Shown: piece by piece, positions 1 to 40,217 of the stretch | Numbering within the stretch: position 1 is the first letter of the stretch | How the letters are laid out: each line of letters starts with the position of its first letter | Assembly: GCA_944372205.1 (NCBI GenBank) | Contig: CALVYM010000001.1 | Coordinates: forward strand, 1-40,217 | Source: an uncultured Bacilli bacterium | GTDB lineage: Bacteria > Bacillota_I > Bacilli_A > RF39 > UBA660 | Direction: 5' to 3' | Length of the DNA: 40,217 nt | The notes under the pieces: model-generated | Databases searched by the model: none | Seen by the model: only the letters and a program-made list of their open reading frames with translations | What the model was told of the DNA's origin: nothing | Position numbers and translations under genes: made by a program

Positions 1-218
1 ACTTCTTTTAACCATGGATAACTTTTACAAACTTTTGGTATTTCTTTTATTTGTTCATAACATGATAAAGAAATACCTGTTTCTTTATAGCTATTTATTT
101 TCTCTTCTAAAAAATGATTATATACAAATCTAGAGCAACCGATGGTTTGATTGATTAAATTTTTTTGTTCATTATTAGGATATAATCTAAATTGATAACC
201 TTTTAAAATAGTAGTCAT
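1..218 (-). mobile_element. tnpB: 5' part of an IS200/IS605-family tnpB (IS1341-type OrfB, RNA-guided endonuclease TnpB); the gene runs off the window edge
   Basis: Absent from the ORF track because it is cut by the window edge. Translating the minus strand from the ATG at 218 gives MTTILKGYQFRLYPNNEQKNLINQTIGCSRFVYNHFLEEKINSYKETGISLSCYEQIKEIPKVCKSYPWLKEV. This is the classic TnpB N-terminus (K.Y.FRLYPN.EQ, GC.RFVYN, PWLKEV). SD AGGAGGA is at 227-233. Confidence 0.85.
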
Positions 219-242
219 ACCAAATTTCCTCCTTGTAAATCA

Positions 243-271
243 AGCATAACAAACACTAGTTTGGATGTCAA
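243..271 (-). promoter_or_regulatory. Sigma-70-type promoter upstream of tnpB
   Basis: Minus strand reads TTGACA (266-271), a 17-nt spacer, then TATGCT (243-248), just upstream of the tnpB SD and ATG. Confidence 0.45.
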
Positions 272-313
272 TGGTTTTATTTAAAAAAGAGACTATCTAT
301 TATATAAAAAAAT

Positions 314-1155
314 TTATCTAAAAGTTACTCTTAAAGGGATAAATAAATCGTTACTATTAATTATGCTTTCTAATATTGCACTAGCTTTATGACTACAATT
401 ACTACCTACTAAATACTTACTAATTAATGTATTTAATTCTAATCTTGTATTATCACTAGATAAAGTCATAATACTTCTAAGTAAATATTTAAGGAAGTTA
501 TAATAATCACTTTCTTTATTTAATTCTTCATCATTTTGATTAATTATTGTTCAATCAATGTTTTAAATCTATCTTTTAAAATATTATCTTTATACATCGT
601 ATGAAATTTATCATCAATATTATACATTCCTTTTGTACAATCACTATAGATTAATGGATGCTTGAAAACTTCAAAATTATTGTTAAGTAATTCTTGTTCA
701 ACACCAGAAACTAAATAACTAATATGATATAAAAAGTTATTAGAGCCTTCTTTACTTGCAATGCTTAAAGCTAACATAAATTCATCAATTATTAAATAAT
801 GCTTTAATGAATTATTATAACCGTTTTTACTTAAGAATGTAGAATCTATTGTTGATAATTCATTTATTAGTCTAATTGTTACTTGTTTTTCTATTTCTAA
901 TTTTTTAGTAGATATAAATACTCCTCTTTCTAAAAAGGGATATTTAGCTCTTAATTCTTGTATTAATGTATTAATTTGATTATTATGAATTGCATGAAAA
1001 CTTATTATATCTTCTTCTTTTTTTCTTTCTCTTTTTAATTCTTCTATTGCTCTTTTATATTCTATACTATTTTTCTTATCAATACTATCTAAATATTCTA
1101 ATCTTTGATACAAAGTTCTAATATATGATGCTATATCAATTAAATCACTTATCAT
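314..1155 (-). pseudogene. Fourth tandem member (type A) of the uncharacterised helical paralog family, disrupted by a frameshift
   Basis: The track ORF 544-1155 (203 aa) stops at ...DRFKTLIEQ*. A different frame continues from 544 to the TAA at 314-316 for 76 codons: INQNDEELNKESDYYNFLKYLLRSIMTLSSDNTRLELNTLISKYLVGSNCSHKASAILESIINSNDLFIPLRVTFR. This aligns with the C-terminal third of the intact paralog 1960-2784 (...NFIEYYTNLKYILIAI...RFLKVTFEV). The shift must lie within 544-552, in CAATAA. Confidence 0.75.
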
Positions 1156-1973
1156 TAATTCCTCCTTCTAGCTCCTATTGTTATGTATATAGGTATCAAT
1201 TTATCTTCTTCTTTATGTTTTAAAATTTCTTTAAATGGTTCTTTATTAATAGGTAATTTATCATTATCAATAATACCTTGAATCATCATAATTAATTCTT
1301 CATTAGTTGATAATACTATTAATGAACGAAGCATAACTTGTTCATATAAAATAGCTGCATTATCACTATTACTTAATACATGATTTACTAATTCTCTAAA
1401 ATGTTTAATAAATTCCGATTCGATTTCTTGTTCTTTAGCTAAGTCATGTAATTCCCAAGGTAAATTATAGATAGCTTTAAAATTATCTGTAATCATTGTT
1501 GGATTACTATTAGCAATAAAATTATTATCAATCATTTCTTTTTCTATAACACTTGGAGAAATAAATACTATATCGTATTTTAAATTAATAATATTGGTAT
1601 CTTTATGTTTTTCTAAATACTCATCAAGCATTCTAAGAGCTAAAGATAAAGAATCAATATAAACACCCATAGCAATATTTATATTATAATTAGTACTTCT
1701 ATTTTCTTTGATATTTATATTAAATTTAGTTAAATATCTACACATTAGCATATTATCTATCTTGCAATCTTCTATAAACTTAATAGCTTCATCTTTTTTA
1801 CCAAAATCTACTATTCTTTTAATAACAATTTTTTCCCATTCTATTTTTCTTTTTAATTCAGTAAGTATTTTTTGATATTCAATACTATCTTTATTACTAT
1901 CTAACTTTATTAAACCATTATATAATTCTTGAATAAAGCCACCAAGGATTAATAGTTCTTTAATATCTTCCAT
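1155..1973 (-). CDS. Uncharacterised helical paralog family, member 3 (type B)
   Basis: Track ORF 1155-1985. I prefer the ATG at 1973 (MEDIKELL...) because the TTG at 1985 lies inside the SD GAGGTG. It shares the family N-terminal motif (K[ND]S.EY...L.ELK) and the C-terminal LIPIYI motif. Its stop overlaps the next start (TAATG at 1155). Confidence 0.7.
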   Translation of the reverse strand: MEDIKELLILGGFIQELYNGLIKLDSNKDSIEYQKILTELKRKIEWEKIVIKRIVDFGKKDEAIKFIEDCKIDNMLMCRYLTKFNINIKENRSTNYNINIAMGVYIDSLSLALRMLDEYLEKHKDTNIINLKYDIVFISPSVIEKEMIDNNFIANSNPTMITDNFKAIYNLPWELHDLAKEQEIESEFIKHFRELVNHVLSNSDNAAILYEQVMLRSLIVLSTNEELIMMIQGIIDNDKLPINKEPFKEILKHKEEDKLIPIYITIGARRRN

Positions 1974-2784
1974 TTGGCACCTCAAAAGTTACTTTTAAAA
2001 ATCTTTGCCTTTTTCTATTTGTTATTATATCATTTAATAATTCCTTTGATTTATTTTTGCTATTTATTAAATATTGATTAGTTAGTTCATCTAAATCTTT
2101 TAATAAACTATTACTACATAAAGAATAAATAGCTATTAAAATATATTTTAAATTAGTATAATATTCAATAAAATTATTGATATCTTTATCACTGGCCATA
2201 ATAATTTTTTCTAATATTTTTTTATAGCGATATAAAAGTATTTTATCTTTATATTTTTCATGATATTCATCACTAATATTATATATATCCTTAATTGTTT
2301 CATTATAAATTATTGGATAAGTTGGAACTTCAAAATTATTAGTTAATAAAACTTGTTCAATATCTGGAACTAAAAAACCAATAAGAAATTTTAATCTAGG
2401 TGTATTATTTAAACTTAAAGATAATTCATCAATTGTTAGATATTGACTTAATCCATGTTCATAATCATATTTATTTAAAACTGTTTCAGAAGATATTAAT
2501 TCATTCATTAATCTTAGAGCTATAAGATATTCATCTTTCGTATCTTTTGGAGAAATAGAAATACCATTTTTTAAAAAAGGATATTCTTCTTTTAACTTTG
2601 TTTTTAATTCTCCAAAATGGTTGCGAAAAAGATTCAACATATCTTTTTCAACTTTTATTTCTTTTTCTAATTCTTTAATTAAATTATTATATTCTACTGA
2701 ATTCTTTTGATTATTTTCTTCTAAATATTCTATTTGTTTATATAAATATCTTATATAACTAATAACATATAATAAATCTGTCAT
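1960..2784 (-). CDS. Uncharacterised helical paralog family, member 2 (type A)
   Basis: 274-aa ORF with SD GAGGTGA. It shares YPFL..G..IS.K, RL.NEL, NNFEV and YKD.IL with the pseudogene 314-1155. It overlaps the next gene by 14 nt. Confidence 0.7.
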   Translation of the reverse strand: MTDLLYVISYIRYLYKQIEYLEENNQKNSVEYNNLIKELEKEIKVEKDMLNLFRNHFGELKTKLKEEYPFLKNGISISPKDTKDEYLIALRLMNELISSETVLNKYDYEHGLSQYLTIDELSLSLNNTPRLKFLIGFLVPDIEQVLLTNNFEVPTYPIIYNETIKDIYNISDEYHEKYKDKILLYRYKKILEKIIMASDKDINNFIEYYTNLKYILIAIYSLCSNSLLKDLDELTNQYLINSKNKSKELLNDIITNRKRQRFLKVTFEVPNGRY

Positions 2785-2787
2785 ATT

Positions 2788-3615
2788 TCACCTCGTTCTT
2801 ACATAAATTGGTATTCTTTGATCAAGTTCTAATTTATTTAATATTTCATTTATAAAAGTATGAGATTCATGATATGTTTCATCTTCCAATATGCTTTTTA
2901 AAGCATTAATGAAATTATCTTTATTAGTAACTTGGATAATTATTGCTCTAATAAAACTCATATTATAATAAATTAAATCATAATCAAAAGTATATAAAGC
3001 CAAAACAACAAGTACTTGAATTTTTTCTTTAAAAAGCTCAAATAAAATACTATCTTTATAAATATTATTTATATCATTTGGTATATAAAGAGAAAATAAT
3101 ATATCTGATGCAATCATAGGGTGTTCATTAATTTCATAATTACTAGCCATTATTTCTTCTTCTAGTTCTATATCTTTAATATCAAAATAAGAATAATAAA
3201 TAGATAAAATTAATTTATCTTTTAATTCTGGATGTTCTTTAATAGTTTCAGTAAGAATAGCTAATGATAAAAGATATGTTTCTTTTTCAACTGATGCTTT
3301 TAATGTATAATCAAAAGACTTTGATTGATTCATAGAATCAATTTTATTTAATATTCTTGCTAATATGACATCATCAAATTTACTTGCTTGCTTTTTTAAA
3401 TCATTTACATAACTTATTACTTCATTTACACCATATTTACTTAAAATATTTTTTAATACTTTATTTTCTGTTTCAATTAAATCTTTTAATTTATCTTTAA
3501 ATAATTGATACCTTAAAGAATTTTTAAAAATCTCTAGTTCTTCATCAATTAAAATTTCATAATATTCATGGATTAAATAAATAATTTTTTTTAATTCTAT
3601 TATATCTTCAAACAT
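2788..3615 (-). CDS. Uncharacterised helical paralog family, member 1 (type B), first gene of the array
   Basis: 275-aa ORF with a G-rich SD (AATGGGGGA) 5 nt before the ATG. The C-terminus is RIPIYVRTR, as in member 3. No signal peptide or TM segment. Confidence 0.7.
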   Translation of the reverse strand: MFEDIIELKKIIYLIHEYYEILIDEELEIFKNSLRYQLFKDKLKDLIETENKVLKNILSKYGVNEVISYVNDLKKQASKFDDVILARILNKIDSMNQSKSFDYTLKASVEKETYLLSLAILTETIKEHPELKDKLILSIYYSYFDIKDIELEEEIMASNYEINEHPMIASDILFSLYIPNDINNIYKDSILFELFKEKIQVLVVLALYTFDYDLIYYNMSFIRAIIIQVTNKDNFINALKSILEDETYHESHTFINEILNKLELDQRIPIYVRTR

Positions 3616-3641
3616 AAAAATCCCCCATTAAAGTAATGTAT

Positions 3642-3670
3642 ATATTAGCATAAAACAAATTATTTTTCAA
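3642..3670 (-). promoter_or_regulatory. Promoter of the four-gene paralog array
   Basis: Minus strand reads TTGAAA (3665-3670), a 17-nt spacer, then TAATAT (3642-3647). It lies in the divergent intergenic region shared with the RHH gene. Confidence 0.4.
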
Positions 3671-3748
3671 GAAAAAAGAGATTGTAATCAGGATAATTGA
3701 AACTAAAAACACTTAGTAGCAAAATGGTAGTATAATAGTGAGGTGTTT

Positions 3749-3901
3749 ATGGTTAATAGTCAGATTAGAGTTCCTGATGAATTATGGGATAAGTTAAAAG
3801 AAATTAGTGAAAAGGAAGAGCGAAGTATAAATGCCCAACTCATTTATATCCTAAAAAAATATATTGAGGAGTATGAGAGTAAATTAGAAAAAAATAAATA
3901 G
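3749..3901 (+). CDS. Small ribbon-helix-helix (Arc/CopG/MetJ-type) DNA-binding protein, 50 aa
   Basis: Too short for the ORF track. The product is MVNSQIRVPDELWDKLKEISEKEERSINAQLIYILKKYIEEYESKLEKNK. The pattern matches Arc-like repressors: a beta-strand (QIRVP), helix A, RS.N, then helix B. SD GAGGTG is at 3740-3745, TATAAT at 3731-3736, and a terminator hairpin follows directly. Confidence 0.75.
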   Translation: MVNSQIRVPDELWDKLKEISEKEERSINAQLIYILKKYIEEYESKLEKNK

Positions 3902-3902
3902 T

Positions 3903-3930
3903 AAAAACTTGTTTATAATTGCAAGTTTTT
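3903..3930. terminator. Bidirectional rho-independent terminator between the convergent RHH gene and clpC-like gene
   Basis: AAAAACTTG (3903-3911) pairs with CAAGTTTTT (3922-3930) around a 10-nt loop. A and T tracts flank the stem on both sides. The stop codon of the clpC-like gene (3913) sits in the loop. Confidence 0.6.
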
Positions 3931-6024
3931 TATACTATTTTTTTTATTATATTCAATATATTTATCTAAACCACGGAATCCTTGTTTTTGGTAATCAAAA
4001 TTTGATAAATCAATATCTTTGATATTTTTCTTATTTAAGTAGGCTTTTATATCATCTAATGTAATATCATTATATTCAATAATTGTATTAAATCTAGCTA
4101 TTAATTCTTTAGAAAAAGCAAAGTTATAATTAGTATTTGATTCCATGAAACCTATTTTTTTTGTTCCTTTAATATTACTTGTTGCAAAAATATAAGTGTT
4201 TTTAAAGTTAATTGGTTCACCTTTTGCATTAGTAATTATACCTTCATCAAGGATTTGTAAAAACAAATTTAAAACATTTGGAGATGCTTTTTCTATTTCA
4301 TCAATTAAAATACAAGTATATGGCTCCATTTTTATTTTATCGAATAATCCCCCATCTTCATAGCCGATGTAGCCTGCTGATGCACCAATAAGACGAGTTA
4401 TAGCAATTTCGGAATTAAATTCAGACATATCTATTTTTAAAAGGGGCATATTTAAAAATTTAGCAATTTTTTTTACGGTTTCTGTTTTACCTACTCCAGT
4501 TGAACCAGTAATCATAATTGATAATGGTTTTGTTTTATCATGATTAGTAATAGTAGTAATTATTTTTTTCATAGCATTTTCTTGAGCAAATATGTTATCA
4601 TTTAAATATTTTTCTAATGATGCAAAATCATATTTTAATATTGGAATATTATACTTACGACTTAATAAATTAGTAATATCTTTAGTAGTTATTTTACTTT
4701 GTTGCTTATTTAATTTGTTAATTTTATTAGTAATATTTAATTGTTCTTTATGAAGAAATAAAGCTTTTTTAAAATCATTTTCTTTAACCATTTCTTCTTT
4801 TTCTTTAATAATGTTTTTTTGAACATTTTTTAAATTATTTATTTTATTTAAAGAATAATTATCTACTTCTTTCATTGCACAAACGGAATCTAGAATATCT
4901 AGAGATTTATCAGGATTTTTTTTATCTACAATGTATGTAGTAGTAAGATTAACAATATCTTTAATATTTTCTTTAGTAATTTTAATATTGTAATGTTTTT
5001 CAAAAGATGGTTTTACTTTATTTAAAATATTGATTGTTTCTTCTTTGGTGGGTTCAAGCACTCTAATTAATTCAAACCTTCTTGTTAAAGCTTTATCTTT
5101 TAGGAAAAAATGATTATATTCATTAGTAGTTGTAGCACCAATAATTTTTATTTTGCCGCGGGCTAAATAGGGTTTTAGAATATCACTAGCATTTATGGCC
5201 CCTTCTGCTCCACCAGCATTAGTAATGGTATGAATTTCATCAATAAATAAAATTATATCTGGATTATTTTCTAATTCCTTAATTACTTTATTTAGTTTTT
5301 CTTCAAATTCCCCACGATATTTTGTTCCGGCGACTAGAGCCCCCATTTCTAAAGAAATTATTTTTTTATTTTGAATTAATGCGGGAACCTCTTTTCTTTT
5401 AATTCTTCTAACTAATTCTTCAACTATAGCTGTTTTACCTACTCCAGCATCTCCAACAAGTAAAGGATTATTTTTATTTTTTCTAATTAAAGTTTCAATA
5501 ATTAAAGATATTTCTTTATCTCTTCCTATTACTTGTTCATTCATATCAGTTGAATCCATTAAATCTTTACCAATATTAAGTATTTCTAACTTTTTAGTAC
5601 TTTTTTTTTCATTATTTTTTAATTCATCATATAATTTTTCTAAATTTATATCCATACCATATAGTAATCTTATAGCTATTCCTTCACCTTCTTCAAGTAA
5701 AGAAGTAAATAAATGAAGAGCATTTAGTTCTTCTTTTTTTTCATTTGCCTCTTCTAAGCTTAGGTTAATTATTCTTTTAAGTAATGGTGTATATAAAATA
5801 TAATTACTTTTTTTAGAAGAAGAACCTACAACTAAAATAAGTTCTTTACGAAATGCCTCATAAGTTAAATCATATTTTTTAGCTATATTACTAATAGTAG
5901 TAGAATTCTTTAATAAACTTAATAATAAATGCTCACTTCCCACATATGGGTGATGAAGTGATAACATTTCTTCTTCAGCACATTTAAATATTTTACTTAT
6001 TTCTAAACTATATTTATCAAACAT
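3913..6024 (-). CDS. clpC: ClpC/ClpE-like class I Clp/Hsp100 ATPase with two AAA+ modules
   Basis: Clp_N repeats (GSEHLLLSLL, EEGEGIAIRLL). D1 has Walker A GDAGVGKTAIVEEL and Walker B ILFIDEIHT, plus KYRGEFEEKL. D2 has Walker A GSTGVGKTETVKK and Walker B ILIDEIEKASPNVLNLFLQILDEG. An IGF tripeptide (KKIGFMES) sits where the ClpP-docking loop is expected. At 703 aa it is shorter than typical ClpC. Confidence 0.85.
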   Translation of the reverse strand: MFDKYSLEISKIFKCAEEEMLSLHHPYVGSEHLLLSLLKNSTTISNIAKKYDLTYEAFRKELILVVGSSSKKSNYILYTPLLKRIINLSLEEANEKKEELNALHLFTSLLEEGEGIAIRLLYGMDINLEKLYDELKNNEKKSTKKLEILNIGKDLMDSTDMNEQVIGRDKEISLIIETLIRKNKNNPLLVGDAGVGKTAIVEELVRRIKRKEVPALIQNKKIISLEMGALVAGTKYRGEFEEKLNKVIKELENNPDIILFIDEIHTITNAGGAEGAINASDILKPYLARGKIKIIGATTTNEYNHFFLKDKALTRRFELIRVLEPTKEETINILNKVKPSFEKHYNIKITKENIKDIVNLTTTYIVDKKNPDKSLDILDSVCAMKEVDNYSLNKINNLKNVQKNIIKEKEEMVKENDFKKALFLHKEQLNITNKINKLNKQQSKITTKDITNLLSRKYNIPILKYDFASLEKYLNDNIFAQENAMKKIITTITNHDKTKPLSIMITGSTGVGKTETVKKIAKFLNMPLLKIDMSEFNSEIAITRLIGASAGYIGYEDGGLFDKIKMEPYTCILIDEIEKASPNVLNLFLQILDEGIITNAKGEPINFKNTYIFATSNIKGTKKIGFMESNTNYNFAFSKELIARFNTIIEYNDITLDDIKAYLNKKNIKDIDLSNFDYQKQGFRGLDKYIEYNKKNSIKNLQL

Positions 6025-6060
6025 AGAATCCTCCCTATATTAATTCTATGTTAATAATGT

Positions 6061-6714
6061 TTATCTAGTCCCAAAATTATTCATATCTATATCGCTTTTA
6101 ATTTCTTTTTGACTACATGGATAGATTTTTAAAATGTTTGATGCTAACGAATAATTAAAATTATATAAAATACGATAGATATTTTTTAAATCTTTCATAA
6201 GTAAAGAGTTTTTAATTGTAACATCTAGGGAATTTGTTTTATCAGATATTTTTAAATGAGCACTAGTTAAAGGATAATTACCACTAGTTTTAATTTTACT
6301 TTTTTCTTTTATTACATCACTAGCAAAGTGAATTGTTTTTATTTCCTTATCTATAGTTGTAGCATAATATTCAGTAAAGTAATATTCAAATGTTTCATCT
6401 TCTTTTTTATCTCCCCAGATTATTTTTAAAGTATTTTCTAGAATAGAAATACTAATATTTAATTCTTTAGAAAATATTTCAATTTCACTATCTTTATCTA
6501 GGGAAGGATCCATAAATATTCTGGTACTTTTATTCTTTAATAAATTAAGTAATTGTCTTATAAATAATTCATCAATTATCCGTGGATTAACATTAAATAA
6601 AGCTAAAAACTTTTCAACTGGAATGGATAGTTCTTGAAGGCAAGCAAAAATTGATTTATCTTCTAAATCACATTTCTTATTAATAGAGTTAATTAATTTC
6701 CAAACTTCTCTCAT
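6061..6714 (-). CDS. Hypothetical cytoplasmic protein immediately upstream of the clpC-like gene
   Basis: Track ORF 6061-6756. The first 14 codons overlap the terminator of the upstream gene, so I prefer the ATG at 6714 (MREVWKLINS...). Neither start has a recognisable SD. A TATAAT 4 nt upstream of the ATG hints at a leaderless transcript. I recognise no motifs. Confidence 0.5.
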   Translation of the reverse strand: MREVWKLINSINKKCDLEDKSIFACLQELSIPVEKFLALFNVNPRIIDELFIRQLLNLLKNKSTRIFMDPSLDKDSEIEIFSKELNISISILENTLKIIWGDKKEDETFEYYFTEYYATTIDKEIKTIHFASDVIKEKSKIKTSGNYPLTSAHLKISDKTNSLDVTIKNSLLMKDLKNIYRILYNFNYSLASNILKIYPCSQKEIKSDIDMNNFGTR

Positions 6715-6737
6715 ATATTTATTATATATTAAAAAGC

Positions 6738-6768
6738 CCAAGAAAAAAAGAACCAAATTGGTTCTTTT
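6738..6768 (-). terminator. Rho-independent terminator after the distal YfcC-type carrier gene
   Basis: AAAAGAACC (6746-6754) pairs with GGTTCTTTT (6760-6768) around a 5-nt loop. A T-run follows on the minus strand. The hairpin starts at the stop codon. Confidence 0.65.
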
Positions 6769-8527
6769 ACATATATGTTACTACTGTAAATAATACAAGT
6801 AGAATTATAAGCATGCCTACAACAAATAACCAAATGTATTTTAACCATGACTTATAGTCTATTTTCATAAGAGAAAGACCGATTAGTAAAATGGCACTGG
6901 TTGGCATGAATAATCCGACAAGGCCATACATTGATGTATAAATGGCATGAACAATATCTAATTCATTTGAATATATAGCATTAATAAATGCTCCAACTGA
7001 ATATCCAGTGTAACCTAAATCTTGACTAAATACTGAACTTATAAAAGCAGATGCTGATGTTGTAAATGGATTAAATCCTTCAACTAAGTTGAATAGCCAA
7101 TTACTAATTGTAGATGTAAATGGAATACTTACGATAATACCAAACACCATATATGAAGCTACAAATAAAGCAATTGGTTTGAATATTTTTTTAACACCAT
7201 CATAGAAGCTTTGAATAAATTCATCAACTTTCATGCGATATAAGAATGCTAATATTATGGCCATTATAATAAAGGCACTACATAACATAAATACATAATC
7301 AAATTCTCCGAATGCTGCAGCTCTTTGACCAAGAATATAACTCATAATTGTAAAGTCTTCTACTGGGGCAAGAGTTGTTAGCCATTCATGGAATTCATTA
7401 AATATAGTTATGCCAAAATAATCATTCCATGATATGTAACCTAATATGATGATTACCATCATTAAGAATAGAATTATGGCAGTAGGAATAGCATTTTTCT
7501 TCTTAGATGTTTCAACTTTAAATGGATCATCTTCAATTTCACTATTCTTTGTATTTTTCTTTGTTTCACTTAAAACTTTTTTAAGACGCATACAAATGAA
7601 GAAGTTATATAATACTATAGTAACTGCTGCAATTATAAAACGGTAAGTTAAACCGGTGTTAAAGTCAGTAGATAAGTAAACACTAAATGAGTTAACTCCT
7701 TCTGTACCATATGTTGCTCCAAGGAAACCAACAAGTATTGAACCAAAAGTTACAATAAATGCAGATAATTTGTCCAAATTCATTTTAAGTAGAATACTTA
7801 CAAAGAATGGAACAAATGCTAGAACAACAAAGCTTTGAGTAAACAATGATGTTAATACAAATAAGAATGCTGAAACTATTACTGAAAACACAATAGCGTG
7901 TTTCTTTAATTTATTAGCTATAGCACTAACTAATCTTTGATAGCCACTAATTTTAGATAAAACGCCATATACACCACCAAGAACAAATAAGAATATTACT
8001 TTGTCCATTACATAGTATAGGGCATTATACATTGATATACTGATATCAACAATACCTACTCTACTTATACCATAATCATAGAAATCTCCACCATTGAATT
8101 GTCCATATGGTATTATCCATGTGAATATTATGGTTGTTAAAACAAAGAATAGAACTGATTTAGCTAAACGATGATCTTCGGAAGTGATGGTAATCATTAA
8201 ACCACCAACTACAAAGGAAATCAAAGCTATTAGTTTTAAAATTAAGTTAATATTAGTATCAGTTACAAATATTGCTGCAGCTACTAATGAGCATGCTAAA
8301 GCAATTAATATTGAACCAGCTAAACCAACTTTAGTTAGTTTTTCTTTTAAGTTTTTAAAAATAAGCAAATAAATACCTATAATTAAGAAAACTGAACCAA
8401 CAATTTTTAAAACCATATCAGGTGTAGTTGCATCAACGAAGTAAGATACAGCAAATAAAATGATTGCTATAACATCCATTAAAGCTCCAATGCATTTTAA
8501 CATCCCATGTTTTTCAATTATCTTCAT
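6767..8527 (-). CDS. YfcC/DcuC-superfamily membrane carrier, divergent copy with an extra N-terminal multi-TM extension
   Basis: 586-aa polytopic membrane protein. Segments such as VLGGVYGVL...LKKHAIVFSVIVSAFLFVLTS and MPTSAILLIGLSLMKIDYKSWLKYIW parallel E. coli YfcC and the neighbouring paralog 8617-10062. It has its own TATAAT and SD (AAGGAGGT) after a terminator. Confidence 0.65.
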   Translation of the reverse strand: MKIIEKHGMLKCIGALMDVIAIILFAVSYFVDATTPDMVLKIVGSVFLIIGIYLLIFKNLKEKLTKVGLAGSILIALACSLVAAAIFVTDTNINLILKLIALISFVVGGLMITITSEDHRLAKSVLFFVLTTIIFTWIIPYGQFNGGDFYDYGISRVGIVDISISMYNALYYVMDKVIFLFVLGGVYGVLSKISGYQRLVSAIANKLKKHAIVFSVIVSAFLFVLTSLFTQSFVVLAFVPFFVSILLKMNLDKLSAFIVTFGSILVGFLGATYGTEGVNSFSVYLSTDFNTGLTYRFIIAAVTIVLYNFFICMRLKKVLSETKKNTKNSEIEDDPFKVETSKKKNAIPTAIILFLMMVIIILGYISWNDYFGITIFNEFHEWLTTLAPVEDFTIMSYILGQRAAAFGEFDYVFMLCSAFIIMAIILAFLYRMKVDEFIQSFYDGVKKIFKPIALFVASYMVFGIIVSIPFTSTISNWLFNLVEGFNPFTTSASAFISSVFSQDLGYTGYSVGAFINAIYSNELDIVHAIYTSMYGLVGLFMPTSAILLIGLSLMKIDYKSWLKYIWLFVVGMLIILLVLFTVVTYM

Positions 8528-8561
8528 TTTTTACCTCCTTAACAAAATTATAACACTCTAA

Positions 8562-8593
8562 CAAAAGAAAAAAAAGCAAATATTGCTTTTTTT
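8562..8593 (-). terminator. Rho-independent terminator after the arc operon carrier gene
   Basis: AAAAGCAA (8572-8579) pairs with TTGCTTTT (8583-8590). A T-run follows on the minus strand. Confidence 0.55.
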
Positions 8594-8616
8594 CACAGAT
8601 TTTTCCAACTTTTTAT

Positions 8617-10062
8617 CTAAAATACTAAAGTTATTAATTCTAAAACTAGAATATTGGCAACGGCAATAGTTAAAACTACTTTAAATGCCCATTTAAACCA
8701 AGTTGTATATTCAACTTTAGCTAAAGCTAGACCACCCATTATTGCTCCACATGTTGGAGTAATTAAATTAACTAGACCATTAGCTGATACAAATGTCATA
8801 ATTGTTGCTTCAACATTATAGCCTAAAGTACTTGCAAGACCACCCATGATTGGAGTCGATAAGACTGCAAGACCACTAGATGATGGTACAAGTATTGATA
8901 GGACAACATGAAGTAAATAATTTAGTGGAACAAAAGCAAGTTCTGGTAAGTTGGAAAGTAAATCAGCAGAATTATAGATAATATAGTTATCTAAGTATGT
9001 TACTCCCATTAAGACACTTGCTCCACGAGCAACAGCAATTATTAAGATAACTGCAATCATATCATTGGCACCATCAACGAATGTATCAACAATTTCTTTT
9101 TCTTTAAAGCGATTAATTATACCTATAATAATAGCCATTACAAAGAACCAAACTGAAGCTTCAGCAAAGTACCAACCACCTAAAGATGTACCAGTAAGCC
9201 AGCCTGTAAATTTATCAAATATAGTTACATTAAAGTCTCCCCAAGGAATAAAGCCAATAATCATGACTACAAATGTTAAACCAAGTAATATTAAAGTTAT
9301 TCTTTGCTTAATACTTAATTTTACATCTTTTTTCTTATCTTTAGAATCTTCTTCTTTAATAAATTTCTTTTCCATTGCTTTTTGTTCTTGTAAAGATAGG
9401 AATGTTGAACCCTTATCTTCTTGAACTTTTTTAGCATAATTCATGACAAAGATAATTGATATTAAAAGAGTTGTAATCCATAAAATTAGTCCAGTAAATA
9501 TCAATAGTCCTTGATTGGCAGTAACACCTTCTGGTAAACTACTTACAGCAACACCAACCGCAAAAGGGTTAACTGTTGAACCTAAAACACCAGAACCAGC
9601 TCCTAATAAAACTATTGCTGAACCAACAATGGTATCATATCCAGCAGCAACCATTGTAGCAGCAAGTAAAACATAAAAGCCTACTGTTTCTTCTAGCATT
9701 CCATAAGTTGTACCTCCAACAGAAAAGATAAACATTAAAATAGGTATTAATACTATTTCGTTACCTTTTAGCTTTTTTACTAAAACTTTGATACCAGTTT
9801 CTAAAGCTCCTGTTTTATTGATAATTGCCAAAAACCCACCTAAAATTAAAATGAACACACATACATCAACTGCATCACTAAAGCCTAAGATTGGTGATAG
9901 TAAAAAGTCTGATAGTTTGGCTCCGACAGTACCACTACCATCAACAAGTATGCCATCAACAAACTGAGCATCAGGTAAAATGTGTGAAAATATCGCTAAT
10001 ATAATTATCAAAATAAAGATAATTGAAAAAGCAGATAACATAAATTTTTTCCTTTTTGCCAT
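8617..10062 (-). CDS. YfcC-family putative basic amino acid (arginine/ornithine) antiporter
   Basis: 481-aa polytopic protein. FIFSVGGTTYGMLEETVGFYVLL...GYD and SSSGLAVLSTPIMGGLA...LITPTCGAIMGGLALAKVEYTTWFKW align by eye with E. coli YfcC. It is the last gene of the arcABC operon, starting 3 nt after the arcC stop. Confidence 0.75.
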   Translation of the reverse strand: MAKRKKFMLSAFSIIFILIIILAIFSHILPDAQFVDGILVDGSGTVGAKLSDFLLSPILGFSDAVDVCVFILILGGFLAIINKTGALETGIKVLVKKLKGNEIVLIPILMFIFSVGGTTYGMLEETVGFYVLLAATMVAAGYDTIVGSAIVLLGAGSGVLGSTVNPFAVGVAVSSLPEGVTANQGLLIFTGLILWITTLLISIIFVMNYAKKVQEDKGSTFLSLQEQKAMEKKFIKEEDSKDKKKDVKLSIKQRITLILLGLTFVVMIIGFIPWGDFNVTIFDKFTGWLTGTSLGGWYFAEASVWFFVMAIIIGIINRFKEKEIVDTFVDGANDMIAVILIIAVARGASVLMGVTYLDNYIIYNSADLLSNLPELAFVPLNYLLHVVLSILVPSSSGLAVLSTPIMGGLASTLGYNVEATIMTFVSANGLVNLITPTCGAIMGGLALAKVEYTTWFKWAFKVVLTIAVANILVLELITLVF

Positions 10063-10064
10063 TT

Positions 10065-10997
10065 TTATCCTCCTATTATTCTTGTGCCATTATTATTTTC
10101 TAGAGCTTCATTTGCTTTATCTAATGAAGTAATTATTGCATATTTATCTTTATCAACAAAGTTTAAGCAAGCTTCTATTTTAGGTAGCATACTGCCTTTG
10201 GCAAATTCGCCTTTTTCTATATATTTTAACGCTTCACTTTTCTTAATAGTATCTAAACCTATTTTATCTTTACTTAAATAATTTAGATATACTTTATCAA
10301 CAGAGGTTAAAATAAGTAGTATATCAGCATCTATTAACTTAGCAAGTAAAGCACTTGATAAGTCTTTGTCTATTACAGCATCAATTCCTTCTAAAAGCTC
10401 TTTTTTATCTTTTTTGATAACAGGTATTCCACCACCCCCACAAGCAATAACTAAAACATTTTCTTTTAAAAGTGTGGCTATTGCTCTTTTTTCAATAATA
10501 TCTTTAGGTATCGGCGATGGCACTATTCGCCGATATCCAGCATCAGGAATAAAAGTAAATTCATAGCCTTCTTCTTTTTTTAATTTTTGCATTTCTTCTT
10601 CTTTGTAATATGCTCCAATTGGTTTTGTCGGATTTTGGAAGGCAGGATCACTTGAATCCACTAATACTTGTGTTATAACGGTTATACAATCTTTTTTTAC
10701 TTTTTGTCTTTCCATTTCATCTTGCAGTGCTTGTTGCATTTGATAACCGATATAGCCTTGAGACATACTCCCACATTCTGCAAAAGGCATATGAGGAGTC
10801 TTTTTTTTAGCACTAGCATATTCCATTGCTAGAGCTATTTGACCAACTTGTGGTCCATTACCATGGGTAATTACAATATCATGGCCTTCTTTTATTAATT
10901 TAACGATAATTTTAGAAGCTTTTTCTAAATTATCCATTTGTATTTCCGGATTATCTCCGAGAGCATTTCCCCCAAGAGCAACTACTATTTTACTCAT
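10065..10997 (-). CDS. arcC: Carbamate kinase
   Basis: [14 protein letters not shown]...[10 protein letters not shown]...ACGGGGIPV are carbamate kinase signatures. It overlaps the end of arcB by 8 nt. Confidence 0.9.
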
Positions 10998-11988
10998 CTT
11001 TATCCTTTAAAGTAGCATACATTACCGCTTTTATAGTATGCATTCTATTTTCGGCTTCATCAAAGACTTTAGAATATTTAGATCTAAATACTTCATCTGT
11101 TACTTCCATTTCTTTTAATCCAAATTTCTTGTAAATATCTTCACCAATTGTAGTATTTAAATCATGAAATGAAGGTAAGCAATGTAAAAATATTACATCT
11201 TGAGAAGCATTATTTAATACATTCATATTTACTTGATAATTCTTAAGTAAATTTAGCCGTTCTTCCCAAATATTATCTGCTTCTCCCATTGATACCCAAA
11301 CATCTGTATATATACAATTGGCATCTTTAGTAGCCTTAATTATATCTTCTTCAAATTCAATTTGACAATTTGTTGATATAGCAATATCTTTACAAATATC
11401 AACAAGTTCTGTACTGGGCCATAAACTTTTAGGGGCCGCAAGAGTATAATTTACTCCTAGTTTGCTACAAGCAACCATTAAAGAATTAGCAACATTATTT
11501 CTACCATCACCACAAAAGACTAATTTTAGACCTTTAAGATGACCAAAGTTTTCTTTAATAGTTAAAAAATCAGCAAGCATTTGGGTTGGATGAAATTCAT
11601 TAGTTAAACCGTTCCATACTGGAACACCGGCTGATGCAGCTAAATTTTCAACAATGCTTTGAGAAAATCCTCGATATTCTATTCCATCATACATTCTTCC
11701 TAATACTTTTGCAGTATCTTCAATGCTTTCTTTTTTACCCATTTGACTAGATTGGGGATCTAGAAATGTAACATGCATTCCTAAATCATAAGCCGCAACT
11801 TCAAAGGCACATCTAGTTCTAGTTGATGTTTTTTCAAATAAAAGAGCAATGTTTTTTCCTTTTAAATATTCATGAGGAATATTATTTTTCTTCTTATTTT
11901 TAAAGTCAGCACTTAAATCTAATAAATATTCAATTTCTTCTTTAGTATAATCTAATAGTTTTAAAAAACTTCTTTGTGATAAATTCAT
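10990..11988 (-). CDS. arcB: Ornithine carbamoyltransferase (catabolic)
   Basis: [17 protein letters not shown] and HCLP motifs. The track start at 12021 lies inside arcA. I prefer the ATG at 11988 ([15 protein letters not shown]...), which has SD GGGAGGA and a TAATG overlap with the arcA stop. Confidence 0.9.
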
Positions 11989-13229
11989 TAATCCTCCCGA
12001 TATAGTGGCATACTCATACATCTAGGACCACCACGACCGCGGGAAAGTTCAGCACTAGACATTTCAATTACTTTAATACCATGTGACCTTAATACTTCAT
12101 TAGTAATATTGTTCCGATTATATACAACTACAACACCTGGAGCAATACATAAAGTATTTGTTCCATCGTTCCATTGTTCTCTTTGACTAGCAACATCATC
12201 ACCACCAGCACATGGAATAATTGTAACTTTTACTCCTAGATATTTAGTTAAAATATTTTCTAGAGTATCATTTATTTCTTTAACATTTAAATCTTCATCA
12301 CTATTAGGGTCATTCCCTTCAGTAATTTCAAATACTTGCAATGTTCCCATAATTCCTGGATGATATGTAAATTTATCAACATCTATTTGAGTAAATACTG
12401 TATCTAGATGCATAAATGCTCTTGATTCAGGAATATTAAAAGCTAATATAGTATCTATTTTACAATCTTTATCTTTAAATAAATTTTTAGCTAATTTATC
12501 AATTGCTCCTGCTTCGGTTCTTTGAGAAATACCTATGGCTAGGACATGATCATTTAAATTTAGAACATCCCCACCTTCAATATGCCAATCTAAATTACGA
12601 TCATAATAGCGATCAACTTTAGCTTTAAATTTTGGATGATATTTAAAAATATAATCTGCGTAGATGGTTTCTCTGTTTCTTGTAACAGAATACATCTTAT
12701 TTAAAACTATACCACTACCTACACTAGCAAATGGATCACGCGTAAAATACAGATTAGGCATTGGTTCAACAATAAAATCTGTTTCATCAGTTACTAAATC
12801 AACTAATGATTTTTCCATTACCCTTTTACTTTTGTCAAGTTCATATATTTGAACTCCTTCCATAGTCTTTAAAACAAATTCCTTTGTTTCTTCAATACTC
12901 ATCAAATAATCAAATACTAATTCACGATATTTGGGAGTATTAACACCCGCTTCACTGATGAATTGTCTTAAAAATTTTTCTTTAATTTCGGGATTATAAT
13001 CTAATGTTTCAGTCATTAAATCTTCAAGATAATAAACTTTAACATCATTATCTCTTAAAATTTGAACAAATTCATCATGTTCCGCTTGGGCTACTTTGAG
13101 ATAAGGAATATCATCAAATAACAAGCGATGTAGTGTATCGGGAGTTAAATTAAGTAATTCCTTACCTGGACGGTGAACTAAAACTTCTTTTAATGGTTTT
13201 ATTTCACTCTTAACATTAATTACACTCAT
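11988..13229 (-). CDS. arcA: Arginine deiminase
   Basis: 413 aa. It begins with a typical ADI N-terminus ([22 protein letters not shown]) and ends with the catalytic Cys context ([10 protein letters not shown]). SD AAGGAGGAG. Confidence 0.9.
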
Positions 13230-13252
13230 ATTCTCCTCCTTATTATACTTTA

Positions 13253-13261
13253 ATTATAACA
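13253..13261 (-). promoter_or_regulatory. Extended -10 element (TGtTATAAT) upstream of arcA
   Basis: Minus strand reads TG-T-TATAAT at 13261-13253. The -35 is weak. It lies about 25 nt upstream of the arcA ATG. Confidence 0.3.
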
Positions 13262-13702
13262 CAAGGACAAAATAAAAACTATCTAAAAAATAAAATTAGA
13301 CAGTTTTATTGTTAAATTAAACGCAAAGTTATTAATAGTAGACATATCGGAAATGTATTTAATTTTACTCAAATTACAATATGTTAATATATAATCCGAC
13401 ATAATATCAATCACCTAATTAATAATATGTTTATTGTTTATTGTTTTATACTTTTTTCATTTTTTATTATTTTTTTTGAATTTTTCTTTGAATCTTTTAT
13501 TGAAAAAAAACAAGGTACAGTTTGAGCTTTTATTTGCTTGCTTTCTATTTTTATAAATTGTATAGTATTAGTTATAGGTGTTTTTATTGTTGTTATATTA
13601 TTCAACATTTAAACTCTATTCCTCCTTTATTTTCCAATTTCCTTGATTAACAAACATTTGAATAATTGCTTGGGGATTATAAACAAAAACTAGATTAAAA
13701 CA

Positions 13703-14422
13703 TTAAATTAAACTGTCTAAAAATTCTTTTAATTTAGAACTTTTAGGATTTTTAAATATTTCTTGAGGTGTTCCTTCTTCAATAATTTCTCCATCATCCA
13801 TAAAAATTATTCGACTAGCAAAGTTTTTAGCAAAAGCCATTTCATGGGTTACAACAATCATTGTTAGACCACTTTTACCTAACTCTTCCATTAATTCTAA
13901 AACTTCTTTTTTCATTTGTGGGTCTAGTGCTGAAGTAGGTTCATCAAAAAGCATTAATTTGGGTTCTAAAATTAAGGCTCTAGCAATTGCTACTCTTTGC
14001 ATTTGACCACCAGATAATTCTTTGGGATAGTTAGCCTCTTTATCTTCTAAGTGAATTTTTAAAAGTAATTCTCTAGCTTTTTTAATTGCTTCTTCTTTAG
14101 TTAATAAGTTTAATTTTACTGGAGCTAAAATAATATTTTCTAAAACTGTTAAATGTGGAAATAAATTAAATTGTTGAAAAACCATACCCATTTTAATTCT
14201 GATTTTATATAATTCTTCGTTATCATCTAGAGGAATTCCTTCAAATAAGACTTTTCCTTTTGTAGGTTTTTCAATATGATTGATACAGCGAAGAAGTGTT
14301 GATTTACCACAACCACTGGGGCCAATAATAACTAATCTTTCTTTTTCATTTACTTCTAAATTTATTTTTTTTAATACTTTTGTTTTACCAAAACTTTTTT
14401 CTAAATTTTTAACTACTAACAT
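13703..14422 (-). CDS. Polar amino acid ABC transporter, ATP-binding protein (GlnQ/HisP-like)
   Basis: Walker A GPSGCGKST, signature LSGGQMQRVAIARAL, Walker B LMLFDEPTSALD. Confidence 0.9.
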   Translation of the reverse strand: MLVVKNLEKSFGKTKVLKKINLEVNEKERLVIIGPSGCGKSTLLRCINHIEKPTKGKVLFEGIPLDDNEELYKIRIKMGMVFQQFNLFPHLTVLENIILAPVKLNLLTKEEAIKKARELLLKIHLEDKEANYPKELSGGQMQRVAIARALILEPKLMLFDEPTSALDPQMKKEVLELMEELGKSGLTMIVVTHEMAFAKNFASRIIFMDDGEIIEEGTPQEIFKNPKSSKLKEFLDSLI

Positions 14423-15095
14423 TATTTAACTTCCTTTCCATTAAACTTACTAATTTGCTTAAAATTAAAGTTAGTATGAAATAAATTACGGCAACAATTA
14501 TAAGTGGGAAGAAATAATCATAAGTTCTTGATGCTATAATATCACTTGCTTTAGTTAATTCAACAATTCCAATATAAGCTCCAACTGAGGTTTCTTTTAC
14601 TAAAGTAATAAATTCATTACCTAACGCCGGCAGGATGTTTTTTATAGCTTGGGGCAAAATGATATAACGCATTATTTGATAATATTTAAAGCCAATTGAT
14701 GCTCCCGCTTCTATTTGACCTTTATCAATCGAGTTTATTCCTGCTCGAATTACTTCAGCAACATAAGCACCAGAATTAATACCAAAAGCTAAAATACCTA
14801 CTAAAACAATGTTTATATCAACACTAGCAAATATTACATAATAAATAATCATTAACTGTAAAATTGAGGGAGTTCCTCTAATTATATTGACATAGCTTTT
14901 AGCTAAGAAATTTAAAAACTTAAATTTTTTACTATAATCACAATAATTTCTAATTAAAGCAATAAATATTCCAATAATACATCCTAAAATTACCGCAAAA
15001 AAGGCAATTATTAATGTATTTTTAAGACCTTCTAAAAAGAAGAGATAACGATTATCAACAATAAGAGTATCATATAAATTTTCAAACAACTTCAT
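14409..15095 (-). CDS. Polar amino acid ABC transporter permease (HisM/GlnP-like)
   Basis: 228-aa multi-TM protein with an EAA-type loop (IEAGASIGFKYYQIMRYIILPQA). It overlaps the ATPase gene. Confidence 0.85.
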   Translation of the reverse strand: MKLFENLYDTLIVDNRYLFFLEGLKNTLIIAFFAVILGCIIGIFIALIRNYCDYSKKFKFLNFLAKSYVNIIRGTPSILQLMIIYYVIFASVDINIVLVGILAFGINSGAYVAEVIRAGINSIDKGQIEAGASIGFKYYQIMRYIILPQAIKNILPALGNEFITLVKETSVGAYIGIVELTKASDIIASRTYDYFFPLIIVAVIYFILTLILSKLVSLMERKLNNVSS

Positions 15096-15103
15096 AAAAC
15101 TCC

Positions 15104-15814
15104 TTAAGAATGATTAATTATATATTCTTCTATTTTTCCTTCATCAAGTAATTGTTGTAATACTTCATTTATGGCATCGAGTAATTCTTTATTACCTTTT
15201 TTAACAATCATTCCATAAGAATCTGTAAATAACTCATTATCTAATATTTTAAGATTGGTATTTTCTTTTAAAATAGCTTTAGCTGGTAGTTCATCCATAA
15301 CAACACAATCAGCTTTACCGGTTTTTAAATCTTCAATCGCCGCAAGGTATTTTTTTTGGCGAATAATTTTAGCATTTTCATAATTTTGTGTTACATAAGA
15401 ATCACCAACACTACCTAATTGAACAGCAATTGTTAAATTTTCTAAATCTTCTTTCTTAGAAATATTTGAATTTTCTCTTACCACAATTATTTGCTTACTA
15501 GTTGCATAGTTTATTGTAAAATCAACCTCTTCTGCTCTTTCTTCATTATAACTAATACCTGCAGCTCCAAAATCAGCTTTACCAGTTTTTACTTCATTTA
15601 CTATTGAATCAAAAGCCACATCTTTAATTTCTAATTCTTTGCCCAATTTTTTAGCAATCTGTTTAGCAATGTCAACATCTACTCCCACAATTTCACCATT
15701 TTCATAATATTCATAAGGAGCAAAACCCGCTTCAGTTACCATGACTAATGTATCTTTATTACCACAGCCACTTATAAATAATAAACTGATTAATAAAACA
15801 ACAATTTTTTTCAT
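15104..15814 (-). CDS. Polar amino acid ABC transporter substrate-binding lipoprotein (SBP family 3)
   Basis: Lipobox LLFISGC after the signal peptide. PYEY, GVDVDIAK and KADF..AGIS patterns are typical of family 3 binding proteins. SD AGGTG. TGaTATACT extended -10 at 15838-15846. Confidence 0.85.
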   Translation of the reverse strand: MKKIVVLLISLLFISGCGNKDTLVMVTEAGFAPYEYYENGEIVGVDVDIAKQIAKKLGKELEIKDVAFDSIVNEVKTGKADFGAAGISYNEERAEEVDFTINYATSKQIIVVRENSNISKKEDLENLTIAVQLGSVGDSYVTQNYENAKIIRQKKYLAAIEDLKTGKADCVVMDELPAKAILKENTNLKILDNELFTDSYGMIVKKGNKELLDAINEVLQQLLDEGKIEEYIINHS

Positions 15815-15867
15815 TTACTACACCTACTTTCATTTAAAGTATATCAAAAAATGATAAAAATTTCTAC

Positions 15868-15900
15868 TAAATAAAAGAAACTTTACATGAATGTAAAATT
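15868..15900 (-). terminator. Terminator-like hairpin after paralog family member 5
   Basis: TTTACA (15882-15887) pairs with TGTAAA (15892-15897). A T-rich tract follows on the minus strand. Confidence 0.4.
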
Positions 15901-15901
15901 T

Positions 15902-16876
15902 CTAATTACTTAAAATGCTTAAACGACTTAAATTTATAGCATTTTCATTATCGATTATATCTTTAATAGCTGTATTAATACATTCTAGTGATCCATCTTC
16001 ACTAATATAGGTGTAACTTAAAGCTATTAATTCTTCTTCTAAATCTTTGCTTCCTAAAAGTAAAATTGATTTCATTATATTTTTGGCAAATTCTATTTCA
16101 AATAATTTATCAACTGATAATGTATCTTCATTATCAAAACTAATTAATTTTTCTAAATATTTTAAATAATATTTTTTTAAAAAAGCAGCACTGGCTTCTT
16201 TACTAGTATCACTTGATATACCATAAAAATAATTAATAATATCTGATGATACAATATAATCATTAACAAAAGAAAAATTACTTTGAAGCATTTTATCTTC
16301 AATAAAAGGAATTACATAACATAAATCATAAAAGTTATGAATTAGTACATTTTTTAATAAAGGATTACTTGATTGATAGTTTATTTGACCAAGAATATTT
16401 AATAAATCTTGCATTAAATAATTTTGTAGTGATGTAACAAAACTTGAATCTTTAATAATTTTTATTTTCATTTCATCATCAAAAGTATATTTACGCATTA
16501 AAGGATTTAAAAATAATTCATCAAAATTATTAATTATATAAAATATAAAGGTATTAATTAATCTAATTATTACAGAATTTTTAATGGTAATTTTATCTGG
16601 TAGTATTAAACTTAGAGAATCGTCTTTTGTATCAAGATATTTTTCTTTTAAATATTTTATTATTGTAGTTATATCAGAATAATTTTTGGGTATTTTTTTT
16701 AATTCTTCATTAACAAAGTATTTTAATGATTTTATTTCTTTAACGGCTTCTAAATATTCTTTACTATCTTTTAAATTATTAATGTCTATTTCAAATAATA
16801 TGGCATATTTTTCTTTTATAGATAATAATAATGAAGTAATATTATCTAATATTTTTATAACTTCTAGATTTAACAT
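15902..16876 (-). CDS. Uncharacterised helical paralog family, dispersed member 5 (324 aa)
   Basis: Family N-terminal motif (...DINNLKDSKEYLEAVKEIKSLK), IIRLINTF, MLQSNFSF...SSDIINYFYGIS and LKKYYLKYLEKL all align with the tandem members. Its ATG overlaps the lysS stop (TAATG at 16874-16878). Confidence 0.7.
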   Translation of the reverse strand: MLNLEVIKILDNITSLLLSIKEKYAILFEIDINNLKDSKEYLEAVKEIKSLKYFVNEELKKIPKNYSDITTIIKYLKEKYLDTKDDSLSLILPDKITIKNSVIIRLINTFIFYIINNFDELFLNPLMRKYTFDDEMKIKIIKDSSFVTSLQNYLMQDLLNILGQINYQSSNPLLKNVLIHNFYDLCYVIPFIEDKMLQSNFSFVNDYIVSSDIINYFYGISSDTSKEASAAFLKKYYLKYLEKLISFDNEDTLSVDKLFEIEFAKNIMKSILLLGSKDLEEELIALSYTYISEDGSLECINTAIKDIIDNENAINLSRLSILSN

Positions 16877-18360
16877 TATTTATCTCGTGGTTTCATAGTT
16901 GGGAATAATATTACTTCTCTAATTGATTCTGCTCCAGTTAAAAGCATAATAAGTCTATCTATTCCAATACCAAGTCCTCCAGCAGGAGGCATACCATATT
17001 CTAGCGCCTCAACAAAATCGATATCCATTTCATTAGCTTCATCATTACCAAGTTCTCGCTCTTTTAATTGATTAGCAAACCTTTCATATTGATCAATTGG
17101 ATCATTTAATTCTGTAAAGGCATTAGCATATTCGGAACCCGCAATAAATAATTCAAATCTTTGGGTAAAACGAGGATCATTTGGGTCTTTTTTAGCTAGA
17201 GGACTAATTTCAATTGGATGACCATAGACAAATGTTGGTTCTAGTATTGTTTCTTCTACATATTTCTCAAAGAAAGCATTAACTATATGACCATAAGAAA
17301 AGTGTTCTTCTACTTCAATTCCATGTTCTATGGCAAGTTTTTTAGCATCTTCAAAAGACATATCTTGGAAAAAATCAATGCCAGTTGCCTCTTTAATTAA
17401 ATCAACCATATGAGCTCTTTTATATTTTGGAGCTAAGTTGATATGATTTCCTAAGAAATCTACTTCATATGTTCCATTTAATTCATAAGCTGCAGTACTT
17501 ATTATTCCTTCAGTAATATCCATCATACCTTCTAAATCAGAGAAAGCCTTATAAAGTTCAATGGTCGTAAATTCCGGATTATGTTTACGGTCCATTCCCT
17601 CATTTCTAAATAATCTACCTATTTCATAAACCGCATCCATACCACCAACTAAAAGGCGTTTTAAAGGTAGTTCAGTTGCAATACGCAAATACATATCAAT
17701 ATTTTGAGCATTATGATGGGTTATAAATGGCTTTGCAGCTGCTCCTCCAAGGATTGTATTTAAAACTGGAGTTTCTACTTCCGTATATCCTAAGTTATCT
17801 AAATAATTTCTAATAGAACGAATTATTTTAGGCCGAGCAAAAGCAATTCGTCTGGCATCATCATTCATTATAAGATCAACATAACGTCTTCTATATCTTT
17901 CTTCAACATCATTTAAACCATGATATTTTTCTGGAAGAGGTCTTAAAGCTTTAACTAAATGCGTATATTCTAAACATTTAATTGTAATTTCCCCAGTTTG
18001 AGTTTTCATAAGTATTCCTTTGATACCTACAATATCTCCGATATCTGCACTTTTAAATAAAGCATATGAATCTTCTCCAACATCATTAATTGAAATATAA
18101 ATTTGAATATTACCTAATTTATCTTTGATTGAGAAAAAACTGGCTTTACCCATTTTACGAATAAACATAATACGACCTGCAACAGTTACTTCTTTGTGCA
18201 TTTCTTCAAGTTCATCATGAGTCATATCTTGATATTTATCTTTAATATCTTTAGAAAAATCAGTAACGGTAAAACGATGACCAAATGGGTCAATTCCTGA
18301 TTCTCTTAATTTATTAGCTTTTTCTCTTCGAACTAATTCTTGTTCACTAAATTCACGCAT
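16876..18360 (-). CDS. lysS: Lysine--tRNA ligase, class II
   Basis: Class II LysRS signatures (GIDPFG, FRNEG, the GGLGIGIDRL motif 3 region). The track start is 18387. I prefer the ATG at 18360 (MREFSEQELVRREK...), which is preceded by GGTGATGG. Confidence 0.9.
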   Translation of the reverse strand: MREFSEQELVRREKANKLRESGIDPFGHRFTVTDFSKDIKDKYQDMTHDELEEMHKEVTVAGRIMFIRKMGKASFFSIKDKLGNIQIYISINDVGEDSYALFKSADIGDIVGIKGILMKTQTGEITIKCLEYTHLVKALRPLPEKYHGLNDVEERYRRRYVDLIMNDDARRIAFARPKIIRSIRNYLDNLGYTEVETPVLNTILGGAAAKPFITHHNAQNIDMYLRIATELPLKRLLVGGMDAVYEIGRLFRNEGMDRKHNPEFTTIELYKAFSDLEGMMDITEGIISTAAYELNGTYEVDFLGNHINLAPKYKRAHMVDLIKEATGIDFFQDMSFEDAKKLAIEHGIEVEEHFSYGHIVNAFFEKYVEETILEPTFVYGHPIEISPLAKKDPNDPRFTQRFELFIAGSEYANAFTELNDPIDQYERFANQLKERELGNDEANEMDIDFVEALEYGMPPAGGLGIGIDRLIMLLTGAESIREVILFPTMKPRDK

Positions 18361-18384
18361 TTCCATCACCAATACATATTTTAC

Positions 18385-18418
18385 CACAAAAAAACAATCT
18401 TAGAAACCCAAGATTGTT
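18385..18418 (-). terminator. Rho-independent terminator after the cohesin-like surface protein gene
   Basis: AACAATCTT (18393-18401) pairs with AAGATTGTT (18410-18418) around an 8-nt loop. T7 follows on the minus strand. Confidence 0.7.
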
Positions 18419-18427
18419 AAAAACTAC

Positions 18428-18967
18428 TTAAATCTTATATAATTTTTTGTTTTTCTTAGATACTATGTAAATTACTGCCACAGCACCAACGCCACAAGCA
18501 AGAATTGCTAAAGGTAATGTTGCACCAGTTTCAACTTCAGTTTCAGTAGTGATTTCGATTTCAACTTCACCACCAGCAGAAGGATTACTTATAGATAGAT
18601 TACAATCTTTAATACCTTCTTCTACTTCAAGAACTACTGTTGCTAAATCAAATTTTGAAGCACTGATTCCTTCAACAGATGTAAACATGAAACTTGCAGA
18701 ATTACCAGTATTATTTGTCCATCCATCTCCTGGAGTAACTGAAACTATTTTTCCTTTATCAGCTGGATTAAAAACAAAAGTACCACTAAATTCATTTAAT
18801 GTAGTATTATTGTTTTCTACCCACACTTCACAAACAGAACGACAAACACCTTCAGGACAGTTTGTATCCTTTTCACATTTACCTTCAATATCCAAAGCTT
18901 TTGCACTAAGTGGAAGTAGGCAAACAACTCCAACTACTAAAAAACTCAATAATTTTTTCACACACAT
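18428..18967 (-). CDS. Small secreted cohesin-like protein with a C-terminal sorting-signal-like tail (candidate sortase substrate)
   Basis: Signal peptide (KKLLSFLVVGVVCLLPLSAKA). Beta-rich core (FSGTFVFNP...IVSVTPGDGW...FDLATVVLEV). The C-terminus is EVETG-ATLPLAILACGVGAVAVIYIV-SKKNKK, that is a motif, a hydrophobic stretch and a basic tail. The real start may be the GTG at 18961, which is better spaced from GGAGAG. Confidence 0.7.
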   Translation of the reverse strand: MCVKKLLSFLVVGVVCLLPLSAKALDIEGKCEKDTNCPEGVCRSVCEVWVENNNTTLNEFSGTFVFNPADKGKIVSVTPGDGWTNNTGNSASFMFTSVEGISASKFDLATVVLEVEEGIKDCNLSISNPSAGGEVEIEITTETEVETGATLPLAILACGVGAVAVIYIVSKKNKKLYKI

Positions 18968-19089
18968 CTCTCCTATCTCTATTATGTCTAAATTATATCA
19001 TAAAAATACAAAAAACAACATATTTTTTTAAAAAATATATTAAAAAGTGTAAAATTGTGTTATCATATTAGAGTAATATAGGTGAAGTT

Positions 19090-20661
19090 ATGAGAAAAAT
19101 ATTAATTAAAATTAAAGATAATACTTTTATTATTAAAGAAAAAATTAAATTATCTAGTGAATATAAAAATATAATTAATACTAATGTTATTAGTTGTAAT
19201 GAACTAGTTTTTTCTGATGAATATATTCTTAATAACAAAAAAATTGTTGCTACGTTTATTAATGAATTAACTAAAACTTATAATATTGATACTTTAATCA
19301 TTGAAAAAAATGACTTTGCAATGCAATTTATTGATATAGTTAAAAATAATAAATTAATTACATCTTTAATATTAAAAGAAGATAGCCCTCTTACATTTAA
19401 GATGTGTGAAGCAATAATGCATTCATATATTAAAAATGTTAATTGCTATACCCTACAACCATTTATGATAGAATATTTAGATAAATATGATATTTTAGTA
19501 GAATCTAGAAATGAAATATTATACTTATCTAAATTTATGATTGATAATAATTTAAGTATTTTTTCATCTATATTTTATAAAATGACTATAACTTTAGATT
19601 TACCGATGAATGAAAGTGATGAACAAGATTTTGAGGCTTTTTGTAAGATTAATAAGTATTTGAAAACTATAAATGTTTTTATTGTTAATAAAAATGATTT
19701 AGAATATATAATTAAAACTTTAAGAGCTAATAATAAAAAGAATATTAAAATTATAATTCATGAAAATATTAGTAATTTAGAAGTAATAGAATATTTAAAA
19801 AATTTTAATAAGAAAAAAAGTAAAAGATATAAAATATATTTTAAATTAGAATATAGTAATGAATATTTAAAAGATAATATATTTAAACAAACAAATATAA
19901 GTATATTAAGAACTTGTGGATATTTAATATTATTAATTGTATTTTTCTCTTTTGGATATGTATTATATGATAATTATAAATCAATGCAAAATGATAGAAG
20001 TATCAAAGAAAATATAACTAAAGTAATTGAAATAAATAATTCAGAAGAAATAATTAATGAACTTAATAAAGATAAAGGTGAGGATGAAAAATTAGTTGTA
20101 AATGAAGATATTGCTAGTTTGTTAAATGTTAATCCAGAAGTTGTTGGATGGATTAAAATTAATAATACTAATATTGATTATCCTATTGTTCAGGGTGTTG
20201 ATAATAAATATTATTTGAAACATAATTTTTATTTAGAAAGTGATAATAATGGTTGGGTATTTATGGATTATCGTAATGATACCCAAGAATTAAGTGATAA
20301 TATAATTCTTTATGCTCATAATAGATATCAAAGTGGGGTAATGTTTGGAACACTACAAAATACTTTAAGGTATAATTGGTATAGTAATGCTGAAAATCAC
20401 ACAATAAGTTTTAGAACATTATATGAAGATTTAGAATATCAAGTTTTTTCGGTTTATAAAATAACTACTACAACCGACTACATGAAGACTATCTTTGCAG
20501 ATGATACCGATAGATTAAATTTTTTCAATATGTTAAAAAATAGAAGTATATATGATTTTGGAGTTGAACTTAGTGGTGATGATAAAATAATAACTTTATC
20601 TACTTGTGCCGATGATTATAATCGTTATGTACTTCATGCAGTATTAAAAACTAATAAATAA
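19090..20661 (+). CDS. srtB: Class B sortase fused to a long N-terminal cytoplasmic domain
   Basis: The C-terminal 230 aa or so carry SrtB-type signatures: VVGWIKINNTNIDYPIVQGVDNKYYLKHNF, ILYAHN and the catalytic TLSTC. A single TM segment (YLILLIVFFSFGYVLY) lies around residue 275. About 265 residues of unknown function precede it. SD AGGTGA. Confidence 0.8.
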   Translation: MRKILIKIKDNTFIIKEKIKLSSEYKNIINTNVISCNELVFSDEYILNNKKIVATFINELTKTYNIDTLIIEKNDFAMQFIDIVKNNKLITSLILKEDSPLTFKMCEAIMHSYIKNVNCYTLQPFMIEYLDKYDILVESRNEILYLSKFMIDNNLSIFSSIFYKMTITLDLPMNESDEQDFEAFCKINKYLKTINVFIVNKNDLEYIIKTLRANNKKNIKIIIHENISNLEVIEYLKNFNKKKSKRYKIYFKLEYSNEYLKDNIFKQTNISILRTCGYLILLIVFFSFGYVLYDNYKSMQNDRSIKENITKVIEINNSEEIINELNKDKGEDEKLVVNEDIASLLNVNPEVVGWIKINNTNIDYPIVQGVDNKYYLKHNFYLESDNNGWVFMDYRNDTQELSDNIILYAHNRYQSGVMFGTLQNTLRYNWYSNAENHTISFRTLYEDLEYQVFSVYKITTTTDYMKTIFADDTDRLNFFNMLKNRSIYDFGVELSGDDKIITLSTCADDYNRYVLHAVLKTNK

Positions 20662-20671
20662 TTAATATTTA

Positions 20672-21598
20672 TTAGTTTTTTTCAAAAGGATTTAAAGCTT
20701 TACAAATAGCCTTTTTAGGAGATCTGGTTAGTATAAAATTATCTTTTTTTACTTTATCTCTAGTTATACTTACATTATCAATATAAAACTTTTCAATTAA
20801 AGTTATAGCAAAATCATTAAGTTCATCTAAATCTTCTGTAAAATCATCTAAGACATAATTACCACGCATTTCTTCAACTATTTCACTAATTGGAGTACTC
20901 TCAATATAAGATATCACATCTTGCCATGAAGAATCTAAAATATCTTTTTCTTGTTCAATAATTAAATTTTTATAAACATTAGCAATAATGTATTGATAAA
21001 TTAAAGCATCATCTATTCCCGAATTTTGGACTTCAATACGGAAATTATTGATAAAATCTTCATCACTAGCATTATCTGAAAGTTCAGATTCTGTTATTTC
21101 ATATGTACTTAGTATAGTTATAATTGCCTCTTCTTCAGTAGTTAAATCTTGTAATATTTCTTGTAATGCAAATATACCAAACGGATTGATTGATAAATAA
21201 GTTGCTAAACTATCTAAAACATTTTCATAAGCTAAATGTTTTTCTAAATAATTTTTCATGGTAAATTCAATAAATTCTTTTAATATATTTTCATCTATTT
21301 CTCTATTTATTTTCTTTTCCAAAGGAAGTAGTTCAATATAATAAGTTAGTGCTTCATCTAATTCAAAATCTTCATATAATTTAGTTGCATAGTAAAATGA
21401 TACGTAAGCATCAGAATAAACAATTAATTTAGTAATTATATAAGCTAATGAAGGATTAATTATTTCCTTAAATTCTTGATTTATTATTTCTTTTGTTAGA
21501 TATTTACTTAAATCTTGAACATAATCTTCACTATTATCATAAAAGTATTTAACTTTTCTTTCTAATCTACTCCTACAAATATTAAATATATTATCCAT
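20672..21598 (-). CDS. Hypothetical acidic cytoplasmic protein
   Basis: Track ORF extends to 21640. I prefer the ATG at 21598 (MDNIFNI...), which has SD GGGGGT 4 nt upstream and does not overlap the upstream gene. No TM segments; D/E-rich. Confidence 0.6.
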   Translation of the reverse strand: MDNIFNICRSRLERKVKYFYDNSEDYVQDLSKYLTKEIINQEFKEIINPSLAYIITKLIVYSDAYVSFYYATKLYEDFELDEALTYYIELLPLEKKINREIDENILKEFIEFTMKNYLEKHLAYENVLDSLATYLSINPFGIFALQEILQDLTTEEEAIITILSTYEITESELSDNASDEDFINNFRIEVQNSGIDDALIYQYIIANVYKNLIIEQEKDILDSSWQDVISYIESTPISEIVEEMRGNYVLDDFTEDLDELNDFAITLIEKFYIDNVSITRDKVKKDNFILTRSPKKAICKALNPFEKN

Positions 21599-21615
21599 TT
21601 TTACCCCCATTTTTA

Positions 21616-22401
21616 TTAATCCATTTGTGATGAATTCCAATAATAAGTATCAGTATTACTATTATATTTGAATGTATGTTCATAAATTGTTAGATTATTT
21701 AAATAATCATTGATAGAAAAATCATTAGTATAGGTGATATTACTTAAAGAATCTCTAGCCTCATCATTATAACATAGATTAGTGGTTGTATCACATTTTA
21801 AATAATACTCATAGATTTTTATTGCATCTTCTGATACCGCATAGCGGGTTATGGATTTAAATTCGACAAAGTCTTTAGTAGTTTCTTCTAAAGTATCATA
21901 TATATAATAATAATTATCAACAAAAATAGCTTTAACTTTGTTGGTATAAGAAAATTCTCTAGGTTTAAGAGTTACTTCTGGTCCTAAAAGTAAATTAGTA
22001 ACTTCTTCAAATTTAGATAAACTTACTTTATAAAGTGGTGTATAGTTTAAGGAATTATTTACTACCCTATTTAGTTCTTCCTTAGTTAAAACTTCTAGAG
22101 AAGATTTATCATTATTAAGAATATATTGATAAACCATAGCATTAACATATTGCGGATTTTGATTAACGATAGTTTTACCAACATAATGAGTAGAATGAAT
22201 ACCACTATATTCTACTTCATTGTTTTCTAGAAAATAAGAATATAGTTGATGAATTGTTTCTTCATCTATTTTTTTTGAAATATTGTGTTCATCATTATTG
22301 CTAGTTTGATCTTCGAAATCAAATAATTTTATAAAAAGAACGCTTAAGGATATTACTAATATAGTAACTATAATAATCATTATAATTTTTTTCTTGTTCA
22401 T
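21616..22401 (-). CDS. Hypothetical N-terminally membrane-anchored extracytoplasmic protein
   Basis: The track start at 22428 is a GTG. The ATG at 22401 (MNKKKIIMIIIVTILVISLSVLFI...) has SD GGTGAT. There is a single N-terminal TM segment and the rest is predicted to lie outside. Confidence 0.6.
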   Translation of the reverse strand: MNKKKIIMIIIVTILVISLSVLFIKLFDFEDQTSNNDEHNISKKIDEETIHQLYSYFLENNEVEYSGIHSTHYVGKTIVNQNPQYVNAMVYQYILNNDKSSLEVLTKEELNRVVNNSLNYTPLYKVSLSKFEEVTNLLLGPEVTLKPREFSYTNKVKAIFVDNYYYIYDTLEETTKDFVEFKSITRYAVSEDAIKIYEYYLKCDTTTNLCYNDEARDSLSNITYTNDFSINDYLNNLTIYEHTFKYNSNTDTYYWNSSQMD

Positions 22402-22460
22402 AGAATCACCATAATTAAATTTTATCACGAGTTATTAACATTTACAAGAAATATTAAAAT

Positions 22461-22500
22461 TTTTTTAAAAGGAAAATATGAATGCCAAAGCATTCATATT
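22461..22500 (-). terminator. Hairpin or terminator overlapping the stop of 22499-23890
   Basis: An 11-bp stem, AATATGAATGC (22475-22485) with GCATTCATATT (22490-22500), around a 4-nt loop. TTCCTTTT follows on the minus strand. Confidence 0.5.
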
Positions 22501-23890
22501 AGTAGTTTGTATTATTAGTACAAGTATAACCTAAAGTATTTTCATAGTAATTAGTTTTAAATCCTCCATATGATGCATCAAAAGTTCCTCCGGCTTCTAA
22601 ATCAAGCATTGACTTTGGCAAATCTTCTGAAATAGTTAAGATGTATTTTTCATCATCATATGATGCTAAACCAGTGTGATTATTAAATGTAATTACTTCT
22701 TCTTTTTCTCCAATAACACTTAAGTAATCTTCTTCATTGGCAAATGTATATGTATAGATACGTCTAGAAATTCCCATATAATTTAGACCTTCTGTACTAC
22801 TACCTATTAGTAGATCATCACTAATAGTCATAGTTCCATCATACCCTTCAATACTTGTTTCAGGAGATAAACACTCTGTAATAGCAGTTATATCATATGG
22901 AGCTACATATAAAACAGCATTGACTGGTTTAGAATTTTTAGCATCATCACTTAATTTAATTTCAATATTATAAGGTCCTCCAGGAGTTGCTAGATAACCT
23001 TGTACGGCTTCTTCATCAGCAAAGCTATACATACAATTAGATGAATCTGTGCAAGTTTTAATGAAATCATCTACACTAATTGTAGTATCACCAACAACTT
23101 TATATACAACGTTTAATTGAGCCTTTGGTGGTGTTTTATCAACAACATGAACAGTTCCACTATATGTATCATCACCACAAATTATGGTAAAGTTGTAATC
23201 ACCTATAGCATTAGCATTAATATTGTTATTATTTAAATTACATGAATCTGCTCCTCCACCAGTAACTGTAGCATAATCATTAATATTATCAGATACAGTG
23301 TCTCCTAAATTAATGGTAACATCTTTAAGAGTAACATTAACCTTATTACTGCTCATATTTAAATAATAATAAAGACCAAAAGCTACTCCTGCTATTAAGA
23401 CAACAATAATGATAACAAATAATACTTTGTTCATTGGTCTTTTTGGCTTTTCTTGTTTTGGAGGTACAGCCCCAATATCTTCTATTTTAGTAGGTTCTAC
23501 ATAAGTTCCCCCGGCATTACCTAATGTTATACCACTAGGATCTGCTCCAATACCACCACTGTTACTTGGCATATTCGAATTATTTTCAGTCCCAGGAATT
23601 GGTGTTGCTACTGCTTCAGTAGGTGTTGGTGTATTTGTTAATGTTTCTGGTGATGCTACATTTGATGTATTAGGAGTACTATTTACTTGTGGTGTTGGTG
23701 ATGAAGGAGTAATACTTTGGTTTGCATTAGGTGTTATGCTTTCTTGTAAAGATTGAGGTTGGGTATTTACTCCGGTATTTTGGTTTATCACTGGTGTTGG
23801 ATTAATATTTTCTCCTCCAGTTTGTGGTGTTCCCAAAACATTTGGTTGCCCTAAGTTTTGTGGTTGTCCTAAATTATTAGATTCATTCAT
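22499..23890 (-). CDS. Hypothetical bitopic membrane protein: disordered P/T/N/Q-rich N-terminus, one TM segment, Ig-like extracellular region
   Basis: 463 aa. The first 150 or so residues are low complexity (GQPQNLGQPNVLGTPQTGG...). KPKRPMNK-VLFVIIIVVLIAGVAFGLYYYL forms the TM segment. The C-terminal region has DKTPP-type Ig-domain junctions. SD AAGGGG. Confidence 0.65.
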   Translation of the reverse strand: MNESNNLGQPQNLGQPNVLGTPQTGGENINPTPVINQNTGVNTQPQSLQESITPNANQSITPSSPTPQVNSTPNTSNVASPETLTNTPTPTEAVATPIPGTENNSNMPSNSGGIGADPSGITLGNAGGTYVEPTKIEDIGAVPPKQEKPKRPMNKVLFVIIIVVLIAGVAFGLYYYLNMSSNKVNVTLKDVTINLGDTVSDNINDYATVTGGGADSCNLNNNNINANAIGDYNFTIICGDDTYSGTVHVVDKTPPKAQLNVVYKVVGDTTISVDDFIKTCTDSSNCMYSFADEEAVQGYLATPGGPYNIEIKLSDDAKNSKPVNAVLYVAPYDITAITECLSPETSIEGYDGTMTISDDLLIGSSTEGLNYMGISRRIYTYTFANEEDYLSVIGEKEEVITFNNHTGLASYDDEKYILTISEDLPKSMLDLEAGGTFDASYGGFKTNYYENTLGYTCTNNTNY

Positions 23891-23946
23891 TTAATCAGCC
23901 CCTTATTATTTGCATACTTTAATTATACTGTTTTCTAAAAATTTTT

Positions 23947-25863
23947 TCAAGCTTTTTTATCAAATTCATCTGTAATAACTACTTCGGGAACATTATCCCA
24001 ATCAACTTTATTATTTTTAGTTAAAACTTTAATAATTTTTTCTTGTAATTCATTTTTATTAAAAGGTTTAGCAATATAATCAATAAAACCTTCGTTTAAA
24101 TATTTTTCTGCAGCTCCTGCAACAGCATCAGCAGTAACTGCAATAACTGGAGTCGTAAATTTAGTTATTTCTTGCATTTTTTTTAGAGTTTCTTCTCCAC
24201 TCAACTCAGGCATCATAATATCCATTAAAATCACATCATATTCTTCTTTAGCAATAATTTTACTAATTGCTTCTTGACCACTAGTGCAAGTAACAATATT
24301 TAGCCCCATTCCCATTAAAGCTTTTTTGGCAACTTTAATATTCAATATATTATCATCAACTATTAAGACTCTTTTACCTTTAACTGGAGATTCTTCTAAA
24401 TTAGCAACAATATTCATAACTTGGGTGTTACTTAAATCTTCTTTAGTTACCTCTTTTATTTTCTGGGGAATTTGAACAACAAATATTGAACCCTTACCAT
24501 AACTACTTTCTACGTTGATTGTCCCATGCATTAAATCAACTAATTTTTTAGTAATAGCAAGACCTAATCCTGTACCTTCAATGGTAGTATTTCTTTCAAC
24601 ATCTAATCTTTCAAATTTTTGGAATAATTTAGTAATGTTTTCTTTTTTTATCCCTATACCAGTATCTTCAACACTTATAATAAGTAAACATTTATTTTTT
24701 TGATTAATACATTTTACATTCAAATTTATATGACCTTCACTTGTATATTTTATTGCATTAGTAAGTAAATTACTAATAATTTGTCTAATATGAGCTTTAT
24801 CACCAATTAAAGTTTCAGGTACATCTAGAGCAACTGAGGCATTAAACTCTATATTTTTATCCCCTAGTCTAGTTTTAGCTAATTTGGTAATATTATCAAT
24901 TAGTTCTCTTAGATTATATGTTATATCAGTTATTTCCATCTTTTCACTTTCAATTTTATTGATATCAAGTATATTTCCTACAATATCTTGTAGCGTAAAT
25001 GAAGCATTTTTAATATCTATAATATCTTCTGCTACAACTAAAGGAACACTATCTTTATAGCTTTCAATATCTTCACTTAAACCAATTATAGCATTTAGTG
25101 GTGTTCTTATTTCATGAGACATACTTGATAAAAAATCACTTTTGGCACGATTAGCTTTTTCTGCCGCATCTTTAGCTAGTCCTAATTCAGTAATTAATCT
25201 TAAATCAGGATTTTCTATTGTATTATACATAATAGTTATTACTAAACCAAATATAGCATTTGTTAAAAGTATCTGTGGATTTATATTTTGGATAATTGCT
25301 GTTAAACTTAATAAAATAAGTAAAACTATAATAGGTAAACATTTCTTTTTCTTAACATTTTTAAAATGAGTTATTAACATTATAAACATTGCAATCATAT
25401 AAATTGCTGTAATTATAAATATAATATTAACACTTGGTCCTGTTGTATATTTAGCACCATCAATATTATTAAAATAAATAGGACTTAACATAATTAAAAG
25501 AACACAAATTAAATTTACAATTAAGAATATATGATATATTTTTTTATATTTATTTATATTTTCTTCATCAGATTTATTGTTATCAAATATGGTTATAGCA
25601 AAAGTATAGTCCATAAATCTTGATAACCATAAAAGAATAAATACTAAGAATAATTTTTGAATAAAAGAACCTAAGTAAGGTGTACCTTCAGTAAAAATAA
25701 TTGATAATTCTGTAATACAAGAAAGTAATGTTAAAATTATAAGTCGTTTAAACATTCTATTTTCTAATTTGTTGATTTTTTCCTTTGAGAAAAAAAGTAT
25801 TGTCGTAATAATAGTATAAATTAAAGCCGATATTGTAAAAAATATAGTTGAAGAAGCATTCAT
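23947..25863 (-). CDS. Hybrid sensor histidine kinase (multi-TM sensor, HisKA, HATPase_c and REC domains)
   Basis: H-box [12 protein letters not shown]-box [11 protein letters not shown]-boxes DTGIGI and GTGLGLAI. The C-terminal receiver has VDDN...ILMDIMMP...KPF. There are six or more N-terminal TM helices. The track start is 25896; the ATG at 25863 (MNASSTIFF) is more plausible. Confidence 0.85.
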
Positions 25864-25945
25864 AAATCCCACATCCTTGTACTTATTATAAACCATTTTT
25901 TATTTTTTTTAAATAGTAAAACCTTGACTTTATAAAAGCCAAGGT

Positions 25946-27742
25946 TTAAATATTTCTTATTCTTGATTTTCCTTTTTTTTCTCTAACTATTTCTTGTCCC
26001 ATTTTTTCTAATTTTAAAAAGTCTATTTTTTCATTTGGAGTATATGGAATACTTGTAATTTCTTCAAAATATGATGGTATTTCATAATCAGGAAGATTTT
26101 CATTACAATAATCTTTTATACAATCAATTGTACTATTTATATTATATCCGTCTTTAAAGACTATAAAAGCCATAGGTACACTAATAGATGCTTCATCTGG
26201 TACACCTACTACAACACATTTTTTGACAAATGGTAAGGCATCAATTACTTCTTCAATATTATCTGGACTAATTTTGAATGCTTCTTTATTGATAACTCGT
26301 CGGTTTCTTCCTTTGTGATAGATAAAATAATCTTCATCAATATAAGCAAGATCTCCTGATTTAACCCACTCACCTGTTTCATCAGTTATTTTTATTTCTT
26401 CGGTTTGAGCAGCATTGCCAAAGTATTCTTTAAATAAATTATCACTTTGGGCATATAGTTCTCCGACCTTATTAAATGGAAGTGTTTCTTGAGTTTCAGG
26501 GTTTACTATTTTTATTTTAACATCATGCATAGGAACACCAATTGAACCTGGACGATTAGCGTATCTTGGGGATACCACTATAGCTCCAAGGCATTCATTA
26601 TTGCCATAACCATTGACAATTACTTTATCAAATTCATTTTGCATATCAATTAGTTCTTGAGCTTTTATTTCATCTCCTCCAGAAACAAAGACTTTAGCTC
26701 TTTTAATACCTTCTAGAACTCTTTTTAATTCATGCATCTTTTCTTTTAATTCCTTATGTTTAGTTTCATCTTGTTCTAATGCAGCAATATCACTTTTTAA
26801 TTTAATTAATTTATCATAGATATAACGATAATGTACTGGTGTTGCTAGAGAAATATCAAATTTACCTAAATCATTGTAAACAGATTCAGCACTAATGAAA
26901 GGATTTAATTCAGCTTTCATGGTAAAAGCTAATGATGCATAAAATGAATTACCTAAACCATATATAATAAATGGTGGTACTGATATATGCATAGATTCTC
27001 CCTTATAAAAAGGTAAATCCGTATATGCCATTTTTTGTACAGCAGAATTAAAATTATATTCCGTGTGCACTATTTGTTTTGGTTTACCAGTGCTTCCTGA
27101 TGATTGGACAACTAGTGATGGTCTTTCTTTTTCAAAAGATATTGGGATAACCTCAGTATTTTTTCCTCTATTTAGAAATTCTTTAAATGTAATGAATCTT
27201 TTATCATCGGGTAGTTTTTTACCTTCAATTTTGGCTTTTACTGTACCTAATGTCCTAATTAGAGGATTTAAATAATCAAGTGGTGAAGATATAATAACCG
27301 TTTTTAAGTTAGTTTCATCAATAAAGTTTTCAAACATTTCAATTAAATCTTCTTTTTCAAATACTATAGCCACTTTACAATTAAAATTGTTGATATAATT
27401 CATTATATCCTTATCTTTGCATCTTAAATCTATCCATACCATTTGTGCTCCAATTTTACTTAATGCCAGTAAGCATTCTTCCACAATTGGAGTTGATGTT
27501 GTTGATATTGCTACAGCATCACCTTCTTTTACACCAGATGCTTTAAGTGATGCTGCTAGCTTATCTGATTCATAAATTAATTCTTTATAAGTCATATTAG
27601 AACCTAAAAATCCTGTTGCATATAAATTTAAATCATCCTTTGCTTCACTGGTTACTAAGGAATACATTGTTTGATTTAAATTAAATTCTTTTATTGGTTT
27701 TTTACGATTATATTTATCAGTGCTAAATATTATTTCAGACAT
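25946..27742 (-). CDS. AMP-binding (ANL superfamily) acyl/aryl-CoA ligase-like enzyme
   Basis: Adenylation core motifs SSGSTGKPK, YGNNEC, GELYAQS...YFGN and SGDLAYID...GRNRRVIN. SD GGGAGG. It starts 3 nt after the murD stop. Confidence 0.8.
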   Translation of the reverse strand: MSEIIFSTDKYNRKKPIKEFNLNQTMYSLVTSEAKDDLNLYATGFLGSNMTYKELIYESDKLAASLKASGVKEGDAVAISTTSTPIVEECLLALSKIGAQMVWIDLRCKDKDIMNYINNFNCKVAIVFEKEDLIEMFENFIDETNLKTVIISSPLDYLNPLIRTLGTVKAKIEGKKLPDDKRFITFKEFLNRGKNTEVIPISFEKERPSLVVQSSGSTGKPKQIVHTEYNFNSAVQKMAYTDLPFYKGESMHISVPPFIIYGLGNSFYASLAFTMKAELNPFISAESVYNDLGKFDISLATPVHYRYIYDKLIKLKSDIAALEQDETKHKELKEKMHELKRVLEGIKRAKVFVSGGDEIKAQELIDMQNEFDKVIVNGYGNNECLGAIVVSPRYANRPGSIGVPMHDVKIKIVNPETQETLPFNKVGELYAQSDNLFKEYFGNAAQTEEIKITDETGEWVKSGDLAYIDEDYFIYHKGRNRRVINKEAFKISPDNIEEVIDALPFVKKCVVVGVPDEASISVPMAFIVFKDGYNINSTIDCIKDYCNENLPDYEIPSYFEEITSIPYTPNEKIDFLKLEKMGQEIVREKKGKSRIRNI

Positions 27743-27744
27743 TT

Positions 27745-29052
27745 TTAAACCTCCCTTTTAAATTCATCTCCCCGATCTTCAAATTTAAGATACTGATCTT
27801 GTGATGAGCTAGCTGGTGATAATAACACTATATCACCAGATTTAACATTTTCTTTTATCTTTTTCATCGCACTTTTTATATTATAACACTTAAATACTGG
27901 AATATCTAGACTTTCTGAAAAATCTGCTACTATATCGGTTACTTCACCAATTGCATAAATTATTTTGACATTACCTAAATAATTTTTAAGAACATTAAAA
28001 TCTTGGTTACGATTTAGGCCACCTAGGATTAAATGGATTGGCTTATTAAATGTTTTTAGAGCAGTAATTGTAGATGTTGGATTAGTAGATTTGGAATCAT
28101 TATAATAATCTACTCCATCAATACTTTTAACATACTCAATACGATGCTCTACTCCCTTAAATGTTTTAATAAATTCTTCTACTTTTTCTTTATCTAATTT
28201 AAATTGTTTAACAACTAGTAAAGCCGCAATGAGGTTTTCATAGTTATGAGCACCTTTAAGAATCATATCATCTAAATTTAAGTATGGTTTATTATCTAAA
28301 TATAGATATCCATCTTTAATATAATTTAAATTATTATTAAAATATATTTTAGTAGATAAAATATCTTTAGTAATATTCAAGCAATCATTATTGCTATAAT
28401 TAATTATAGCAATATCTTTATTAGTATGATTATTAAATATTTTTTTCTTAGTATTAATATAATTTTCATAAGTTCCATGATAATCTAAATGAGTGGGACA
28501 AAGATTAGTAAGAATGCTAATATTAGTTTTAAAATCATGAAAATCATATAATTGATGATCACTTATTTCTAAAAGTAAAATAGAATTATCTTTTATATCA
28601 CTTAATAAATCACATAAAGGTATGCCAATATTACCTCCGATGATTACATTATATCCATGCATTTTTAATAAATTATAAATCATTGTAACGGTTGTTGTTT
28701 TACCATTAGAACCAGTTACACCAATAATAGTTAAATACTCAGGTAAATAATGATAAGCTAGTTCCATTTCATTAATACAAGGAATATTTAAATCTTTAAT
28801 CTTTTTAGAAATAGCACTAGTAGCTAGTATTGCAGGATTTCTGACTATTAAATCAAAGTCATTATTTATTAAACTTAATTGATCTTTAGTAATTATTATT
28901 TTTACTCCTAAACTCTTTAGTAAATCTTCGTCTTCTTTTTTTATTTCTTTTAAATCACTTATTGTAACTTCATTTTTTAAAGCTAATATTTTTGCTGCTG
29001 CAAGGCCACTACGAGCTGCACCAAGAATTAATATTTTTTTTCCTTCATACAT
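27745..29052 (-). CDS. murD: UDP-N-acetylmuramoyl-L-alanine--D-glutamate ligase
   Basis: N-terminal Rossmann GAARSGLAAAKIL. Mur ligase P-loop GVTGSNGKTTT. EHRIE motif. The track start at 29061 is a GTG inside the SD AAGGTGA, so I prefer the ATG at 29052. Confidence 0.88.
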   Translation of the reverse strand: MYEGKKILILGAARSGLAAAKILALKNEVTISDLKEIKKEDEDLLKSLGVKIIITKDQLSLINNDFDLIVRNPAILATSAISKKIKDLNIPCINEMELAYHYLPEYLTIIGVTGSNGKTTTVTMIYNLLKMHGYNVIIGGNIGIPLCDLLSDIKDNSILLLEISDHQLYDFHDFKTNISILTNLCPTHLDYHGTYENYINTKKKIFNNHTNKDIAIINYSNNDCLNITKDILSTKIYFNNNLNYIKDGYLYLDNKPYLNLDDMILKGAHNYENLIAALLVVKQFKLDKEKVEEFIKTFKGVEHRIEYVKSIDGVDYYNDSKSTNPTSTITALKTFNKPIHLILGGLNRNQDFNVLKNYLGNVKIIYAIGEVTDIVADFSESLDIPVFKCYNIKSAMKKIKENVKSGDIVLLSPASSSQDQYLKFEDRGDEFKREV

Positions 29053-29138
29053 ATATATCACCTTGTATAAATTATATAAATTAATTAAAATTTTTGCAAG
29101 ATTATCTTTTATTTAAATTAACAATATAATTACTTCTA

Positions 29139-29281
29139 TTAGTAATTCCAGGTATTTTTAGTAACATCAAAACCATTTTGATAAAATTCTTCATAAGATA
29201 AATGTTTAATTGCAGTAAATTTTAATAAAAAGTAATACCAAATAACTATATTATAATCAAAGACTGCAATATTTTTTGCAT
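29139..29281 (-). pseudogene. Candidate small membrane-peptide gene (47 aa if restored) interrupted at an A6 run
   Basis: SD AAAGGGGG lies 6 nt before the ATG at 29281. As written, the ORF stops after 11 codons. One extra A in the A6 run (29272-29277) would give MQKNIAVFDYNIVIWYYFLLKFTAIKHLSYEEFYQNGFDVTKNTWNY, ending at the TAA at 29139-29141. Confidence 0.3.
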
Positions 29282-29361
29282 AAATAACCCCCTTTAAATA
29301 AGGAATATTTATTAATATAAATTGCTAGTTTTGTCAAATTTACAAAAGAAAAGGAAATGCT

Positions 29362-32300
29362 TTAAGCAGCATCTCCTTGAACTTCTTCTAAGTCTGTTTT
29401 TAAATCCGCATCATCCATAAGTTTTTCTTCTAAGACCTCACTAGCATCATCATCTAAAGCACCTTTTTCAAGTTCTATAGAAATAGCACTATATTGTTTA
29501 TAGCCAGTACCTGCAGGTATTAGTTTTCCAATAATAACATTTTCTTTTAAACCTTGTAAGTGATCAACTTTACCATGTATAGCAGCATCTGTTAGAACAC
29601 GAGTTGTTTCTTGGAATGATGCCGCAGATAAGAAGGAATCTGTTTCAAGAGACGATTTTGTAATACCAAGCATGATTGGATTACCTTTTGCAGGTATACC
29701 ACCAGATAGGATTACTGGTTTATTTCCTTCAGTAAATTCTCTTAGAGATACAGTTAGACCTTCGACAAAGTCAGTATCACCAGCGTCAGTAATACGTACC
29801 TTATTAATCATTCTTTTAACAATAATTTCAATATGTTTATCGGAAATATCAACACCTTGAAGTTTATATACTTTTTGGACTTCTTTTAAGATGTATTCTT
29901 GAGCTGTAAGTGGATCTGTTACGGCAAGTAATTCTTTTGGTGAAATAACACCTTCAGTTAGTTTATCACCTGCTTCAACAGTATCTCCAACACTAACACG
30001 AACTTTCATATTATAGTTAGTTACATGTTCTCTTACTCCAGCTTCATTTTCAATAGTAATTAAGTGTTTGCCATTTTGTTCTTCAATACCAATAACTTTA
30101 CCACTAACTTCAGCAATAGTTGCTTTTCCTTTTGGAATGCGTGCTTCAAATAATTCTTCAACTCTTGGAAGACCTTGAGTAATATCGGCATCTCCACCAT
30201 GGGCTACCCCTCCTGAGTGGAAGGTACGCATGGTTAACTGAGTACCTGGTTCACCAATTGATTGAGCGGCCATAATACCTACAGCTTCACCTTTTTCAAC
30301 TAAGTTACCAGTTGCAAGGTTACGTCCATAACATTTTTGACATACACCATTATTTGATTTACAAGTAAGAATACTTCTAATTTCTACGCGTTTAATACCT
30401 GCTTTAGTAATTTTAGCAACTGCATTTTCCGTAATCATGTCACCAGCTTCAACAATAACTTCTTTAGTTTGGGGGTTAACGATTCTCTTAGATGCAAAAC
30501 GACCTAAAATTCTTTCAGCAAGTGGTTCAATTATAGTATTATCTTTATCATTTAATAAATCATAAACTACTAATCCTTGAACAGAACCACAATCGTAATC
30601 TTTGACAATGATATCTTGGGCAACATCTACTAAACGACGAGTTAGGTATCCAGAGTCAGCAGTACGAAGAGCGGTATCTGCAGAACCTTTTCTTGAACCA
30701 TGAGTTGATAAGAAGAATTCTGATACTGTCAAACCTTCGATAAATGATGAAGTAATCGGAATTTCTACTGTAGAACCATCTGGTTTAGCCATAAGTCCCC
30801 GCATTCCCGCTAACTGTGTGAAGTTGGAAATTGATCCACGAGCTCCACTATTCATCATCATGAAAATTGGATTATCATAATTATTTTTACTGATTTCTGC
30901 AAGTTCATCTTTAATTTCATCGGTTGCTTTGTTCCAAGAAACAATAACATTTTCATATCTTTCAGCTTCAGTTATTAAACCTCTTTGATATTGTTTATTG
31001 ATTTTATCTACTTTAGCTTTTGCTCTTTCAATAATTTCATGTTTGTCATCACTTCTTACAACATCAGCAATTGAGACAGTTACACCTGCAACAGTTGAAT
31101 ATTTGAAACCTAAATCTTTTAACTTATCAAGCATGATTGAAGTTTCAGTTGTTTTATATCTTTTAAATACTTGAGCAATTAATAAACCTAAAGTTTTTTT
31201 GATAAATGGTTGTACTAGTTCCATTTTAGATATTTCTTCAGGAATATTTGATCCCATGCTTAAGAAATATTTATCTGGAGTTATGCCTTCGATATTTTCT
31301 TTAGTTCCTTCATTAACATATGGATAAGTATCAGGTAGGATTTCATTAAATTTAACTTTACCTACAGTTGTAACTAAATATTTATCTTTTTGAGCATCGG
31401 TAAATAATTTGTGTCTAAATGAGCTTACTGGAATAGCTATACGAGTATGAAGAGTTATTTCTCTTCTTTCATAAGCCATTAAAGCTTCTTCTGGACTTTT
31501 ATATACATGACCTTCATTTGGAAGTCCTGCATATTCAATGGTTAGGTAACAATTACCTAATACCATGTCTTGGCTAGGTGTAACGATTGGTTTTCCATCT
31601 TTTGGATTCAATATGTTATTAGCACCAAGCATAAGAATTCTAGCTTCAGCTTTAGCTTCTTCAGAAAGTGGTACGTGAACTGCCATTTGGTCACCATCGA
31701 AGTCAGCATTAAATGCTGTACAAACAAGTGGATGAAGACGAATAGCTTTACCACCAACTAGGACTGGTTCAAAAGCTTGAATACCAAGTCTATGTAGAGT
31801 TGGAGCACGGTTTAAAAGTACTGGATATTCTGTAATTACATCTTCAACAATATCCCATACTGCTTCATCACGAGCATCAATTAATTTTTTTGCCCCCTTA
31901 ATGTTATGAGCAAGACCGCGTTCTACTATACCATTTATAACATGGGGTTTAAATAATTCAATTGCCATTTCTTTAGGTAGACCACATTGATACATTTTTA
32001 AATTTGGTCCAACAACAATAACAGAACGACCTGAGTAGTCAACTCTCTTACCTAACAAGTTTTGACGGAATCTTCCTTGTTTACCTTTAAGCATGCTAGA
32101 TAAACTTTTAAGTGGACGATTACTTGCAGCAGTAATACTTCTGCCACGACGTCCATTATCAAATAGGGAATCTACCGCTTCTTGAAGCATTCTTTTTTCA
32201 TTTTGAACAATAATTGTTGGAGCTCCAAGTTCTAGTAATTTCTTTAAACGATTATTTCTGTTGATAATTCTTCTATATAAATCATTTAGATCACTTGTTG

Positions 32301-33048
32301 CAAATCTTCCACCATCAAGTTGAATCATCGGACGTAATTCTGGAGGTATAACAGGAAGTACATCTAGAACCATCCATTCAGGTTTATTACCACTTTCTTG
32401 GAATGCTACTAGGCAATCAAGTCTTTTTACTAAACGAATTCTTTTTTGACCAGTAGTATTTTCAAGTTCAGCACGAAGATTTTCAATTTCTTTATCTAAA
32501 TCTACTCGTTTAAGTAATTCTTTAATAGCTTCAGCACCCATACCTACAGTGAAGGTATTACCATATTTTTCATAGTATGCCCGGTATTCTTTATCAGACA
32601 ATGTTTGTTTTACTTCTAGTGGTGCAGAACCTGGATCAATTACGACATATGATACAAAGTATAATACTTCTTCCAAGTCTCTTGGTGACATATCTAGGAC
32701 AAGGCCCATTTTTGATGGTACACCTTTAAAGAACCAAATGTGAGAGCAAGGAGCAGCAAGTTCAATGTGCCCCATTCTTTCACGTCTTACCTTTGATAAA
32801 GTTACTTCAACCCCACAACGATCACAAACAATATTTTTATATCTAAGTCTTTTGTATTTACCACAGCTACATTCATAATCTTTAGTTGGTCCAAAGATTT
32901 TTTCACAGAATAAGCCATCGCGTTCGGGTTTAAGCGTACGATAATTAATTGTTTCAGGTTTCTTTACTTCACCATAAGACCATGAACGAATCTTTTCTGG
33001 TGAGGCAATACTTACCTTTATTCCTTTAAATTTACTTACATCTATCAT
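29362..33048 (-). CDS. rpoC: DNA-directed RNA polymerase subunit beta'
   Basis: 1228 aa. Zn-finger [23 protein letters not shown]. Catalytic NADFDGDQM. Full-length collinearity with bacterial beta'. Confidence 0.98.
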
Positions 33049-33050
33049 TT

Positions 33051-36000
33051 TTATTCACCTATATCCCCTTCATCTATATCTCCAGGAAACTCTAAATCAT
33101 CTAAATCATTATCTTCCTCTTCGAATTCATTAACTTCTGGTTCACTTGGCTCATTACTTGGAGTAATATCTTTTGGTGTTATTTCTATTTCATCTATTCT
33201 AAAGTTTTCTCCATCATCATCTTCTTCTAATTCTTTAAACTCTAAAACATTATCATTTTGATCAATTATTTGAACATCTAGAGCTAATGCTTGGAATTCT
33301 TTAACTAATACTCGGAAGGATTCTGGTACACCAGCTTGATCAATTACTTTACCTTTTACTAATGATTCGTAGACTTTAACACGACCAGTAATATCATCGG
33401 CTTTAACTGTAAGAATTTCTTGAAGAACATGGCTAGCACCATATGCATATAATGCCCAAACTTCCATTTCACCGAATCTTTGTCCACCGAATTGGGCTTT
33501 ACCACCTAGAGGTTGTTGCGTAACAAGGGAATATGGACCTGTTGCCCGAGCATGTAATTTATCATCGACCATGTGATGAAGTTTTACCATGTACATAACA
33601 CCAACATTGATACGATGATCAAATGCCTCACCAGTACGGCCATCACGAAGTTCTACTTTTCCATCTTCAGCCATACCTGCAGCTTTCATTTCTTCTAAAA
33701 TATCTTCCCAAGTTGCTCCATCAAATACTGGAGTTGCATAATGAACACCTAATTTTTTACCAGCCATACCTAGATGAACTTCTAGTATTTGACCAATGTT
33801 CATACGAGATGGAACACCTAGAGGATTAAGCATGATGTCAACTGGTCTGCCATCTGGTAAGTAAGGCATATCTTCTTCTGGTAAAATTAGTGAGATAACC
33901 CCTTTGTTACCATGACGACCTGACATTTTATCTCCGACTTGGATTTTTCTTTTTTGGATTATATATACTCTGATAATTTTAGATACACCAGCACCTAATT
34001 CATCAGAATTTTCTTTAGTGTAGACTTTAACATCGTGAACAATACCACCAGCACCATGTTCAACACGCAAAGATGTATCACGAACTTCACGAGTTTTTTC
34101 ACCAAATATGGCATGTAATAATTTTTCTTCACTAGTTAATTCTTGAACACCTTTTGGTGTAACTTTACCAACTAGGATATCCCCTTCTTTTACTTCAGTA
34201 CCAATTCTAACAATACCATCAGCATCAAGATTTTTACGAGCATCTTCTCCAACATTTGGAATATCTCTAGTAATTTCTTCTGGTCCTAATTTTGTATCAC
34301 GGCATTCAATATCATAATGAGATATATGAAGTGATGTATAAACATCATCTTTAACTAATCTTTCATTTAGTATTACTGCGTCTTCATAGTTATAACCATT
34401 AAATGTCATGAAGGCAACAGTCATATTTTTACCTAAAGCTAGTTCTCCGCCATCGGTTGATGGACCATCAGCAATAACTTGACCCGCATGAACTTTATCA
34501 CCAGCTTTTACTAGTGGATGGTGATTAATACAACTTGAGGCATTACTTCTTTCAAAGTTTGCAAGATTATAAGTATCAGTTCCCTTAGCAACTTTTACCA
34601 CAATCTTTAGAGCATCAGCATATTCTACAACACCATCAGCTTTACAAACAATGGTTGAACCGGAATCACGAGCAGCGATATATTCAACACCTGTACCAAC
34701 AATTGGAGCTTCAGTTTCTAGTAATGGTACTGCTTGACGTTGCATGTTTGCACCCATTAGGGTTCTATTAGCATCATCATATTCCAAGAATGGAATACAA
34801 CTAGTTGTAATTGAAACTACTTGGCTAGGTGCAACATCGATATAATTAACATGCATTCTATCAACATATACCGTATCACCATTTAAACGAGCAATAACTT
34901 CATCATCAACTATATCATTATTTTCATTAATATTAATTGTTGCTTGAGATATATAAAAATCTTTTTCTTCATCAGCAGTCATATAAACTACTTCGTCAGT
35001 AACATGACCATCAACAACTTTTTTGTATGGAGTCATGATAAAACCATATTCATTAATTTTTGCATAACCTGCAAGAGATGTGATAAGACCAATGTTTTGT
35101 CCTTCTGGAGATTCAATTGGACAAATACGACCATAGTGAGATGCGTTAACATCCCGAACGTCCATGCCAGCACGATCTCTTGATAGTCCTCCAGGTCCTA
35201 AACTTGATAAACGTCTTTTATCTGTAAGTTCAGCAATTGGGTTAATTTGATCCATAAATTTTGATAATTGCGATGAACCAAAGAATTCTTTTAAAGCTGC
35301 AGTTACTGGACGAATATTAATAAGTGTTTTTGGAGTAACTGTTTCAAGTTCTTGAGTAGTCATTCGTTCACGAATTACTCTTTCCATTCTAGCCATACCA
35401 ATTCTAAATTGATTTTGAATTAGTTCTCCAACTTGACGAACTCTTCTGTTTCCTAGGTTATCAATTTCATCATCTAATCCAATACCAAAATGTAATCCTA
35501 TATAATAATTTAAGGATGCATAAACATCAGGAATTGTAAGTCTTCTGACATCAACAGATCCATCAGTTCCAATTAAAGTAATTGTTTTTTTAGCATCAAG
35601 AGGATTTACAACTTTAACAGTTTGAACCTTATTATAGTCATCTAATTCTTCATTTATTTTTATGTCATGAACATTTAAGCCATTTGCAAATAATGGTTTT
35701 AATGTTGCTAGTAATTCTTTAGTTACAACACTACCAGCTTCAGCAATTACTTTTTTGCCATCAATTATTGGTTCAGCTAATGTTAAACCCACAAGTCTGT
35801 CTAGAACATTTAATTTTTTATTAAATTTATAACGACCAACTTTTGCTAAATCATAACGGAATTTATCAAAAAATCTGGTAATAAGTTGATTTTTTGATGA
35901 ATCAAGGGTTGCTGGTTCACCAGGTCTTAATTTTTCATAAATTTCAATTAAAGCTTCATCAGTATTATTAGTACTGTCTTTTTCTAAGGTATTAATAATG

Positions 36001-36647
36001 TATTCATTATCACCAAAAACTTCGATTATTTCTTCATCTGTTGATAAACCTAGTGCTCTAAGCAAAGTTGTTACAGTTACTTTTCTAGTTCTATCAATTC
36101 TGACATACAAAACATTACGAGCATCAGTTTCGTATTCTAACCATGTACCTTTATTAGGTATTAATTCTCCAGTAATAATGTGTCGCCCATTTTTGTCAAT
36201 TTCTTTTTTGAAATAAACACTAGGACTACGAACAAGTTGGGAAACAATAACTCTTTCAGCACCATTAATTATAAATGTTCCAGCATCAGTCATTAAAGGC
36301 ATGTCACCTAGGAATATAGTTTGTTCTTTTACTTCTCCCGTTTCATGCACGAAAAGACGAGCTTCAACCTTAAGTGGTGCAGCATAGTTTACCATTCTTT
36401 CTTTTGCTTCTTTAATAGAATATCTTGGTTCATCAAAATAATAATCACCAAATTCTAAAGAAATATTTCCTGTAAAGCTTTCAACTGGAAATAAATCATC
36501 AAAGATTTCTTTGATGCCTTCTTCCAAAAATTGTTGATAGCTTTTCTTTTGAATTTCAAGTAAATCTTTCAATTCTAAAACGTTTTTCGTTCTTGAAAAA
36601 CTTCTTCTTTCACGATAGTCACCAAATTTTTTAACTTTATAAGCCAC
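33051..36647 (-). CDS. rpoB: DNA-directed RNA polymerase subunit beta
   Basis: 1198 aa. Conserved blocks (the rifampicin-cluster region [23 protein letters not shown], and others). GTG start at 36647 with SD GGGGTGA. Acidic C-terminal tail. Confidence 0.98.
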
Positions 36648-36741
36648 GATATCACCCCATACACAATTTTTTTAGACTATTAATATTTAAAAAAATAAAT
36701 ATACCACCAATTTAAAATTCTAAATCCTAAAAGGAAATTTG

Positions 36742-37341
36742 TCAACTAATTTTTGCACAAAAGACAAAAAATCCTTTACTTTTTTCTACTATTTTTATAT
36801 TATACCACTTTTCTAGTGCATTTTTTGTCGATTTAGCACCTTGGTCTTTATTTATGACAAACCATAATTCTCCATCTTCATCTAAATGTTCTTTTGCCTC
36901 CGTAAGTATTTTTAATACTGTCTTTTTTCCAGCCCTAATCGGTGGATTTGTTATTATATATTTATATTTATTTTTAACATTTTCATATACATTACTTTCA
37001 AAAACCTTACAATTTTCTATATTATTTAATTTTATATTTCTATCACATAAATGTATTGCTCTTTTATTGATATCTATTATATCTACATTTGCTTTAGTTA
37101 ATATTGCAATAGTAATACCAATAAAACCATAGCCACCACCTACATCTAAAATTTGATTACAATCTAAATTAGAATGATATTTTAAAAATGATTCTACTAA
37201 AAGTTTAGAAGCATAATCTATTTTATTTTTAGAAAATACACCATTATCACTTAAGAATGTTAGTGTAATACCATTTCTTTGATAAGACAGTTCTCTTATC
37301 TCACTTTTTAAATTTTCGTTATTTGTAAAATAATGTTCCAA
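36742..37341 (-). CDS. Class I SAM-dependent methyltransferase, YbxB/RsmC-like (MTS domain)
   Basis: Motif I ILDVGGGYGFIG and motif IV IITNPPIRAGK. It occupies the same position as B. subtilis ybxB, immediately upstream of rpoB. TTG start with SD AAAAGGGGAA. Confidence 0.8.
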   Translation of the reverse strand: MEHYFTNNENLKSEIRELSYQRNGITLTFLSDNGVFSKNKIDYASKLLVESFLKYHSNLDCNQILDVGGGYGFIGITIAILTKANVDIIDINKRAIHLCDRNIKLNNIENCKVFESNVYENVKNKYKYIITNPPIRAGKKTVLKILTEAKEHLDEDGELWFVINKDQGAKSTKNALEKWYNIKIVEKSKGFFVFCAKIS

Positions 37342-37370
37342 TATGTTCCCCTTTTCTCCGACATATATTT

Positions 37371-37399
37371 AGTATACTATAAAATTTCGTTTAAAGCAA
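37371..37399 (-). promoter_or_regulatory. Promoter of the methyltransferase-rpoBC unit
   Basis: Minus strand reads TTGCTT (37394-37399), a 17-nt spacer, then TATACT (37371-37376). Confidence 0.45.
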
Positions 37400-37498
37400 C
37401 TAATTTTAGGACAAAATTTAAATTTCTTGACATCATATATCACCACAAGACATTTCTGGTTTCACAGAGCAATATAGCGTTTAGCAAATTATGAGTGA

Positions 37499-37548
37499 GA
37501 TAAAAGTCAATAGTTGTTTTACAACTTGTCTTGCTATTGACTTTTATC
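37499..37548. terminator. Perfect 15-bp inverted repeat (bidirectional terminator-like hairpin or protein-binding palindrome)
   Basis: GATAAAAGTCAATAG (37499-37513) pairs with CTATTGACTTTTATC (37534-37548) around a 20-nt loop. The loop holds a nested AGTTGT/ACAACT mini-hairpin. The A-tract and T-tract arms make it symmetric on both strands. Confidence 0.5.
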
Positions 37549-37564
37549 GAACGAATGATATAAT
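37537..37564 (+). promoter_or_regulatory. Near-consensus plus-strand promoter pointing into the repeat array
   Basis: TTGACT (37537-37542), a 16-nt spacer, then TGaTATAAT (37556-37564, extended -10). No plus-strand ORF with an SD follows. Confidence 0.4.
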
Positions 37565-37597
37565 CCTTAATGCAAATTATAAGTTTTATTTATTATC

Positions 37598-37756
37598 AAC
37601 CCCATTAAAACTTGTTGATATATATTAAGTTTTCTTCCCACTAAAACTTGGAATTTCAAAAAAATATAACCCCATTAAAACTTGGAGTTATATTTTTAAA
37701 TTATCCCACTGATTCGTGTAGTTTTACTATTTTTCTTAACCCCACTAATCCGCGGA
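37598..37756. repeat. Five direct, degenerate C-rich repeats with a 34-36 bp period, of unknown function
   Basis: The units are AACCCCATTAAAACTTG (37598), TTCCCACTAAAACTTGG (37635), AACCCCATTAAAACTTGG (37668), ATCCCACTGATTCGTG (37703) and AACCCCACTAATCCGCGG (37738). The CCCA cores lie at 37601, 37637, 37671, 37705 and 37741. Units 1 and 3 sit in the loops of 6-7 bp local hairpins. Confidence 0.7.
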
Positions 37757-37797
37757 GATCTACTCTAAATTTTTATAACTTATTAATGTCTATTTTT

Positions 37798-38361
37798 TTA
37801 ATAAGCATCACAAGTGTTTAAAGTACTAGATAATTTCCATTGGCCATCTACACTATAAATATAAATACTAGAATTAATATCTCCATAAGTTACCACTTTT
37901 TCTTTATCATCACCATTAAAACGTAAATTTGTTAAATTTAATTGGGTAATTGATTGACATGGATTTTCTATTTTTTTTACAAATAAAGTATTATTCATTT
38001 CAATATATTCATTAACTTCTTTGTTATTTAATATTTTTTCTAATCCGATATCTGTAAATGTATCTTCAAGCAAAGAATTATATTCTTCTAACGTTTTAAC
38101 TACTAATTCATCATTTATTGCTCTATATGTTGTATTATTTAAAGTTATTTTACCATCATCTAATTTTACATCACCATAAAGCATATAATAAATTACATAA
38201 CTATTATTAACTAATTGTTCAACTCTTTCTTTTAATATTTGATTATCAGTTGATTCTGCATTTAAATTATTTTTTTTATTAATAATTAATACAATAATAA
38301 CAATTAATGCAATTAATAATATAATGATAATTGCCAAAGCTAAAATGTTCTTTTTCTTCAT
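37798..38361 (-). CDS. Hypothetical N-terminally membrane-anchored extracytoplasmic protein
   Basis: The track start at 38370 is a GTG inside the SD AAGGTGA. I prefer the ATG at 38361 (MKKKNILALAIIIILLIALIVIIVLII...). The SD overlaps the stop codon of the upstream giant gene. There is one TM segment followed by a soluble domain of about 155 aa. Confidence 0.65.
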   Translation of the reverse strand: MKKKNILALAIIIILLIALIVIIVLIINKKNNLNAESTDNQILKERVEQLVNNSYVIYYMLYGDVKLDDGKITLNNTTYRAINDELVVKTLEEYNSLLEDTFTDIGLEKILNNKEVNEYIEMNNTLFVKKIENPCQSITQLNLTNLRFNGDDKEKVVTYGDINSSIYIYSVDGQWKLSSTLNTCDAY

Positions 38362-38366
38362 TATCT

Positions 38367-40217
38367 TCACCTTTTTAAATAATAATAATCAATTCTAACA
38401 CTGTATTGCCAATAATTATAATCTACCCAATCTTCGTATTCGCATACACTTGTACTAATTAAAGTTCCTCGGCTACAAGTATAACAAGTACTACCATTTA
38501 GTCTATCACCACGGTCACATGAATATTCTACTCCTTCTCTATCACAATCAGCTCCGTAATTACCTTGCCAAGTACATGTCTTGGTACAATTACGTCTGCG
38601 TTGTTCACCAGGAGTACAAGGTACTGTGCTAGGAACTGGATCACATGTATAAGTTTCGCTATATCCTTCATCACAAGCTGTATACGTTGAATCACCTTCT
38701 AGCCATCCACCACCGCCAGGATTACAAGTCCACATACCATAACCATTAATTGTATATCTATTACCTCTGTTTGCTACACAAGTTGAACCGCTAGCTACTC
38801 CTCCTGCATCACATGAATAATAACTACAATATCTATCTTCATAAGCACCATAAGAATCAGCTCTTTCTGTAAATGGTTCTAATCTTCGAGAACTTTGGGT
38901 TGTTCCACCAGTAACAGTAAATGAAACTGTTTTATTAGATAAACTTTTAGATGATACTGTTCCACCACCACTTATTAATGAAACATTTGATAAATAAACA
39001 ATATCACTTATAGTCTCTGAACTTCTAATTGTGCTACTTGTTTCACTATATAAATCACTTACAATTTTTGATTTTGTACTACGCTCTACTACATCACTTA
39101 CTTTAAGAGTTGTATAACCAATATTTCCAGCTTTATCTTTAACCCATATATAATAGGTAGCATTATCATTTGCTGTATAAGTTGTTGTATATTTATCTGT
39201 TCCTTCAGTATTTATTTCAATCCAATTACTTGGAGTAGTAGATGATGTTGTTATTTGATATCCATTTAACCCTGATGTTTTTGATGCTGTATCTCCAGTT
39301 TTTGTATCTGCTACATCATTTACTGAAACATCTAGAACAAAACTAAATGCATATTTTGATTGACCAGAAATGTAATCAGACTTACTTTTATTTATCGTTA
39401 ATTTTCCAGTTGGTTTAATTGTATCAATATTTTCTACTTTATAGTCGGCACATTCATGATTATTTAATGAATCTTTAGCACAGAAATAGTATGTTCCATT
39501 TTGCGTTACTTCTTTTTCTTCTTTTAATTCAGTTGTTACATTATTAACTTTATTTGTTAATGTTTCATCTTTGTTATTACTGTTTGCAAAACCATAACTT
39601 GCTATTCCTGATTGGTCATCGTATGTTATTCCTATTAAAGTTACTTCATTTGTCCAATTTTGATTGCCATCTTGATTAGTATTGGTTGGATCTCCATTTA
39701 ATTCAATATGACTAATTCCACCATCAACATTAATTATTTCAAATGCTTCACTAATTTGTGATACATTTCCCACATTATCTATAGCACATGCTCTATATGT
39801 TCCTTCTTTTCTTACTTCTTGAGTTATTTTTGTTTCATCTTCTATTTCTATGTAATCTAAATCTTCTGTACATTCTGTTAAATCTAATCCTACATATATT
39901 CCTTTTAAACCTGAACCATTGCCATCGGTTGCTGTTATATCTACCACTCTACTTGTTGCCCATTGGGTTGGATTTGGAATATTTATTGCTATTATTCTTG
40001 GAGCTTCTTTATCTATATTTATTGTTGCTTGAGCTTCTGCATTAATATTTTTACCATTTTCATTGTATCTAACACTTACGCTATATGGCATACTACTTAC
40101 TATTCCTTCAGATACTTCTGTAGTAACAGTGTCTTTTGTAGTTATTCCACCATAATTACTACGCCATTCGTAAGTAGCTCCATCTTTTTTAAATATAGTT
40201 TTATTTTCACCTAGGAC
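38367..40217 (-). CDS. C-terminal part of a large surface protein: repeated Ig-like modules plus a cysteine-rich C-terminal domain (5' end outside the window)
   Basis: The reading frame stays open upstream of the track M at 40091 to the window edge (...GATYEWRSNYGGITTKDTVTTEVSEGIVSSMPYSV...). Repeated modules are marked by G.Y...A.D..GN (EGTYRACAIDNVGN, NGTYYFCAKDSLNN, NATYYIWVKDKAGN) and D..AP/KP junctions. The last 165 or so residues contain 14 Cys and the repeated block YSCD.G....GSTC. There is no LPXTG motif. Confidence 0.75.
   Translation of the reverse strand, partial: VLGENKTIFKKDGATYEWRSNYGGITTKDTVTTEVSEGIVSSMPYSVSVRYNENGKNINAEAQATINIDKEAPRIIAINIPNPTQWATSRVVDITATDGNGSGLKGIYVGLDLTECTEDLDYIEIEDETKITQEVRKEGTYRACAIDNVGNVSQISEAFEIINVDGGISHIELNGDPTNTNQDGNQNWTNEVTLIGITYDDQSGIASYGFANSNNKDETLTNKVNNVTTELKEEKEVTQNGTYYFCAKDSLNNHECADYKVENIDTIKPTGKLTINKSKSDYISGQSKYAFSFVLDVSVNDVADTKTGDTASKTSGLNGYQITTSSTTPSNWIEINTEGTDKYTTTYTANDNATYYIWVKDKAGNIGYTTLKVSDVVERSTKSKIVSDLYSETSSTIRSSETISDIVYLSNVSLISGGGTVSSKSLSNKTVSFTVTGGTTQSSRRLEPFTERADSYGAYEDRYCSYYSCDAGGVASGSTCVANRGNRYTINGYGMWTCNPGGGGWLEGDSTYTACDEGYSETYTCDPVPSTVPCTPGEQRRRNCTKTCTWQGNYGADCDREGVEYSCDRGDRLNGSTCYTCSRGTLISTSVCEYEDWVDYNYWQYSVRIDYYYLKR

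Follow-up and report, generated by a model that had tools for sequence, protein, structure and literature searches.

Small RNAs with C-rich loops are the best-known multivalent binders of low-G+C Gram-positive bacteria. Conservation of the motif alone, combined with a variable number of units, is the evolutionary pattern of the CsrB/Rsm sponge RNAs. To our knowledge, RNA regulators have hardly been studied at all in the uncultured Bacilli with small genomes (formerly "Tenericutes") that live in animal guts. LhrC possesses three redundant sites that pair with G-rich ribosome-binding sites (PMC4132741). Similar to LhrC, RsaE/RoxS and RNAIII use UCCC loops to bind G-rich ribosome-binding sites (PMC2790875, PMC4409812). 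Here, a block of C-rich repeats is described that is found in the window, the whole stretch of 40,217 nucleotides that was analysed. The window originates from an uncultured organism of the Bacilli/"Tenericutes" type from the chicken gut and has a G+C content of ~25–30%. The block is probably an orphan, strain-variable regulatory small RNA of a known general type.

The repeat block is housed in a gap of 456 nt (37342–37797) between a small methyltransferase gene and an ORF of 190 codons (Table 1), and all neighbouring genes are on the minus strand. The region to the right of the block (37798–40217) contains genes for membrane-anchored and large Cys-rich proteins, as do L002 (1–3901), L003, L203 and L213. 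The long proteins among them show a weak match to PF07963 (prepilin N-methylation). Number, size and sequence of these genes vary strongly across strains and species; thus, a hypervariable pilin-like surface locus adjoins the conserved methyltransferase-rpoB-rpoC genes. Within the gap, a stretch of 70 nt (37347–37416, minus strand) is kept in all close relatives. It includes a TTGCTT-17-TATACT site (37399–37371) and the ribosome-binding site AAAGGGGAAC, both on the minus strand, and is probably the promoter of the methyltransferase/rpoB operon. A second strong promoter-like site (TTGACA-17-TAGAAT, from 36745) lies shortly ahead of rpoB, in the 3' end of the methyltransferase gene. Elsewhere in the window, the region 19001–20700 has a G+C content of ~16% and a reversed GC skew, and 19090..20661 is the only long plus-strand gene. 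It encodes 523 residues with a C-terminal sortase domain.

Table 1. Features of the repeat block and of the flanking sequence, in window coordinates.
Feature	Position	Strand	Details
Class-I methyltransferase gene, small	36742..37341	-	Pfam MTS, E 1e-41; precedes rpoB and rpoC
Inverted repeat GATAAAAGTCAATAG / CTATTGACTTTTATC	37499..37548		arms 37499-37513 and 37534-37548; 15-bp perfect stem, 20-nt loop
Promoter-like site P2	37537..37564	+	TTGACT, 16-nt spacer, TGaTATAAT; 11/12 matches and extended -10 TG
Unit 1	37581..37620		core CCCATTAA, 37601-37608
Unit 2	37627..37656		core CCCACTAA, 37637-37644
Unit 3	37660..37697		core CCCATTAA, 37671-37678
Units 4 and 5	37703..37758		cores CCCACTGA (37705-37712) and CCCACTAA (37741-37748)
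Degenerate unit TCTACTCTAAATTTTT	37759..37774		from comparison with strains L225 and L229
Weak A+T-rich hairpin CTTATTAA/TTAATAAG	37779..37805	-	from sequence and fold; overlaps the stop codon of the 190-aa ORF
190-aa ORF, membrane-anchored	37798..38370	-	follows a 574-aa Cys-rich ORF

An earlier note on this DNA had described five C-rich repeats with spacings of 36, 34, 34 and 36 nt, and both the repeats and their spacings are found as claimed (core starts in Table 1). The 8-mer CCCAYTRA is invariant in all five units. The 14-mer CCCAYTAAAACTTG is identical in units 1–3 and has no further copy at ≤1 mismatch in the 40-kb window. The five copies of CCCAYTRA lie within 150 nt. The shuffle check suggested in the note was run with dinucleotide-preserving shuffles of the whole window, counting clusters within 180 nt; the largest CCCAYTRA cluster had one copy in 282, two copies in 12 and none in 6 of 300 shuffles. 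With at most two clustered copies versus five observed, the periodic motif is not expected by chance, and the excess is still very large for a motif that was defined post hoc, after the data had been seen. Pairs of units have a mean identity of 0.75 over the 13-nt cores and of 0.52 over the 20-nt spacers. Tandem Repeats Finder (minimum score 30) calls nothing at 37580–37780 because only ~13 of 35 nt are conserved per unit. The stretch of units 4 and 5 has the highest G+C content of the block (CCGCGGAG). GGA is present in three of the five units and lies outside the conserved core.

The three hairpins proposed in the note are all present. In unit 1, the arms TATCAAC and GTTGATA (37594–600 and 37614–20) are found together with an alternative hairpin, AAGTTTTA/TAAAACTT (37581–88 and 37606–13). 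The arms AAGTTTT and AAAACTT of unit 2 (37627–33 and 37643–49) enclose a loop of 9 nt, CTTCCCACT. The hairpin of unit 3 is longer than claimed and comprises 11 bp (AAAAATATAAC/GTTATATTTTT, 37660–70 and 37687–97), extendable by CCA/TGG. On the minus strand this helix is continuous over 15 bp and includes a G-U pair; on the plus strand it contains a C-A mismatch. Perfect stems of 7, 8 and 11 bp with CCC in the loop are present in three of the five units. When the cores were kept and the spacers shuffled 2000 times, enclosure of three of five cores by perfect stems of at least 7 bp was reached in 0.1% of the shuffles (P about 0.001). The enclosing stems are unrelated in sequence, which indicates conservation of structure among paralogous units. 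The fold of the plus strand has a z-score of −3.7. In this predicted fold, the CCC cores are mostly unpaired in units 1 and 2, partly paired in unit 3 and paired in units 4 and 5, the latter two being predicted to pair mutually in one long imperfect hairpin. The weak hairpin next to the 190-aa ORF is the right limit of the block in the window strain. The five to seven G3-4/C3-4 tracts are unlikely to form a long-loop G-quadruplex or i-motif, as the loops would be ~31 nt long.

The block is accessory and strain-variable; units as well as the whole block are gained and lost between strains. In many assemblies of the same species it is nearly unchanged. It is absent from L220 and L224, which belong to the same methyltransferase cluster at 90% identity, and from L211, which is 95% identical. 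These three have a different sequence from about 37417–37432 onward, and the left junction of strain variability at ~37427–37432 adjoins the block. Neither the block nor a comparable element is present at the locus in any of 75 related species, and a scan of species-representative genomes by the methyltransferase protein yielded 80 syntenic loci, none of them with the block. In the closest species of the genome collection (methyltransferase 81–86% identical), the gap has a length of ~100 nt and contains a canonical terminator; only 37347–37416 of the window's gap is shared. An alignable diverged homologue was not found between species.

The window strain has five units and other strains have one to four extra units (six to nine in total). 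At the position of the degenerate unit TCTACTCTAAATTTTT, L225 carries CCCACTCTAAATTTTT (CCCACT versus TCTACT in the window) and L229 carries CCTACT. Both strains have a further unit, CCCACTGAAA..., after 37774, which is missing from the window allele (15 nt short compared to L225); the extra unit of L225 reads CCCACTCTAAATTTTT CCCACTGAAATTTTT. The extension past 37774 is also seen as loose ends of RNA and DNA contigs. In L229, the sixth unit is located in a CTCTAAA/TTTAGAG hairpin, followed by the degenerate units GCCCTTAAAATAC, CTCCACTAC and TTCCTAAAG, and CCCACTTA is present in both unit 2 and unit 5. In one haplotype, the exchanges 37625 T>A and 37626 T>C convert G-U, U-U and U-A into three Watson-Crick pairs and lengthen the AAAACTTGTT/AACAAGTTTT helix. 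The strain SNP 37653 A>G keeps a pair on the plus strand only. Outside the units, the ATG of an ORF of 45 residues at 37491 is ATA in three assemblies.

The block is transcribed. Words of the segment 37560–37800 are found in six RNA-labelled chicken-gut runs from three studies in a public run index; two of them are ordinary metatranscriptomes, and the other four carry the label "RNA-Seq". As controls, equally long segments were taken from the methyltransferase gene (36900–37140) and from the 190-aa ORF (38000–38240); neither is present in any RNA-labelled run. They are matched only by runs of unspecified type, and those that were aligned (X13, X19 and X33) behave like DNA. This 6:0:0 split makes contaminating DNA a very unlikely source of the reads. 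When 20 kb of the window were compared with the runs X26, X27 and X28, the block alone was covered by long near-identical contigs; all else consisted of rpoB/rpoC fragments from other organisms, either short or diverged. The block is part of a non-coding stretch of ~300 bases that is far commoner in RNA libraries than the neighbouring genes. The RNA contigs are unstranded, have a depth of only 2–3 and span 37494–37644, 37504–37652, 37534–37711, 37583–37774 (+28 nt) and 37646–37774 (+48 nt). The sixth contig is a diverged relative. The contig of run X25 extends from 37583, 12 nt past the predicted start of P2, to the end of a sixth-unit hairpin, followed by CCGCTTTTT. The RNA-labelled run X30 yields a contig at 37659–37705 that is ~89% identical to the block, with TTTTCAATAAAACTTGGAAC and no CCC core at the position of unit 2. 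By its sequence, it suggests a diverged homologue of the block in another chicken-gut strain or species. The note had named a lack of conservation in relatives and of any transcript as arguments against its proposal; the block is present in strains of the same species and in RNA libraries.

P2 points into the repeats, with a predicted start at ~37571, and is the only site in the 40-kb window with at least 11 of 12 matches plus the TG. Promoter-like sites with at least 11 of 12 matches occur ~4.7 times per 40 kb in shuffles, both strands included; hence a site that directly precedes the block and is oriented towards it would be expected in roughly 1–2% of cases. An ATG exactly at the predicted P2 start opens an ORF of 12 codons (MQIISFIYYQPH, 37571–37609, plus strand), the stop codon of which is the TAA in unit 1. 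This ORF could be a leaderless mini-ORF, although chance is the probable explanation. The right arm of the inverted repeat contributes the −35 box of P2. Bordered by runs of A4 and T4 at its two ends, the inverted repeat looks like a bidirectional terminator, and it occupies the place of the upstream-gene terminator of related species. A stretch at 37438–37470 (ATCACYACAAGACATTTCT...AGAGC) is common to L217 (about 60–95, reverse strand), the methyltransferase of which is only 84% identical. In that species, the palindrome AAAGTCAAAAT/ATTTTGACTT adjoins the shared ATCACYACAAGACATTTCT stretch, and its half-sites AAAGTCAA/TTGACTTT also build the inverted repeat of the window.

The left ends of four of the six RNA contigs (37494, 37504, 37534 and about 37555) precede the P2 start, and the first three of them fall in the inverted repeat. 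Accordingly, a transcript spans the inverted repeat and P2 is not the sole source. By promoter scan and reading of the sequence, good promoters were found neither on the plus strand left of 37494 nor on the minus strand right of the block. A clear plus-strand terminator was not found in the window strain. The base pairs that tell the strands apart conflict, since the inner pair of unit 3 points to the minus strand and both 37653 A>G and G37614-U37626 point to the plus strand. Both strands may be transcribed, or the plus strand may have a second, unrecognised start. As the functional product, the plus-strand RNA has a modest edge.

An abundant RNA that displays one short motif many times in hairpin loops, in which stems and spacers are free to vary and the copy number changes, has the design of a multivalent binder. 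Of the readings offered in the note, a structured RNA that presents C-rich loops is the best supported, both by the RNA libraries and by the position of the cores of units 1–3 and of the sixth unit in loops. If read from the minus strand, these loops could equally be G-rich. The best explanation of the whole, a plus-strand small RNA that starts at P2 and pairs through its C-rich loops with G-rich ribosome-binding sites, is put forward as a tentative model, in which the strand and both ends of the RNA are inferred, as are its targets and the way in which it pairs. In this model, the ~35-nt modules, five here and six to nine in other strains, would form a non-coding RNA locus. Each module keeps CCCAYURA on the plus strand, and most display it in the loop of an A+U-rich hairpin, the stem sequences differing from module to module. 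P2 would drive a small RNA of about 205–235 nt. Its exposed C-runs would pair with G-rich sequences, typically ribosome-binding sites of the GGGG type, and would thereby hold down translation, with several equivalent C-rich sites providing redundancy or multivalency.

Ribosome-binding sites of the GGGG type are frequent in the window and are found at the methyltransferase gene, rpoB, rpoC and the ORFs 2788..3615 and 22499..23890. In units 1 and 3, CCCCAUUAAA is perfectly complementary over 10 nt to the ribosome-binding site UUUAAUGGGG (3619–3628) of ORF 2788..3615. This minus-strand ORF encodes 275 residues, and neither it nor its two neighbours of similar size have a Pfam match. Complementarity to the 29 translation-initiation regions of the window is not above that of shuffled RNAs (k=9, observed 4, expected 3.7), and the absence of enrichment in these start regions keeps the pairing mechanism tentative. 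RNAduplex runs against start regions gave uninterpretable duplexes with long loops. Furthermore, the invariant core of 8 nt exceeds the length that an anti-Shine-Dalgarno seed needs, and the predicted fold has units 4 and 5 base-paired; both points argue against the pairing model.

Transcription from the other strand is the main alternative to a plus-strand RNA. The block would then be a long 3'-UTR, or an RNA derived from the 3'-UTR, of the upstream pilin-like operon that ends at the inverted repeat (37548–37499) as an intrinsic terminator. Its G-rich UYARUGGG loops could serve as a sponge for C-rich small RNAs (like RosA and RsaI), act as decoys that resemble Shine-Dalgarno sequences or just form a stable structure at the 3' end. 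The left ends of the RNA contigs fit this, as they are evenly spread over 37494–37646 with no pile-up at 37571 and none left of the inverted repeat, which is placed where related species terminate the upstream gene. The common minus-strand orientation of the neighbouring genes, the weakness of the hairpin just after the stop codon of the 190-aa ORF and the continuous helix of unit 3 also speak for it, and G-rich sponge RNAs exist in Firmicutes (PMC8216469). However, the segment of the 190-aa ORF is in no RNA-labelled run, so that a minus-strand RNA needs processing or an unseen promoter, and the search for a minus-strand promoter was negative. P2 would become a coincidence at the 1–2% level, to which the X25 contig would add another by its ends, and 37653 A>G preserves its pair on the plus strand only. 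A minus-strand product is unlikely, though it has to be taken seriously. The RNA could also act on a protein instead of on ribosome-binding sites. An RNA-binding protein that recognises the 8-nt loop motif would be sequestered in several copies, as CsrA is by CsrB/RsmZ and Hfq/Crc by CrcZ. That only the motif and its hairpin display are conserved, with free stems and spacers, a unit number that varies between strains and an abundant RNA, agrees with such titration; the invariant 8-nt core suits a protein site better than a short seed, and one haplotype carries the same A>T at core position 7 in units 2 and 5. We know of no bacterial RNA-binding-protein site that CCCAYURA matches, and no candidate protein is known from the 40 kb of the genome that were covered. 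GGA motifs as in protein-titrating RNAs, also proposed in the note, are a weak case: they are restricted to three of the five units, they are not the conserved part and there is no match to the CsrB, Rsm or CrcZ families. Protein titration is considered rather doubtful. A similarly low probability is assigned to a new-style multivalent decoy RNA, in which five to nine hairpin-displayed CCCAYURA (or UYARUGGG) motifs would titrate a protein or complementary small RNAs or mRNAs, with a valency tuned by gain and loss of units, and which would travel with the pilin-like island.

A functionless, fast-evolving repeat at a recombination-prone junction might be transcribed since A+T-rich DNA easily yields promoters. 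It would account for units that are gained, lost and decaying and for the absence of the block from L220 and L224 of the same species, from the 95% identical L211 and from the 75 related species. It is improbable in view of the invariant cores next to spacers diverged to near-random identity, the enclosure of cores by hairpins beyond chance and the specificity of the RNA signal. If the block were only the by-product of a recombination hotspot, a strong and specific RNA signal and significant hairpins would be possible without conservation. The note had also considered protein-binding sites in the DNA, i.e. arm-type, iteron-like or recombination-protein sites, which would mark the border of the variable pilin-like island. 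In its favour, the array is built from a short motif in direct repetition and adjoins the junction of strain variability; it fails to explain the specific and abundant RNA and the loop-presenting hairpins. With no integrase, replication or transposase gene in the flank within the window and a spacing of 34–36 bp that is out of helical phase, a DNA-level role is very improbable. The order of promoter, five or six ~35-nt units and palindrome recalls a type III toxin-antitoxin locus, a ToxI-like array of ~36-nt repeats that has lost its toxin, and such loci are common in gut Firmicutes (PMC3401426). However, the units are not near-identical and are missed by Tandem Repeats Finder, there is no ToxN, CptN or TenpN-like gene, the adjacent 190-aa ORF is membrane-anchored, and no repeats lie beside its homologue in L002. 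A relic of this kind is scarcely credible. The note's coding interpretation, a decayed gene for 12-residue tandem repeats, has a practically negligible probability. A period of ~36 nt and a few apparently synonymous differences are all that favours it. The codon-like bias does not withstand counting: in the note's register, first codon positions account for two of the variable columns, and second and third positions for four each. Spacer sequences are unrelated, the units are distributed over three frames and no ribosome-binding site precedes an ORF over the repeats, the last two points as the note itself had stated. Furthermore, only one ORF with an ATG start covers the left part of the block, and other strains have lost this start codon.

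Family searches yielded no relative of the block. Rfam 15 gave no match over the window at the gathering score, including RsaE/RoxS and the other curated small RNA families, and at E up to 10 the matches of the region 37300–37850 were confined to eukaryotic miRNA and snoRNA models and are due to chance. The search for tRNA and tmRNA was negative. blastn against phage and plasmid collections found only A+T-rich chance matches. A degenerate three-unit pattern retrieved only unrelated perfect tandem repeats (marine, soil and termite) from metagenome and viral scans, and a stricter two-unit pattern had no match in viral contigs. Many unrelated marine metagenome contigs (L083, L085, L100, L115, L125, L128, L142, L146, L151, L165 and others) have three copies of CCCACTAATTCTT with a spacing of ~41 nt, and the viral contigs L201 and L202 have CCCACTAAACCTT three times at 41 nt. 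These 41-nt repeats may be a separate recurring element.

From these results, membership in the CRISPR, type III antitoxin, REP-like and CsrB/Rsm families is excluded. A CRISPR array was rejected; the period is 34–36 nt with only ~13 nt conserved per unit, and there is no cas domain among the window ORFs that were scanned. CRISPR family models do not match the repeat units; one hit of CRISPR-DR46 (37304–37328) is in the methyltransferase ORF and far below threshold. In the case of a type III system, there is no plus-strand ORF downstream and the neighbours have no toxin match in PADLOC or Pfam. A CsrB/Rsm sponge was dismissed on the position of GGA outside the core and the lack of an Rfam match. 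A dispersed REP/BIME-like repeat was discarded as the unit is unique in the 40-kb window and only this locus was found in four DNA metagenomes. ACCCCAUUAAAACUUGG resembles the 3' half of a preQ1-I riboswitch aptamer, but it has no G-rich partner upstream and there is no PreQ1 match at E up to 10. 6S/SRP RNA and a retron were considered and rejected as well.

The locus represents an orphan non-coding RNA with expression support straight from metatranscriptomes. Its units are gained, mutated and lost between strains and constitute a natural series for the evolution of multi-site regulatory or decoy RNAs. The adjoining hypervariable pilin-like surface locus is a possible regulatory target of the block RNA.

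Several known systems share single properties with the block. REP/BIME elements are likewise intergenic arrays of ~35-nt palindromic units that are transcribed and accumulate as stable RNA; in contrast to these, the block has no other copies in the 40-kb window or in the four metagenomes that contain the organism. ToxI, CptI and TenpI resemble it in the succession of promoter, ~35-nt unit array and palindrome and in their occurrence in gut Firmicutes (PMC3401426), but only ~40% of each unit is conserved in the block and no toxin gene lies beside it. In the case of a minus-strand product, its accessible G-rich regions could bind C-rich small RNAs as in RosA/RsaI (PMC8216469). RosA, however, has two or three G-rich regions that do not form a modular array, and there is no homology. 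CsrB/CsrC, RsmY/RsmZ and CrcZ are also abundant RNAs that carry many copies of a short motif on hairpins, with the motif as the only conserved part and a variable number of units. The motif of the block is neither GGA nor CA-rich and there is no family match. The closest likeness is to the UCCC small RNAs (RNAIII and RsaE of S. aureus, RoxS and FsrA of B. subtilis, LhrC1–5 of Listeria), to which the block has no sequence or Rfam relationship. It has 5–9 sites at a regular distance of 34–36 nt, whereas those RNAs have 2–4 irregularly placed sites; its motif comprises the 8 nt CCCAYURA instead of UCCC, and it is strain-variable while those small RNAs are conserved. In common with them, it would be a G-poor RNA of an A+T-rich Firmicute with redundant C-runs in hairpin loops or single-stranded stretches and, in strains with long arrays, a C-rich loop in the last hairpin. 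As for those RNAs, G-rich ribosome-binding sites would be plausible partners (PMC2790875, PMC4132741, PMC4409812).
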